The notes under the pieces are model-generated. The model made no database searches and had not been told where the DNA came from. It saw only the letters and a program-made list of their open reading frames with translations. Source: Syntrophaceae bacterium (lineage in GTDB: Bacteria; Desulfobacterota; BSN033; UBA1163). Taken from it: a stretch of DNA of 64,000 nucleotides. The translations under genes and the position numbers were made by a program. Shown here piece after piece: positions 1 to 64,000 of the stretch (its first letter is position 1; every line of letters begins with the position of its first letter). The DNA lies in NCBI GenBank assembly GCA_013388645.1, contig JACAEV010000100.1:24934-88933 (forward strand), written 5' to 3'.

Positions 1-246
1 AGTAACAGGTTCCTTGTTACGCCAGATGAAAAAGAGAATCAAGCTAACCAGGGCAAGGTCACGAAGAATGGCCGAAATAGACACCAGGACGAAGCTCAGG
101 CTCCCTTGTTTAATGGCGAAAAAGGAAATGGCCATCGAGGGAACGATGAGAAAAAGAAAAACAGAGACCTCAACAAGCCGCTCCACCCAGCTTAATTGCA
201 CACTATTCTCCTTGCTAAGTTCGGTATGATTCAATTCGATGACCAT
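1..246 (-). CDS. Membrane protein, N-terminal part (gene runs off the window start)
   Basis: ATG at 246..244 is preceded by AGGAGA. Translation MVIELNHTELSKENSVQLSWVERLVEVSVFLFLIVPSMAISFFAIKQGSLSFVLVSISAILRDLALVSLILFFIW shows two or three hydrophobic helices. It is open to the window edge, so it is absent from the ORF track. Function unknown. Confidence 0.45.
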   Translation of the reverse strand, partial: MVIELNHTELSKENSVQLSWVERLVEVSVFLFLIVPSMAISFFAIKQGSLSFVLVSISAILRDLALVSLILFFIWRNKEPVT

Positions 247-551
247 GAATGGTTCTCCTAAAGGCAATATTTTGATGATTCGTTAGATACATAATCTCAA
301 AGCGACACCCTTTCCCCAATTACAAAAAGGAATCAATACATTCAATTGCGAATCCCATGTTTGAAAATAAGTTGAGGAAGTTTTTCCTATCGGTTCATTT
401 CCTTGCAGCTCTGGTGCAAGACCATTAAGAGAGAGAAAAAACCAATGATACGATCCCGATAAGAAATCCGAAACAAATCCTACCTGAACTTCGTTGTCTT
501 CCTGTGAACATGACCGTCGCTTTTTTAGGGAAATTTGAGTTGTTTCCCTTC

Positions 552-896
552 CTATTTCATTTCAAGCTCATCCATTCTTTTCTGCATCTGGACCATTCTG
601 TCTTGCATCATCTTCATCTCTTTATCTGAGGCTGTACCCTTCTCCATCATTTTGGATATATCCATTAGCTGCATTGACATGTCCTTCATTATTTCAAACA
701 TCGCTTCCCTTACGTCCGGAGGAGGCATCACTTTCCTCATCATACCTGGCATCCTTGCCATTATTCCTGACATTTGATTCATCACCTCCCTCACTTTGTC
801 CATCATCTCTTTCTGATCCATCATCTCACCTTTTCCGGCATAGCTGTAGGAAGTTAACAATCCTAAAATTAGACCGATTAAGAATAACTTTCTCAT
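552..896 (-). CDS. Secreted methionine-rich, helix-forming protein (about 23% Met, MM / MxxM motifs)
   Basis: Internal ATG at 896 (MRKLFLIGLILGLLTSYSYA signal peptide) is preceded by AGGGGAGGA. The mature part is K/E/M-rich with repeated MM and MxxxM spacings (EMMDQKEMMDKVREVMNQMSGIMARMPGMMRKVM...). Confidence 0.55.
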   Translation of the reverse strand: MRKLFLIGLILGLLTSYSYAGKGEMMDQKEMMDKVREVMNQMSGIMARMPGMMRKVMPPPDVREAMFEIMKDMSMQLMDISKMMEKGTASDKEMKMMQDRMVQMQKRMDELEMK

Positions 897-1104
897 CTTT
901 GTCCTCCCCTTCTGTTTAAACGGATACATGAAATTCTTGTCGATGAAACTCACCCTATCCCTACTTCTGGAGAGCCCGTACGGTTACCTGTTACCATGAC
1001 TATTCAGCGTCTCCTCCTGATTCCGACCCCCTCCGGTTTCACGATAAGGCCTTCCCGTTATTGAAAATGGAAAGAATCACTCTTCTTTAAATCCCTAAAG
1101 GGGT

Positions 1105-3975
1105 CTATTTTCTTTTTTTTTCTCCCTGCGGTGCACGCACCCTCTTCTTCCCAATCGCCTGTTCAAGGATCTGGGATAAGGCGTCCAGTCCCCGGAGGAC
1201 ATCCTTGCCCAGGTGGACCCTCATGACGCGCCGACCATGGTCCTGCAGCGCTTTCAGATCACCCAATGCCTGAGCCCTTTTGAAAATCCCAAAGGTATAA
1301 GACGTTCCAGGAACCGGGGTATCTTCAGAATCATCAGCGGTGAGTTGTAGAAAGAGTCCTGTATTGGGACCCCCCTTATGGAATTGGCCTGTGGAATGGA
1401 GGAAGCGTGGGCCGTAACCGAGCGTGGTGGCCAGATGGAATGCATCGCGGAGGCGAATCCTAATGCTCTGAAGCCGCTGATGGATCTCCGGATTTTCTGA
1501 CAAATACGCCTGGAACGCAATATAATAACCAGGTTGGGCTTTGGCGAAAAAAGTTTTGAGATATTCTGCAGGGTTCTTTCTCTTTCCCCCGCCGTAAAAT
1601 TGCAAGGGGTCTTCCCTCAAGTCAGGATCCGGTTCGAAGAGTCTTCCCGTTCGGTCCATTTCTTTGAGCAGATGGTCGGTATTGTCCTTGCTCTCCTGGA
1701 CGTTGGGTTGATCGAAAGGATTGATGCCGAGGATTGCCCCTGCTGTGGCCGTCGCAACCTCCCATCGAAAGAATTCCTGGCCAATGTCTAATAAATCATC
1801 CATCTGGATGGTGACGACCGGATGGCCCGCTCCTTTTAAGTCGGCAATCCCATTCTCAAAGGCTCGGTCAGTCTCCCCCTGCAATCGAAGGTAGGCAAAC
1901 AGCCGGTCTTTTCCGTAAACGGAAGGAGGGCCAACGGATTCGCCGGCCACAGGCAGAAGGTCCTTCTCCTCCTTGCCCGTACTTTCAGCGAGAAGCTGTT
2001 CCAGCCACATGCCAAAGGTGGAGATAGTTTCCGGCATCAGGAAAGTGACCTTGTCCCGTTGATGTTTTGCCAGCTCTCCCATGCCGACACCGAGAACAAC
2101 GCCTGGATTCTCCTGACTGGGAACGCACGAATCACAGGCATGTTTCATCCGCAAAGCCCTGATGAGAAGCTCAGAAATATCCACGCCCGTCAGAGCAGCA
2201 GGCACAAGACCAAAATAGGAGAGAGCTGAATATCTTCCGCCGATATCGACGAAATTAAGGAAGGTCCGTCGGAAGGAGCGATCTCTGGCTATCTGAACCA
2301 GAGGGGTGCCGGGGTCCGTGATGGCCACGAAATTTTTCCCGGCCTGTTCTCCCTTCAGAGCTTTCACTTTGCTGTAAAAGTATTCGCCAAACGCCAAGGG
2401 CTCCGCTGTGGTACCAGACTTGCTGGCCACGATAAAAAGGGTCTCGGTCAGTGAAGATTCTCGTTCGATCCTCAAGATCGTTTGGGGGTCTGTGGTATCC
2501 AGAACAACCAGGGGGATGCCATGTTCACCGGTTGGGAAGATCCGCTCGAAGGCCAAAGGGGCAAGACTGCTCCCGCCCATGCCCATATGGACCACCTTTC
2601 GGAAGCCAGCCGCCCGAATTTCTGAGACGAAGTCAGAAAGCGCACCTAAATGCTCCTCCATTTTTTCGGCCACATGAAGCCAGCCTAACCCCTGACGGAT
2701 TGTCTTCTGGTTCCCAGCATCTGTTTTCCACAAGTTGGGATCCTTACGCCAGAGACGGACACTGAAGTTACTCTCCTGCAAACGGTTCAGACCCTTCTGA
2801 ACCGCCGCTTTATACTTAGGAGTATCTAACGCTTGCCGATCCACTGCCTCTTTGAGCGCTGCAGCACGCTTTGTTTTCAACGTCTCCATCAAACTGTCGT
2901 ACGGTTTGTTGAACTTCTCCACTCCCTCATCTTCCAATTGTTGCGTCACCTGATTGATGTCGATACCCACCTCTGCCAGTTGACGGAGGACTTGGTGAGC
3001 CTCTTCCAGTCCTTCTTCCAGGCGGAGGCCCGGATCTCCATGGTCCCGATAGGCATTGAGTGTTTCCTGAGGTAAGGTGTTGACCGTTTCCGGACCGATC
3101 GAATCCTCCACATACTTCACATCAGAATAGTTTGGATTCTTGGTGCTCGTACTGGCCCACAACACGCGCTGAGGCTTTGCCCCTCGGCCGACCAATTTGG
3201 AAAATCGCTCGCTACTGAAGATCTCCTTGTAGATTTGGTAGGCGATTTTTGCGCTGGCGATGGCCACCTTGCCAAGTAGGTTAGCACCTTTCTCAGCCCT
3301 GGCCTCCCCGTCTTTCATCCGTCTTTCCAGTATGGTGTCCACGAGAACGTCGATGCGACTGAGAAAGAAGCTGGCCACCGAGGCTAATGGGTTAACAGGA
3401 TCCCCTCTGGTCGTACGCTCTTCAAGCCCACCGATATAAGCTTCTGCAACTTCCCGATAACGGGGCAATCCAAAGAGAAGTGTGACGTTCACATTGATCC
3501 CCTCGCTGATGAGTTGTCTTATGGCTGGCAATCCCTCTCGCGTGGCAGGGACCTTAATCATGACGTTCGGTCGACTGATAGATGACCACAACCGCCGGGC
3601 TTCCGAAATCGTTCCTTCTGTGTCATGGGCAAGATGGGGATTGACCTCGAGGCTCACAAATCCGTCTCTTCCGTTCAACCGATGATAAATGGGTCGAAAG
3701 AGGTCGGCAGCCTGTTGAACGTCTTCCACCGTGAGGGCCTGGTAGATCTCATCAATGCTCTTGCCCTCAAGAGCTAAGGTGCGGATGGCCTCATCGTAAT
3801 CATGGCTGCCTGCGATGGCCTTCTCAAAGATCGATGGATTCGAGGTGACTCCCCGAAGTCCATCCTCCTCGATAAGTTGCTTGAGTTCTCCAGAGGTCAT
3901 CATATGCCGGCGGATGTAGTCCATCCATAGGCTTTGGCCAAAAGCTTGGAGTTTGAGTAAAGGATTCTCTCTCAC
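1105..3975 (-). CDS. tal-pgi: Bifunctional transaldolase / glucose-6-phosphate isomerase fusion (956 aa)
   Basis: N-terminal transaldolase region (MRENPLLKLQAFGQSLWMDYIRRHMMTSGELKQLIEEDGLRGVTSNPSIFEKAIAGSHDYDE, VNVTLLFGLPRYREVAEAY). C-terminal PGI region (GGRYSALSYFGLVPAALTGVD). GGGAGA RBS; stop overlaps rpiB. Confidence 0.9.
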   Translation of the reverse strand: MRENPLLKLQAFGQSLWMDYIRRHMMTSGELKQLIEEDGLRGVTSNPSIFEKAIAGSHDYDEAIRTLALEGKSIDEIYQALTVEDVQQAADLFRPIYHRLNGRDGFVSLEVNPHLAHDTEGTISEARRLWSSISRPNVMIKVPATREGLPAIRQLISEGINVNVTLLFGLPRYREVAEAYIGGLEERTTRGDPVNPLASVASFFLSRIDVLVDTILERRMKDGEARAEKGANLLGKVAIASAKIAYQIYKEIFSSERFSKLVGRGAKPQRVLWASTSTKNPNYSDVKYVEDSIGPETVNTLPQETLNAYRDHGDPGLRLEEGLEEAHQVLRQLAEVGIDINQVTQQLEDEGVEKFNKPYDSLMETLKTKRAAALKEAVDRQALDTPKYKAAVQKGLNRLQESNFSVRLWRKDPNLWKTDAGNQKTIRQGLGWLHVAEKMEEHLGALSDFVSEIRAAGFRKVVHMGMGGSSLAPLAFERIFPTGEHGIPLVVLDTTDPQTILRIERESSLTETLFIVASKSGTTAEPLAFGEYFYSKVKALKGEQAGKNFVAITDPGTPLVQIARDRSFRRTFLNFVDIGGRYSALSYFGLVPAALTGVDISELLIRALRMKHACDSCVPSQENPGVVLGVGMGELAKHQRDKVTFLMPETISTFGMWLEQLLAESTGKEEKDLLPVAGESVGPPSVYGKDRLFAYLRLQGETDRAFENGIADLKGAGHPVVTIQMDDLLDIGQEFFRWEVATATAGAILGINPFDQPNVQESKDNTDHLLKEMDRTGRLFEPDPDLREDPLQFYGGGKRKNPAEYLKTFFAKAQPGYYIAFQAYLSENPEIHQRLQSIRIRLRDAFHLATTLGYGPRFLHSTGQFHKGGPNTGLFLQLTADDSEDTPVPGTSYTFGIFKRAQALGDLKALQDHGRRVMRVHLGKDVLRGLDALSQILEQAIGKKRVRAPQGEKKRK

Positions 3976-3977
3976 GG

Positions 3978-4436
3978 CTATTTCTCCCTTGTTTTCTTTT
4001 CGATGGCAGCCACCTTTTCCAGGCGGCGCCGGAAACGTTCTTCCCCTCTGAAGCAGGCTTTCAAAAATGTCTGGACGAGGTCCCAGGCCAGCGCGTGGCC
4101 TGTTACACGCCCGCCCAGGCAGATGACATTCATACCATCATCTTCCACCCCTTGATGGGCGGAATAAACATCGGTAATTAATGCCGCTCGTACTCCAGGA
4201 ATCTTGTTGGCAACCACGGATGCCCCCACACCACTGCCACAGAGGGCCACGCCTCGCTCAACCTCTCCCTGTGCGACGGCCTTGGCCAGAGGGACGACCA
4301 CGTCGGGATAATCATCTTCCAGGACGAGGCTGTGTGTGCCAAAGTCGACCACCTCGCAATCGGAGGCGAGGGCCTCTGCCAGTTTCTTCTTCAATTCGAA
4401 TCCTCCATGGTCTGCAGCGATTCCGACGCGCATCAT
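3978..4436 (-). CDS. rpiB: Ribose-5-phosphate isomerase B
   Basis: [19 protein letters not shown]... with [25 protein letters not shown] overlap with tkt. Confidence 0.9.
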
Positions 4437-6532
4437 TTCTTTCTTTTTCTCCTTTTTTGTTGCCGCGAAAACAAACCGAGAGCCTGTTGAAGAATATTTT
4501 CAACGGTGAACCCAAATTCACGCATCAATACCGAGGCGGATGCTGAAGCACCAAAGCGATCCAATCCAATGACATCACCTTGGTCCCCGACGTAGCGATG
4601 CCAACCCTGTGGCACGCCTGCTTCCACTGCAAGACGAAGCCGAACCGATGGCAGCAACACCGAGTCACGATACTCTTGTGACTGAGCCTCGAACAACTCC
4701 CAACTCGGCATAGAGACGACCCGCGCATCAATCATTTGTTCCTTCAACTTTTCCTGGACCTCAATCAATAGATGGATTTCCGATCCACTGGCAATCAAAA
4801 TCATATCAGGTTTGCCCTTGGGCTCTACCAGAATGTAAGCCCCACAGCGTAACCCTTCGACAGAGGAATTCCGAGTGTAGGCTAGGGTCGGAACACTCTG
4901 TCTTGTCAATATGAGCGCGACAGGTCGCTCCCGTATTTCTAAAGCAACCCGCCAGGCCACAGCCACCTCGTTCGCATCGCACGGACGAATGACAATAAGA
5001 TGCGGAATGGCCCTTAATGCAACGAGGTGCTCGACCGGTTGATGGGTCGGGCCATCTTCTCCCAGTCCAATGCTGTCGTGGGTAAAAACATAAATGACAT
5101 GCTGCTTCATCAGGGCAGCAAGGCGGATCGATGGTCGCATGTAATCCGAGAAGATGAGAAATGTTGCACCAAAGGGAATCAACCCTCCGTGGACCGCTAT
5201 TCCGTTCAGAATGGTCCCCATCGCATGTTCGCGGACGCCAAAATGGATATTACGACCTGCGTAGCTCCAGCCTCCCCCAACCGCGCCCTGCATATCCTCC
5301 TGTAGCGTAAGGGGACTTTCAAAATCCCCCATCCCGTTAAGTGCCGTATGAGTCGAAGGGTTCAAATCCCCCGATCCCCCGATCAGCATCGGGATACTGG
5401 ACGCTACAGCGTTCAGAACCTTTTCAGAAACGACGCGGGTAGCCATTCCTTTTCCTTCCGCAGGAAATTTAGGAATGTCTTTATCCCATCCCCTGGGTAA
5501 GTCACCGTTCATCATCCGATGGAGCTCTTCAGCGAGGTCAGGAAATTCCTTTTCGTACATAGAAAATTTCATATTCCACTCTTCTTCGGCCTGTTGACCT
5601 CTCGGCAGGGCCTGCCGAAAATGTCTGAGCGCTTCGCTTGGGATGTAGAAGGGTGGCTCAAGGGGCCACCCCAGATTCTGTTTGGTTAGTTTCACTTCTT
5701 CTTCGCCGAGGGGCGAGCCATGGGCTTGGAACGTATCTTGTTTGTTCGGTGATCCATATCCGATGTGGGTGCGCACCGAGATCAAAGAGGGACGCTCAAC
5801 CTCTTGTTGTGCGGCAAGTATTGCCCGATCGATAGCCTCCAGGTCATTTCCATTGTCAATGGACTGGACATCCCAGCCATAAGCTTCAAACCGCTTTCCA
5901 CAATCTTCCGTGAAGGTGAGATGGGTTGCCCCGGCCAACGAAATAGAATTGTTATCGTAAAAATAAATGAGCTTGCCAAGTCTCAGATGGCCCGCGAGAG
6001 AGGCCGCTTCCGAGGCAACACCCTCCATCAAATCGCCATCACTGACAATGGCATAGGTATAGTGATCAATGATTTCAAAACCGGGGCGGTTAAAGCAAGC
6101 CGCCAGATGTCTTTCTGCGATCGCGAGACCTACACCGTTGCCAAATCCCTGACCCAGTGGGCCGGTGGTCACTTCAATTCCGGGGGCAAGTCCTCGTTCA
6201 GGATGGCCGGGGGTCATACTGCCCCACTGCCGAAACTGTTTGATCTGTTCGAGAGGAAGAGCGTAGCCTGTGAGATGGAGTAGGCTATAGAGCAACATCG
6301 ATCCGTGTCCTGCGGAGAGAACAAATCTGTCGCGATCGAACCAATTTGGATTGGAAGGGTTGTATTTCAAAAATCGCGTCCACAAGATGTAGGCCATGGG
6401 AGCTGCACCCATCGGCATCCCTGGATGACCTGAACTGGCTTTTTCAACCGCATCAATCGATAGGAAACGAATCGTATTGATACAAAGAAGATCCAATTCA
6501 GATGAAGCAGAATTTGAATATTCCCTATTCAC
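4433..6532 (-). CDS. tkt: Transketolase
   Basis: 699 aa. [18 protein letters not shown] thiamine-diphosphate-binding N-terminus and a GDG motif. GTG start with GAGGGAGG RBS. Confidence 0.95.
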
Positions 6533-6569
6533 GACTAACCTCCCTCATTCCCAAATCAACGCATCACCG

Positions 6570-7310
6570 TTATATGGAGAGTTGGCCACTGGCTTCCCGG
6601 TCTATCACAAAGATCAATTTCCCTTTATCGGGGTGAACCATCGATGCTGGTAAAGAGGTATCTTCTTGATCTATTATTTTTTGTAACGCAGGCGCCTTAT
6701 TCTTTCCAACCACCAGAAATAAGATGTGTTTCGCATTGTTGATAACGGGCAATGTCAAAGTGATCCGCGGGTGTCTCATTTCATCCATGGAAACGGATGC
6801 GGCAAGGTGGATGGAGTCATCTAAAACAGGAGTCCCTGGAAAGAGAGATGCTGTATGACCGTCTTCACCGATCCCAAGGAGTAAGAGGTCAAACTCAGGG
6901 AACTGATCTTTCGATAATCCGAAGAATTTTTTCAGTTCCTCTTCGTATGCCATTGCTGAAATTTGCGGCGTTGGTCTGTCGGTCGGAACGGGATGGATGT
7001 TCCCTTGGGGGATAGGGACATGGTCGAGAAGCGTTTCCTTTAACATCCGATAATTGCTATCTCTGTGTTCAAGGGAGACAAACCGTTCATCTACAAGGAA
7101 GATATGTGTCTTATCCCACGGTAACATTTTTTTCACACCGGAAAATTTATGGTAAAGATCGATCGGGGTTTTTCCTCCCGAGAGGGCAGCACTAAAGACC
7201 CCCTTTCTTTCTATCGCCTCTTGTGAAGTCTCTCTCCAGTTTTCGATGATGAAAGAAGAAATGTCATCTTTGGCATCAAAGACGCGCACGCTCCGTCGAC
7301 GAACTTTCAT
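6570..7310 (-). CDS. pgl: 6-phosphogluconolactonase
   Basis: GGKTPIDLY and LLLGIGEDGHTASLFPG motifs. Start trimmed to the ATG at 7310, which gives an ATGA overlap with the zwf stop. Confidence 0.85.
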   Translation of the reverse strand: MKVRRRSVRVFDAKDDISSFIIENWRETSQEAIERKGVFSAALSGGKTPIDLYHKFSGVKKMLPWDKTHIFLVDERFVSLEHRDSNYRMLKETLLDHVPIPQGNIHPVPTDRPTPQISAMAYEEELKKFFGLSKDQFPEFDLLLLGIGEDGHTASLFPGTPVLDDSIHLAASVSMDEMRHPRITLTLPVINNAKHILFLVVGKNKAPALQKIIDQEDTSLPASMVHPDKGKLIFVIDREASGQLSI

Positions 7311-8806
7311 GTCGTGATCCAATGGCGGCCATCCCGTTCGAGCAATTGCTTGGCTTCCTCCGGTCCCCATGTCCCTGCCTCATAGTTTGGAAAGTGATCA
7401 GGGACAATGCTTTCCCACACTTCCAGGATAGGGACTAATATGGACCATGCAGCTTCTACTTGGTCATCACGCATAAAAAGCGTTGCATCCCCCAACATTG
7501 CATCCAATAATAGAGTTTCATAAGCTTCATGAATTGGTTTCCTAAAAGCTTCTCGATAGGTAAAACGCATATCGGCTGGACGGACTAACATTATTAAACC
7601 AGGCTGCTTAATCTGAAAGCGAAGATTAATGCCTTCCTCGGGTTGGATATGTATTACAATACGATTCGCTTGCCAGTCTTTTACAGAGGTAGATGGAAAA
7701 GACTGGTGAGGCACAGGTCGAAACTGAATAGAAACTTCTGAAACCTTGGCAGGTAGCCGCTTACCAGTTCGAAGATAGAAGGGTACATCCTGCCATCGCC
7801 AGTTATCAACAAGGAGTTTGAGAGCAACAAAGGTCTCGGTAATGGAATCCGGATCTACCCCAGTCTCCTCACGATAGCCAAGTACACGCAGTCCTTGAAG
7901 GCAGCCTGCTCCGTATTGGCCTCGAACAGTGAATCGATGGACTTGATCTTTAGGAATGGGTCGGATGGCATGCAGGACATCCACTTTCTTGTTACGTATT
8001 TCGTTGTCATTAAAAGATACTGGGGGTTCCATGGCGATGAGGCATAGGATCTGCAGCAGATGATTCTGTATCATATCGCGCAGGGCACCAGATTGGTCAT
8101 AATAGCCTCCCCGATGTTCCACTCCCACCTCTTCCGCTACGGTGATTTGAATATGGTCAATATAGCGTCGGTCCCAGATAGGCTCAAACAAAGCATTTGC
8201 AAATCTGAAAGCAAGAATATTTTGCACTGTTTCCTTCCCAAGATAGTGATCAATTCGGTAAATCTGGGATTCCTGAAAGAGGCTACTAAGAATCTGATTT
8301 AGGCCATGGGCCGACACTAAATCCCGACCAAAAGGTTTTTCTATAATAATGCGAGTTCGTTGGGGATCGTGAGATAGCCCGGCTTTCCCAAGATTTTTGG
8401 CAATTGCTTCAAACCCTTCGGGAGGCGTGGCTAAGTAAAAAGTGTGATTTGCATAAGTATGCCACGTTTTATCAAGCTTTGAAAGGTGATTGACCAGAGC
8501 GGTATATGCAGCAGAGTCATCATAATGGCCTGAAATGTAGCTGAAGTGGGAGGCAAAATCATGCCAATCCCGATCATTGGTTTTGCCACGGAGCGAAAAC
8601 CTATCTACTTTTTTGCGCAGGTGCTGTCGGAATGAAGTTTCGGTGAAATGTGTTCGGGCAAAACCGATAACCGCAAAGCATTCTGACAACCACTTATCGA
8701 CGAAAAGATTATAAAGTGCTGGTACTATTTTTCGCTCCGTAAGGTCACCTGAGGCACCAAAAATAACAATCACCATGGGTTTAAGATGCGATGGTAGAGT
8801 CATCAT
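7307..8806 (-). CDS. zwf: Glucose-6-phosphate 1-dehydrogenase
   Basis: IFGASGDLTERKIVPALYNLF NADP-binding N-terminus and the RIDHYLGKE active-site motif. 499 aa. Confidence 0.95.
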   Translation of the reverse strand: MMTLPSHLKPMVIVIFGASGDLTERKIVPALYNLFVDKWLSECFAVIGFARTHFTETSFRQHLRKKVDRFSLRGKTNDRDWHDFASHFSYISGHYDDSAAYTALVNHLSKLDKTWHTYANHTFYLATPPEGFEAIAKNLGKAGLSHDPQRTRIIIEKPFGRDLVSAHGLNQILSSLFQESQIYRIDHYLGKETVQNILAFRFANALFEPIWDRRYIDHIQITVAEEVGVEHRGGYYDQSGALRDMIQNHLLQILCLIAMEPPVSFNDNEIRNKKVDVLHAIRPIPKDQVHRFTVRGQYGAGCLQGLRVLGYREETGVDPDSITETFVALKLLVDNWRWQDVPFYLRTGKRLPAKVSEVSIQFRPVPHQSFPSTSVKDWQANRIVIHIQPEEGINLRFQIKQPGLIMLVRPADMRFTYREAFRKPIHEAYETLLLDAMLGDATLFMRDDQVEAAWSILVPILEVWESIVPDHFPNYEAGTWGPEEAKQLLERDGRHWITT

Positions 8807-8815
8807 ATTCCTCTT

Positions 8816-10231
8816 TCAAACTCGACCCCATTCCGTATGGAAACCCTCTCCTTTATCTATTCTCTCATAAGTATGTGCACCAAAGTAGTCACGCTGGGCC
8901 TGGGTCAGGTTGGCAGGCAACCAGGCGCTGCGATAACCGTCAAAATAGGCCAAGGTAACCATCATGGCAGGGACCGGTAGACCCAGTTCGATCGCAGTGA
9001 TGACAACGCGGCGCAGGTTTGCTTGCCGCTCCATTACTTCCTGCCCTAAATGAGGATCCAGGAGCAGGTTGACGAGGTCCCTCCGATTTTCGTATGCCCT
9101 TTGAATGTTCTCCAACAATGCCGCTCGGATAATGCATCCTCCTCGCCAGATCCGAGCCACGGCTTCAAGGTTCAAGCCATAGCCATATGCCTCCGAAGCC
9201 CCCTGAAGCAGGTTCATTCCTTGGGCATAGGTTATGATCATGCAAGCGTATAAAGCACCTCGGATGTGATCGATAAACGTTTTCTTATCTCCCCGGAAGG
9301 TTGTCTTAGGTCCCTGAAGCATTTGGCTTACCGCCTCCCTTTCGGTTTTGTGAGTCGACAGATTCCGAGCGATCACGGCTGCGTCGATCGTTGGCGTTGG
9401 AATCTGAAGATCCATCGCCTCACACGATGTCCACTTGCCAGTCCCTTTCTGCTTCGCTTGGTCGACAATCATGTCAATCAATCTCTTTGCCGTCTTATCA
9501 TCCGGCTGCTGAAAAATTTTCGTCGTGATCTCTATTAAGTAGGAATTCAATTCCTTCCGATTCCACTGGCCGTAGACGGAATGCAGTTCGTCGTTCGTCA
9601 AACATAGCCTTCGTTTCATCAGGTCATAGGTCTCCGCAATCAGCTCCATGACTCCGTATTCAATCCCGTTGTGGACCATTTTGACATAGTGCCCTGCAGA
9701 TCCCGATCCCAAAAAGGCGACACAGGGTTCTCCGTTTACATTTGCCGAAACGGCTTCCAAGATCGGACGGACCCTTTCAAAGGCCTCTTTTTGCCCTCCC
9801 GGCATCATGCTGGGGCCGTGGCGGGCACCATACTCACCTCCAGAGATACCCATACCCATATAGAACAAGCCCTTTTCAGCCAACGATTTGCCTCGACGAT
9901 TCGTATCAGAAAAATGAGAGTTCCCGCCATCAATAACCAGATCGCCGACTTCAAGGAGGGGAAAGATCCCTTCGATCACATCATCCACCGGCGCCCCTGC
10001 CTCGACCATGATTAGAATGGCTCGGGGTTTTTTCAGTAAACTGATAAATTCTTGTAAAGTGTAAGCAGATCGGATTTTCCGTTCACCAGCTTCCTTTTCA
10101 ATAAATTCTCGAGTTTTTTCCGCAGTCCGGTTATAAACACCCACTGAGAAACCGTGATCTGCCATATTCAGTGCCAGATTCCTCCCCATCACCCCCAAAC
10201 CAATCAAACCTATATCACACTCATGGGTCAT
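8816..10231 (-). CDS. gnd: 6-phosphogluconate dehydrogenase (decarboxylating)
   Basis: IGLIGLGVMGRNLALNMADHGF Rossmann N-terminus. Start set at the internal ATG (MTHECDIG) because GGAGG lies 5 nt upstream. The track ORF extends to 10264. Confidence 0.9.
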   Translation of the reverse strand: MTHECDIGLIGLGVMGRNLALNMADHGFSVGVYNRTAEKTREFIEKEAGERKIRSAYTLQEFISLLKKPRAILIMVEAGAPVDDVIEGIFPLLEVGDLVIDGGNSHFSDTNRRGKSLAEKGLFYMGMGISGGEYGARHGPSMMPGGQKEAFERVRPILEAVSANVNGEPCVAFLGSGSAGHYVKMVHNGIEYGVMELIAETYDLMKRRLCLTNDELHSVYGQWNRKELNSYLIEITTKIFQQPDDKTAKRLIDMIVDQAKQKGTGKWTSCEAMDLQIPTPTIDAAVIARNLSTHKTEREAVSQMLQGPKTTFRGDKKTFIDHIRGALYACMIITYAQGMNLLQGASEAYGYGLNLEAVARIWRGGCIIRAALLENIQRAYENRRDLVNLLLDPHLGQEVMERQANLRRVVITAIELGLPVPAMMVTLAYFDGYRSAWLPANLTQAQRDYFGAHTYERIDKGEGFHTEWGRV

Positions 10232-11196
10232 GATTGCCTCCATATTCTCACAAAAGCATTGCACATTGAATTGACCAATGACTTCAACGTAACGTTAAGA
10301 AGTCATCATTGCGTGAGTGATCACGCCAAATAAGGGGGAAGGGAAGATGCCCAACCCTAAAATCAGAACCAAAACAACGACGCCTGCGAGGAGGGCAGAA
10401 AGGTCGATCTATCGCAGTCAAATCATCCAGGCAGAGGAACCGACGCGTGGACTCGCCCTTGAGAAACCGCAGAACGTCCTTTGCCTGTTTTTCGGCTACG
10501 TGAAAGCTAACGTATCCGCCGTTGGGGGAGTCTCCTGGATCGCATCGTCAAATTTTTCCTTCTTATCCGGTTGGGAGGATACCACATTCATAAGGCCTCT
10601 GTTTCTCCTGATTTGGTTTCTTCTCTCCCAGCCAGCTTGAAAGAAAAAGGATAACCCCTATCAGCATGAAGGCACGAATCACATAAATGCCAAGAGAAAG
10701 GAGGCCTAGTTCCCAGGGGGTCACTGTTAGGCTATTTGATTCGAATTCCAAACTTTTCCTCTCCAACCTCGAGGCAACGAAACAGAACCGGTTCGCCTCT
10801 TGGCCTAACATTTAACTATTCTAATTATTTTCAATGGTCTACTTTACAAGAAACATGCCAGGATAACGAAATGATATGGTATTGTTTTAAAATTCAAATG
10901 GTTAAGTGTTGTATACTGTCATGAAGGAGGGGTAAAAGTTTCTGAAGATGTCCTGCAAGACAGGATTCTGTCCCTTGGAGCAGGAATTCGTCTATTCTAA
11001 CAAGACGTATCGGAGGGTTTTAGAGGCCATCAGAAAGTCACGAGACCCCAGCGATATGCTTTTTATCAAAACGACTTTCGCTGAACCCAATACATACCCT
11101 GGGCAGCGGGCACTTTCATTCCGCGTCATTAGCAATCTTGGCAGCATTTCCTTGTCTGGCAAATATCATCTTTAGTGAATGAATAACGGAAGAATC

Positions 11197-11796
11197 TCAA
11201 TGTCTATTTCTTCTGTTCTTGAAATATATGAAGAAGATTCCACCCACAAAAAGTATTAACACGACAACGATTAAAATATGTTCAATACGTGTGATATCTT
11301 TTTTCAACATCTCGATGCTATTCCCTCCGGTATATCCAATTCCACCCATGAAAGTGATCGTGAATAATGCAGAGGTTGCATCAGCCATCATAAATTTTAT
11401 TGCAGACATTCTCATCACCCCTGCTGCAAGAAATATCTGTGCCCTGATCCCTAAAAGATGCCTTCCAAAGAATACTACCCAAATGCCCCATCTCTTAAAT
11501 TTTTCTTCAAGTTTTGAAAGCCTCTCAGGTGAGATGATACTGTGGAACCTTATGTGTTCAACCACCCTCCTGCCATATTTCTTGCCAACCCAATAGAGGG
11601 AAAAATCAGTCACTAATAGACCGGAATAAACGACCAAAAACGTTGGCAATGGTTGAATAACACGATGGGCAACTAAAAACCCACTCAATATAAGGGTGGT
11701 ATCCTCTGGAAAGGGTAATCCAATATCTCCAAGAACGAGAAGGGCAACAATCCCTAAGTATGGAAAGTGTTCTACGATTCCTGAAATATCAGACAT
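11197..11796 (-). CDS. DedA/TVP38 family membrane protein
   Basis: YLGIVALLVLGDIGLPFPEDTTLILSGFLV ... FFGRHLLGIRAQIFLAAG is the typical DedA core. Confidence 0.8.
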   Translation of the reverse strand: MSDISGIVEHFPYLGIVALLVLGDIGLPFPEDTTLILSGFLVAHRVIQPLPTFLVVYSGLLVTDFSLYWVGKKYGRRVVEHIRFHSIISPERLSKLEEKFKRWGIWVVFFGRHLLGIRAQIFLAAGVMRMSAIKFMMADATSALFTITFMGGIGYTGGNSIEMLKKDITRIEHILIVVVLILFVGGIFFIYFKNRRNRH

Positions 11797-11828
11797 TTAA
11801 TAACTACCAACTCCCGTTGTATGTTTCC

Positions 11829-13217
11829 TTAATTTGTACGGTATTTTGGAAGAGTAAATGCAAAAGTACTTCCTTTTCCATAAATGCTATCGACCCATAT
11901 CCTCCCGCCGTTTGTCTCCACAATGGTCTTGACAATCGCCAGCCCGAGTCCTGAGCCTTTGGAGTCCTCGGTTACTCGATAAAAAGGGTTGAATAGATGC
12001 GGGAGGTGTTCCTCGGGAATGCCCGTCCCCGTATCGGCTACTTGGACAAAAATGTCTTTATCTCTATCTGAAAGAGTAACCGTTATTGTCCCACCAGGAT
12101 TTGTATACTTTATTGAATTATCGAGTAGATTGACAAGAACTCTATCGATTTGTGTAACATCGGCATGGACCGCTGCTGTTCGACCATCAATAACTTCGAA
12201 GATCAGTTTGATATTCTTCTTCTCCGCCTCAATTCTTAGAGCCTCCAGGTTTTTTTCTATAGACATTGTCAAGTCAAATGGAGCAGGAACCGTTTTATAT
12301 TCACCTGATTCAATCCTCGAAAATTCAAGGAAGTTTGTGATAAACTTCCCCACCCTACGGATTGCATCGCTTATTAATTCCAGGTAGTTTAATTGCTTGT
12401 CTGTTAGCGGCCCCGCTTTACCCGAGGATAATCGTGACAGAAATCCTTCTGCCACGAGAGTGGGGTTCTTCATGTCATGGGCAAACATGGAAAGCATATT
12501 CTTTCGTTCCCTTTCCAATTTCTTGGATTCGGATATATCCATAGCCGTCTCGTAACGCACCCATCTCCCATCTGGCCATTTTATTGCGCGATCAACACAC
12601 CTGTACCATCGCTGATGTACTCTATCCCAATGTTCCCAGAAATAGGGCTTTCCTTTGTTCTCACCAAAAATGTATTTATTGGTGCAGAAATCACAGGGCT
12701 TTTGCACGTTCTGTAATGTTTCATAGCATTTTTTCCCAATAATTTCCGAACCCGCCAGATTACTTAGGGCGTTGTTAGCGTAAAGGATTTCGTACGATTC
12801 AGGATCAGATATATAGATGAGATCGTCAGTGGTATCGAGGATGGATAAGAATTGCCCGTGCTCAAACTTGAGGGCTTTCTCTTTTTCTGCAAGCCTAAAT
12901 AAAATATAAACAACAATGAAGAAGATACCCAACTTCTCAGCCAGATTCCACAAAGGAATAACTGTATTGGGATAAGAAGGTCCCGATATCATATCAGTCA
13001 AAGTCCATATGAGTGCACTTGTGGTAGATACCAAAATCCCGGCGGCGGAGCTTCCCACAAACCAGAAGACAAAAATAACGGGGATTAAATAAAACACCAG
13101 CGAGGAAAAGGCAGGCCCTGTTAAATAATCGATCATCCCTATCAATATGACAAGGGCAAATCCCAGTACCGTCAAGAACGGTCCTTGTCGTTTATTGAAA
13201 ACGTCCTCCGCATTCAT
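11829..13217 (-). CDS. Sensor histidine kinase: N-terminal multi-TM domain, Cys-rich PAS domain, HisKA, HATPase
   Basis: H-box FAHDMKNPT. N/G boxes LLDNSIKYT and GTGIPEEHLPHLFNPFYRV...GSGLGLAIVK. PAS segment with C-x10-C-x2-C ... C. Confidence 0.85.
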   Translation of the reverse strand: MNAEDVFNKRQGPFLTVLGFALVILIGMIDYLTGPAFSSLVFYLIPVIFVFWFVGSSAAGILVSTTSALIWTLTDMISGPSYPNTVIPLWNLAEKLGIFFIVVYILFRLAEKEKALKFEHGQFLSILDTTDDLIYISDPESYEILYANNALSNLAGSEIIGKKCYETLQNVQKPCDFCTNKYIFGENKGKPYFWEHWDRVHQRWYRCVDRAIKWPDGRWVRYETAMDISESKKLERERKNMLSMFAHDMKNPTLVAEGFLSRLSSGKAGPLTDKQLNYLELISDAIRRVGKFITNFLEFSRIESGEYKTVPAPFDLTMSIEKNLEALRIEAEKKNIKLIFEVIDGRTAAVHADVTQIDRVLVNLLDNSIKYTNPGGTITVTLSDRDKDIFVQVADTGTGIPEEHLPHLFNPFYRVTEDSKGSGLGLAIVKTIVETNGGRIWVDSIYGKGSTFAFTLPKYRTN

Positions 13218-13251
13218 AGCCCTCCTTAAAAAAGACCTCTTAGGGTCTCAG

Positions 13252-15696
13252 CTATAATACAAATTTTTTGAACAAATAGTATTTGGGGAAATCGATACCC
13301 AGTGTAAATAAGGCCGAGAATCCCAGAATAGCAAGGACCTGATATAACGTGAGGGATGGGACAAGGATATCGTATACGCCAAGTAGCGCAAATCCAATGA
13401 TGGTCGCTGCACTCAAAATAAGTAATTCCCTGCCAGGACGTGATGACCAGAAGTGTCTCCTTTCTCTTACGATGAGTACTCTAAACTGGCTGTTAAATAT
13501 GAGATTCAGCATGACGAGGGTGCGCAACTTCTCCCATTCAAGATGGAAATATTTCATCCCCATGAGGATTACGATCATACCCTCCACAACCAGCAGTATC
13601 CCTGGAATGAGTGATGCCAGAGTAATGTTCTTCACATTCCACTTGTTCGGATTGCTTGTATGCTTTACATTGTCGGTTGCCAGAGACATGGTTACGAAAT
13701 CGTTTGCAAACACAAGCAGCGACATCCCGAGGAGAGAGAGCACAACTTCATGGAGCCAGAAGAAGCTCAGGGTCAATAGACCGACGAATTCTATGACCTT
13801 CGTAACCTTATTTAGGACCCATGTCAGCATCCGTTGATAGGTCTTCCTACTTATGGTTACCGCATCAATGATCACGCTCATGCCTGGTTCGGTTAAGACC
13901 ACGCTTGCTGACGCTTTCGCGGCGTCGGTCGAGTTGCTTACCGCTATTCCCATCTCCGCCTGCTTCAGTGCCGGCGCATCGTTAACCCCATCTCCGGTCA
14001 TCCCTACCATGTGACCCCTGGATTGCAGAAGTTTCACGACTTTGTACTTGTCCTCGGGATAGATCTCGGCAAACCCGTCGCTCTCTTCGACTACCTTCAC
14101 CTGTTCATTTTCGCTTAAGTGTTCAATATCAGCCAGTCGGATAATGTTACTGCCGATACCCACCTGATAGGCTATTTCTTTCGCTATGGCAATATTATCA
14201 CCGGTAAGCATCAGCGGCTTTATTCCCTGCTTTCTTGCTTCCTCGATCATGCTTTTTGAGTCCAGCCTGGGTGGATCAGCCATCGGCAGCAATCCTACAA
14301 GTTTGAGATTATCCAAATCATCGCCTTCCGATCGAGCAACTGCTATGGTTCTGTACCCTTTCTGAGAAACCTCTTCTATGGTTCTCTTTGCCTTCTCTAT
14401 GGCCTCTTTATCGATTCCCCGGCACAGAGTTATGACTACCTGGGCTGCGCCTTTAACAGCTTTAAAACGCTTCCCATCGGCTTCAATGATCGCCTCTGTT
14501 CTCTTGACCGACGGATTGAAGGGTGTATATGAAAGTTGTTTGTACGCATTAAGATCAACTCGCGTATTTTTAGCGTATCCAATAACTGCAAGGTCTATGA
14601 TATCCATGCCCTCCTCTTGCGACGATAGGGCGGCTATGGCAATTACATCTTCTTTCGAATATCCGGAGAACGGTATGCTGTCGGTAACCGACAATTTGTT
14701 CTGAGTCATCGTACCTGTCTTATCGAGGCAGAGGACGTCTACTGAAGCGGCATCCTCGATCGAATCGAGCCTCGTGACCAGTGCTCCTTTTTTTGCCAGC
14801 TCCATTGCTCCGACGGACTGGACTATGGTGAGAACGGCCGGAAGGGCTACAGGGACCGCGCCCATCAGGAAGATTACCGCGAAAGTCAGTATCAGCAGGA
14901 TACCTAAATGCATCACTAACACATCTATTGAAACTAAAACCGATGCGGCTATACCCAAATACATCATATATTTGACCACAGCCATCATTACTTCCTCCTG
15001 ATGGGACTTTGGCTTGGCTGTTTTGACCAGTTCCGCTGTTTTACCGAAGTACGTATTTGCTCCCGTATTGATGACCGCGCACCTGGCCTCTCCACGCCTC
15101 ACTACGGAACTCGCGTAGATGACGTCCGATTGGCGCGCCTCCACAGCCAAGGATTCTCCGGTCAGGGCTGACTGATCAACTGAAAGCTGGCCGCTCACAA
15201 TCTCGGCATCGGCCGCCACGATATCCCCGATTCCGACGGTGATGATGTCCCCGGGCACGATCTCCTTAGCCTCCCTTATTCCCCATCTCCCATCCCGTAA
15301 TACCTTAGCTTTTATCGCCAGCTTTTTCTTGAGAAGTTCGACCGCTCTCTGCGAACCCCGTGAGTGCATGTGGCCAATGATTGCGTTTACGGTGAGTAGC
15401 AAAAAGATAATTATCCCTTCAAGATAATGTCTCAGTACGAACGAGAGGCCCATCGCCAGCTCCAGAAGCCACGGCATGGGCCCCCAGTATCGCAGCAAAA
15501 ATTCAAAAAAAGGATTTTTCTTCTTCTCCACTATTTCATTATATCCAAAGAATTCGAGTCGATTCTTAACTTCACTCTCCGTAAGACCCTCTGCTGTTGT
15601 GTTTAAGAGTTTGAACGTCTCTTCAATAGGGGATTTCTTGTATTCAGAGGTGTTTTTAATTTTTAAGTCCATAAAAGCAATCCTATTCCGTAACAA
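13252..15696 (-). CDS. P-type ATPase, type IIIA (plasma-membrane proton-pump-like), 814 aa
   Basis: CLDKTGTMTQNKL phosphorylation motif, MTGDGVNDAPALKQAEMGIAV hinge, TGES actuator motif. C-terminal region LIVRERRHFWSSRPG is typical of H+-ATPase-like pumps. Confidence 0.9.
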   Translation of the reverse strand: MLRNRIAFMDLKIKNTSEYKKSPIEETFKLLNTTAEGLTESEVKNRLEFFGYNEIVEKKKNPFFEFLLRYWGPMPWLLELAMGLSFVLRHYLEGIIIFLLLTVNAIIGHMHSRGSQRAVELLKKKLAIKAKVLRDGRWGIREAKEIVPGDIITVGIGDIVAADAEIVSGQLSVDQSALTGESLAVEARQSDVIYASSVVRRGEARCAVINTGANTYFGKTAELVKTAKPKSHQEEVMMAVVKYMMYLGIAASVLVSIDVLVMHLGILLILTFAVIFLMGAVPVALPAVLTIVQSVGAMELAKKGALVTRLDSIEDAASVDVLCLDKTGTMTQNKLSVTDSIPFSGYSKEDVIAIAALSSQEEGMDIIDLAVIGYAKNTRVDLNAYKQLSYTPFNPSVKRTEAIIEADGKRFKAVKGAAQVVITLCRGIDKEAIEKAKRTIEEVSQKGYRTIAVARSEGDDLDNLKLVGLLPMADPPRLDSKSMIEEARKQGIKPLMLTGDNIAIAKEIAYQVGIGSNIIRLADIEHLSENEQVKVVEESDGFAEIYPEDKYKVVKLLQSRGHMVGMTGDGVNDAPALKQAEMGIAVSNSTDAAKASASVVLTEPGMSVIIDAVTISRKTYQRMLTWVLNKVTKVIEFVGLLTLSFFWLHEVVLSLLGMSLLVFANDFVTMSLATDNVKHTSNPNKWNVKNITLASLIPGILLVVEGMIVILMGMKYFHLEWEKLRTLVMLNLIFNSQFRVLIVRERRHFWSSRPGRELLILSAATIIGFALLGVYDILVPSLTLYQVLAILGFSALFTLGIDFPKYYLFKKFVL

Positions 15697-15698
15697 AT

Positions 15699-16781
15699 TT
15701 AAAAAATACTGAATTTAAGATACTTCCGCGGATGCTCTTTAATATCTTTAACGAATGCCTCAAGCTCTACACTCAATTTCTTGAACTCCACGAGAGCCTC
15801 ACTCAACTCTCTGGTAAACTCTTCGTTTCTGACAAAAGCACCGGCTAGCCCTTCGCCTTTATCTATTTTTTCTAAGATAGAAGAAAGTTGTTTGGATCCC
15901 CTGTTAAGGTTCTCATACAATTCTGCGTCTTCAACCAATTTTTTTAGTGTCCCGTGACTCTCATTGAGCTTCTTGCTGAATTCTTCTATCCGCGAGATGG
16001 TGGAAAGCGTCTTATTGTAAAGGGATGGGTCTTCAACCAGCTTTCTCAACGTCCCATTCCCCTCATTGAGTCTCTTGCTGAACTCTTCAAACGATGAAGT
16101 AGCGGTGAGTAGTTTATTATAAAGAGAAGGGTCTTCTATCATCATTTTCATGGTGCCTCGTGAAGTTGCAATATCTTCTATTAACAGAGATAGCTTTTTA
16201 GTGGTTTGATTCAAATTTTCATAAATAGCGGGGTCTTTGAAGAATTTAGCAATGGTCCCTTCACTCCTTTCCATCTCCACCACAAGATTATCCAGCTTTG
16301 TTATAAACTCACCCATTTTCCCGATAGTAACGGATGCAGTCCCCATGATATCTGAGAACTCAATTTGTGTCTCGCCTTTTATCGTCTCCCCTGCGTGGAT
16401 TTGCTTTGCCAATGGCGAGCCAGTGCTCAATTCAATGTATTTATCACCCAACAGCCCCATTGTAAGTATGCTTGCCTGAGCATCCTTTTTAATAAATGTC
16501 TGGACGCTCTTATCGATAGAGATGGTAACGATCGCTCCTCGAACCGGATCCAAATTGATTCTCTTAACGGAACCCACCTCTGTGCCAAACAGCCAGACAG
16601 GAGAACCTCTTCGCAATCCCTTAGCATCCTTAAATTGTGCTTTGAGTTCGACTCTGGGTGAAAACATCTCTCCGATCCCCCCGGCAAAGATGACAGCCAC
16701 AATCAGTATTAAGAGAGCAAGGGTGATCACCAAACCAGCCTTGAGCTTTGACCAGCTGAGCTGCTTTTTCGTATCAAACAT
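15699..16781 (-). CDS. mlaD: MlaD/MCE-domain protein with a C-terminal coiled-coil repeat array
   Basis: The MCE domain covers roughly residues 40-150 (SPVWLFGTEVGSVKRINL ... LLGDKYIELSTG). It is followed by three to four repeats of about 38 aa (EDPSLYNKLLTATSSFEEFSKRLNEGNGTLRKLV). Confidence 0.8.
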   Translation of the reverse strand: MFDTKKQLSWSKLKAGLVITLALLILIVAVIFAGGIGEMFSPRVELKAQFKDAKGLRRGSPVWLFGTEVGSVKRINLDPVRGAIVTISIDKSVQTFIKKDAQASILTMGLLGDKYIELSTGSPLAKQIHAGETIKGETQIEFSDIMGTASVTIGKMGEFITKLDNLVVEMERSEGTIAKFFKDPAIYENLNQTTKKLSLLIEDIATSRGTMKMMIEDPSLYNKLLTATSSFEEFSKRLNEGNGTLRKLVEDPSLYNKTLSTISRIEEFSKKLNESHGTLKKLVEDAELYENLNRGSKQLSSILEKIDKGEGLAGAFVRNEEFTRELSEALVEFKKLSVELEAFVKDIKEHPRKYLKFSIF

Positions 16782-16790
16782 CTCTTCCTC

Positions 16791-17549
16791 CTATGAACCA
16801 ATACACGATCGACTCTTTAGAACAAGGCTCAATTCGCTAAGGAATACCTGAAGTTCGGGAAGAGTCGAACCGATAAACTGCTCTTTTTGGCCATCAAAAA
16901 TGATCATTCCCTCTTTTAAAACTATAAATCGGTCTGCCACCTTGATGGCATCCGTGACTTTTTGTGTAATCATCACAAACCCCTTTCCATTTTTAGATAG
17001 ATCGTGGATGAGTCCACATATAATATCTGAATTAGCCGGGTCGAGCCCTGATGTGGGTTCATCGTATAGAAACATCTTTGATTCAAAGGCAGCGAGTAAC
17101 CTCGCAATGGAAACCCTTCGGTGCATGCCACCACTTAGTTCTTCGGGTATCATTTCCACGGCATACTCCAACCCGACCATCCTAAGTAATTCTTTCACCC
17201 TTTCATCGATCTCCTGTTCAGACATTCTTGTATATTCTCTTAAATAAAAGGCCACGTTTTCCTTTACACTCAAAGAATCGAAAAGGGCCCCTTCCTGAAA
17301 AACAACGCTGAATTTCATCCTGATAGGGCGAAGCTCGTCTTCCGTTTTATCATTTATTTTCACCTCATCAATGAGAATTCTGCCAGCATCTGGGTTGATG
17401 AGTCCCAAAGTAAGTTTGAGAACGGTCGTCTTGCCTCCTCCGCTTTCTCCGAGGATCGCAACCCTCTCATGGGCGTTGATAGAGAAACTGACATCCTTAA
17501 GAATCCGTCGCGCACCGTACGAAAACGAGACCCTATCAAATTCAATCAT
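16791..17549 (-). CDS. mlaF: ABC transporter ATP-binding protein (MlaF-like)
   Basis: Walker A GESGGGKTT, signature LSGGMHRRVSIARLL, Walker B FLYDEPTSGLD. Confidence 0.85.
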   Translation of the reverse strand: MIEFDRVSFSYGARRILKDVSFSINAHERVAILGESGGGKTTVLKLTLGLINPDAGRILIDEVKINDKTEDELRPIRMKFSVVFQEGALFDSLSVKENVAFYLREYTRMSEQEIDERVKELLRMVGLEYAVEMIPEELSGGMHRRVSIARLLAAFESKMFLYDEPTSGLDPANSDIICGLIHDLSKNGKGFVMITQKVTDAIKVADRFIVLKEGMIIFDGQKEQFIGSTLPELQVFLSELSLVLKSRSCIGS

Positions 17550-18325
17550 ACTGAAAATCCCAAAATGTAAAGTAATATCCTTGTCAGGATGAAATCAGCA
17601 ACGATGATCATGATAAATGATATGACCACAGCCCTTGTCGTTGTCCTCCTGAGCCCCTTCGCTCCACCTCTTGTGGAAAGTCCTATATAACAACTGATGC
17701 AGGCGATCAGATAACCGAAGAGAAATGGTTTCATAGCACCAGCAAAGACATTCTCAAAGGTAAAGACTTCTCGAACCGAACTCCAGTAAACGTTACTACT
17801 TTGATAACTCACATAGACTGCGATGAAATAGCCCCCCAGAACGGAAATGGCATCTCCAATAATCGTTAGGACGGGTAGCATGATGATAGAACTCCATATT
17901 CTCGGTGTGACCAGCTTTTTCAAAGGATCTACACCAAAGACTCTGAGCGTATCCACCTGGTGGCCGAGGATCATGGACCCCAATTCTGAGGCCATACCAG
18001 AACCAACTCTCCCCGCAAAGACCAGTGCTGTCACTACAGGTCCTAATTCCCTGACAATAGAGACCCCCACAATACTTCCGGTATAAATCTTAAGACCAAC
18101 CCTCGAAAGTTCGGCAGAGAGTTGAAGTGAGAGTGCCATCCCTAAGAAGAAGGAGACGAGGAGAACGATGACCAGGGATCCCGGTCCAGCATAATCCAAT
18201 TGCTCGAGGGTATCTTTGAAATAAAATGGTTTCCTTATTAAACCCAAAACCCCGCGAACGGAGAGGAAATAAAAATCCTGAAGTTCGCTTACCCACTCTT
18301 TTAATTTACTAATTTCCCTTTCCAT
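17546..18325 (-). CDS. mlaE: ABC transporter permease (MlaE-like)
   Basis: 259-aa polytopic membrane protein. Overlaps mlaF by 4 nt. Typical MlaE length and hydrophobicity pattern. Confidence 0.85.
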   Translation of the reverse strand: MEREISKLKEWVSELQDFYFLSVRGVLGLIRKPFYFKDTLEQLDYAGPGSLVIVLLVSFFLGMALSLQLSAELSRVGLKIYTGSIVGVSIVRELGPVVTALVFAGRVGSGMASELGSMILGHQVDTLRVFGVDPLKKLVTPRIWSSIIMLPVLTIIGDAISVLGGYFIAVYVSYQSSNVYWSSVREVFTFENVFAGAMKPFLFGYLIACISCYIGLSTRGGAKGLRRTTTRAVVISFIMIIVADFILTRILLYILGFSV

Positions 18326-18453
18326 TTCTTCAATGATCCGATTCTTTCCGAAATCTTAGCAGAAATTCTTGAGCTCACTTTCACCAGAGGTGATAATGGT
18401 TGCTGAGTTGAGTATTTGAACGGTGTGGTCCCAATTTAGGGCCTTTTCACCAT

Positions 18454-19848
18454 TTATTTCAGGTCATTCAGGATTGTTTCAGCAATAGCTTCATAATCGC
18501 CGCCAAAATGATGGCCTCCCTTTAAGGGGATAACTTTCCCAAGATCGACACGCAATTTCTTACAGAGTGAATGCTTCTCTTCTTCTCCATAAAAGCAAAG
18601 GATCCTTACACCTTTTAGCCTTTCAACTTCTGGAAGGACAGAATAGCCCTTTCTTGCAGAAGAGACCCCCAGCCAGTCAGTCAAATGAAACTCAAAATCT
18701 ACCACATCACCTGGACCGAGTAGTGCAACGCCTTGAATCCGCGTAAGAATCTCTTGCGGAAGGCGATTGACCATGAATGGTAGTACATCGGCTCCCAACA
18801 AGTAACCTATGAGGATAGCTTTTTCCATCTTCCATGCATCGAAGTAATGCCTTAAAATCCTTCCGAGATCCCTAGCTGATTCATCTGGGGTACGCCGCGT
18901 CCAGAAGTATTGCAGAGAATTAAGACCTACTACCGGAATTCCATGACCAGCAAGAATATTCCCCAACTCTCGATCGATGCCTGCCCATCCTCCATCCCCT
19001 GAAAGGATAACGGCCATTGAATTTCTCGGTAAATCTTTCGGTAAAACTTCAACCAAAGGAAGATCTTTTAATTCATCAGCGAACGAAGAGCGATTGATCT
19101 TATGTCTTTCAACAAGGCTGATAAATACCTGTCTGAATTGAGGCATCCAATTTCGCTGAACAGCAAATCCGTGGCCTACCTTAGGAAGAAGAACAATCTT
19201 CCCTTCCTTAACCTGTCTCACATAATTCTGCACAGCAGTGACATTGCAAACCTGGTCAATTGTGCCTTGAAAGGCAATCCATGGCGTCTGAAGATTCGAT
19301 GCAGGAACGAAACTATATCCCCTCCCCCTCGAACCAGGTTTCCACTCCAGCCCATATCCCCGACAAAGAGGTTTTGTCAGGGGAAGGTCTGGGCAGAAGC
19401 CTAAACTAATAGCTCCGTGAAAAGTATTGGGAGGCGCCTGAACCAGAATTGCATAAACCAGTGTCGCTCCTGAGGAATATCCGACTAGGATCGGTGGCAC
19501 GTAATTTGGGAAATCCAACTTTTTCTGTATAAACTTACTCAACATTTCAAAATCTGCTGCTGCGTAGCTACATTTCTCAGAGGAAATTCTCAGTTCTTTT
19601 AAATAATGAGAAATATCAATACCCACGACAACCACACCCAATGAAGCAAGAGCCTTTGCCATGTCAATGACCCCTTTATTCCAACCCCCATCGCCTGAAA
19701 CGAATAGAACGACTTGAGATGGATGCCGGGATTCTCGATACACGGTTACCCTACCAAAGCGCCCAAAGAATAAATACTCTTCAGCCATGGAGAGTGAATG
19801 AGTTAGTAGTGAAAGAAGAATGAATACGCCCAAAATAAGTCGCTTCAT
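18454..19848 (-). CDS. VirJ/AcvB-family secreted alpha/beta-hydrolase (probable lysyl-phosphatidylglycerol hydrolase)
   Basis: Signal peptide. Two repeated SGDGGW-containing hydrolase-like halves (VVLFVSGDGGWNKGV ... MAVILSGDGGWAGID). 4-nt overlap with upstream mprF. Confidence 0.7.
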   Translation of the reverse strand: MKRLILGVFILLSLLTHSLSMAEEYLFFGRFGRVTVYRESRHPSQVVLFVSGDGGWNKGVIDMAKALASLGVVVVGIDISHYLKELRISSEKCSYAAADFEMLSKFIQKKLDFPNYVPPILVGYSSGATLVYAILVQAPPNTFHGAISLGFCPDLPLTKPLCRGYGLEWKPGSRGRGYSFVPASNLQTPWIAFQGTIDQVCNVTAVQNYVRQVKEGKIVLLPKVGHGFAVQRNWMPQFRQVFISLVERHKINRSSFADELKDLPLVEVLPKDLPRNSMAVILSGDGGWAGIDRELGNILAGHGIPVVGLNSLQYFWTRRTPDESARDLGRILRHYFDAWKMEKAILIGYLLGADVLPFMVNRLPQEILTRIQGVALLGPGDVVDFEFHLTDWLGVSSARKGYSVLPEVERLKGVRILCFYGEEEKHSLCKKLRVDLGKVIPLKGGHHFGGDYEAIAETILNDLK

Positions 19849-22409
19849 TTCGAAACAACTCCTTTCACGCCTCCAGAGATAAGAGATGCAATGTTGATGA
19901 GCACCCTAGGTAGCGCCAGTCCGCCAGGTGAAGCTAAATATTTTGGTTTCCACAAAGGATTAAATTTCTCCTTGTACTCACGCAATCCCTGGAAATTGTA
20001 GAAGTGCTCCCCATGGCGAAAAATAAATGCACCGATCCGGTTCCATAATGGGGCTAAGGCGTGATCCTCCATTCCGGAAAGAGGTGCCATCCCCAGATTG
20101 AACCATTGATATCCTTCTCTCTTTCCCCATAGCAACAGCTCAATAAAAAGGTAATCCATGACACCATGAGGGGCTTCCGGAAGGTACCGCATGAGGTCGA
20201 CGGAAAGCTCCTCTTTCTCCGTCCCCTGTAACAGATTGGCAAAGGCCAAGATTTTTTCCTGCTTTCGAACGACTCCTATTTGGGAATGCATCAAATAATC
20301 GGGTTTAAAAAAACCAATCGAGAATCTTTTCTCTTTCGTGTTTTTCTCTTTTAGCCATGTATCTGAAATACTTTTGAGTTCTGGAAGGTATTGAGGGATG
20401 ATAGAAGGGGAAATGATCTCGAATGAACAGGCCTCTTTTTCAATTTTGTGATGGGAGTGGCGGAGTTCCTTTCGATCTCTTTCAAGAGAAAAGTCTTGAA
20501 GAGGGATCAGCGCCTCTTCACCAAGCTTTAGGAGGTTGAGACCAAGATCGAGATAGAGGCTGAGATTTTCTTTTCCGACTTCGTAAAATATTGTCCATCC
20601 TATATAACGGTCACACATCTCACGGAACCGCCAAACCAACTCAATCCATTCCTCTTTCGGTCCGATAGGGTCCCCTAAGGCTACCCAACTTCGTCCCTCA
20701 ATGCCGTACATGATGAAGGCTTTTCCGTTGTCGCTAAACAGAAATTCTTTATCACCAAGTAATGCAAGATGGGCATAGGTTCTTAGAGATTTCTCTGCAA
20801 TATTGCGAGCCTTCTCCAAGTCGTTCGTGCCGGGAGGAGAGGGCTTAGGTGGGCCAGGATGAAGCAACCGGGCAAATGCAAAAAACAACGTCGCTCCTAT
20901 CACTCCAACAGTGGTGCGGAGAAAACGGGATGCATCTCCTAAAAGTGTGAATCCCCACCAAAGTTCGTCGGAGTACTCTACATGCTTGTAGGAGAAGAAG
21001 CCTATCCAGATTGAGCATAGTAAAACAAGAATGATCGCAATCATCCAACCGGGTGTGAAGCGTTGACTGAAAAGGGATGCCTTTCGATAGAAATGTTTTC
21101 GAGAAGAAAGAAGGACTCCAAGCATAATCAATAAAATAATGGCTTCCTCATAATCAAACCCTTTAAGAAGGGAGAAGATGATTCCAGCACTGAGAAGGAT
21201 CATCGTAAGAAGATAGGCAGCGTCGAGTCTCCGTTGAATACCTCTTGCTAAAAGAAGAAACCCCACACCAGCCAGGCTCCCAAGGAAATGGGAGACTTCT
21301 ATCACAGGTAAAGGAAGAAAATCTTTTAGCCATATTAAACGATCTCCCACCCCAGGTAACGCACCCGAAAAGAGCAGAATGACGCCAGCAATAAATGTGG
21401 TAATAGACAGCACATGGGGCACCATTGTGGGAACCCAATGGCCGAAGATCTTGAAAACCCGCTCAACCCGTTCCTTCTTCTCAAGAACCTCGTGCGCCCC
21501 AAGCATCACTGTTGCTACAGCTAAAGGCAGAAGGTAATATATTCCTCGATAAGCTAAGAGCGATCCAAAAACTGCTGAGGCAGGGAGGTAAGGAGTGAGA
21601 AGGAGAACGATAATTGTCTCAAATACCCCAAGTCCTCCCGGAACCTGACTCACCAGTCCCGCGAATTGGGCCATCATGTAGATACCAATAAATCCAATTA
21701 AAGACAGACCTTCACTTGAGGGGAGTAGAAAATATAAGATGCCTCCAGCGAGTCCCCAATCTATAGAAGCAACAGCAACCTGGACAAGAAATAGGTGAGC
21801 GGGCGGCATGGGAAATTTCCATCCTCCAAGTTCCAAAGACCTCTTCCTGGTGATGTTCCATAAAAAGTAACCTCCCACCAGAGAAAGAAAAATTACTCCC
21901 ATGCTGCGAAGAGAGGCAAAGGGAAGATGAAGGGCCGATGGAATAACCATTGGCTCAAATAGAAAAACGATACCCCCAAGGGTTAAAAACCCGAGCCAGA
22001 GTGTCAGGCTGCAAAAGAGAACCACTTTAGTGATCTCTTCTGCCGAAAGCCCCCAAGCCGAGTAGAGACGAAAGCGTACCGATCCCCCAGCGAGCATGGA
22101 AAGCCCAATGTTATTGCTGAAGGCATAGCCAATGAAGGATGCGGCGGCGATCTTGCGGTATGGAAGTTGATAACGTATATAACGTAAGGCTAATAGGTCA
22201 TACCCCGACATGATGAAATAATTCAGCACGGTCAGCCCTAAGGCGATGAGGAGATATGAAAGAGGGAGTTCCCGCAAGTGGCGAAGGATGTCATGATAAT
22301 GATAGCCTTTCAGCGCACGATACAATACCCAGAGGGCGATAGAGAAAAGGACAAGGCCAACCAAAGGACCTATGGCATGTAGAAATTTTTTCTTCATTTT
22401 GAATAGCAA
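19845..22409 (-). CDS. mprF: Bifunctional lysyl-phosphatidylglycerol synthase/flippase MprF
   Basis: 854 aa. Polytopic N-terminal flippase domain plus a C-terminal DUF2156-type aminoacyl-PG synthase domain (LGDKEFLFSDNGKAFIMYGIEGRSWVALGDPIGP). Confidence 0.8.
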   Translation of the reverse strand: MLFKMKKKFLHAIGPLVGLVLFSIALWVLYRALKGYHYHDILRHLRELPLSYLLIALGLTVLNYFIMSGYDLLALRYIRYQLPYRKIAAASFIGYAFSNNIGLSMLAGGSVRFRLYSAWGLSAEEITKVVLFCSLTLWLGFLTLGGIVFLFEPMVIPSALHLPFASLRSMGVIFLSLVGGYFLWNITRKRSLELGGWKFPMPPAHLFLVQVAVASIDWGLAGGILYFLLPSSEGLSLIGFIGIYMMAQFAGLVSQVPGGLGVFETIIVLLLTPYLPASAVFGSLLAYRGIYYLLPLAVATVMLGAHEVLEKKERVERVFKIFGHWVPTMVPHVLSITTFIAGVILLFSGALPGVGDRLIWLKDFLPLPVIEVSHFLGSLAGVGFLLLARGIQRRLDAAYLLTMILLSAGIIFSLLKGFDYEEAIILLIMLGVLLSSRKHFYRKASLFSQRFTPGWMIAIILVLLCSIWIGFFSYKHVEYSDELWWGFTLLGDASRFLRTTVGVIGATLFFAFARLLHPGPPKPSPPGTNDLEKARNIAEKSLRTYAHLALLGDKEFLFSDNGKAFIMYGIEGRSWVALGDPIGPKEEWIELVWRFREMCDRYIGWTIFYEVGKENLSLYLDLGLNLLKLGEEALIPLQDFSLERDRKELRHSHHKIEKEACSFEIISPSIIPQYLPELKSISDTWLKEKNTKEKRFSIGFFKPDYLMHSQIGVVRKQEKILAFANLLQGTEKEELSVDLMRYLPEAPHGVMDYLFIELLLWGKREGYQWFNLGMAPLSGMEDHALAPLWNRIGAFIFRHGEHFYNFQGLREYKEKFNPLWKPKYLASPGGLALPRVLINIASLISGGVKGVVSK

Positions 22410-22450
22410 AGATAATAGACCCTCTAATGTTTTGGACTTTCAAACTTCCT

Positions 22451-23737
22451 TTACTCCGGAAGGATACCCTTTTTGATATAGATGGGACGAACCATTTCTC
22501 TTAGCGAAGGAAGTCTCCTGACAAATAAAATCGAACCTAAAATACAAACTATCCCGCCGATCATGACAGTTCCTGAAGCACCTACCTTGCTCGCCATACT
22601 CCCGGCTAACAAACTTCCAAAGGGTACCATTCCCATGAACGCCATTGTATAAAAACTCATTACCCTACCCCTTTTGTCTTCTTCGACTATGGTCTGTATA
22701 ATTGTATTGCTCGATGCCATTTGCACCATCATTCCAAAACCGACTAAGACCATTAAGATCAAAGAAATTGGAAAAATACGGGAAAGAGCGAAGGTGATGA
22801 GTCCGATCCCAAAGATATTCAGAGCGATAACGATGAGCCTCCCCAACCCCAAAACATTCTTTCTCGAAGCAAGATAAATAGCTCCTACCAGCGCCCCGAT
22901 TCCTGAAGCACCCATGAGAAAGCCAAGGGTATGGGATCCACCCTGTAGGATATTTTTTGCAAAAATTGGCATGAGCACTGTATACGGCATCGCTGCTATA
23001 CTGACCAACCCCAAGAGGAAAAGCAGGGTCCGAATAGGTGCAAATCCAAAGGTGTAAGTGAACCCTTCCCTCAATCCACTGATGACATGCGAATCTTGGG
23101 GTTGTATAGCCCGTGGCTTAACTTTCATCGCCAAAAGGGCGATGATCACGGCAAAAAAACTGATGCCGTTCAAAAGAAAACAAATCCCTTCACTCACCAG
23201 GGAGATGAGCATCCCTCCAATGGAAGGTCCCAGTAATCTCGCTCCATTGAAGAGGAGGGAGTTCAAAGCAATGGCATTTCCCAAATCCTCACTATTTTCT
23301 ATCATCTCTACGACGAATGCCTGACGGGTCGGCATATCAAAGGCGTTCACGAGGCCAAGGAATAACGACAGGAGGATGATATGCCAGATCGCTATCTTCC
23401 CTGTCAAATCAAGAGCAGAGAGAAGAAAAGCCTGCATCATGGCCAGGGATTGAGTTAAAATGAGAATCCGATGGCGGTTCCATCTATCGATCAAAACACC
23501 CGCAAAAGGAGTTAACAGAAAGGAAGGAATTTGACCTGTAAATCCCACCACACCTAATAAGAATGCTGAATTCGTCATGCGGTAAACCAACCAACTCATT
23601 GCAAGTTGCTGGATCCATGTGCCGATGAGGGAAACGCCTTGACCACCGAAAAAGAGTCGATAATTTCGATGACTCACTGAGCGAAAGATCAGTTTCAGAC
23701 CATTTGGGTCTTTAGGATGGGGTTTATTAATTTCCAT
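22451..23737 (-). CDS. MFS transporter
   Basis: 428 aa with a 12-TM pattern. Motif-A-like GFTGQIPSFLLTPFAGVLIDRWNRHR. Confidence 0.8.
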   Translation of the reverse strand: MEINKPHPKDPNGLKLIFRSVSHRNYRLFFGGQGVSLIGTWIQQLAMSWLVYRMTNSAFLLGVVGFTGQIPSFLLTPFAGVLIDRWNRHRILILTQSLAMMQAFLLSALDLTGKIAIWHIILLSLFLGLVNAFDMPTRQAFVVEMIENSEDLGNAIALNSLLFNGARLLGPSIGGMLISLVSEGICFLLNGISFFAVIIALLAMKVKPRAIQPQDSHVISGLREGFTYTFGFAPIRTLLFLLGLVSIAAMPYTVLMPIFAKNILQGGSHTLGFLMGASGIGALVGAIYLASRKNVLGLGRLIVIALNIFGIGLITFALSRIFPISLILMVLVGFGMMVQMASSNTIIQTIVEEDKRGRVMSFYTMAFMGMVPFGSLLAGSMASKVGASGTVMIGGIVCILGSILFVRRLPSLREMVRPIYIKKGILPE

Positions 23738-23899
23738 TCTTCTTGTTACTCATTCTTATCCATAAAAAACGCTGAGCAGATCGTTGGCATAATCCGGGTC
23801 CAGGTCTTTGAGAATCTTGCACTCATTCAAGGCAGAATCACGATCACCCACTTCTAAATAAGCCAAACCGAGAAAGTAATGTGCAAGAACAAATTCGGG

Positions 23900-24772
23900 T
23901 CAGATATGAATCGCCTCTTCGTAGGCTTTTACTGCTTTCTTGTAACGTCCGAGTTGCGCATGACAATATCCGATCTGAAAATATGCCTGCGCATAGCGAG
24001 GATTTTTCTTAACCGCCTCCTCAAAGTAGAAAAGGGCTTTCTTGTATTCTTCTTTCCAAAGGAAAGGGAATCCTTTCGCATAAAGAGCTTCTGCAACCTC
24101 TTCCCTCCTTCCTCCCCATTCGGTTAAAGTTTTTCCTTTAGTTGGTTTGAATCTCGCGATTCTCTCACTTGTAAGGATAAAGTGAAAGGGGTGCCCTTCA
24201 ATGGTTCGAGAAATAATAACTCCAATGACCTGACCGTTCATACTGATTACCGGATTGCCAGCACAGACAGAAGAGAGAGACGTAGAGATTTGAATCCCTT
24301 TCCCAAAATCCGGAATCTCCCAAAGGCCGGATATAACACCCCCCTTACCAGGCTTCTCAGGTTTTGAAGTGTCAATTACCATGACTCTCTCACCGAGTTG
24401 AAGAAGAACAGTACTTATGGCAAGAGGGTGAACAGTTCCTGGGGGAATCTCAACAGAAAGTCGAATAAGGTCAGCTTCTTTATCTTCCGTGACAACCCTG
24501 GTCACTGGATAAAGCATTCCATCGGAAGCTTTTATTTCTGCACGGGACGCCCCCTCCAATAGATGTCGATTCGTGATGACATCTCCCTCTCTACTGATAA
24601 AAAACCCCTTTCCTTCACTCAGTAACCTTCCTTCCTGATCGTAAGTCAGAATAGCAATGAAAGATGGTGAAACTTTTTTGATAAGGGTCGATATTTCTTC
24701 TCCGGTTGAGGGAACAGAAATCATCACTGAGAAGAAAAAACCCCATAGGATTAGAAACCAGCGGGTCATCAT
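23900..24772 (-). CDS. Secreted trypsin-fold / TPR protein, paralogue A
   Basis: Signal peptide, trypsin-like His/Asp contexts (TNRHLL, DLIRL) and C-terminal TPRs. The GDSGG serine box is replaced by AGNPV. A conserved in-frame sequence of 47 codons continues beyond the TGA at 23900..23902, reaching 23756 (see findings). Confidence 0.7.
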   Translation of the reverse strand: MMTRWFLILWGFFFSVMISVPSTGEEISTLIKKVSPSFIAILTYDQEGRLLSEGKGFFISREGDVITNRHLLEGASRAEIKASDGMLYPVTRVVTEDKEADLIRLSVEIPPGTVHPLAISTVLLQLGERVMVIDTSKPEKPGKGGVISGLWEIPDFGKGIQISTSLSSVCAGNPVISMNGQVIGVIISRTIEGHPFHFILTSERIARFKPTKGKTLTEWGGRREEVAEALYAKGFPFLWKEEYKKALFYFEEAVKKNPRYAQAYFQIGYCHAQLGRYKKAVKAYEEAIHI

Positions 24773-24883
24773 ATCAATCTCTTCTATGATTGGATAATTT
24801 TACGATTCCATCTGATCTAAGTTAATGTCAAAGGTGTTTAAAAAACTCTTAGCTTTTCTGCCGTCTTGAAAATTTCTGGAATG

Positions 24884-25174
24884 TCAGTACAACACCTCCA
24901 ATGTCATGATATTGCATTTTTCATTATCGATCATGATCTCATCCGAATCACAGATGTAGCTTTTAATAAGGCGAATATTTGATGATGGACCAATGCTACA
25001 ACCAGGGATTTCCAGGCGTGCGATGGGCCTCATCTGCTTATAAAAGACAACCGTATGCTCATCTTCCAAAACCCAACTGGTAAATTCTCCAAGATCGAGA
25101 CAATCTGCTGAGACCAAAGCCGGGAAGAGCAACCAAACCAAAACACTCACAAGGATCAGTATTCTCATTTTCAT
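24884..25174 (-). CDS. Small secreted cysteine-containing protein (96 aa from ATG 25174)
   Basis: AAGGAGAG RBS, signal peptide MKMRILILVSVLVWLLFPALVSA, four Cys in the mature part. Sits between the two trypsin/TPR paralogues. Confidence 0.5.
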   Translation of the reverse strand: MKMRILILVSVLVWLLFPALVSADCLDLGEFTSWVLEDEHTVVFYKQMRPIARLEIPGCSIGPSSNIRLIKSYICDSDEIMIDNEKCNIMTLEVLY

Positions 25175-25224
25175 TTTCTCTCCTTCCTCTACGTTACATC
25201 CCCTTCTTAACCGCTGTAACTTTC

Positions 25225-26244
25225 TCACTGAATCATACGGAGGAGGTCGCTGGCATAATCCCGATCGAGATCTCTAAGAATCTTATATTCCTCCATCGCA
25301 TGATTCTTATCCCTCACCTCTAAATAGAGCAGACCTAGAAAGAAGTGTGAAAGGACAAAATCAGGTTTGATACGAACGGATTGTTTGTAAGCTTCATATG
25401 CCTCTACATATTGCTTGAGTTGAGCATGACAATATCCAATCTGGAAATATGCCTCCGCATAGCGAGGGTTTTTCTTAGCTGCCTTCTCGAAGTATAGAAG
25501 GGCTTTCTGATAGTCTTCTTTCCAAAGGAAAGGAAGCCCCTCCGCATAAGCGATGTCTGCTGTTTCCTCCCTCATTCCTTCCCATTCAGCGAGCGTAATC
25601 CCTTTGCCTGGCTTCAGTCTAATGACTCTCTTACCTGGAAGGATAAAGTGAAAGGAATGCCCCTCGATGGTTCGAGAAATAACTACCCCAACGACTTGGC
25701 CATTCATACTGATCACAGGATCGCCAGCAGTGACGGGAAAGGGAGCCTTAGAGATTTGGATCCCTTTCCCAAAAGTAGGGGTCTCCCAAAGACCAGACAC
25801 CACGCCCCCTAAAGCAGATCTCTCAGGTTTTGAAGTGTCAATCATTATGACTCTCTCGCCGAGTTGAGGAAGAACAGCACTCATGGCGAGAGGGTGAACA
25901 GCCTTTGGAGGGACCTCCACAGAAAGTCGAATAAGATCAGCTTCTTTATCTTCCGCGACCACCCTGGTCACTGGATAAAGCATTTGATCGACAGTTTTTA
26001 TTTCCGCCCGCGACGCTCCCTCCAATAGATGTCGATTCGTGACGACATCCCCTTCCTTACTGACAAAAAAGCCTCTTCCGTGACTCAGAGTGCTCCCTTC
26101 TTTATCGTAAGTTAAGACATCAAGAATGCATGGCCCAATCTTTTTAACCATTGACGACAAATTTTCTTCCGACAGCGAAGACGAAACAGCCATCATGCAG
26201 GAAAGAAAAACAACCCATTCTAAAAACAATCTTCTAACCCTCAT
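25225..26244 (-). CDS. Secreted trypsin-fold / TPR protein, paralogue B (full length)
   Basis: About 70-80% identical to paralogue A across the protease-like core and TPR tail (…PRYAEAYFQIGYCHAQL…). Serine box is AGDPV, not GDSGG. Confidence 0.75.
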   Translation of the reverse strand: MRVRRLFLEWVVFLSCMMAVSSSLSEENLSSMVKKIGPCILDVLTYDKEGSTLSHGRGFFVSKEGDVVTNRHLLEGASRAEIKTVDQMLYPVTRVVAEDKEADLIRLSVEVPPKAVHPLAMSAVLPQLGERVIMIDTSKPERSALGGVVSGLWETPTFGKGIQISKAPFPVTAGDPVISMNGQVVGVVISRTIEGHSFHFILPGKRVIRLKPGKGITLAEWEGMREETADIAYAEGLPFLWKEDYQKALLYFEKAAKKNPRYAEAYFQIGYCHAQLKQYVEAYEAYKQSVRIKPDFVLSHFFLGLLYLEVRDKNHAMEEYKILRDLDRDYASDLLRMIQ

Positions 26245-26747
26245 TGCTTCATCCCTTTTATTAATTCAATTTGCCCCCGAATCTCTCCATCCGGATGTTT
26301 CTTCGTGCATACGTTGACATGAGTTTCTCCTGCCTTCATCATTTGTAACAGGCAATCGGGGGATTCTCCTTTCAGTGATCCCACCAACTGATATGCTGCA
26401 ATCGTGCCTTCAGCATAAAGTGTGCCGCTGATATCCCTTTTCTTAGGCTCAGTGAAAAGAGTTACTATGGGTTCACCTTTTGCACCTCTCCTCCCGGCAT
26501 GAATATGTGCAGACGTAACCTCCCCGATGTCTGTTAATGTCAGCCGATAAATCAACTCCTCCTCTCCTTTGTTAAGTCTAAGAGTAATTTCACCTTTGGC
26601 TTTCGTCTCAACAGGCGGGACTTCTTCATTTCCAAGGAGTTTTGCTTGGAAGATGGAACCTCCTCCCTGCTGATCGGTTGCCATTCCAAGAGAAACGAAA
26701 ATCACCATTGTCAAAATGGTGAAAAAGTGGATCCTTGCCTTTGCCAT
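26241..26747 (-). CDS. CHRD-domain secreted protein
   Basis: Signal peptide MAKARIHFFTILTMVIFVSLGMA from the internal ATG at 26747. SAHIHAG...GEPIV CHRD signature. The track ORF extends to 26879. Confidence 0.65.
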   Translation of the reverse strand: MAKARIHFFTILTMVIFVSLGMATDQQGGGSIFQAKLLGNEEVPPVETKAKGEITLRLNKGEEELIYRLTLTDIGEVTSAHIHAGRRGAKGEPIVTLFTEPKKRDISGTLYAEGTIAAYQLVGSLKGESPDCLLQMMKAGETHVNVCTKKHPDGEIRGQIELIKGMKQ

Positions 26748-26851
26748 GGAACACCTATTGGCTGATATTACTAATTTCGCGAGGTTTCCTTGAGTGAATG
26801 GAAAAGGTAGTTTCGGTGGACACAAAACCGATCCCTCCTCTAAAAGTCTCC

Positions 26852-27400
26852 TTACCGCTGAATATAAGCATACCTCCACTCACTCTGATAAGCATAATCC
26901 CCCCATGGATATTCAGGGAAATAATAATCTTTATAAGGAGGCGGATAATGATACCAGTATATTCTCCACAGATATATCTCCTCACTAAGGAGAAGGGGAT
27001 AAGAATACTCTAACTCTCCCAGGGGTCTTTTCTTCACCCCTATGATTTTCCCCGCCACCGTTATCTCCCTTCCTTTTCGGTAGAAATGGGGATCCAAGAA
27101 TTTTTCAACGAGAGCTAAGAATCTTCCCCCAGATTCATTTGTCTCTTTCGGTTCTTTCAACCAATTCAAAGGCTTTTGTAAGACCTCAATAAGAGTAGTA
27201 TTATCCTTCTGGGTTAAGGTCTCAATGATCTCTCCACCCCAAATAACTGTCTTTCCTTCGTATGCTTCCGGATTTTTGAGGATTTCCTCAAAAGCAGGGC
27301 TTCGATCTGCAAGATCTCTCAAATTCTTTGAGATGGGTGAGCAGCTAATAAAAAAAACAAAGAGAAACAATAGAAATATTAACCAGTTCGTCCTTTTCAT
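26852..27400 (-). CDS. Slp-family outer-membrane lipoprotein
   Basis: Lipobox FFISCS. YEGKTVIWGGEIIETL is the core of the Slp/YeaY family. Confidence 0.7.
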   Translation of the reverse strand: MKRTNWLIFLLFLFVFFISCSPISKNLRDLADRSPAFEEILKNPEAYEGKTVIWGGEIIETLTQKDNTTLIEVLQKPLNWLKEPKETNESGGRFLALVEKFLDPHFYRKGREITVAGKIIGVKKRPLGELEYSYPLLLSEEIYLWRIYWYHYPPPYKDYYFPEYPWGDYAYQSEWRYAYIQR

Positions 27401-27445
27401 CTTTTAAGTCTCCTCTTATGATCTCCCCTGCCTTTTAGGTTTAGC

Positions 27446-28138
27446 CTATCCAAGCACACGGCCAGGCTGTGATTTGAGAGCCGGTCCTTTAAATCTTGGT
27501 ATCGGGAGATATTCCACAGAAGGCTGGTGCCTTACAGGCTGAGGGTAAAGGCTCATCAGCTGATATAGTTCAGCAGGAATACCTTTTGTCACATGAAGGC
27601 CGAGTTTCATTGCTTCTTCATACGTTATTGGATAATCATGAGCCCATCTGCCCTCAGTAAGAATTCGTGCCAGCTCTTCTGCCTTTTCCGACGGATATTT
27701 CCCTTCTAAGAGGGACCTCGCCTGAGATCTGATCTGCTCAATTGCCTTTCGGCCCACATCCGCAAGGAGCCATGATTTGTCATCAATATCTGATATGGGC
27801 TTGCTCTCAGCTAACTTCACAAGGGAGACTGCAGGATACTCACCCAGTTGTGGATCTACCGGTCCAAGAACCGCATGTTCTTCCATCATAATCTCATCGG
27901 CAGCGAGAGCAATCAATGTCCCTCCTGACATGGCATAGTGGGGAACAAAAGCGGTCACTTTCCCACGGTGCAATTTTATAGCATGGGCAATTTGGTATGA
28001 TGCAAGGACCAGACCACCAGGGGTGTGCAGCACAAGGTCAAGGGGCATATCCGGGTCTGTCATGTGAATAGCCCTGATCACTTCTTCCGAGTCATCAATA
28101 TCAATGTATCGAAGGATGGGAAAACCTAATAGGCTCAT
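27446..28138 (-). CDS. Clp-fold serine peptidase, SDH (serine dehydrogenase proteinase) / NfeD-N-like family
   Basis: LHTPGGLVLASYQIAHAIKLHRGKVTAFVPHYAMSGGTLIALAADEIMM matches the ClpP/crotonase-fold catalytic region. Confidence 0.7.
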   Translation of the reverse strand: MSLLGFPILRYIDIDDSEEVIRAIHMTDPDMPLDLVLHTPGGLVLASYQIAHAIKLHRGKVTAFVPHYAMSGGTLIALAADEIMMEEHAVLGPVDPQLGEYPAVSLVKLAESKPISDIDDKSWLLADVGRKAIEQIRSQARSLLEGKYPSEKAEELARILTEGRWAHDYPITYEEAMKLGLHVTKGIPAELYQLMSLYPQPVRHQPSVEYLPIPRFKGPALKSQPGRVLG

Positions 28139-28302
28139 GGTCTCCTGTCTGTGTATGAGAACAATGACTCTTGAACCCCTTTTTTCTCAAACGTAGAGAT
28201 GACTCTCTGTCTTATCCCCACCAGGAGTCGCTTTTTTAAAAGAGGCTGCAGTGCAACAATGATAAAAAACAACCAGAATATCGTGGAGATGTCGAATTTC
28301 AT
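28138..28302 (-). CDS. Small single-TM protein (54 aa), translationally coupled to the SDH peptidase
   Basis: AAAGGAGTG RBS 5 nt before the ATG at 28302. MKFDISTIFWLFFIIVALQPLLKKRLLVGIRQRV... Its TGA stop overlaps the next ATG (cATGAgc). Below the track length cutoff. Confidence 0.45.
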
Positions 28303-28315
28303 TTTTCACTCCTTT

Positions 28316-29041
28316 CTAACGGTAAATGTGGTGATAGGTTTCATCCGGAAAGGGCTCCCGGTATGAATGTCTCCTGTTTCTGAACACCGGGACAAAGGCC
28401 ATTCCAGCAAGAAACCCTCCTACATGTGCCCACCATGCCACTCCTCCTGTTCCGGGGGAAGTGAAAGAGAGGGTTCCAGAAAACAACTGAATGAGAAACC
28501 AAAAGCCGAGATAAAAAAGGGCCGGTAGGTAGAAAAAAAAAGGGAAAAGGAAAATTGGAATCAAGGTGAGAATTCTGGCCCGAGGAAACATCACGATATA
28601 AGCACCCATCACCCCTGCGATGGCACCCGAGGCACCAAATTCAGGAATCATGGAATGGATATCAAGGGTGAAGAAAAGGATATTGGCCGCCAACCCCGTA
28701 AGGAGATATAAAATCAGAAATCGAATGTGGCCCATCCGATCTTCTACACTACTTCCAAAAAGGTAAAGAAACCACATATTGCCTATGATGTGGAGCCAGC
28801 CAGCATGAAGAAACATGTTGCTCAGAAAGGGGAAATAATCCTTCGGAGAAAGTCCGTGAATCAATGCCCATTTTGGAGAGGAATACCTTGCGGGGACAAG
28901 GCCAAAAAAATAGAAGACTTCTTCCAAGATGTCTTTAGGAATGGAGATCTCAAAGATGAAGATGATAGCATTTAAGAGGACCAGAATCCATGTGATCAAT
29001 GGAATTCCTATACGCGGAATGGTATCTTTGAGTGGTATCAT
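28316..29041 (-). CDS. Rhomboid-family intramembrane serine protease
   Basis: GASGAIAGVMGAY (GxSG catalytic Ser) and AHVGGFLAGMAF (catalytic His helix). Confidence 0.85.
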   Translation of the reverse strand: MIPLKDTIPRIGIPLITWILVLLNAIIFIFEISIPKDILEEVFYFFGLVPARYSSPKWALIHGLSPKDYFPFLSNMFLHAGWLHIIGNMWFLYLFGSSVEDRMGHIRFLILYLLTGLAANILFFTLDIHSMIPEFGASGAIAGVMGAYIVMFPRARILTLIPIFLFPFFFYLPALFYLGFWFLIQLFSGTLSFTSPGTGGVAWWAHVGGFLAGMAFVPVFRNRRHSYREPFPDETYHHIYR

Positions 29042-29249
29042 GTTATGTCATTCTCCAGTCGACCTGCTATGCCGCTAAAATGCGTTATGAATGTCCAGTA
29101 CAAAAAGACAGGGTGTCAATCCAAGGACCGCGCCTGGGAATATTTCAGGAAAGATCTTCATCCATTCGGTTCTTGTCAATTCAGTTACTCCCTTCTACAC
29201 CCATTTTAAGACATCGGAAGGAGTTTGGATGTTCTCAACTGTTTAGCCT

Positions 29250-30368
29250 CTAAGTCCTGAGCTCCCGTAAGGTGCGCAGATAGCCAACGACATCCTCCCG
29301 GCTGAGCATGCCCTGAATTTGCCCATCTACCATCACGGGAAGTTGGTTGACTCCATCACGGTCCATCTCTTCCAGAGCTGCCCATAGTTCTGTATCGGGC
29401 TTCACCCGTTTTGTTCGCTCTATCGGGATCATGGCTTGAGCGCTGGTCGTGGTTGGCCATTCAGGTCGCGGAACCTCTTTAACGTGATGCAAAGTCAACA
29501 AACCAATAACCACGTCACTCCGTTTAACCACGAAACTCCTACGACCGCTCGCCAAAATGTGATCATCCACCAGGTGTTGCAAAGTAGTATCAGCAGGAAT
29601 GGCTATGTATTGCCGATTCATTGCCTGTGACACTTTATGGCCAGCCAGAATATCGTGGAGCGCCAGTTGCTGAACCTGACCCCTGGCGGCACTCTCCAGG
29701 AACCAGCCGATGAAGGCGATCCATATGCCGTTGATGAAGTTGCCGCCAAAGATCTGCCACACACCGAAGATGACGAAGAGGTAGGCGATGAATCGCCCCA
29801 CATTGGCGGCGATCAGGGTGGCCCGGCGCATGTTATGGGTGACACCCCAGACAATGGCTCGTAAGACACCACCTCCGTCCAGAGGGAAGCCTGGAACAAG
29901 ATTGAACAGGCCCAGCGCTCCGTTGATATAGGCCAGATATTTGGAGAGAGCAAGTAGCGGGGCGACACCTGCGAAGAAAGGCTGCATTAGACTGAAGAGG
30001 GCTGCCAAAGCGAAACTGACAGAAGGGCCGGCGATGGCAATCCAGAATCCGGCGGTGGCGCTGGGTGGTTCGGTGCCAATTAGGGATATACCACCGAAAA
30101 TATAGAGCGTGATGCTGCGGACTGGAACCTTATAGCGCATCGCCACCACCGAATGCCCCAGTTCATGGAGCAACACACTCACAAAAAGCATGATGGCTGT
30201 CACCGCTCCCATGGACCAATACTGCGCTACAGGCCAGTTCTTGAATTCAGCCGGGTAGTAGCCAACGGCCATCGTCCAGGTGATAAGCACAAAAATCAAA
30301 AACCAGGAATAGTCCAGCCCAATGGGGATACCCAGAATGTGTCCTAATGGAATCGTATGTCGGTTCAT
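29250..30368 (-). CDS. Site-2 protease (M50 metallopeptidase) with C-terminal CBS pair
   Basis: HELGHSVVAMRY HExxH motif in TM helix 2. C-terminal CBS domains (…DILAGHKVSQAMNRQYIAIPADTTLQHLV…). Confidence 0.85.
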   Translation of the reverse strand: MNRHTIPLGHILGIPIGLDYSWFLIFVLITWTMAVGYYPAEFKNWPVAQYWSMGAVTAIMLFVSVLLHELGHSVVAMRYKVPVRSITLYIFGGISLIGTEPPSATAGFWIAIAGPSVSFALAALFSLMQPFFAGVAPLLALSKYLAYINGALGLFNLVPGFPLDGGGVLRAIVWGVTHNMRRATLIAANVGRFIAYLFVIFGVWQIFGGNFINGIWIAFIGWFLESAARGQVQQLALHDILAGHKVSQAMNRQYIAIPADTTLQHLVDDHILASGRRSFVVKRSDVVIGLLTLHHVKEVPRPEWPTTTSAQAMIPIERTKRVKPDTELWAALEEMDRDGVNQLPVMVDGQIQGMLSREDVVGYLRTLRELRT

Positions 30369-30371
30369 AGA

Positions 30372-30725
30372 TTATCTCCTCCTATCTGTCGCAGGGGACA
30401 CCTGCAGGGCCAGTCCTTCCACGGCCTCGATAACCACCTGCTGACCAGGTTGCAAAGGCTGCGGAGAAGAGGCTCGCCAGATTTCACCTTCGTACTCAAC
30501 CTCAGCAGCATCTCCGTCGACCCTGACCACCACCGCTCGATCCCCAATCATCGCTCTTTTACCAATGACCGGGCGTCGACGCTGAGCCTGGATGATTTTC
30601 CAGTAGATGGCAAGCGAGACAACCAACATGACCATATACAACGGCAATGCTACCTGCCACCTTAGAAAGATGAACAGGGCAAAACCAAGTAGAGGCAATA
30701 CCAAAAGCAAATGATGCATCAGCAC
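30372..30725 (-). CDS. NfeD-like short-form membrane protein (OB-fold C-terminus)
   Basis: Two TM helices, then GDRAVVVRVDGDAAEVEYEGEIWRASSPQPLQPGQQVVIEAVEGLALQV, which resembles the NfeD OB-fold. Confidence 0.65.
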   Translation of the reverse strand: MLMHHLLLVLPLLGFALFIFLRWQVALPLYMVMLVVSLAIYWKIIQAQRRRPVIGKRAMIGDRAVVVRVDGDAAEVEYEGEIWRASSPQPLQPGQQVVIEAVEGLALQVSPATDRRR

Positions 30726-30831
30726 TCCCTTTCTTTTTTACACTCACTACTGAACCATACGCAGTAATCGAATATATCCCGGTCTTCTCCTGAGGGGCCC
30801 CGCTAACAGCGCCCGTCTGACTGAAGGATTT

Positions 30832-32769
30832 TTATGATACCAGTCGCGCCGGTGAAGTCTCCGCAGGGATCTTGCCTAACATCTTTCTGAGCTCCTCCCC
30901 CTGTACAATTTCCTCCTGGGAAAGCAAGTGGGCCAAGTTATCTAAAACATTCCGGTGAGCGGACAGGATTCCTCGCACCCTTTGATGAGCTTCCTCAATG
31001 ACCCGGGTGACTTCATCGTCAATTTGGGCGGCTTTCTTTTCACTGTAGGTTTTGTTGGGAGCAAAACCTTGTGGTAGGAACATAGGCTGACGAGGGCGCT
31101 CATACGTCGCCAGTCCCAGGGAATCACTCATGCTATATTCCGTGACCATGGACCGGGCAATGTCTGTAGCCCGCTGCAGGTCGTTTTGGGCCCCTGTGGA
31201 GATCTCTCCGAAAACTTGCTCCTCCGCTACCCTACCTCCTAAGAGAACAGCTAACCGGTCCAGTAGCTCCGACCGAGTCATTAAGTAGCGGTCCTCCGTG
31301 GGTTGCTGCTGGGTATATCCGAGAGCCGCAATCCCTCGGGGAATAATGGAGATTTTGTGCACCGGGTCGGCGTGCTCTACAGATTCAGCCACAATCGCAT
31401 GTCCGGATTCGTGGAAGGCAACAATTTCTTTCTCCTGCGGATTCATGACCCGGTTCTTTTTCTGCAGACCCCCAACCACCCGGTCGATGGCCTCGTCGAA
31501 ATCTGCTGACCCTACCCTATCTTTATTTTTCCGGGCAGCCAACAAGGCGGCTTCATTAACGAGGTTGGCTAGGTCAGCTCCCACAAAGCCCGGGGTGCGA
31601 CCGGCAACTTTTCGGAGATCCACTTCGGGACTTAAAAGAACATTCTTGGAATGGATTTTCAGGATGGCTTCTCGCCCATTGATATCCGGGCGGTCTACCA
31701 GGACCTGCCGATCAAACCGCCCCGGGCGTAACAAGGCAGGATCCAGGATTTCCGGCCGATTGGTGGCGGCCATGATGATGACCCCCTTATTCGTTTCGAA
31801 TCCGTCCATCTCCACCAGAAGCTGATTGAGGGTTTGCTCTTGCTCGTCATGTCCACCCATGACATTCATTCCCCGGGCTTTTCCTAATGCGTCCAGCTCA
31901 TCGATGAAGATGATGCAGGGGGCTTGGCTCGTGGCCTGAGAAAAAAGATCGCGAACGCGCGCTGCTCCCACGCCGACGAACATCTCCACGAACTCCGATC
32001 CGCTGATGCTGAAGAAAGGTACTTTTGCTTCCCCGGCCACCGCCCTGGCCAGAAGGGTTTTGCCAGTCCCCGGCGGGCCAACCAAAAGTACCCCTTTAGG
32101 AATCCTTCCCCCCAGTTTCTGAAACCTTCCCGGATTGCTCAAAAATTCCACTACTTCCTGGAGCTCTTCTTTGGCCTCATCGATTCCAGCGACATCGACA
32201 AAAGTGACCCTCGTCTCATTCTCGGCAAAAATCTTGGCTTTGCTCTTGCCAAAGGACATGACCCCCATCCCCGGCCCCATTTTTTTTATGGCAAACCACC
32301 AGATCAGAAAAAAAATACCAATAGGGATGATCCAGGAAAGAGCAGTGCTCAGGAATTTGCTCTCATAGTGCCCAGAGTAACTGATCTTGTGTTCATCCAG
32401 GTCTTTTACTAAGTCGGGATCATTCACCCGAACCGTGGTGAACTCCTCACCCGGCTTTTTTTCTTTTCCTATTAGCATTCCGGTGATATTCTCTGGGCTG
32501 ATGATCAATTTACTCACGGTACCCTCGGCTAAGTATTGTTTAAATTGGCTGTAGGGAATCGTCTCCATTTTTCGAGAAAGAAAGTATTGTTGCAAGTAGG
32601 TAAATAAAAGGAAGGCGATCAGGATATACCAGATGCTGAAATGAGCCTTGGGGGGCAAGGCATCCTTCTTTTTCTGGGGGTCCTGTGGACCCAAGAAGGA
32701 ACGAATTTTATCTTTTAAATTCTCGTCTGGTTCTTTTTTTCCATTGGATGGCATATTTTCTCTCCTCAT
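30832..32769 (-). CDS. ftsH: ATP-dependent zinc metalloprotease FtsH
   Basis: Walker A GPPGTGKT, second region of homology, HESGHAI zinc site. 645 aa. Confidence 0.95.
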
Positions 32770-32916
32770 GGTTATTAAAATAATCCTGAAAAGATGATTG
32801 TCTCCGCTTCCGAGGAAGGCAAACTTTTTCTGCCTCGACGGAATGAGGAGCCGTTGTCAAAGAAGGACTTCCACCCTTGTCGATGCCTTCTGAGATCTTC
32901 AGGTGAGCATTTCGGT

Positions 32917-33384
32917 TTATTTATTCTTCTCTCCTCTCCTTACGATTAAGACAGGAATACGGATATCTTTATGGACCACTCCATAAGTGACACTCCCAAG
33001 GAATACAGCGGCCAGAGCACTCTTCCCATGGGAACCCAGAACAATAAGATTACATTTCGATCGTTCTGCTTCTTTTATAATCTCTTCACTAGGATGCCCA
33101 TTGGAGATAACCCCACGGCATGAAACATTTTTCTTTTCGCAAAGCTTCTTGACTTTAGCGACATCCGCTTTAGCTGCTTCTCTGAGAAATTCCTCCATCG
33201 GTTCCGTGATATTCGTCACTGTCATCTCAGGGGGCGCAGTATAAAGCGTTGAGAAAGATCGATTATCCATCACGCTCACTACGGTGATAGAAGCGCCAAG
33301 TTGCTTTGCAAGGTCTACCGCATATCGACTCGCTTTTAGGGCTGTCTCTGAACCATCGGTGGCTACAAGAATTTTTGAGATCAT
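32917..33384 (-). CDS. Universal stress protein
   Basis: KILVATDGSETALKASRYAV ... LIVLGSHGKSALAAVFLGSVTYGVV. UspA fold. Confidence 0.8.
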   Translation of the reverse strand: MISKILVATDGSETALKASRYAVDLAKQLGASITVVSVMDNRSFSTLYTAPPEMTVTNITEPMEEFLREAAKADVAKVKKLCEKKNVSCRGVISNGHPSEEIIKEAERSKCNLIVLGSHGKSALAAVFLGSVTYGVVHKDIRIPVLIVRRGEKNK

Positions 33385-33406
33385 GATTTTCTCCTTTTAT
33401 GAATTC

Positions 33407-33958
33407 TTATTCTCTGCTCCTATTCACCAAATTTGAGGACATAGTAACGATTTTATCCTCGATATATAACTCCTTAAATCCATTTTTCTCACAGAAAGAT
33501 AAGGCTACACGATTATCGAACCTAACCTTTGCGATGATTTCATCCACGAATGAAAACTTTTTTAAATTTTGTGCTAAGAGGTTCAATACCTTGCTTCCGT
33601 AACCAAGATGCCTCGTGTTTTCTTCAAAAATGAACAGCCCGATTTCAACAGATTTGCGAAACTTGAGATTATACAAGCCGATAAACCCAATTCTTCTCGA
33701 ATCAATAAGAATGCAGTAAGTACATGCGAAGGTTCTTTTAATCCACCACCATACGGGAAGCCATGAGGAGTAGATAGGTTTTTTCAAATTGTTTACAACC
33801 AAAAAGTCTTCTCTCTTAAATCCTTCACTCAAAAATGGACCATCCAAAATCCGTACCGGCCTCAACTTAATAGGAGGAGTTGCCATATATCTTGGAATGC
33901 GTACATAGAACATTCTTAATCCTGCTTTGCAAGTGGCTCTTATCTGACTCGTAGTCAT
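33407..33958 (-). CDS. GNAT-family N-acetyltransferase (start uncertain)
   Basis: RHLGYGSKVL (R/Q-x-x-G-x-G/A acetyl-CoA motif) and ALSFCEKNGFK. Possible later start at MATPPIKL. Confidence 0.6.
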   Translation of the reverse strand: MTTSQIRATCKAGLRMFYVRIPRYMATPPIKLRPVRILDGPFLSEGFKREDFLVVNNLKKPIYSSWLPVWWWIKRTFACTYCILIDSRRIGFIGLYNLKFRKSVEIGLFIFEENTRHLGYGSKVLNLLAQNLKKFSFVDEIIAKVRFDNRVALSFCEKNGFKELYIEDKIVTMSSNLVNRSRE

Positions 33959-34032
33959 AACTGATGCAGAGGAGAAGCCTTCATAAGCATAGCCAAAGAC
34001 CCCTTCAACTTTTTAACCCGGTTTTACTTGGT

Positions 34033-34287
34033 TTATTCTTCAAAATGCGGAGTTTCCGCCTTGCTTGCCACGACTTTCCCTGTAGCCGTGTCAAGAACGT
34101 AATACCCACTGCGAGCTTTGACTCCCTCTGCCTCGACCGCCCATGCAGAGATCTGATACCTTCCTTTCTTTTCATCTTCAGAAACTGCCAAAGCCGCCTT
34201 TGAAGAAAAGACGTTGTTTAATAGGTTGAGGAGAAGCAGTATCGAAACGATTCCTAAGAAGACTTTTGTTATTCGATCGGTTTCCAT
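34033..34287 (-). CDS. Small N-anchored or secreted protein (84 aa), hypothetical
   Basis: AAGGGAGG RBS. N-terminal hydrophobic helix FLGIVSILLLLNLL. Lies immediately downstream of the Cyc2-like gene. Confidence 0.45.
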   Translation of the reverse strand: METDRITKVFLGIVSILLLLNLLNNVFSSKAALAVSEDEKKGRYQISAWAVEAEGVKARSGYYVLDTATGKVVASKAETPHFEE

Positions 34288-34379
34288 AAGTGACCTCCCT
34301 TTTTGTTATACATTTTTTTCCTTCATTCAATGTTCCTTTTTCAGCTCTGACATCCAAACCATTGCCCTACCTTCAATGA

Positions 34380-35759
34380 TCAAAACATGAACCAAAGCAG
34401 GAAATAGAGCGTGTTGTTGTCAGAAGCGTCCCGGCCAAACCCGTCATAGTTCGAATGAGAGCCGTTGAATTTGTTGTAAAGTGTATACTGCAGGGAACAT
34501 TTGAGTGAAAGAAAATTGGTAATTTCGAGTCTTTGATAGTCTAATTCGAAAATCAAACCGTTGCTGTTCGGGCTGCCCGTTCGACTCCCATCCGCGGGGC
34601 CCGGCGCATAGAGCAAGATGTCTTTATTTCCGGTGGTGGAAAAAAATCCGGCTGACCCGCCGAAATCACCGATCGGGCTCCGGTAGGTGTAATGGCCGTG
34701 AATTTTGAAGGTATTCAAGTGGCCTGACTTCTTTGCGGTATTTCCTAAATCAAAACTCGCATTCCAATCTTGATACTCATGAATCCAGGTTGAATGCAAT
34801 GTAAAGATATGGCTTTTCACAATGTATTGATACTGGGTATCGAGGCCGATATCCGTGAAACGATCCGTAGGACCATGATGCATTCCCTCAGGATAGATAT
34901 CGGCGGTGAGGCCAAAGGTCCCCAGGGATAAGTAATGCTTTCTCCACTGTCGCTGGAGGACCAGGCGCCAATAGGGAACGATACCGTCCGTCTCCATATC
35001 CACGGTCGTGCCAGCGCCCAAGATTTTTGTGATCCCGTGGTCCGTCGTCCTGTACAAAGCCCCTCCCGCATAGATCATGTTATTCCAGAACACATAGGCT
35101 CCCATTCCGCCTACTTGCTGGTCTAAGGTCCCATCAATAATCGTACTTGCGGCAGGCGTTGGGGCGATGGGCGATGCAGCGTACGGGAAGCCGAAGGCGG
35201 GCGTACTGTTCCATACATCCTGGAGGGTCGGACTATTGTTGACCGTCACGCCATAGATCAGCTGCTTATTCCAAAGAGTCGTCGTATTTGCATATCGGAT
35301 ATCCGTCATATCCAGCATGACATCATTTTCTGCCCCGTCGAAGGTTCCCTGAACGAAAGCCCCAAGATGCCTGTAGATTCGTCCTCCATAGTACAAGCTC
35401 ATCTCTTGAGGTAAGCTCAGGACATTGTTATCCGTCGAGGTGACATGAGTGGCCCAATTGTCCTCGATCGATTTTCGCGGCAAGTCCTTCTTCAAATGGG
35501 TAAAAGAGAGTTGCACCAGACCAGCGAGGGGTGGCGGAAACTCATATGGTTTAGTGCTCTTGCTGATGGAATAACCTGTCAATTTAAAAAATCGTCCAAA
35601 AGGGGTGAGCTCAGGCCACATGGTATGGCAGGTCGTACAGGACATACCCGTTTGACGCGCGAAACTTGGCAAGGCATGGGTGTTGGGAGGTAAAAATAGC
35701 ATCCATCCCCCAATTAAGACCCATCCGATCCATGTAGTTCTTAACATCTTCCATAACAT
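34380..35759 (-). CDS. Cyc2-like fused monohaem cytochrome c / outer-membrane beta-barrel porin
   Basis: Signal peptide. A single CTTCH haem motif about 15 residues into the mature protein. The remaining ~400 residues show alternating amphipathic, aromatic-rich strands and end ...LYFLLWFMF (C-terminal Phe), as outer-membrane barrels do. Length 459 aa matches the Cyc2 family. Confidence 0.6.
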   Translation of the reverse strand: MLWKMLRTTWIGWVLIGGWMLFLPPNTHALPSFARQTGMSCTTCHTMWPELTPFGRFFKLTGYSISKSTKPYEFPPPLAGLVQLSFTHLKKDLPRKSIEDNWATHVTSTDNNVLSLPQEMSLYYGGRIYRHLGAFVQGTFDGAENDVMLDMTDIRYANTTTLWNKQLIYGVTVNNSPTLQDVWNSTPAFGFPYAASPIAPTPAASTIIDGTLDQQVGGMGAYVFWNNMIYAGGALYRTTDHGITKILGAGTTVDMETDGIVPYWRLVLQRQWRKHYLSLGTFGLTADIYPEGMHHGPTDRFTDIGLDTQYQYIVKSHIFTLHSTWIHEYQDWNASFDLGNTAKKSGHLNTFKIHGHYTYRSPIGDFGGSAGFFSTTGNKDILLYAPGPADGSRTGSPNSNGLIFELDYQRLEITNFLSLKCSLQYTLYNKFNGSHSNYDGFGRDASDNNTLYFLLWFMF

Positions 35760-35806
35760 TTTATCCTCACCCCTTTCCTAAGGCTTCACACTCTTAGCAA
35801 TGCCCT

Positions 35807-36163
35807 CTATGAGCCAGGTTTAAAGGCATGAGCTATGTAGTCCATGACAGCCTTAATCTGATCAGGGTTTAGGCCCATGGGCGGCATCATCCCATGGCCG
35901 TGCTCGATGGTATTGGTAATTATTTTATTGATGTCTTTCTGCTTCCAGAACTTAGGGTCCGTGAAGCTGGCTGGTTTAGGATTAAAGGCAGCGGCAGCCG
36001 GGCCATTACCATTTCCTTTTGGACCATGGCACATCTGACACTTATTCTCATAAATGTCTTTTCCCCGCTGGACCTCACTTGCCTCAATTCCCTTGACGTT
36101 CCAGGCCGTAAATCCTAATCCCAGGACCATTCCTGCGGCGAAAAAAACAATCATTTTCTTCAC
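35807..36163 (-). CDS. Class I monohaem cytochrome c (periplasmic)
   Basis: GTG start with AAGGAGG 7 nt upstream. Signal peptide, CQMCH haem site and distal HGHGMMPPMG Met-ligand region. 118 aa. Confidence 0.8.
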   Translation of the reverse strand: MKKMIVFFAAGMVLGLGFTAWNVKGIEASEVQRGKDIYENKCQMCHGPKGNGNGPAAAAFNPKPASFTDPKFWKQKDINKIITNTIEHGHGMMPPMGLNPDQIKAVMDYIAHAFKPGS

Positions 36164-36176
36164 AAGGTTACCTCCT

Positions 36177-38633
36177 TTATACGGGTATCCTTTCTGAGAC
36201 CCCTACCTTGAACTCCTCCCATTGAACGTAAAGCATCCCGTTTTCTACCTTGAATGGCAGCGTATCAAGGGGGCGGGGTGCTGGCCCTTTAAGCACTTTT
36301 CCATCGATGGAATAAACACTCCCATGGCAGGGACACGCAAAGGTTTTGCTTTGTGGGTCCCAGTCATAATGGCAGCCAAGATGTGGACAGATTGGAGAAT
36401 AGACGGCAAACCCCGTGACCCCCGAGGACGATCGTTTGATGATCCAAACGCTATGTGTGACCGTCTCCATTAGATAAGCATCCTGGGTGTTGAAAGAAAA
36501 ATCTATATTTTGAGGTTTCCCTGTAGGCAATGAATGGATATCCGCTATTTTAGTCCAGGTAAGTTTTTTTCTTTGAAAGGATGGGCCAATCAAATTTCCG
36601 ATAAGAGGAATCCCAATAGCCAAGGTGATCAGAGAGCTTAACCCTCCTATCATCATCTTCAGAAAACTGCGGCGTGTTGTTTCGTGCGTCCCAGCCGAGT
36701 GGCTCCCTTTTTTCGTGTCTGAACCGGAGGGAGTTCCTTTCGCCTTCACTCCCTTCAGAATCCAAAGTCCACCAATGACAATGATAAAGGTCGCTGCGAC
36801 CAGCCAGAAGAAGAGATGGGGTTGAAGGCCGGGACGGACGAGCTTGGCCCGATCCACTCCGTTCAGCCACAGGATATAGGCTTCTATATTTGCGATGGTT
36901 GGCTGGTTAAGCGAGTTAGAATCTCCAAAGGGAAGCATCTGTAGAGCTGGATTCGGACCTTCTGGTCTTGAACCATGCAGGATAAAACGGTCGATGTTAT
37001 CCGTAAAAGTTCGAGGGTCTTTGTTGAAAAGCTCTGGATCAATTGGATTGAGGGGGGGAACGGTTCCATCCTCTGAGCCTGGATTTGGAACTTTACCCGT
37101 TCCTTTTGGACCGTGGCAGGCTTCACAGTGTTGTTGGAACAGAATGGCTCCTCGACCAAAACTTCCGATAACATTTGCCGCTGGCCCCGGCTGTCCGTGA
37201 GGGCCGACGATTAATTTTTCCTGTATGGTCATTGTGGCCATCTGTGGCATAGGAGGGACTGCTGAAGAAGATTTGCCTGAAGCTAAATTTTGTAGATAAT
37301 CGACGATCTCATTGAGCTGATGGTCGGTGGCTGAGGAAAAAGCGGGCATGATCGTATTCAGGTTGTGTTTTTTCGGATCTCGAATCTGGGTGATCAACCA
37401 TTGTCGCGATTTACCTTTTAACGATTCGGAAGATAATTCAGGCCCCACCGTACCTCCTTGACCATTTACCCGGTGGCATCGAATGCAGCCCATGGAATGG
37501 AAGAGTTGAGCCCCCTTCGAGGCACTTTCTGATATTTGAGTAGGTGGGATGGTTTGGGATAATGGAGTCTGAGAACTTGCGGTTTCTGGTTTGCTGAAAT
37601 ATCCTACAACGGCAAGGATAATCACCCATGCAACAAAAATCAGGTAACCTGACATTGTGATCGGGCGGCGAGATGGGTTTCGCTCTGGGGTTCGATCTAT
37701 GAAAGGAAGAAATACGAGGAGTAACGTGACGAAAAGGGGAATCCCGACTGTACCAATGGGTTCAAGCCTTCCGGGAAAGGCTTTCAGGGTTTGATACAAA
37801 AAGAGAAAATACCACTCCGGTTTAGGAACATAGGAGGTATCCATAGGATTCTTGGGACCAGCAATAGGGGTGCGAATATATGCGGCAAGCCCCACTAAGA
37901 TCACAAAGACAAACGTAATGACTACCGTATCTTTAAAAACCTGATCTGGCCAGAAACGCCCGATGATTTTGCGTTTCTCTTGATTCCAGGGACCTGAAAT
38001 TCCAGATTGGCGAAAAGCGATGATATGTAAGATCACTAAAACGAAAACGATTCCAGGAAGAATCGCTACATGGAGCACAAAGAACCGGGAGAGCGTCATC
38101 TGTCCAAGGTTTGGACCACCGCGCAACAAATTTGTTGCCAGATCACCTAAGTAGGGCACCGTACCTGCCATACTGGTACCTACTTCGACCTCCCAATAAC
38201 CTCTTTGGTCCCATGGGAGAACCGGTCCTGTGAATCCCAGCGCCAGCGTACATATCAAGAGTCCTACACCGAGCAGCCATGTCAGTTGCCGTGGTTGTTT
38301 GTAAGCGCCCCAGATAAAGACACGGGACATGTGAAGTCCCACCAGAATGATCATGGCAGCTGCTCCCCAGTAATGGAGCCCATGGATCAACCAACCAAAA
38401 GGAACTTCGATACGCAGGTAATTCAGGCTATCGTAGCCATGACTGATCGTAGGAACAAAGTAGAAGAGCTGCCACAAACCTGTGATGACTTGAATGAGAA
38501 AAGTCGTTAAGACCGAACTGCCGAAGATGTAAACAAAGCTATCTCCTCCGGGCATTTCCTCTTCAAGGCCTAAACGAATCAATCCATTAAGAGGCCAACG
38601 CTCATTAATCCAACGCATCACACGTGAAACCAT
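36177..38633 (-). CDS. Single-polypeptide cytochrome bc complex: cytochrome b6 plus subunit IV, dihaem cytochrome c and Rieske iron-sulfur protein in one frame
   Basis: There is no stop codon across the whole ORF. Bis-His pairs HYWGAAAMIILVGLH and HVAILPGIVFVLVILH, and the PEWYFLFLYQ motif. Two CxxCH (CIRCH, CEACH) with MPAF / MLPFG ligands. An extra TM helix, then a TRRSFLK twin-arginine-like motif, a TM anchor and Rieske boxes CPHLGC...CPCHGS. The track ORF starts at a TTG at 38654. The ATG at 38633 (MVSRVMRWINERWPLNG) lies 18 nt after the S10 stop and is the more likely start. Confidence 0.8.
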   Translation of the reverse strand: MVSRVMRWINERWPLNGLIRLGLEEEMPGGDSFVYIFGSSVLTTFLIQVITGLWQLFYFVPTISHGYDSLNYLRIEVPFGWLIHGLHYWGAAAMIILVGLHMSRVFIWGAYKQPRQLTWLLGVGLLICTLALGFTGPVLPWDQRGYWEVEVGTSMAGTVPYLGDLATNLLRGGPNLGQMTLSRFFVLHVAILPGIVFVLVILHIIAFRQSGISGPWNQEKRKIIGRFWPDQVFKDTVVITFVFVILVGLAAYIRTPIAGPKNPMDTSYVPKPEWYFLFLYQTLKAFPGRLEPIGTVGIPLFVTLLLVFLPFIDRTPERNPSRRPITMSGYLIFVAWVIILAVVGYFSKPETASSQTPLSQTIPPTQISESASKGAQLFHSMGCIRCHRVNGQGGTVGPELSSESLKGKSRQWLITQIRDPKKHNLNTIMPAFSSATDHQLNEIVDYLQNLASGKSSSAVPPMPQMATMTIQEKLIVGPHGQPGPAANVIGSFGRGAILFQQHCEACHGPKGTGKVPNPGSEDGTVPPLNPIDPELFNKDPRTFTDNIDRFILHGSRPEGPNPALQMLPFGDSNSLNQPTIANIEAYILWLNGVDRAKLVRPGLQPHLFFWLVAATFIIVIGGLWILKGVKAKGTPSGSDTKKGSHSAGTHETTRRSFLKMMIGGLSSLITLAIGIPLIGNLIGPSFQRKKLTWTKIADIHSLPTGKPQNIDFSFNTQDAYLMETVTHSVWIIKRSSSGVTGFAVYSPICPHLGCHYDWDPQSKTFACPCHGSVYSIDGKVLKGPAPRPLDTLPFKVENGMLYVQWEEFKVGVSERIPV

Positions 38634-38650
38634 GTATCGTTCTTTCAAGT

Positions 38651-40222
38651 TCAATCCTTGATTTTAGGGATAGCCTCTCGAAAAAAGTTGGCCACATCGG
38701 TCTTTAGTTTTTTCAAGGCTGGCAGATGAGTATACATCTGATGCCCTGCTTCATAAAAGGTTAGAGTTAGGTTCTTACGCAACTTCGCATCGAGACCAAG
38801 ATGGTTTGCGGCATATTTCGATGCAAAAAAAGGCGTATCAAGATCATAGTAGCCGCTTGCAATGAGGACTTTTAAATATTTATTTTCGCTCATCGCCTGG
38901 TGTAAAGTGTCTACGACATTCACGTATCCCAATCCTCCGGTGTCGGAGCTCCAATTCCAGGATTCGTTGACTTTCATAGAGAGAATTTCGTAAGGGAGAT
39001 CGGTTTCGTACTTAAGCTCTTTCCTCACATAATCGTTCCAGGTCGCCATGAGAAGGCCTGTCACCAAAAACACACTGGGGTCCTCAATGAAGTCCTGAGG
39101 GGTATATTTGCCTGTAATCCGAGAGTCTAAGACACCGATCCGGAGATCCTCCTGGCGAAGCAACTCTTTTGTAAAATCACCCCGGCTGATACGTAATTTG
39201 GATTTCTGTATGGACGTTTCAGAAAGACCTGTATATCTCGTTAACTTTTCAACAACTCTATTTCGTTCGGGCTCTGAGAGGAGATCCCCTTTCGCCAAAG
39301 CGACTAAATATTCATTCAATGCAAATTCTTCTGCTTCATCCATCGTTTTTTGAAAATTTGATTGGAATTCAGGCGATAACTTATGATGGTACCAGGCTGT
39401 TGTGGCATAGGTAGGCAGAAACAGGATGTAGGGTAAATCATTTCCCGCGGTAAAAACGATGGTCTGAAAGTTGAGAGCTTCTGAGATTAAAATCAGTCCA
39501 TTGAGATTGATAGCCAGTTTGTTTTGAAGATAGCTTGAAAGGCCGGCTGCCCTTGTTGTTCCATAACTTTCGCCCGCTATAAACTTTGGGGAAAGCCAGC
39601 GATTGTATTTTGTTAGATAAAGTCGAATGAATGCACCAACCGATTGAATATCCTCCTTTACGCCCCAGAACTTCTTCGGATCTTCGCCGGAGGCGGCACG
39701 ACTATAACCTGTACCAACCGGATCGATAAAGACAAGATCTGTGATATCGAGCCAAGTATATGCATTCTCAATCAATCGATATGGAGGAGGCAAAGCTTCC
39801 TTTTCCTCCTTCAAAAGCATACGTTTGGGGCCAAGGGCGCCAAGATGCAGAAAGACCGAGGCTGCCCCTGGCCCGCCATTAAACGCAAAAGTAATTGGAC
39901 GTTGAGATTTATCTTCCTCTTCATCTTTGATATAAGAGGTGAAAAATATGGTTGCCCTGAGTTTTCCTGCTTCATCTTTCATCGGCAGGTAACCAGCAAA
40001 TGCCTTATAATTCAGAGTCATTCCATTAATCTTGATAGAGTGATGGGTAATTGAAATTTTTTCTTCAGGTGGTTCTTTTGCCTTTGATTTGTCACGAGGT
40101 TGTGGTAAACTCTCGGGTGTTTCCAAAGCAACGAACAGATTTTTCGTTGCCTGACAGGCACCTAAAGAAAGGACACCGATGAGCAGGCTTGCAACCAAGG
40201 AAATGGAGACAATTTTTTTCAT
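38651..40222 (-). CDS. S10-family serine carboxypeptidase lipoprotein
   Basis: Lipobox LSLGAC. FAFNGGPGAASVFLHLGALGP and the GESYGT catalytic-Ser motif. Stop overlaps the bc ORF. Confidence 0.8.
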   Translation of the reverse strand: MKKIVSISLVASLLIGVLSLGACQATKNLFVALETPESLPQPRDKSKAKEPPEEKISITHHSIKINGMTLNYKAFAGYLPMKDEAGKLRATIFFTSYIKDEEEDKSQRPITFAFNGGPGAASVFLHLGALGPKRMLLKEEKEALPPPYRLIENAYTWLDITDLVFIDPVGTGYSRAASGEDPKKFWGVKEDIQSVGAFIRLYLTKYNRWLSPKFIAGESYGTTRAAGLSSYLQNKLAINLNGLILISEALNFQTIVFTAGNDLPYILFLPTYATTAWYHHKLSPEFQSNFQKTMDEAEEFALNEYLVALAKGDLLSEPERNRVVEKLTRYTGLSETSIQKSKLRISRGDFTKELLRQEDLRIGVLDSRITGKYTPQDFIEDPSVFLVTGLLMATWNDYVRKELKYETDLPYEILSMKVNESWNWSSDTGGLGYVNVVDTLHQAMSENKYLKVLIASGYYDLDTPFFASKYAANHLGLDAKLRKNLTLTFYEAGHQMYTHLPALKKLKTDVANFFREAIPKIKD

Positions 40223-40235
40223 CGATCTTAATCTC

Positions 40236-41735
40236 CTATCTCACCACCACTTGAACATTGCCCATATTTCCACTTCGATGGTCAAGGGCGAGCAACGTAA
40301 TTCTCTGATCAGGTTTTAATGCACTCACCAACTGTATGAAAGCTTCCACCCCTTTAATCGGTTGGTTGTTAATCTCCAAGATCATATCTCCTACCTCAAA
40401 ACCAGCCTTCCTAAGGGGACCCTTGGCTTCGAGCTGGTTGATCATGACTCCCTGACCCGCATCCAATCCATATTTCTCAGCCTCCTGTGGTGAGATCGCC
40501 CGAACCTCTGCCCCTAAACGTCCCTTCACGTAGGTAGCTAAGATTTTTGTCGATTCCTCCAGATTCCCCAATTTGATAGTTAGTTCCACTTTTTTACCAT
40601 TCCTTAAGACCGTTACCTTCGTCTCACTGCCAATGGGTGTGTTCGCCACCTCATTTCGAAACGTTCCAGAGTCAGGGATCTCTTTACCGCGATAAGCAAC
40701 CACTACATCATTTTTCTTTAGTCCTCCTTTTTCTGCCGGACCTCCCTTGACTACATCAGCGACGAGCGCCCCTTTCGTTGTCTCTACATGAACGCTCTTG
40801 GCTAAATCCGGAGTTAAATCCTGTATACTGATACCCAGCCACCCTCGCTCCACTTTTCCATGGGTAATGAGCTGTTTCGCCACATGAAGGGCCATATTAC
40901 TGGGGATGGTGAAACCAATCCCCTCGAAACCTCCAGACTCTGAAGCAATCGCAGCATTCACACCAATCACCTCTCCTCTAAGGTTCAACAAAGGCCCCCC
41001 ACTGTTTCCTGGATTGATGGCCGCATCCGTCTGTAAGAAGTCCTGGTAACTGCTTGGGTCTGTGATGCCCTGTCGATGTTTAGCACTGATGATACCCTGT
41101 GTAACGGTCTGGTCTAAACCCCGAGGATGTCCAATGGCCACCACCCATTCTCCTACTTCCACTTTGTCGGAATCCCCGAAGGTCACAGTTGGGAGAGGTT
41201 CTTTGGCCGAAATCTGGATCACAGCCAGGTCTGTCTTAGAATCAGTTCCCACCAGTTTTGCCGGATACCTATTCCCATCCGAGAGCAGCACTTCGATCTT
41301 GGTTGCCCCTCCTGCGACATGATGATTCGTCAGGATATGACCCTGAGTATCTATAATCATCCCAGTTCCCAATCCTTTCAGTTCCCTTTTAAACTTACGA
41401 GGCATTTTAGGAATATCAAAGAATCTCCTAAAAAAAGGGTCACTTTCAAAGGGCAGCAAAGGATTCATGACCTCTTGCCTCTCCGTTACTTCAATGTGCA
41501 CGACCGCCGGAATTGCCTGCTTAGCCACTCTTATGATGCCGGTGCTCAAATCGATAGATCCTTTTGAACCCTCTGAAGTTTGCCCAGTTACCGATTCTAC
41601 AAACGGTTTCTTGGCTTGCTCCTCCTGCTTCGCACATGCGGTAACCGTTAAGAAAGTGAATGCGGTCCCCAAGGTTAAAACCATTAGAAGTAAGATATAG
41701 CCCCAATGATGCGATCTGCGAATACTGTTTAACAT
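40236..41735 (-). CDS. htrA: DegP/HtrA periplasmic serine endoprotease with two PDZ domains
   Basis: Catalytic-triad contexts TNHHVAGGA, DLAVIQ and GNSGGPLLNLRGEVIGVNAAI. Two PDZ segments (ISIQDLTPDLAKS..., GVMINQLEAKGPLRKAGFEVGDMIL). Confidence 0.9.
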   Translation of the reverse strand: MLNSIRRSHHWGYILLLMVLTLGTAFTFLTVTACAKQEEQAKKPFVESVTGQTSEGSKGSIDLSTGIIRVAKQAIPAVVHIEVTERQEVMNPLLPFESDPFFRRFFDIPKMPRKFKRELKGLGTGMIIDTQGHILTNHHVAGGATKIEVLLSDGNRYPAKLVGTDSKTDLAVIQISAKEPLPTVTFGDSDKVEVGEWVVAIGHPRGLDQTVTQGIISAKHRQGITDPSSYQDFLQTDAAINPGNSGGPLLNLRGEVIGVNAAIASESGGFEGIGFTIPSNMALHVAKQLITHGKVERGWLGISIQDLTPDLAKSVHVETTKGALVADVVKGGPAEKGGLKKNDVVVAYRGKEIPDSGTFRNEVANTPIGSETKVTVLRNGKKVELTIKLGNLEESTKILATYVKGRLGAEVRAISPQEAEKYGLDAGQGVMINQLEAKGPLRKAGFEVGDMILEINNQPIKGVEAFIQLVSALKPDQRITLLALDHRSGNMGNVQVVVR

Positions 41736-41757
41736 GATGTTCCTCCTTTCTATTTTC

Positions 41758-42126
41758 TCATTGATCCTTAAACATTTTCTTCAATACTGCGGTAATTTCT
41801 GCCAAATCGGTGTTGATATCCGTTAAGAAACGTGGTCGTAACCGATGCGCCAAAGCTACGATTTCAGCCTCTTTACTTGGAACAAGAAGAATGATGCGGA
41901 TATTTTGGAAGAGGTGAGCAATAGAAAGAATATTTTTGAGATCTTCCTGATTGGATACGAGAAGAACTGCAACATCCGAATTTTCTGTAGGGTGTCTTAA
42001 ACTCTGTGCTAGATTATCTATTGTTCTGTAAACTGCCATTTCAACCTCTGGAAGATGCGTTTTAATTAACTTTTCAAGTATAAGTCCGGAACGATCACTC
42101 GCTCCGAAGTATAGGAAAATCTTCAT
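41758..42126 (-). CDS. Hypothetical 122-aa protein, possible degenerate receiver-like (CheY-fold) domain
   Basis: Alternating beta/alpha pattern (KIFLYFG / LILEKLIKT / EVEMAVY / VAVLLVS). No acidic pocket and no phospho-acceptor Asp. First gene of the htrA-bc-cyc2 string. Confidence 0.5.
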   Translation of the reverse strand: MKIFLYFGASDRSGLILEKLIKTHLPEVEMAVYRTIDNLAQSLRHPTENSDVAVLLVSNQEDLKNILSIAHLFQNIRIILLVPSKEAEIVALAHRLRPRFLTDINTDLAEITAVLKKMFKDQ

Positions 42127-42176
42127 CTATAGGACCTATTGATTGAAAAAGTTACCTCAATTTCATTGATTACTTA

Positions 42177-42192
42177 AACAAGAAGCGTGCCA
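42177..42192 (-). promoter_or_regulatory. Sigma54-like promoter (TGGCAC-N5-TTGTT) upstream of the 122-aa gene
   Basis: The minus-strand sequence reads TGGCACgcttcTTGTT. The -24 element is perfect. The -12 element has GT in place of the canonical GC. It lies about 50 nt upstream of the ATG at 42126. Confidence 0.3.
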
Positions 42193-42287
42193 ATACCTTA
42201 TTAAATTAGATTTCTCTTTATTTTTAATTAGTTAGGATTTTCTTGGGGGATGCTTTGAAGAGGTAAAGCAAGAAGTTCGTCTTATTT

Positions 42288-42306
42288 CACAGGATTAAAT
42301 CCTGTG
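42288..42306. promoter_or_regulatory. Perfect 9-1-9 palindrome CACAGGATTaAATCCTGTG (candidate enhancer / operator)
   Basis: Exact inverted repeat about 105 bp upstream of the sigma54-like promoter. No U-tract follows on either strand, so it is not a terminator. Confidence 0.3.
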
Positions 42307-42386
42307 GAACAGGAATTCATCCTTTTTAATAAGACTCTCTAAGGACTTATTTATAAGAAAATGTCCTTGTCTAATATCGTTGTTTT

Positions 42387-42600
42387 ATGTATCTTATTTT
42401 TATGGGCTGGTTTGATCGGGTCTTGGATCAATTAATCTCCTTTAGAATTTTTTTGCCTTTTATTCCACTCTTTGTGGCTTTCAATGCCCTGGGCATTCTT
42501 CCAATTTTTGCCTCCCTCACAACAGAGATGTCGGAGCCCGAGCAAAAAAGGGAAGTTAAGCGTAAAAGGATTCAGATATTATTCCTCTTTAGATTTTCGC
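42387..42600 (+). pseudogene. MarC/YhgN-family membrane protein gene remnant (N-terminal ~60 codons only)
   Basis: MGWFDRVLDQLISFRIFLPFIPLFVAFNALGILPIFASLTTEMSEPEQKREVKRK follows the MarC/YhgN N-terminal pattern (…DPLGNLPIFMSVLKHTEPKRRR…). The frame then runs into the 3' end of the convergent mgtA gene and degenerates. Intact family members are about 200 aa. Confidence 0.4.
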
Positions 42601-45126
42601 TCACAATAAATTTACCTTTCTGTAAAAGAATCTTTTTACCACCTCCGCTACCACTACGTAGACACCGACAATCATTCCCATCAATAAAATGAACATACCT
42701 GATAGAGGCTGGAACCCTAAAAGACTTCCAAGAGGAGAGTAGGGGAAGAGAAATGTTACGCCAATAATCAATAATGTTGTCATTGTGAGATATCTTCCTG
42801 GTCTGCTCTTAAAAAAGGGCCTCCGAGTCCGAATGACGAGGACAACTACCGAAGCTGAAATCACTGATTCTAAGAACCATCCCGTACGAAACATTTCTGG
42901 CTTAGCATGAAGAATAAATAGCAATACACCGAAGGTGATGAAGTCAAAGACCGAACTCACGGGCCCAAATGTAATCATGAAATTCCGGATGAACTTGATG
43001 TCCCAGCGTTGAGGCTTTTCAACCATTTCATGATCAACGCTGTCTGTCGCAATGGTCATCTCTGGGAAATCTGTTAGCAAATTCGTAAGGAGAATCTGTT
43101 TCGGCAACATAGGAAGGAAAGTCAGGAAAAGGGAAGCTCCTGCCATGCTGAACATATTTCCAAAGTTAGCGCTGGTCGCCATGAACATATATTTGAGCGT
43201 ATTGGCAAACGTTCTTCTTCCCTCCCGGACGCCTTCCACCAATACTGCCAACTCCTTTTCAAGGAGCACAATGTCAGCAGCCTCTTTCGCCACATCTACC
43301 GCGCTATCGACGGAAATTCCAACATCGGCAGCATGAAGTGCAGAGGCATCATTGATTCCGTCCCCCATATAACCTACTACATTTCCAGCCTTTTTTAAGG
43401 CGAGGATGATCCGTTCTTTTTGATTGGGCTCCACTTCGGCAAAGATTTCTACATCATTGACTCTTCGGAATAGGGCTTCATCGCTCATCTCATGAATATC
43501 TCCACCCGTAACGAAGTGTGGATTTGTTAATCCTACTTGTTGGCTAACATTGATAGCCACTAAAGAGTTGTCTCCAGTAATAATCTTCAATGAAATACCC
43601 AGATGATTCAACTGATGAATGGTCTCGATAATTCCTGCCTTAGGTGGATCAAAGAGGATTAAAAATCCCAAAAATATCATGTCGATTTCATGATCCTTTG
43701 TGATATGAGAAATAGGCCCTATATCCTTGTAAGCGATCCCTAAGACGCGAAATCCCTGATGGCTGATTTCCTCAAACCGTTGACGAATCTCCTCCTGTAG
43801 AAGAGCGATATCTACGATTTTCCCTTCACAATTTTCTGCCGTTGAACAGCTCTCCAAAACATTTTTGCAAGCCCCTTTCGTAATCATCAGATTCCGTTTC
43901 TCTTTGCAGACCACTATGCTTAATCGTTTACGAATAAAATCATAAGGCACTTCATCTCGTTTTTCGTAACCCGTCAGATCAAAGGGATGGTGTGTCCGAA
44001 TGGCTTCGTCAATGGGATTTCTAAAGCCTGTTTCATAAATAGAATTGAGATAAGCATAGAACAGTACTTTTTCGCTTTCCCTCCCATGAACATCGATTGC
44101 AGAATGTAGCTGCACCACCCCTTTTGTCAATGTCCCGGTTTTATCAGAGCAGAGCACGTTTATGCTGCCAAAGTTCTCAATGGAAGCCAGGCGTTTCACA
44201 ATTACTTTTTTAAGGGCCATGCCTTTAGCACCGCGGGCGAGGTTGACACTGATAATGGCAGGAAGCAGTTGCGGAGTTAGGCCAACTGCCAGGGCCAAGG
44301 CAAATAGAAATGATTCTAAGACTGGCCGTTTGAAATAGACATTGGTGGCAAAGATGGCAATCACAAGGACCAAGGTCACTTCCATCAGAAGATACCCAAA
44401 TCGCCTGACACCGCGCTCAAACTCTGTCTCCAGAGGCCTGAGCTTCAGCCGTTCGGATACTTTGCCAAATTCGGTGTCCTTTCCTGTGCGGACGACGACC
44501 GCTCTTCCACTACCACTGACCACATGGGTTCCCATGAAGAGAGAGTTTGTCCGCTGATGAAGTGGCGTTTCCCCTGGTAGAACCCCAATCGTTTTTTCTA
44601 CAGGATAGGTTTCACCTGTCAATGTTGCTTCATCGACAAATAGGTCCTTAGATTCCAGAATGAGGCAATCTCCAGGGATAATATCTCCCGAATTGAGGAT
44701 GAGAACATCTCCTGGGGCAATCTCTTCCACGGGGACTTCTTTTGAATATCCATTGCGAAGAACCAAGGTTTTGTTCCGGACAAGAGATATTAATTTATTG
44801 ACAGCATCCACGGCTCCTCGCTCTTGCCAGAATCCGAGTAAACCGCTGATCAAGACGATCACCAAGATGATGAGGGCATCCGACGGATCATGTAGAGAAA
44901 GGGACAATCCCGCTGCAAAGAGAAGGATGATAATAATCGGGCTCTTGAATTGAGAAAGCAGGAGGGTCAGGGCGTCTGATCGCTTTTTCGGCTTGAGTAG
45001 ATTGAATCCATAACGATTCAGTCGTTGTTTGACCTCATCCTCTGTCAAGCCCTGTGATGTTGTTCGAAGTTGCTGAATTAGTTCTTCAGGGGAAAGGCTC
45101 CAAAAAGACCTTAAATTTCGATCCAA
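42601..45126 (-). CDS. mgtA: Magnesium-translocating P-type ATPase (type IIIB, MgtA-like)
   Basis: 841 aa. LLLSQFKSPIIIILL N-terminal signature, CSDKTGTLTKG phosphorylation site, GDGINDASALHAADVGISV hinge. Confidence 0.9.
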   Translation of the reverse strand: MDRNLRSFWSLSPEELIQQLRTTSQGLTEDEVKQRLNRYGFNLLKPKKRSDALTLLLSQFKSPIIIILLFAAGLSLSLHDPSDALIILVIVLISGLLGFWQERGAVDAVNKLISLVRNKTLVLRNGYSKEVPVEEIAPGDVLILNSGDIIPGDCLILESKDLFVDEATLTGETYPVEKTIGVLPGETPLHQRTNSLFMGTHVVSGSGRAVVVRTGKDTEFGKVSERLKLRPLETEFERGVRRFGYLLMEVTLVLVIAIFATNVYFKRPVLESFLFALALAVGLTPQLLPAIISVNLARGAKGMALKKVIVKRLASIENFGSINVLCSDKTGTLTKGVVQLHSAIDVHGRESEKVLFYAYLNSIYETGFRNPIDEAIRTHHPFDLTGYEKRDEVPYDFIRKRLSIVVCKEKRNLMITKGACKNVLESCSTAENCEGKIVDIALLQEEIRQRFEEISHQGFRVLGIAYKDIGPISHITKDHEIDMIFLGFLILFDPPKAGIIETIHQLNHLGISLKIITGDNSLVAINVSQQVGLTNPHFVTGGDIHEMSDEALFRRVNDVEIFAEVEPNQKERIILALKKAGNVVGYMGDGINDASALHAADVGISVDSAVDVAKEAADIVLLEKELAVLVEGVREGRRTFANTLKYMFMATSANFGNMFSMAGASLFLTFLPMLPKQILLTNLLTDFPEMTIATDSVDHEMVEKPQRWDIKFIRNFMITFGPVSSVFDFITFGVLLFILHAKPEMFRTGWFLESVISASVVVLVIRTRRPFFKSRPGRYLTMTTLLIIGVTFLFPYSPLGSLLGFQPLSGMFILLMGMIVGVYVVVAEVVKRFFYRKVNLL

Positions 45127-45517
45127 CCCACAAAGCTCCTCTCATCAAATCAATATCTTTGTTAAAGCCACAATTACCCATTCGTTGCAAGCTTTGTACT
45201 CAGCAGACCTCTGAAAAAGAAATTCAGACACAACAATGCAATGCGGTGATATGCAACTCTACGTACCCCTGCTTGAAATATACCCATTAACATAGTATCC
45301 CAATTTGGTGCGCTAGTAAAGCGAATATTCTGTTTATGGTGAGATGTTGAGAAGGTTTAAAATTAACATTTTTAAGAATAGCTCAGACATAATTTCATCC
45401 ATCATATTCAAATAGGCACGCCTCAACAGGGATGGGCATGACAAAATTCGAACCTTAATCTTTGGCTTTGAACCAATTGGTCAAGTCCTATTGATTTCCG
45501 AGAAGACAGAGCTTTCC

Positions 45518-45991
45518 TTACGGCATCACAAATTTTTTCCCAGGAAGTCTCACCGTTAATACTGGATAGGGGGATTTTCTTACCACCTTCTCCGCGGTGC
45601 TCCCGAAGAGGATATGATCCAAGCCTGTCCTTCCATGTGTCCCCATGACAATGAGATCGATAGACTCTTCTCTGGCTGTCTGTATAATCTCGTAGAAGGC
45701 AACGCCCTTTTTGAAAATGACTTTATAATCCTTAAACCCATTCATCCTTTGAATGTAATAACTGTTTAATTCACGATCCGCTTTCTCCTTTTCGGAAACC
45801 TCATATTCTTCTATTCTTTCCTCAGGGAGGTAAGCATAGAGTTGATCTGGATAGAGATAGACTGGATCGGGGGGTATAACATGAAGAATCAGGAGCTTTG
45901 CCTGGTAGGTTCTTGCGAGATTCAGTGCATACTTGAAGGCCCAATCGGAATTCTCAGAAAAATCGGTGCAAAATAGAATTTTTTTAAACAT
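45518..45991 (-). CDS. Universal stress protein
   Basis: KILFCTDFSENSDWAFKYALNLA ... LIVMGTHGRTGLDHILFGSTAEKVVRKSPYPVLTV. Confidence 0.8.
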   Translation of the reverse strand: MFKKILFCTDFSENSDWAFKYALNLARTYQAKLLILHVIPPDPVYLYPDQLYAYLPEERIEEYEVSEKEKADRELNSYYIQRMNGFKDYKVIFKKGVAFYEIIQTAREESIDLIVMGTHGRTGLDHILFGSTAEKVVRKSPYPVLTVRLPGKKFVMP

Positions 45992-46050
45992 CGGGTGAAC
46001 CCCTCCTTAATTTTGATAAAGATATTAAGAATAATTTTAAATACTGGGTT

Positions 46051-46090
46051 GAATGAAAATCTCAGCCCCATCCCGCCAAAGCAGGACGGG
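46051..46090 (-). terminator. Probable intrinsic terminator after the SPW-like gene
   Basis: Minus-strand hairpin CCCCGUCC-UGCUUUGGC-GGAUGGGG (one G-U pair), followed by CUGAGAUUUUCAUU. Confidence 0.35.
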
Positions 46091-46097
46091 GCCAATG

Positions 46098-46310
46098 TTA
46101 GCTTGTCTTCTTTTCTGCATGTCTCAATGCAGGGTAACCAGCAATCGTTATTCCCATGCCGAGAATAACCACAATAGCTCCAAAGATCAGATTATTCATG
46201 GTCATGGTTCTGATCTCCTTGTGTCCTAAGAAGTTTAGGACATACGGAGAGATGGCAAGCCAAATTCCCACCAAAACCTGAAGTACCATCCAATAATATA
46301 GGCTCTTCAT
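46098..46310 (-). CDS. SPW-repeat-like small membrane protein (70 aa)
   Basis: Two TM helices with the LAISPYVL motif (an SPW-repeat variant). GxxxG-rich second helix. Confidence 0.45.
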   Translation of the reverse strand: MKSLYYWMVLQVLVGIWLAISPYVLNFLGHKEIRTMTMNNLIFGAIVVILGMGITIAGYPALRHAEKKTS

Positions 46311-46378
46311 ATTGGTTCACCTCCTTCCAATTTTTGAGTCTGCGACTCTTTTTTCCCATTTGGACTGACCGCTTTTCC

Positions 46379-47284
46379 CTATTCTTTCCAGTAGGGTCGC
46401 TGGCCAAAAAAACTGTAGGCATTTCTTGCCCATTTCAAATTGTTCATATCCGTATACTCATTAAAGTTGGGGGCAGATGACAGTCGGTCTCCAGTGGTAT
46501 TGAGAATAAAAGTATTACCACTCACGGAAAGTTCACCGAAGGGAACTGCAACCTGCGAATCGCCCCTTCTTGGGACTTTATCCAGAACTAAGAAGGCGAC
46601 ACGCCCACCTTTGGAATCGATTATTAAATCATCGATCCTTGCTGACACGCCTCCATCCTTAGACTGTACCCTGGCACCCATTAGTACCGGGGCCGTTTTC
46701 CCCATAAGGAGAGATTCTAATATGGAAGGTCTGGCGGTTCGGTAAGACACAATATCCGGAGGTACTGTTCTTCCCTCAGTCCAATAGGGCCTCTGTCCAT
46801 AGAAACTGTAAAGGGAATCAGCCCAGAGAGGATCAATTGTCGCTGGGATAGTGGATAATCCAACGATGCTCCTATCCCGATAAAGTAGGTATGCGTAAGG
46901 ATCCTCATAAGGGGTCGAGGGTATTGAAGTATATTGATCACCGAAGTTGAGCTGGAAGGTATTCTCCCCCATTCTTTCAAGTGCACCAAAAGGAGCAGCT
47001 GCGAACTCCGCCCCAAAACCCTGGACCCCGGAAAGAATCACTAGTGAGATATGTCCATCGGTTCTGTCAATCATGAGATCATCAATTTGGCCTAATTCTA
47101 CGCCCAATGGGCTATAGACTCTGTGCCCGATAAACCAACTGGCTTCAAATGTTTCCCAAGCGGTCGGCTGCGACATGGCTCCTGCTTCGCCTTTGATCCA
47201 CTCTTTGGCAAATACCTTACTGCTACCAAAGAGAGCTAAGCCGAAAATGGAAATCACCATTAAGATTTTAACTTTCTTGTTCAT
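46379..47284 (-). CDS. Secreted tandem-PRC-barrel protein, paralogue 1
   Basis: Signal peptide MNKKVKILMVISIFGLALFGSSKVFA. Two PRC-barrel-like segments (LGQIDDLMIDRTDGHISLVILS; ARIDDLIIDSKGGRVAFLVLD). Both halves end ...FFGQRPYW. Confidence 0.7.
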   Translation of the reverse strand: MNKKVKILMVISIFGLALFGSSKVFAKEWIKGEAGAMSQPTAWETFEASWFIGHRVYSPLGVELGQIDDLMIDRTDGHISLVILSGVQGFGAEFAAAPFGALERMGENTFQLNFGDQYTSIPSTPYEDPYAYLLYRDRSIVGLSTIPATIDPLWADSLYSFYGQRPYWTEGRTVPPDIVSYRTARPSILESLLMGKTAPVLMGARVQSKDGGVSARIDDLIIDSKGGRVAFLVLDKVPRRGDSQVAVPFGELSVSGNTFILNTTGDRLSSAPNFNEYTDMNNLKWARNAYSFFGQRPYWKE

Positions 47285-47400
47285 TTTTCCTTCCTCCTTT
47301 TTGATTAGATTTTAGTAGCTGCTGACGCTGCAGCTACGTGTCCCCTTTCTACCAACCTCTTTCCCGGGGACTAGGAAATAACCTGGACCAATACATTTGA
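47285..47400 (-). promoter_or_regulatory. Conserved structured 5' leader of PRC-barrel paralogue 1
   Basis: Over 80% identical to the leader of paralogue 2. Contains the hairpin GUCCCC-N19-GGGGAC and a second stem GUAGCUGC...GCAGCUAC, then AAAAAGGAGGAAGG-N4-AUG. Confidence 0.3.
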
Positions 47401-47500
47401 TGATCTATTTCTTACTAATAGGGAGAAGCGAGGGAATATTCTCCTTGCTTCACCCTGGGTCTTCAAGAGCTAACCGGATCTGGTTTTTGCTCCTGAGACC

Positions 47501-48415
47501 CTAAAAATCTTGAGCCTCTCCTCCCCAGCGATAGGGGTCGAGGCCTCCAGTGTACCCTCTTACCGTCCAGTAAGGTTGTTGGCCAAAGAACCTGTAAACG
47601 TTTTCGGCATATCCGCGCTTGTTCATATCCGAATGGTGAAAGCTCGGTGCCGATGCCAGATGATTTCCCGTAACGTTGAGAGTAAAGGTTTTTAGACTCG
47701 CTCTGTTCAAAACATCGAAGGGAACTGCAACCAAATGGTCGCCTCTGCCCTTGACATGCGAAAGGACTAAAAGGATGATCTGTCCATTTGAAGAGTCAAT
47801 AGTAAAGTCGCTGACCCTTGCGCTGACATTGCCTTCAGTTGCTTGGACTTCGGTGCCAATCAATTGGGTTCTCAGGTAAAAGTCAGTGGTTGATGGCGTA
47901 CTTTCTCCCTGTATCCAGTAGGGGCCTCCTATCCCGTAGGTTCGGTAAATCTCAGCAACCCAGTTAGGGTCGATTGGTTGTGGAATGCTATAGAGAGGGG
48001 AATCTGTAGGGTACTGTCTCAGCAAATAGAGATCTGGATCCTCACGGTTGTTAACGGATGCTATTGCCATAATAGGGAACCGAACAGTAAAGGTGCGGTT
48101 ATCGTTTCTTTCAAGACATCCATAGGGAATCGCCACCTGATCGGCTCCGAATCCCGGGACATTGGAAAGAACGACAAGAGCCACGCGATCATTAGCCTGA
48201 TCGATGACGAGATTGCTGATTTGGCCTAGGTAATTGCCCGCACGACCATCGACACGCTGCCCTATCAACCAACTGGCTTCATATCTGTCCCGACCCATTG
48301 GCTGGTAAATGCCTCCTACTTCTGCTTTCTGCCATACTCCGGCAAAAGCACTACTGCCAAAAAGAACTAAGTTGAAAATGGAAATCAGCATTAAGAATCT
48401 AATTGTCTTGTTCAT
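47501..48415 (-). CDS. Secreted tandem-PRC-barrel protein, paralogue 2
   Basis: Same architecture as 46379..47284 (LGQISNLVIDQANDRVALVVLS; ARVSDFTIDSSNGQIILLVLS; ...FFGQQPYW). Confidence 0.7.
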   Translation of the reverse strand: MNKTIRFLMLISIFNLVLFGSSAFAGVWQKAEVGGIYQPMGRDRYEASWLIGQRVDGRAGNYLGQISNLVIDQANDRVALVVLSNVPGFGADQVAIPYGCLERNDNRTFTVRFPIMAIASVNNREDPDLYLLRQYPTDSPLYSIPQPIDPNWVAEIYRTYGIGGPYWIQGESTPSTTDFYLRTQLIGTEVQATEGNVSARVSDFTIDSSNGQIILLVLSHVKGRGDHLVAVPFDVLNRASLKTFTLNVTGNHLASAPSFHHSDMNKRGYAENVYRFFGQQPYWTVRGYTGGLDPYRWGGEAQDF

Positions 48416-48535
48416 TTTTCTTTCCTCCTTTTTGATTACTTTTTAGTGGCTGCTCACGCCGCAGGCGCATGTCCCCTTTCTTTCAGCCTGTTTTCCGGGG
48501 ACTAGGAAATAACCTGGGACAATACCTCATTTTGA
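48416..48535 (-). promoter_or_regulatory. Conserved structured 5' leader of PRC-barrel paralogue 2
   Basis: GUCCCC-N20-GGGGAC hairpin and RBS AAAAAGGAGGAAAG, as in the paralogue 1 leader. Confidence 0.3.
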
Positions 48536-48594
48536 CTTTTATGAAAAAAGGTACACTTAAAGCGGTACCCTTTTGATAGAGATTCACTTCAATG

Positions 48595-49011
48595 CTACTT
48601 CTTTTCAGGAGTTTTCTCTGAAAGAGTAGTTTTTTCAGAAGGGGTCTCTTTCTTTGCCGTCACTTTTGGCATGCTGACCCTGATAGACTCAGCCATCAGT
48701 TTTTCCCCCTCTTTCTTGTATTCCACGGACGCCCACATGCCTTTTTTCAAATCGCTAAAAGGTAGCTCTTTCTTGCCTTCAACGATTTTTGTATGGTCCC
48801 CTAAAGAAAAGGTCATCTTTTCTTTGTGGTATTGCACGAGAACGTCCTTGGTAGCCTCATCGACTTTTTCAACCACGCCACTAAACTTCTCCAGTTTGGT
48901 CTCTTGTGTAGTGGTTGCCTGAGGAACTGGTTTCTGTTCTGCCATCACCGCAGAGACAAAGGCTACTGAAATAACCAGAGCGACTAAATTCAGTAGGATC
49001 GTTTTTTTCAT
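48595..49011 (-). CDS. Secreted K/E-rich hypothetical protein (138 aa)
   Basis: Signal peptide MKKTILLNLVALVISVAFVSAVMA, then a low-complexity T/K/E-rich mature domain. AAGGTG RBS. Confidence 0.55.
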   Translation of the reverse strand: MKKTILLNLVALVISVAFVSAVMAEQKPVPQATTTQETKLEKFSGVVEKVDEATKDVLVQYHKEKMTFSLGDHTKIVEGKKELPFSDLKKGMWASVEYKKEGEKLMAESIRVSMPKVTAKKETPSEKTTLSEKTPEKK

Positions 49012-49071
49012 TTCTATTCACCTTCTTTCATTGAGATTTCGGTATTGCCCCAAGTTACCATCGAAGCTTCC

Positions 49072-49458
49072 TCAAATTCCCGTTGATACATTCAACTTCT
49101 CACGGAAGAATTTGGAGATCAAATTCAACAATTCCTCCTTGGTAAAGGGTTTTTTCAGTAAGCCTGCTTCGAACCTGGCCTTCTCCTTTTCAAGAAGGGA
49201 ACGAAAGCCGTCAAACTCACTGCTCATGTAAATTGTTTTCACCTTTGGATCATGCTTCCTTATCATACTTATCATTTCCAATCCGTTTATGCTCCTCATC
49301 TGGATATCCGTAATGACCAGATCCGGTCTGAATGAGAGGTAAGTCGAATAACCGGCCTCCCCGTCCGAAGCCAACCGCACTTCAAAGCCTTCTTCCTCTA
49401 ACATCACGCGAACGATGAAGGCCCAGCTTTTGTTGTCGTCTACAATTAGTATCTTCAT
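49072..49458 (-). CDS. Single-domain response regulator (CheY-like receiver)
   Basis: Start at the internal ATG (MKILIVDDNKSW...). DD pair, phospho-acceptor Asp in LVITDIQM, conserved T/K (YMSS...KKPF). Confidence 0.8.
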   Translation of the reverse strand: MKILIVDDNKSWAFIVRVMLEEEGFEVRLASDGEAGYSTYLSFRPDLVITDIQMRSINGLEMISMIRKHDPKVKTIYMSSEFDGFRSLLEKEKARFEAGLLKKPFTKEELLNLISKFFREKLNVSTGI

Positions 49459-49497
49459 CTTCTCTTTTTTCTCCGACCTCTTTGATAAGCTTATTTG

Positions 49498-49513
49498 AGC
49501 AAACGGCATGCCA
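49498..49513 (-). promoter_or_regulatory. Sigma54 promoter TGGCAT-N5-TTGCT driving the CheY-like regulator gene
   Basis: The minus-strand sequence reads TGGCATgccgtTTGCT. GG and GC sit at the canonical -24 / -12 spacing, about 40 nt upstream of the ATG at 49458. An NtrC-family activator is encoded immediately upstream. Confidence 0.5.
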
Positions 49514-49645
49514 AAAGTTTTTCTGCCGTATACCCTCATAATATTCAAGGGGTTTTCTTTCTGGCGGGAATTCTGAAGAATCTCTTTTTGTAGCTAATTC
49601 ACCTACAGAAAGGGGAACGGAGGTGAGCCGAATCCCTACACTCTA

Positions 49646-51010
49646 TCAGGATTCTCTAAAATCTTCTGTTTTTAGACCATGTTTCTTTAGGAGATCGTAG
49701 AAATCAACCCGGTGCTTTCCAGCAAGCTTTGAGGCGTTGGTCACATTGCCTTCACAGAGTTCAAGGAGGCGGATAAGATATTCCTTCTCAAACTCATCTC
49801 TGGCTTCTCTGAGAGGTTTTACAGATCCCTGGGAGATTGACAGTGTGGTTTTGAGAATAAGGTCTTCAGTAAGGACATCTTTTTGAGCCATGGCCACCGC
49901 GTACTCTATGGTGTTCTCTAACTCTCGCACATTCCCGGGCCATTCATGAAGCATCAGCTTCTGTATTGCCTTAGGGGTGAAACCTTTCACCTCCTTTTTC
50001 ATCTCGCCGCTGAATTTCTTTAGGAAGTATCTTGCTAAAGGCGGAATGTCTTCTTTTCTTTCTCTCAACGGCGGCAGAAGGATGGGGACAACATGAATCC
50101 GGTAAAAGAGATCTTCACGGAAAAGTCCTTGTTTAACCTGGTCTTCAAGGTCTCTCTGAGTGGCCACAATCACCCGAATATCCACCTCCACAGATCTTTC
50201 ACTGCCCACCGGATAGAACTGTCGCTCTTGAAGCACCCTCAGAAGTTTGGCCTGAATTGAAAGAGGCATATCTCCAATCTCATCCAAAAAGATAGTGCCT
50301 TCATGACCCTGAGTAAACAAACCTCTTTTACTCCGAATCGCCCCGGTAAAGGCCCCCTTTTCATGGCCAAAAAGTTCAGACTCCAGGAGATTTTCAGGAA
50401 GAGCGGCACAATTGATTGCTACGAAGGGTTTATCCCTCCTCTCACTTGCAACGTGAACAGCTTTTGCGATCAACTCCTTGCCCGTGCCGCTCTCTCCATG
50501 GATATAGACTGTAGAATCCGTTTGGGCAATCCTGGATACCACTTCCAGCACCCTTTGCATCTTCTCGCTTTTGGCCACAATATTTGAAAACTCATACTTC
50601 TCTTTCAGAAGACCCTTAAGCCGTTTGATTTCCGAGGTGAGCCTTCGATTCTCCAAAGCCTTTTCGATTTGTAAGAGCAGGTCGGGGGGATTAAAAGGCT
50701 TGGTAATGTAGCTATAGGCTCCTCTTTTCATGGCCTCCACCGCACTCCCAATCGTTCCATAGGCTGTGACGATAATGACGGGCATCTCAGGGAGAATCGC
50801 ATGAAGTCTCTCCATTAATGAGATCCCATCCTGGTGGATTAGCTGGAGATCGACAAGGGAGACGTCAAACGTTTGCTCCTTGATCGCCTCGATGGCCTCC
50901 TCTTCTTGTAGGGCTGCGGTTACCTTATAGCTTGCAGACTCGAGTCTGATTTTTACCAGGTCTATGAAATTTCTGTCATCATCAACTAATAAGATCTTTC
51001 CTGAAACCAT
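49646..51010 (-). CDS. Sigma54-dependent response regulator (NtrC family: receiver, AAA+ and HTH)
   Basis: Receiver LLVDDD...DVSLVDLQL, Walker A GESGTGKE, GAFTGA motif ESELFGHEKGAFTGA, C-terminal HTH NVTNASKLAGKHRVDFYDLLKKHGL. Confidence 0.9.
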   Translation of the reverse strand: MVSGKILLVDDDRNFIDLVKIRLESASYKVTAALQEEEAIEAIKEQTFDVSLVDLQLIHQDGISLMERLHAILPEMPVIIVTAYGTIGSAVEAMKRGAYSYITKPFNPPDLLLQIEKALENRRLTSEIKRLKGLLKEKYEFSNIVAKSEKMQRVLEVVSRIAQTDSTVYIHGESGTGKELIAKAVHVASERRDKPFVAINCAALPENLLESELFGHEKGAFTGAIRSKRGLFTQGHEGTIFLDEIGDMPLSIQAKLLRVLQERQFYPVGSERSVEVDIRVIVATQRDLEDQVKQGLFREDLFYRIHVVPILLPPLRERKEDIPPLARYFLKKFSGEMKKEVKGFTPKAIQKLMLHEWPGNVRELENTIEYAVAMAQKDVLTEDLILKTTLSISQGSVKPLREARDEFEKEYLIRLLELCEGNVTNASKLAGKHRVDFYDLLKKHGLKTEDFRES

Positions 51011-51108
51011 TCGTCCCTCATTTATTTTCGTATGTAGTTAGGTTATCTTCATTCTTCTGTCCATTCTTTATTTCCAGGATACCACCTCTCCTAAAAAGCC
51101 AAGAAAGA

Positions 51109-52554
51109 TTAAACAGGCAAAACAAAAATGAAACGGCTCCCTTCTCCCTGTTTGCTTTCTACCCAAACCTCCCCTCTATGGGATTTGATAATCTGCTTAA
51201 CGATCGCCAAACCCAATCCGGTTCCTTTGGCCCGAGATAAACCAACGGCACTTGCTTGTTCGAACTTGTTGAATATGATTGTCAGATTTTCCCGCGGTAT
51301 TCCTGGACCTGTATCTGTTACGGACACCTCAACCCCTTGGTGAACGGGGCGTGCCAGAACCCTCACCTCTCCCCCCTCGGGAGTAAACTTCACGGCGTTT
51401 CCAACCAGGTTTCGAAGAACTTGAAGGATTCTCTCTATGTCCATTTCAATTCTCGGTAATCGCCCTTCCGCCTTCGCCTCAATCACGATTCGTTTGGCTT
51501 CCGCAAGGGGACTGATTTCATTGATCGATTGTTCAATCAGAGGTTCGAGGCTCGCTCGTTGAAAGTCATACGTCATCATCCCCGCTTCCATTTTGGAAAG
51601 GTCCAGCAAAGAATTGACGAGACCAATCAAACGGTCGCCTTCTTCTGCCAGAATGGTTAAAAGCCTCTTTTGCTTTTCGGTCCCTAACCCACCTAAGTCT
51701 TCAGACAAAAGGTTAGCCCCTTCTCTCATGGAAATGAGCGGCATGCGTAATTCATGGGACACGGTTGAAAAAAAATCGGACTTCATCTTATCAAGGGCCT
51801 TTAGTTTCCCACACATTAGGTTAAAAGCCTCTGCAACCCTTTTTATCTCTGGTGGGGAAGAGATGTTCAAATCACTTTCAAAAATGCTCTGAGATACTTC
51901 TCCCGTTTTTTCCACTAAAATAGTTAAGGGTTTATTGATGCTTCTTGTAATAAAAAAGGAGATACCCGTTCCTAAAACAATTGTTGAAAGAGCCATGAGG
52001 ATCACCAGACTCCGGGCAGAGACCCCGGCTTCCCCCAACATCTTTAACCTGTTTGAGATGTCTTGCCAGGAATAACCTTCAAGCGTTTCCAGTTTTTTCA
52101 AAATTTCTGCTGAAACGTTTTCTTTTTCTTGCTTATACCATTTTCTATCATAGCTTTGGTTTATTCTCGCAACCCTGGTTTCCTCTTCAATCAATGACTG
52201 ATAATTTTCATAATATGCTTTCACCTTACCGAGAGAAGCCCTTTTCTTAGGTGTATCTGCGAGGGAGCTTGCTTCATTAAGATATTTCCTAAACTCCCTC
52301 GCGGCCAAGATAAACGCGTCGCTCTGAGAAGGGTTCCCTGTGGTGATATGCTCATCTTCATATTGTCGCTGCATTAGGATAGAATCCGCGAGCTCCTTTT
52401 TGTGGTTTAGAAGGGAGTTATCAATCTTCAGAATATACTGATTTTCAGTATTGAATTCGTGAAGCTTTAAAATAGCATACGTGCTTACCGTAATTACCAA
52501 AGCCAGCATGATGAGATAACCAATCATCAGCCGGGAAAGTATTGTTAATTTCAT
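51109..52554 (-). CDS. Sensor histidine kinase (two TM helices, periplasmic sensor, HAMP, HisKA, HATPase)
   Basis: Start at ATG 52554 with GAAGGAGA RBS (the track starts at a TTG at 52587). H-box FFSTVSHELRMPL. G boxes TDTGPGIP and GTGLGLAIVKQI. Confidence 0.85.
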   Translation of the reverse strand: MKLTILSRLMIGYLIMLALVITVSTYAILKLHEFNTENQYILKIDNSLLNHKKELADSILMQRQYEDEHITTGNPSQSDAFILAAREFRKYLNEASSLADTPKKRASLGKVKAYYENYQSLIEEETRVARINQSYDRKWYKQEKENVSAEILKKLETLEGYSWQDISNRLKMLGEAGVSARSLVILMALSTIVLGTGISFFITRSINKPLTILVEKTGEVSQSIFESDLNISSPPEIKRVAEAFNLMCGKLKALDKMKSDFFSTVSHELRMPLISMREGANLLSEDLGGLGTEKQKRLLTILAEEGDRLIGLVNSLLDLSKMEAGMMTYDFQRASLEPLIEQSINEISPLAEAKRIVIEAKAEGRLPRIEMDIERILQVLRNLVGNAVKFTPEGGEVRVLARPVHQGVEVSVTDTGPGIPRENLTIIFNKFEQASAVGLSRAKGTGLGLAIVKQIIKSHRGEVWVESKQGEGSRFIFVLPV

Positions 52555-52590
52555 AACGGCGTCTCCTTCGCTCCACGGAACGCACAAATG

Positions 52591-53937
52591 CTAATCCATC
52601 CCCGCTTCCTCCATATTAGCGACGATGACGAGAATGTAGTTCTCTGGATGGAGATGGGTTTTGGCAACACGGAGAACCTCTTCTCTGGTAACGGACTTGA
52701 TGAGGAATTTATATTTCTCAGGGTAGTCCAAACCTAAACCATAATACTCCACCTGAGTGAGAAAATTAGCCAACTTTCCTTGAGTGTCAAAACGCATAGG
52801 GAAACTGCCGACGAGGTATTTCTTTGCCCCTTCAAGTTCTTTCTCTGATACTTTCTCTTCTTGAATTCGCTTTATTTGTTGAAGAGCGATAGAGATAGCC
52901 TTTCGAGCAGATGCATTTTTTGTCTGGAGGACGACTTGGAAAGACCCTGGGTATGTTCCAGCGTCAAAAAAACTATCTACAGAATAGGCCAATCCCCTCT
53001 TGTTTCTGATTTCCTCCATCAAACGAGACGCAAACCCTCCGCCTCCCAGAATATAGTTCATGACACTAAGGGCATAGAAATCGGGGTTGCCTCGACTCAC
53101 TCCAACATGGCCAAGAATAATATTGGCCTGTGTGATCCTCCGATCGATCTTAATTGTTTTCATCCCTTTGGGAAAGACGGATTCAAAAACCTTTTTAGGA
53201 ATTTCACTTTGGGGCCATTTTTCAAGTCGGGGAAGAAGTCTTGTTTTTATTTCATTGTCATTAATGTCTCCAACCACAGTGAGAATGGCATGATTGGGAT
53301 GATAATAAGTTCGAAAAAAACGAAGGACGGACTCCCGTGTGATTTGGGGAAGTGATTCCTTGGTGCCCTCTACCGGATATTTGTATGGGCCTCCCAGAAA
53401 AAGGGCTTTCTGAAATTCTCTTTCAGCAACCCAACCGGGTTGATCCTCGGCGGACCGGATAGCAGCCAATGTTCTTTCGACTTCCCTTCGGATCTCCGCC
53501 TCAGGAAAAATGGGTTGGGTCAGTACCTCCATAAAGAGATCCAGCCCTTTATCCAGATCTTTCTTCAGAATACGGAGAGTTAACGTGGTAAAATCCCTTC
53601 CAGATAAAACATCCAGAGAGGCTCCCATAAAATCCAACACTTCATTGAGTGCTGTGAGAGAGTGCTTAGGGGTCCCCATAAGAAGTCCTTTTGCAGTGAT
53701 ATGAGATAAACCCTCTTTCTCAGAAGGATCTCTTGAGGACCCTCCATCAATGAGAAGCTCGAACGTCACAAAAGGGAGGGAACGCTCCTGGCAGAAAAGA
53801 AGGCGGAGTCCGTTTGGAAAAACCATTTTCTCGACAGGAGGTATGGCGTAAACCGTACCTGGAAGGAGAACGAGCCACGGAAATAACAGTACGAATATAA
53901 AGAGAACACTTGACCCCTTACGGATTTTAGGAATCAT
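52591..53937 (-). CDS. M16-family peptidase, non-catalytic-type subunit
   Basis: Signal peptide. Pitrilysin fold without an HxxEH motif. Partner of the next gene. Confidence 0.8.
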   Translation of the reverse strand: MIPKIRKGSSVLFIFVLLFPWLVLLPGTVYAIPPVEKMVFPNGLRLLFCQERSLPFVTFELLIDGGSSRDPSEKEGLSHITAKGLLMGTPKHSLTALNEVLDFMGASLDVLSGRDFTTLTLRILKKDLDKGLDLFMEVLTQPIFPEAEIRREVERTLAAIRSAEDQPGWVAEREFQKALFLGGPYKYPVEGTKESLPQITRESVLRFFRTYYHPNHAILTVVGDINDNEIKTRLLPRLEKWPQSEIPKKVFESVFPKGMKTIKIDRRITQANIILGHVGVSRGNPDFYALSVMNYILGGGGFASRLMEEIRNKRGLAYSVDSFFDAGTYPGSFQVVLQTKNASARKAISIALQQIKRIQEEKVSEKELEGAKKYLVGSFPMRFDTQGKLANFLTQVEYYGLGLDYPEKYKFLIKSVTREEVLRVAKTHLHPENYILVIVANMEEAGMD

Positions 53938-53946
53938 GGAACCTCC

Positions 53947-55332
53947 TTATCGAATGAACCGTTCTTTGAGAGAAGGCCCAGTTAGTGTGGGTTTTCCTTC
54001 CTTAGGCGGTAAGGGAATCAGAATCCCGACAGTTCGGTTGTCCGGAATGAGATATTTCTTGGCCGCTCTTTGGATGTCTTGTGGGGAGACTTTTCTGATG
54101 GCTGGAAGGTAATCGTCGATAGCTTTCCAGCCAACGGCAATCTCATGTTGGGCTAAGAGCATGGCTTGATAGAAAAGAGAATCCTGTCCAAATATGAAAG
54201 AAGCCTCGATTTGATTTTTTGCCTTTGCTAATTCACGCTCCCCCAATGGCTCTTTTTGAAGTCGTCCGATCTCTTGATCCAGAGCCTTTTCCACTTCCGA
54301 CACTTCTTTTCCCGGGAGAACTTCTGTTGAGAGAAGAAAGAGGCTCGAGTCTCTGGAGAGAAGAGAGTGATCTGCATCGGCTCCAAGAACAAGCCTTTTG
54401 TCCAGGACAAGGCTTTTATAGAGTCGAGAGCTTTTCCCTTCGGAGAGGATCGTGGCAATTACTTCCAGCACATAGCTATCTGGTTCACGGAGGTTTGGGA
54501 CATGGTAGCCCATGACCAGAAATGGAAGTTGAGCCTCCTTCCTTACAATGATTCTTCGCTCTCCTACCTGAGGAGGTTCTTTATCTCCTTCTTGAACGGG
54601 TGACCCCCCTTTCGGATAGGGCCCAAAGGCTTTCTCAATCTTTGACAGAAGTTCCTCTTTTTTGAAATCTCCGACAATGACAAGAAAGGCATTGACAGGG
54701 TTATAGTGGGTCCGGTAATATGTCTTTAAGTCCTCGAGTGTAAATCGCGCAATATCCTCCATCCATCCAACAGTGGGCCAGTGATAGGGATGTACTTGAA
54801 AAGCGGTGGCTTCCAACTGTTCGAGAAGATAAGCTTGAGGATTATCTTCCGTACGAAGTCTTCGCTCTTCCATCACGACCATTCGCTCTGTACGGAAGTC
54901 CTCCTCCCGAAGAAGTAAGTTCTGCATTCGGTCGGATTCTAAATCGATGGCAATTCGGATTTGATCTGCACTTAAATTCTCGAAATAGGCCGTAAAATCA
55001 CGCGAGGTGAAGGCGTTGTCATTCCCCCCATTCTCTTGAATGATTCTTGAATACGCTTCAGGACCAATCTTTTGGGTCCCCTTAAACATCATATGCTCCA
55101 GCATATGGGAAAGACCCGTCTTGCCCCACTCTTCATTCCGTGACCCGACCCGATACCAAATCTGAAACGTTATGAGGGGCGTCTTATGATTCTCCAGAAG
55201 GATCACCTTTAATCCATTGGACAAAACAGCTTCGAAAACTTGCTCATTGAGTCCTGCATGAGAAATCGGGATGAATAGAAGAAAGAAAGGGAGTAAAAGA
55301 ATGATTGTTCTTATCCTTGCTTTTGAATTCAT
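53947..55332 (-). CDS. M16-family zinc peptidase, catalytic subunit
   Basis: HMLEHMMFKGT inverted zinc-binding HxxEH motif. Start trimmed to ATG 55332 (MNSKARIRTIILLLPFFLL signal peptide) with GGAGAGG RBS. Confidence 0.85.
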   Translation of the reverse strand: MNSKARIRTIILLLPFFLLFIPISHAGLNEQVFEAVLSNGLKVILLENHKTPLITFQIWYRVGSRNEEWGKTGLSHMLEHMMFKGTQKIGPEAYSRIIQENGGNDNAFTSRDFTAYFENLSADQIRIAIDLESDRMQNLLLREEDFRTERMVVMEERRLRTEDNPQAYLLEQLEATAFQVHPYHWPTVGWMEDIARFTLEDLKTYYRTHYNPVNAFLVIVGDFKKEELLSKIEKAFGPYPKGGSPVQEGDKEPPQVGERRIIVRKEAQLPFLVMGYHVPNLREPDSYVLEVIATILSEGKSSRLYKSLVLDKRLVLGADADHSLLSRDSSLFLLSTEVLPGKEVSEVEKALDQEIGRLQKEPLGERELAKAKNQIEASFIFGQDSLFYQAMLLAQHEIAVGWKAIDDYLPAIRKVSPQDIQRAAKKYLIPDNRTVGILIPLPPKEGKPTLTGPSLKERFIR

Positions 55333-55509
55333 TGTCCTCTCCGCTACACCTTGTTTGCCCTTATTGGCTATTGTCCTCAAATCATTCGATTTACGGAACA
55401 CCCTTTTCCATCAATTGGTTGAGATCATCTTCAGTCTATCGATGAAAAACCCCTCACTCGGAACCTTCCTGCTGCGCCTTTGGCCGGGCTCACACTGAAC
55501 CCCTTCTAA

Positions 55510-55782
55510 CTATTCGGAAAATCTCTTCTTGCCAATGAATAAATTGTAGAGCCAGCCGAGAAGTAATCCGCCGATTGCACCATCGATAAAGGCGTATAGG
55601 GTTCCAACAATTAAATCACCTATCGAACGCACGGCATGATAATCTGGATGGACCGAAGCTATCATCTTCAAGAACCCCTCGCCATATCCTGGCCAAATTA
55701 GGTTGGCAACACCTGTCATAAATAGTGCCAAAGCCCACAGAATGCCTGTAGCCAATGCAAGCGCTTTAAGATTTAATCTCAT
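55510..55782 (-). CDS. Small two-TM membrane protein (90 aa), hypothetical
   Basis: MRLNLKALALATGILWALALFMTGVANLIW ... GTLYAFIDGAIGGLLLGWLYNLFIG. Confidence 0.4.
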   Translation of the reverse strand: MRLNLKALALATGILWALALFMTGVANLIWPGYGEGFLKMIASVHPDYHAVRSIGDLIVGTLYAFIDGAIGGLLLGWLYNLFIGKKRFSE

Positions 55783-55890
55783 TTTTTGCCTCCTACCCCA
55801 TGGACAAAACAGGGAGCCTCATCCTCTGAATCGTATTGGGCCTTCTCCACGAAGCTCTTTCCTCCTCATCTGTCAGCTCAAAGACGAAGA

Positions 55891-57678
55891 TCATTCTGAA
55901 AAGAAATCGTTGGCTTCAACGATTGCACCTCCTATCTGTTGCCTTGTGATCAGCCCTTTGACGTTACTGGCCTGAGCGGCTGCTGACCCATTTGTGACCA
56001 GGGCAATGGAAACATTGCGAGAACGCATCCTTTCTGCGATGGCGAAAAGTGTTGTCTCTTCCAACACGGTCACGTACCCTTCATGTGCGACCTCCTCCAA
56101 TGTGGTTGTCTCGTTCGATTCCCCCAGGGTTTCCACGAGAGTATCTTTCGAGACAACACCGAGGATTTCCCCACCTCGGTTTTCCACCAGAAATGCCAAT
56201 GCATCATTCTTTTTGGGGCCCATTCGGATAAGCTCCCTGAGTGGCATTGAAGCCGGCACAGTCATAAAATGGGTATCCATGAGTTCACGTGCCCTTCTCA
56301 ACTGTTGGAAATTTGCCTGCAACGTCTGGGGGATGATGTGCCCCCGACGGGCGAGTTTCATCGTATAAATGCTCTCCTTTGAAAGCATCGTTCTTACCCC
56401 GTAACCGATCGCCACAGTGATCGTCATGGGGATGATCACGTTGTAGTTCAAAGTCATCTCAAAGATCATCACAATGGCTGCCATCGGTGCCCCTGTGGCT
56501 CCCCCTGTCATTCCCGCCATCCCCGCAACGGCAAATGCCGGTGGATCGATCGGCAATTCGGGGAAGATCTGGCGCAGGATAAGCCCGAATGTTCCGCCCA
56601 AGGTGGCACCCAAATAGAGAGAGGGCGAGAAAATTCCGCCCGATGCACCCGAACCCAAGGTAACGGATGTGGCAAACAGTTTCAGGATAAAAAGGAGACC
56701 GAGAAGCTTTGCTTCAGAAAGTCTGTCCGTGAAGATGTCCTGAAGGGTCGCATACCCCACCCCCTCGACGTAGTAGTAACCAAGACTGGCCATCAATAGA
56801 TAGATGATAATGCCTACGAGTAACATTCCAATCATATGGCGGAGATAGGGGTTCCTCTTGATCCTTTGGTCGAAAAAATCTTCAAAGACATAGATTGATT
56901 TGATATAGACCGCGGAGGCGGCCCCCAAAAGGATACCCAGGCTTGCATAGGAGAGAAGTAAGAGTGGGTTGTCGATATGAAAATAGAGCATCTCAAAACT
57001 CGGTATCATGAAGGAAGGATAGGGGCCAAAGAAGATTTGACCTATGTATGTAGCCGTAACGGTGGCGATGGCCACGGGAACGATCGTTTTTACGCTTACC
57101 TCGTGGAGCATGAGTTCATAAGCAAACAGGACTCCGCCGATTGGCGTGTTAAAGGTAGCGGCTATCCCGGCTCCAGTCCCTGCTGCAATTAATATAATAC
57201 GTTGCCAGGTGGGCATACGCAGGATCTGGCCGACAGTGGATCCGAAAGAAGAACCAATTTGAACAATGGGCCCTTCCCGGCCAACCGATCCACCGCTACC
57301 GATAGAAAGTGCAGAGGCAATCGACTTAATCAAGGCGACGACGGGTCGAATGATACCCTTGTGGTAGTAGATTGCATCCATTACCTCAGGCACCCCATGC
57401 CCCTTGGCCTCCGGGGCGAAATTTTGAACGAGGAAAGTGACACCGATGGCTCCTACCACAGGCACGAAAATAACCCCCAGACCCCAAGGACTGGGGGACG
57501 TATGCACATTGGCGTCATAGACCACGGACAGTTTTCCAAGGAACAATAAGTTGTGAAAGAAAGCAATCAGTCCCCGGAATGCCACAGCCCCTAAACCGGC
57601 CACGACTCCAATTAGAATTGACAATAAGAAGAATCTAAAGGGTTGAAGGCTCGATCTTTGCCAAGTCGTTTCATCCAT
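55891..57678 (-). CDS. ClC-family chloride channel / H+-Cl- antiporter with C-terminal CBS pair
   Basis: Selectivity-filter motifs GSGGSVGREGP, GTGAGIAATFNTPIGG and GSGASGGIFSPSLYLG. C-terminal CBS domains. Confidence 0.85.
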   Translation of the reverse strand: MDETTWQRSSLQPFRFFLLSILIGVVAGLGAVAFRGLIAFFHNLLFLGKLSVVYDANVHTSPSPWGLGVIFVPVVGAIGVTFLVQNFAPEAKGHGVPEVMDAIYYHKGIIRPVVALIKSIASALSIGSGGSVGREGPIVQIGSSFGSTVGQILRMPTWQRIILIAAGTGAGIAATFNTPIGGVLFAYELMLHEVSVKTIVPVAIATVTATYIGQIFFGPYPSFMIPSFEMLYFHIDNPLLLLSYASLGILLGAASAVYIKSIYVFEDFFDQRIKRNPYLRHMIGMLLVGIIIYLLMASLGYYYVEGVGYATLQDIFTDRLSEAKLLGLLFILKLFATSVTLGSGASGGIFSPSLYLGATLGGTFGLILRQIFPELPIDPPAFAVAGMAGMTGGATGAPMAAIVMIFEMTLNYNVIIPMTITVAIGYGVRTMLSKESIYTMKLARRGHIIPQTLQANFQQLRRARELMDTHFMTVPASMPLRELIRMGPKKNDALAFLVENRGGEILGVVSKDTLVETLGESNETTTLEEVAHEGYVTVLEETTLFAIAERMRSRNVSIALVTNGSAAAQASNVKGLITRQQIGGAIVEANDFFSE

Positions 57679-57795
57679 CAGAGATCCCTTTCTGTCTGAA
57701 ACTTAACACCAAAGCCTGCCTTCTTCTGCAATTCAGAGCGGTTCTGCTTTCTCATTTCGCTTCATTTCACACATCCCTCTTCTTCGTCAAAACTT

Positions 57796-59568
57796 CTATG
57801 ATGTAATAGGGCCGTCTTGAGATCGAATGCCAACCCGTCCGTTTTCCACAGAAATAAGATTATTAATTTCTTGAGCGGAAGCAAGATCAAACACTCTTTT
57901 GGCGACTGACTGCCAGTGCTCATATTTAACTGAGCGAACGATTTTTTTTGCTTCGAGAAGACAAGAAGGATTCATACTTAAATCGGTCAACCCTATCCCA
58001 AGCAAAAGAGGGATATAAGCTGCTGTCCCAGCCATTTCTCCACAAAGGGTAATTTGTTTATTTGTGCGATTTGCCACTTCAACAACATTTCGAATCAGCC
58101 GCAGGACAGCTGGGTTTAGCGGGTCATAAAGATGCTTTACCAAATCATTATCGCGATCCACTGCGAGCGTATATTGGGTCAAATCGTTTGTACCGATACT
58201 GAGGAAATCGACCTCTTTTGCTATTTGGTCAGCGAGGATCGCAACAGAAGGTATTTCGATCATCACCCCAAAAAGAATTCCTTCGTCAAAAGGAATCCCT
58301 TCTATTTGAAGTTCTTTTTTGGTCGATTCGAACAGATCTCGGATCTCCGTAACTTCCCCAATGTTTGAAATCATTGGGAAAAGAATCTTCACAGGTCCGT
58401 AGGCACTTGCTCTCAGAATCGCCCGAAGCTGCTGCTTGAAAAGATCCTTCTCTTTCAAAAACACACGGATGGACCGATAACCCAAGAAAGGATTCTTCTC
58501 TTTCTGGCTCTTCCCATCTTCAAAAAATTTATCCCCTCCAAAATCGAGTGTCCGGATTGTGACTTCCCTGCCCGCAGCCTCGGTAACTACTTTCTGATAG
58601 AGAGAAAATTGTTCATCTTCGGAGAGGAATCTTCTCCAGACCAGAAACGGCAGCTCGGTTCTGAACAATCCAATGCCATAGGCACCAAAACGAAGTGCGT
58701 ATTCAAGGTCGGTTAGTCCTCCGATATTAGCCCATAACCGAATTTCGCGGCCGCCAAGGGTTTCGCAAGGTAAAGAAACGAGTTTACATAATTCCGTTTG
58801 ATATGATTCCCGTTTCCTCTGGAGATCATGATAATTTTGGATGAGTTCCAAAGGCGGACGAATGAGTACGATACCTGTATCACCATCGACGATCAGGGTA
58901 TCCCCTTTCTTAACCTTTGAAAGTAATCCCTCTATACCGAGGACTGCAGGAATCCCAAGAGAACGAGCAAGAATCGCGGCATGAGAGTCCCTCCCTCCCA
59001 ACTCTGTTACAAAAGCAAGAACTTTTTTCTTGTCTAATCTGACCGTATCGGAGGGTGCCAGTTCCGAGGTTACCAATATCACTGGTTCCTTAAAATCCCA
59101 TGGGGGTTCCTGTGTTGACGTCAGCTTTCCGATAATTCTCCTTCCGATGTCCCTGATGTCAGCGCCACGCTCCCGTAAATAAGGGTCACCCATCTTATTA
59201 AAAGCTTCTCCAAACTCGTCAATTTGCCTCAAAACCGCTGACTCTGCATCAACCCGATCTTCCCGAATATCTTTTAAGATCCGAGCGATGAAATAAGGGT
59301 CCTTAAGTATTGCAAGGTGGGCAAGAAAGATCTCTGCTTCTTTCTTACCGATCCTTAGAGACAACTGTGAGTTATCTTCCATCAACTCATCGGTCACTTG
59401 ACGAATGGCCTCTTTAAGGTGGGCAACCTCTTCCTCTGCATGTGCCTCTTCGAGATTCCTCCTTTCAACCATCAGAAGAATGTCCTGAAAGACATAAGCC
59501 TTCCCGATGACGATTCCCGGTGAAGCGGCAATCCCCTTTAGAAACCATTTGCTAATTTCTTCATGCAT
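57796..59568 (-). CDS. ptsI: Phosphoenolpyruvate-protein phosphotransferase (PTS enzyme I)
   Basis: GIAASPGIVIGKAYVF N-terminus, phospho-His region GGRDSHAAILARSLGIPAV, PEP-binding LFRTEL. 590 aa. Confidence 0.85.
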   Translation of the reverse strand: MHEEISKWFLKGIAASPGIVIGKAYVFQDILLMVERRNLEEAHAEEEVAHLKEAIRQVTDELMEDNSQLSLRIGKKEAEIFLAHLAILKDPYFIARILKDIREDRVDAESAVLRQIDEFGEAFNKMGDPYLRERGADIRDIGRRIIGKLTSTQEPPWDFKEPVILVTSELAPSDTVRLDKKKVLAFVTELGGRDSHAAILARSLGIPAVLGIEGLLSKVKKGDTLIVDGDTGIVLIRPPLELIQNYHDLQRKRESYQTELCKLVSLPCETLGGREIRLWANIGGLTDLEYALRFGAYGIGLFRTELPFLVWRRFLSEDEQFSLYQKVVTEAAGREVTIRTLDFGGDKFFEDGKSQKEKNPFLGYRSIRVFLKEKDLFKQQLRAILRASAYGPVKILFPMISNIGEVTEIRDLFESTKKELQIEGIPFDEGILFGVMIEIPSVAILADQIAKEVDFLSIGTNDLTQYTLAVDRDNDLVKHLYDPLNPAVLRLIRNVVEVANRTNKQITLCGEMAGTAAYIPLLLGIGLTDLSMNPSCLLEAKKIVRSVKYEHWQSVAKRVFDLASAQEINNLISVENGRVGIRSQDGPITS

Positions 59569-59692
59569 TCCTGAACTTCCTTAGGTGAGTTCATTCATAT
59601 AGCGGCCATTGAATTCTGCTTTGCCGATACCAGATGTCACAAAACTTTCGTATTTCTAAATACCAATTGGTTCAAAATCGTCATACCACCTA

Positions 59693-62183
59693 TCAGATGG
59701 TCCATCTGTTGCTCCTTCTGAGTAGGAGTCCCAGGTATTTCGGGTCAAAAATTCGATAGGTCACAAGTTTTACTCGATCGTTTAGCAGGAACCAGATCAA
59801 GGCATAGCCCCATACCAGCAGTGCCCATCCCCAACCAATCGGGGTCATAAAGAGGCCATAGACTGTGATGAATGTTGCAACCAATTGGGTTCCTACCACA
59901 GCCCAAATGAGAACCGGTGCAGGCCGAGAGGACCAGAATGGACCACGGGTGCGGGTAACAAATATCGTTAAATGGCCAGCCACAGAAAGCTTCAAATATA
60001 TCAGAGACTGAATCATCTCCCCTGGAAGATGGAAGGTGTGTTCAGCCAAGTAAAAAAGGCCAAAGGAAGCAAGGACCCCCACAATACCAAGCCAAGCATT
60101 GTAGCCACTCCTAAAACCATTGGCATGTTCCATGATTCGGGCTGATTAGAGTAACGGGTTTGATCGAAGGCAATGGATAAGATAGCACCGTCGTTGAGCA
60201 AGGCCAGCAAAACGATCATCACCGCCGTTACAGGATAGAAGTTAAAAACTAAGATCGATAAAGTCATAAACAGCAGTACTCGGATGGTCTCAGCGATGCG
60301 GTAGATCGCGTAACTGTTCATCCGCTGGAAGATTTTTCGGCTCTCCTTGATTGCATCGATGATCACCGACAGACCCGGCGTCAACAACACGATGGCCGCT
60401 GCCGCCCGCGCCGCGTCCGTCGCGCCCGAAACGGCGATGCCGCAGTCGGCTTTCTTCAGTGCGGGCGCGTCGTTCACCCCGTCGCCGGTCATGCCGACAA
60501 TGTGCTTGTGTTGCTGCAAGACATCGACAATGTGGAACTTATGCTCGGGGAACACCTGGGCAAAACTGTCCGCTTTCTCGATGGACTCCGCCAACTGCGC
60601 CGTCTCGTGATGACGCGTGTCGCCGAAGCCGCTGGCATCAAGGATGTTCGTACCCAGCCCCATTTGCCCGGCGGTTTCCCGACCAATTGCCAATTGATCA
60701 CCCGTAACCATCTTCACGTTCACGCCCATCTGCCGCACCGTGGCGATGGTCGCTTTCGAATCCTCGCGGGGTGGATCGTAAAGCGGCAGGACACCAAGAA
60801 ACTGCCAACGCCCCTGCTCGTCGGTGCGCGCCACGCCGAGAGAACGGAAGCCGTGTGCCGCAAAGCTGTTGATCGCTTTCTCTACTACGGACTTTACCTG
60901 CGCCGCATTGGCCGCCAACTCCAATATCACCTGTGCCGCACCTTTCGTCACCTTGAACGTTTTCCCATCTGCCGTTTTAACAGTGGCCTCGGTGCGCTTG
61001 TGCACGGGGTCGAAAGGCTGGAAGTTCGTGACTCGGTAACTGTTCAGTTGCTGACCATCCTTCACACCACTGAGGACTGCGAGATCGATCGTATCCCGAT
61101 TTTCGGCACGCGACGCCAGCGCGGCGTTGAGAATCACCTGATCGGAGTTGACTCCTTCGACGCTGAACGGGACGCCCAGAGTCAGCTTGTTCTGCGTCAG
61201 CGTGCCCGTTTTGTCTGAGCAGAGCACATCCATCCCCGCCAACTCTTCGATAGCTACGAGCCGACTGACAATCGCTTGTTTTGTCGCCAGCAGCCGCGCC
61301 CCCACGGCCATTGTTACTGACATAACGGTTGGCATTGCCACCGGAATGGCGGCCACGGTCAGCACCAGCGCAAACTGCAGCGTGGTGGTCATCTTGTCGC
61401 CACGAAACAGCGCAACTGCCAGAATCATAATCACCAGCGCCACCGCCAGCATGATCAGGTAGTCGCCGATTTTTAACACAGCGCGCTGGAAGTGGCTAAC
61501 GGTGTGCGCCTCCTGCACCAGTTGCGCGGTCTTGCCGAAGTAGGTCTTCTGACCCGTACCATACACCAGCCCATCAATTTCGCCTTGACGAATAATCGAC
61601 CCCGAGTAAACCGCCTCGCTGGGTTTGCGCGTAACGGGCAACGACTCACCCGTCAATGCGGACTGATCCACTTCCACCGGGTCACCCTCCAACAAGCGCG
61701 CATCTGCCGGTACGATGTCGCCGAGACGCAGGCGGACAACGTCGCCCGGTACAAGCTCACGCGCACGGACGGACGTCCACTTCCCGTCTCGCCGCACACG
61801 AGCTTGCAGCGCTAGTTTCTCTTTAAGCGCTGCAATAGCGTTGCAAGCCTGGTATTCTTCCCAGAAACCAACGGCAGCATTGGCCACCAGCAGCACAAGG
61901 ATAATGAAGAAATCTGGCCAGTGCCTCACCATCGCTGACAGAACCACCGCTGCTTCGATCATCCAAGGGATGGGTCCCTAAAATAGGACAAAAATTTCAG
62001 AAGGGGATTCTTTTTTTCCCCAGGAAGTTCGTTGTATCCATACTGAGCAAGACGGCGTTGGGCTTCTTCCTGACTAAGACCAGCCATTGATATATCGAAA
62101 ACCTTCTTCAATTTTTCAGATGATAGATCCCTATTAGCTCTGGATTCATTTGTATCTTGTTTCGGGTACTTCTGACTTCTCAT
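59693..62183 (-). pseudogene. Second type IIIA P-type ATPase, split into three ORFs by two frameshifts, with a high-GC central core
   Basis: N-terminal piece (…LSQEEAQRRLAQYGYNELPGEKKNPLLKFLSYF), core (CSDKTGTLTQNKL, GDGVNDAPALKKADCGIAV) and C-terminal piece (…IYLKLSVAGHLTIFVTRTRGPFWSS…) are contiguous and in the same orientation. The frame changes are at about 61968 (T4-A-G3 run) and about 60080 (C5 run). The segment at about 60340-61820 is roughly 70% GC against about 47% in the flanks. Confidence 0.7.
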
Positions 62184-62193
62184 CTCATCTCCC

Positions 62194-63186
62194 CTAATTC
62201 CGAGCATTGCTGATACCATCTGATGAACTTTTATGTTTGGGCTGCGATTCTGAGAAATAAGATGATACTTTCTTTTCTTTCTCCAGCATATCCAATGCAT
62301 TATAGGCTGCTTGAGGAACCTCCACTGCTGGTTCGATATCTTCCAGCGCGACTTTCAGCGGAACAAGATATTTTCTTAGTTCACCTTTCGCCAGATCATG
62401 AATGACATGATGCGCACCCTCTCTAAGAAGTGTCGAATCTCCTCTTTTCATTAAAGCTTGAAGCAGTGGTTTTAGACCCTTAATATTCATTCCAATCAAC
62501 CCGACCGCAGCCAGCCAACGAACGTCGAATTCATCATCCTCCAGAACCTCTGTAAGAGCGGGTGCGGCGTTTGGATCCCCTATTTCACCAAGGGCTTTTG
62601 CAGCTTCCCATCTTACCCAATGTTGTGGATGTTTTAATGTTTCGATCAACTGAGGAACGGCCCGATTCCCCGTTCTCACAAGGGACTCCCGTGATTGGAT
62701 CCGGACAGTATCATCGCTTCTGGAAAGTTTCATGATAAGGCTTTGAATGGCTGGATCGATTTTATAGACCCCCATCCATCGATCCGATGCAACTCTATCG
62801 ATCACTCTTTTCAATTTGTCCGATACTTCCAATGCAATTTTTTTCAATTCCTTATTTTCTATCACTGCTAAAGCTGCTATTGGATTGAGGGCGGATACAT
62901 GGATTTTATTGTCTTCAATCTCATAGATGATTACATTACATGGAAGAAGTAAGCCAACATCTAACTCCGCTTGCAGGGATCGGTAGGCATAGAGAGGATT
63001 GCAGGCCCCTAAGATTAAATACTTTCTAAAATCCACATCTAATTTCTTTTTTAAGGTGGCCTTTACATCAATTTCTGTGAGAATCCCAAAACCTTCCTCT
63101 TTTAAAACTTCAATAACTTTTGAAACTGCCTCTTCATAAGAAGTTTCTAAAACCGTGCTGAAAACATATTCTTTAACCTTTTTCAT
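62194..63186 (-). CDS. DUF302-domain / HEAT-repeat fusion protein
   Basis: N-terminal ~130 aa resemble DUF302 (…FGILTEIDVKATLKKKLDVDFRKYLILGACNP…). The C-terminus carries HEAT/PBS-lyase-type repeats (HWVRWEAAKALGEIGDPNAAPALTEVLEDDEFDVRWLAAVGL). Confidence 0.6.
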   Translation of the reverse strand: MKKVKEYVFSTVLETSYEEAVSKVIEVLKEEGFGILTEIDVKATLKKKLDVDFRKYLILGACNPLYAYRSLQAELDVGLLLPCNVIIYEIEDNKIHVSALNPIAALAVIENKELKKIALEVSDKLKRVIDRVASDRWMGVYKIDPAIQSLIMKLSRSDDTVRIQSRESLVRTGNRAVPQLIETLKHPQHWVRWEAAKALGEIGDPNAAPALTEVLEDDEFDVRWLAAVGLIGMNIKGLKPLLQALMKRGDSTLLREGAHHVIHDLAKGELRKYLVPLKVALEDIEPAVEVPQAAYNALDMLEKEKKVSSYFSESQPKHKSSSDGISNARN

Positions 63187-63697
63187 GGTTCCTCACTTCG
63201 CTCCGATTGATATTGTTTTGGTTCATCTCCTCTTCGTTGCTCTTTCTCCTTGAATTGGAACATAACAAGAAATATGCCAATTTCTTTATCAATAAAATCC
63301 TTTTTTATTACGATTGCTTATGATTTATCAGATCAATGAAAGGTGAGAAGAAATCAGGAATATGTCCTGTTTTATGGGACAGATTCCTGTTACACAAGAT
63401 TTTATCCTTTAAAGCAAGACTCTCGCTGACTCATGTGAGGAAAGTATTTTGCCTTAACTTCGGGACATCCTCTCATGAAATTGTTTTAAAGATATAAATA
63501 GTATAAATATCCGGATGTGAGAGACAGGATTTAATCTTATAGCATTGTCAAGACAGGGAAGGATTACTTTAGAGACCATTACCAAACACTTTGATACAGC
63601 ATTGCAGATTTCAACCTATTATCGGTAACCATCATGTGTTGTATTAATATGCATATTTATCAAATTCTTAAATCTTTTAATTCAAAATAAATTTCGT

Positions 63698-63703
63698 TAT
63701 AAT
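63698..63703 (+). promoter_or_regulatory. Candidate -10 box (TATAAT) for hypB
   Basis: Perfect TATAAT about 40 nt upstream of the hypB ATG, in an AT-rich divergent intergenic region. The -35 element is ambiguous. Confidence 0.3.
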
Positions 63704-63745
63704 GTCTAGTCAATTTGAAATAGAGCTGTTTCAGGAGTGAAAACG

Positions 63746-64000
63746 ATGAAAATAATAAAATCAAAGGGACCTGAGATATTTGATATTGAATTAGAAAAAG
63801 CCCTTTTAGCCAAAAATAGGAGTTTGGCCAAAGCGAATAAGAAAAGGTTTGATCGTTCAAAAATATTAGCTATCGACATTATGGGTTCGATTGGATCAGG
63901 GAAGACCACCTTGATCAAGGCAATTTTAAAAAAACTTGGAATAGGTAAGAAGGTCGCCGTGATCGCTGGAGACCTCACTACCAGCATCGATGCAGAAAGG
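63746..64000 (+). CDS. hypB: Hydrogenase nickel-incorporation GTPase HypB, N-terminal part (runs off the window)
   Basis: AGGAG RBS. …LLAKNRSLAKANKKRFDRSKILAIDIMGSIGSGKTTLIKAIL…KVAVIAGDLTTSIDAER matches the HypB P-loop and the GDL.T..DAER region. Confidence 0.7.
   Translation, partial: MKIIKSKGPEIFDIELEKALLAKNRSLAKANKKRFDRSKILAIDIMGSIGSGKTTLIKAILKKLGIGKKVAVIAGDLTTSIDAER

Follow-up and report, generated by a model that had tools for sequence, protein, structure and literature searches.

In the window, that is, the whole stretch of 64,000 nucleotides of Syntrophaceae DNA analysed here, three consecutive minus-strand ORFs between 62183 and 59693 surround a block much richer in GC than its neighbourhood. 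Do these ORFs represent three genes or the remains of one, are the changes of reading frame between them genuine, and how did the unusual composition arise? Our results identify them as pieces of a single type IIIA (P3A) H+-ATPase gene, broken at two places.

Identity of the disrupted gene

The ORFs 61959..62300, 60013..61962 and 59693..60133 had been read in the original prediction as a single P-type ATPase in pieces, its N-terminal, core and C-terminal parts respectively, and repair of the frame bears this out. The repaired 828-aa protein matches the curated equivalog model TIGR01647 over its whole length with 1064.4 bits (cutoff 615.5); the runner-up P-type subfamily, type IIIB, scores 349.6 bits, under its own cutoff. 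It aligns full-length with Arabidopsis AHA2 (PDB 5KSD, E ~1e-209), and its best matches among solved structures are 5KSD, 7VH5 and 1MHS. The catalytic motifs are all present (TGES at 178, DKTGTLT at 324, TGD at 494 and GDGVNDAPALK at 567). In AHA2, R655 of TM5 is the controlling arginine and D684 of TM6 the aspartate serving as proton acceptor and donor (PMC10654040). Arg635 (ETIR, 632-635) and Asp665 (LNDG, 663-666) of the repaired protein fall in the alignment opposite ITIR and LNDG of AHA2 (5KSD_A). By family, motifs and this TM5 Arg/TM6 Asp pair, the disrupted gene is assigned to the P3A (type IIIA) H+-translocating P-type ATPases, with H+ export as its predicted activity; for prokaryotic P3A ATPases in general, transport function is yet to be determined (PMC10654040).

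The features of the locus are collected in Table 1. In the gene call on a contig of an independent Logan assembly, the N-terminal fragment appears as a 74-aa PF00690 product. The paralogy proposed with an intact gene located elsewhere in the window is also verified, this distant relative passing TIGR01647 in its turn, and it could cover the function of the disrupted ATPase. The upstream DUF302 and HEAT-repeat neighbour is found beside the ATPase in some further phyla too. Scanned for tRNAs and Rfam families, the window showed no tRNA gene and no known RNA element explaining the region.

Table 1. Features of the P3A ATPase locus and its surroundings (window coordinates)
Feature	Position	Strand	Description	Basis
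Whole disrupted P3A H+-ATPase gene	59693..62183	-	start ATG 62183, stop 59693; 828 aa once repaired	
N-terminal fragment	61959..62183	-	74 aa, Cation_ATPase_N; stops prematurely after the site-1 frameshift	
Core ORF	60013..61962	-	649 aa; A, P and N domains and TM segments through TM6	ORF, motifs, AHA2 alignment
C-terminal fragment ORF	59693..60133	-	TM7-TM10 region; GC3 ~0.55, nearer host genes	ORF, composition
GC-rich block	60290..61820	-	59.7% GC, GC3 ~0.72	sliding composition
Tract shared with L082	60250..62000	-	92-100% (mostly 94-100%) nt identity; L082 flanking genes only 77-85%	
Lesion 1	61976..61983	-	1-nt deletion and substitution	window TTTTAGGG; eight aligned relatives TTTTTGGGG (TTT TGG GGN)
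In-frame change beside A7 run	62004..62024	-	private to the window, LPEKKTNP to LPGEKKNP	CCTGAGAAAAAGACGAATCCC to CCTGGGGAAAAAAAGAATCCC
Lesion 2	60087..60096	-	exact 5-bp tandem duplication CTTGG-CTTGG; frame shifted by 5 nt	window CTTGGCTTGG
G5 run (C5 on plus strand)	60076..60080	-	GTG GGG GTC, wild-type state	
Intact distant paralogue	13252..15696	-	814 aa, TIGR01647 751.6 bits	39% identity over 799 aa
DUF302 and HEAT-repeat protein	62194..63186	-	upstream ATPase neighbour kept across the clade	
PtsI	57796..59568	-	downstream conserved neighbour	TIGR01417 591 bits
ClC-type H+/Cl- exchanger or channel	55891..57678	-	downstream conserved neighbour	
PtsI and ClC as a block	55891..59568	-	downstream conserved neighbours	

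Nature and age of the two lesions

The first frame change is located, as predicted, in TATTTTAGGGACCC (61985..61972), where translation in the downstream frame gives F-TAG-G-P. The lesion causes a frameshift and puts TAG in the place of a conserved Trp codon. It had been described as a homopolymer frameshift, but no pure change of length is involved, the passage from TTTTTGGGG to TTTTAGGG requiring both a deletion and a substitution. The second change had been placed at the C5/G5 run and lies elsewhere: the G5 run is the wild-type state, which the intact genes of L081, L088, L085 and L089 also carry, half of the eight relatives in the alignment there and among them the two closest, L081 and L088. 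The other four (L082, L092, L002 and L001) differ from the window at that position. Repair by a G6 run was considered and is ruled out by DNA alignment with the orthologues, which reveals a 5-nt insertion instead. The ancestral sequence at this site was probably ATG CTT GGT ATT GTG.

Both frameshifts are missing from the eight aligned relatives (L081, L082, L085, L088, L089, L092, L002 and L001), and neither lesion was found in any orthologue fetched. The Logan contig (SRR10095362) carries the two of them and shows 1 mismatch and 0 gaps against the window over 16,205 nt, an agreement that leaves room for platform-specific systematic error since this contig and the MAG contig may come from the same sequencing run. 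Elsewhere on the minus strand of the window, 41 other long ORFs are separated by ordinary intergenic gaps only, with no obvious breaks. Homopolymer sequencing errors, suggested originally, are not backed by these data: each lesion is more than a change in the length of a run, and the second assembly has them too. We infer that the lesions are genuinely present in the DNA.

The other original suggestion, a recently inactivated acquired gene, is favoured by lesions private to the window population and by intact motifs. The window has 16 nonsynonymous and 35 synonymous private changes, and L081 has 13 and 54 (odds ratio 1.9, Fisher p = 0.19). As the catalytic motifs are intact and amino-acid changes are not significantly in excess, inactivation looks recent, and the likeliest status of this ATPase copy is that of a pseudogene inactivated not long ago. 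On the branch leading to the window, selection seems slightly relaxed, though not significantly so, which suits a very recent loss and suits just as well a functional gene with assembly errors.

A GC-rich core shared by orthologues

The core is the highest-GC 1.5-kb stretch in the window, with 59.7% GC against 46.3 ± 3.4% in the other 1.5-kb stretches (maximum 54.4%; z ~4), and its GC3 of 0.72 compares with 0.47 ± 0.06 in 41 other window genes (maximum 0.61; z ~3.9). The ends of the gene have 44-48% GC and the whole window 46.4%. Along the gene, GC3 goes up at ~61820-61780 and down at ~60340-60290. GC1 is also raised in the core, reflecting its many Gly, Ala, Asp, Val and Arg residues. The composition is exceptional, as first noticed, but the value of about 70% GC then given was too high: the top 200-nt window reaches 66%, and 70% or more is attained only in some 100-nt windows (maximum 75%). 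The long antisense ORFs reported over the core do exist, for example 60502..61218 (238 aa).

Orthologues L081-L089 all have an unbroken ATPase gene, and in them flanks of 45-46% GC accompany cores of 57-66% and ends of 41-52%; the metagenome genomes bearing these orthologues have ~45-46% GC. The low-high-low GC profile is common to all orthologues sharing the synteny of the window (L082-L087 and L089) and to L081 and L088, the ATPase of L088 lying in a different gene neighbourhood. The contigs L082/83/84, L085/86/87 and L089 come from five JGI samples; within each set of three the ATPase protein is identical and the GC profiles match. The matching structure occurs on separate contigs of at least six other samples (3300049473, 3300060291, 3300056887, 3300056901, 3300056884 and 3300057025). 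According to the original prediction, a high-GC core in orthologues would indicate a family bias and not a mosaic. Such cores are indeed observed, but the inference fails because the orthologues are themselves mosaic.

At a larger scale, members of the family with 72-84% amino-acid identity are found in Acidobacteriota, Desulfobacterota, Chloroflexota, Planctomycetota, Bacteroidota, Nitrospirota, Spirochaetota, Firmicutes and others. With hosts of 39 to 65% GC, nearly every one of 80 loci has a core of 55-66% GC; values under 55% are confined to five hosts among those of lowest GC. Most members of the family have about the same GC3 in the N-terminal, core and C-terminal segments, and low-GC3 ends are found only in the clade of the window; the GC contrast is therefore not intrinsic to the protein. 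Premature TAG codons were noticed in two more family members, L022 and L028.

Probable recombination within the gene

Synonymous divergence breaks sharply inside the gene. Between the window and L082, dS is 0.10 in the core, 0.29 in the N-terminal segment, 1.47 in the C-terminal segment and 0.95-1.21 in the flanking genes; with L085 it is 0.31 in the core, 0.68 and 1.07 in the ends and 0.35-0.94 in the flanking genes. To judge from nucleotide identity, the tract shared with L082 (Table 1) is a segment probably exchanged recently for this pair. Tracts shared with L088 and L081 reach further, to ~59980 and ~59930, respectively. The ATPase core of L088 is ~92% identical to that of the window, while the rest of its genome is only 69-77% identical.

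Each segment (N-terminal, core and C-terminal) also has its own nearest relatives, and these switches are supported by 2000 of 2000 bootstraps. L082 has the core nearest to the window (96.6%), and its C-terminal segment is nearest L014 and L002 (90-92%, versus 69% to the window). The core of L089 is nearest L090 and L002, both outside the clade. The dS discontinuity together with this segment incongruence points to repeated recombination inside a gene family moving between phyla. The proposed replacement of the core by homologous recombination with a high-GC xenologue thus holds in substance, but not as a private, recent event at this locus. Among 120 homologous proteins and 92 loci, no external donor of the core was found, the best matches outside the clade having 84-88% nucleotide and 88-90% amino-acid identity.

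In L089 the high-GC core has diverged as much as the flanks (core dS of 0.77 from the window), and this shows that such a core can last without recent exchange with the window allele. Because the L089 core persists, part of the GC contrast might reflect slow amelioration or synonymous-site constraints instead of ongoing replacement.

Discussion

Taken together, these observations probably describe a resident P3A gene with a transferred, recombination-exchanged GC-rich core, subsequently broken by two small mutations. The ATPase would be resident in a Syntrophaceae population, within the conserved neighbourhood DUF302/HEAT - ATPase - PtsI - ClC, and would belong to a gene family that is GC-rich regardless of the host and has presumably spread among many phyla by horizontal transfer. 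In clade genomes of ~46% GC, the N- and C-terminal parts are nearer to the host in composition (GC3 0.45-0.55), and lineages differ much more in them than in the core. The latter (about aa 60-650), the most conserved part of the protein, would be exchanged by homologous recombination with breakpoints varying by lineage, its GC3 staying at ~0.7. We suppose that the conserved core alone is identical enough to recombine with incoming alleles, and would hence be replaced repeatedly, the ends not. Later breakage would have come from a deletion plus substitution at the T5/G4 junction, with loss of the Trp codon of SYFWGPIPW, and from a 5-bp tandem duplication in the segment following TM6.

It is unlikely that the organism has an unbroken gene and that both frame changes are sequencing or assembly errors. 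This would agree with catalytic motifs all being intact, with nonsynonymous changes lacking a significant excess, with the position of site 1 at a T-run/G-run junction, with a third odd, in-frame change beside the A7 run, and with the 92-97% identity of the region to co-occurring relatives, able to confuse assemblers. However, a deletion combined with a substitution and an exact 5-bp tandem duplication are not simple run-length errors, a second assembler gives both (1 mismatch in 16.2 kb), and the two would have struck one 2.5-kb gene, whereas no obvious break is seen in the window's 41 other long ORFs, spread over 64 kb. We consider as negligible the idea that the split is functional, through programmed ribosomal frameshifting or a pump made as several polypeptides. 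Apart from the four-U run at site 1, where tRNA-Phe could slip -1, nothing specific speaks for it; the -1 slip at U UUU runs straight into UAG, the stretch from that UAG to the stop closing the N-terminal frame contains no slippery heptamer, and two separate recoding events would be required. Moreover, the split exists in no orthologue fetched from the window's clade, and the breaks cut TM1 and the membrane domain after TM6.

As for composition, a chimeric assembly placing a foreign high-GC fragment in a low-GC contig, envisaged originally, is scarcely conceivable. The GC steps at ~61820 and ~60340 are abrupt, and near-identical cores in co-occurring populations are places where assemblers can switch genomes, but the profile with two-sided synteny in L082/83/84, L085/86/87 and L089, the same structure in contigs of the other samples, and the Logan reassembly, which gives the window again, lead us to reject it; L089 shows the profile though its core resembles no co-assembled relative. 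A family- or domain-specific constraint without recombination, through amino-acid content or codon selection in cytoplasmic domains, appears very unlikely. It would account for the GC-rich cores of nearly all 80 loci whatever the host GC, for the L089 core at its synonymous distance from the window, and for the higher GC1. Against it, most family members have even GC3 across segments and only the window's clade has low-GC3 ends, and a 10-fold jump in dS with reversals of nearest neighbours between segments is beyond constraint alone.

More tentatively, and with a good deal of doubt, the P3A catalytic core could be a recombination-mobile module, swapped again and again among distant wetland and soil bacteria by intragenic homologous recombination, in a gene that is recurrently inactivated. 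Such swapping would maintain a GC-rich core, near-identical from lineage to lineage, between lineage-specific termini. The recurrent inactivation (window, L022 and L028) may be what is expected of a costly, conditionally useful acid-stress pump. If true, horizontal transfer of less than a whole gene would be seen here in nature with unusual clarity, in a family that reviews still call mainly archaeal among prokaryotes.

On the preferred reading, a resident gene with an exchanged core and later lesions, the locus should be annotated as one frameshifted P3A ATPase pseudogene and not as three genes, and its GC anomaly should not be read as contamination or misassembly. A bacterial P3A proton pump is present across many phyla at 72-84% identity. 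Recombination within a gene would be able to make a sharp GC mosaic that is inherited clade-wide, which calls for caution in composition-based calling of chimeras and of horizontal transfer. The family also offers a possible way into the ecology of proton pumps in acidic, anoxic soils.

Comparison with known systems

The observation is real, yet it comes from ordinary processes and reveals no new kind of system. The repaired protein has the full-length architecture of P3A plasma-membrane H+-ATPases (TIGR01647; plant AHA2, fungal Pma1 and prokaryotic homologues, among them those of methanogens), their DKTGT phosphorylation site, TGES, TGD and GDGVNDAPALK motifs, and the TM5 Arg and TM6 Asp in the columns of the proton pathway. 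Unlike eukaryotic P3A pumps it lacks long regulatory N- and C-terminal extensions, as is usual in prokaryotic members (PMC10654040), and unlike known P3A pumps the window copy is disrupted; transport by the protein is putative. As to its decay, the gene resembles ordinary small-indel bacterial pseudogenes, with two small frame lesions, an otherwise well-kept frame and an intact paralogue in the same genome region; there is no essential difference, the sole oddity being a family prone to horizontal transfer.

For the core, the closest parallel is given by the mosaic penicillin-binding-protein genes of Streptococcus pneumoniae and Neisseria, products of interspecies homologous recombination. In both cases blocks within the gene differ in ancestry and divergence from the remaining gene and flanks, and breakpoints vary by allele while the chromosomal position is conserved. 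The ATPase differs in having no known selective agent, in that exchange affects the catalytic core, the best conserved part, in a GC contrast of ~12-15 points, and in exchange partners that include lineages with genomes only ~70-85% identical.

Structure and composition of the disrupted ATPase gene

The three consecutive minus-strand ORFs, each in a different frame, jointly form one P-type ATPase with its start at the ATG at 62183. As originally predicted, they are parts of a single gene. The encoded protein can be aligned over its whole length with Arabidopsis AHA2 (5KSD; E about 1e-209). In this alignment the TM5 Arg (ETIR) and the TM6 Asp (LNDG) occupy proton-pathway columns, and the motifs TGES, DKTGTLT, TGD and GDGVNDAPALK are all found. 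At the level of sequence, it is a bona fide P3A (type IIIA) family member. Paralogy to the intact type IIIA gene of the same window is likewise borne out and, with only 39% identity, the two are distant paralogues. A type IIIB gene brings the type III P-type ATPase genes in these 64 kb to three.

Features of the window discussed here (sites 1 and 2 are the two frame-disrupting lesions)
Feature	Position	Strand	Remark
ATPase piece ORF, N-terminal	61959..62300	minus	
ATPase piece ORF, core	60013..61962	minus	
ATPase piece ORF, C-terminal	59693..60133	minus	
GC-rich core	60340..61820		
Site 1	61985..61972		
Site 2	60096..60087		
G5 run	60080..60076		GTG GGG GTC
In-frame private change	about 62004..62024	minus	beside A7 run
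HEAT-repeat/DUF302 gene	62194..63186	minus	
Type IIIA paralogue	13252..15696	minus	intact
Third P-type ATPase, type IIIB	42601..45126	minus	Mg-translocating; TIGR01524, 825 bits
932-nt stretch	10265..11196		between 6-phosphogluconate dehydrogenase-like and DedA-like genes

No other 1.5-kb stretch of the window is as GC-rich as the core of the gene (z about 4), which has 59.7% GC vs 44-48% at the gene ends and 46.4% in the window as a whole. With a GC3 of 0.72 the core also exceeds every one of the 41 other window genes (0.47 +/- 0.06, maximum 0.61); the N-terminal and C-terminal segments have 0.45 and 0.55. Thus the predicted compositional anomaly stands, as do the antisense ORFs above the core, but the predicted value of about 70% GC was too high: the peak is 66% in 200-nt steps, and only some 100-nt steps attain at least 70%, up to 75%.

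Pumps of the P3A type are commonly listed among pH-homeostasis genes of acidophiles (PMC8196465), and the adjoining ClC H+/Cl- exchanger would fit an acid- or ion-stress role. A HEAT-repeat protein directly adjoins the ATPase on the same strand, in the window and in loci L003, L004, L029, L045, L055, L078, L088 and L090, which come from several unrelated phyla and gene contexts. It is fused to DUF302 in the window, and the L088 neighbour is a DUF302-only protein. This neighbour may assist or regulate the ATPase. Elsewhere in the window, the 932-nt stretch contains no long ORF and has no Rfam match.

Nature and age of the lesions

Lesions were typed by DNA alignment of the ATPase gene with intact orthologues. 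At site 1, eight aligned relatives read TAT TTT TGG GGN CCC and the window reads TATTTTAGGGACCC. The change from TTTTTGGGG to TTTTAGGG amounts to the loss of 1 nt together with a substitution, and the downstream frame now reads F-TAG-G-P, in agreement with the original prediction. The second frame change had been placed at the C5/G5 run, which is wrong in both position and type: the G5 run is normal sequence in relatives L081, L088, L085 and L089, and the lesion is a 5-nt insertion creating the exact tandem repeat CTTGG-CTTGG. A third window-private change remains in frame, converting the otherwise conserved LPEKKTNP to LPGEKKNP, equivalent to a 3-nt insertion and a 3-nt deletion 8 nt apart.

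From the alignment at both sites, neither frame change is a simple homopolymer length error, so the sequencing errors of that kind initially envisaged are an unlikely source. The window PtsI matches, at 100% identity, an NCBI protein that belongs to a 'Syntrophaceae bacterium' MAG and is encoded on a 98-kb contig. In an independent Logan assembly of run SRR10095362, a 38-kb contig matches 16,205 nt of the window without gaps and with one mismatch (position 50324, A in the window vs G in Logan, minus-strand reading). Because this contig carries both lesions (gene calls of 74 + 649 + 107 aa) and the 41 other long ORFs tile the minus strand of the window without obvious breaks, the lesions are most likely real mutations. 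A systematic error in a read set that both assemblies may share is the less probable alternative.

The earlier proposal of a recently inactivated gene is supported. Window-private substitutions comprise 16 nonsynonymous and 35 synonymous changes; for the closest allele the corresponding counts are 13 and 54 (p = 0.19). Three of the nonsynonymous ones in the window (G114C, L508M, G540S) fall at positions invariant in 84 homologues. This pattern fits a very recent inactivation, short of proof. In-frame TAG codons replace conserved residues in two further family members: L022:6001-8454 (Desulfomonilaceae; GAG to TAG in AIEELAG) and L028:6001-8472 (Nitrospirota; AAG to TAG in EDSKATI). They suggest that the gene is recurrently inactivated in the family, stop-codon recoding in those organisms being an alternative.

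Origin of the mosaic and spread of the family

Intact relatives found by protein search are 87-95% identical. The gene order DUF302/HEAT, ATPase, PtsI, ClC is common to the window and to L082-84, L085-87 and L089, syntenic sets from five JGI samples; L085-87 additionally share two M16 peptidases, a histidine kinase and a sigma-54 regulator. Flanks of these orthologues have 45.4-46.4% GC and, in 150-nt steps, their ATPase genes repeat the profile of the window (ends 41-52%, core 54-70%). This recurrence of profile and gene order excludes a chimera peculiar to the window's assembly, one of the explanations first offered.

Intragenic homologous recombination among xenologous alleles accounts for the mosaic, since the core shows low dS relative to ends and flanks, breakpoints vary and nearest neighbours switch between segments (2000/2000 bootstraps). 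Between the window and L082, dS amounts to 0.10 for the core, 0.29 and 1.47 for the N-terminal and C-terminal segments and 0.95-1.21 for flanking genes; the corresponding values with L085 are 0.31 (core), 0.68 and 1.07 (ends) and 0.35-0.94 (flanks). The L088 core is about 92% identical to that of the window, the rest of its genome only 69-77%. Fine mapping gives breakpoints that differ between partners, the high-identity tract starting at about aa 61 and ending at about aa 645 (L082), 735 (L088) or 750 (L081). For L082, the nearest neighbour of the core is the window (96.6%), but those of the C-terminal segment are L014 and L002 (90-92%, vs 69% to the window). In L089 the ends group with the clade, and the core groups outside it with L090 and L002.

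The core thus has a separate, younger history in several lineages. Yet the L089 core, as diverged from that of the window as the flanks (dS 0.77), is equally GC-rich. The clade has therefore had a GC-rich core for a long time, and later exchanges are superimposed on it. Replacement of the core by recombination with a higher-GC xenologue, one of the explanations first offered, thus gains support, although the feature is clade-wide and partly ancient; no external donor of the core was identified. The core keeps 88-90% amino-acid identity even across phyla. We infer that only this highly conserved part has nucleotide identity sufficient for recombination with incoming alleles, which would let it remain GC-rich as the composition of the termini shifts towards that of the host.

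The more distant L088 (JGI 3300056887), compared with window 7443..10232 and 59743..62081, has an ATPase with the same core in a different neighbourhood: G6PD/6PGD, TreT and MscS genes lie near it on one side, and the DUF302-only gene follows on the other. The syntenic L083 allele comes from this sample as well, so within one community related alleles are found in different genomic contexts.

On genome contigs (L001-L080), proteins 72-84% identical to the ATPase occur in MAGs of more than ten phyla. At nearly all loci the core has 55-66% GC, the exceptions under 55% being five of the lowest-GC hosts, and the GC content of the gene is almost independent of host GC (39 to 65%). Such identity and composition imply extensive recent transfer of the family between phyla. 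GC3 is even along the gene in most members, a GC-rich core with low-GC3 ends being combined only in the window's clade. This bacterial spread contrasts with a recent review (PMC10654040), in which prokaryotic P3A pumps are of undetermined function and occur mainly in methanogenic archaea.

A real anomaly thus finds a neat explanation, and it is worth noting in addition that the family has spread across phyla and exchanges segments smaller than a gene. The processes are well known and the locus requires no new kind of system: the disruption is of the same kind as in an ordinary pseudogene, and the mosaic works like the classic interspecies mosaic genes.
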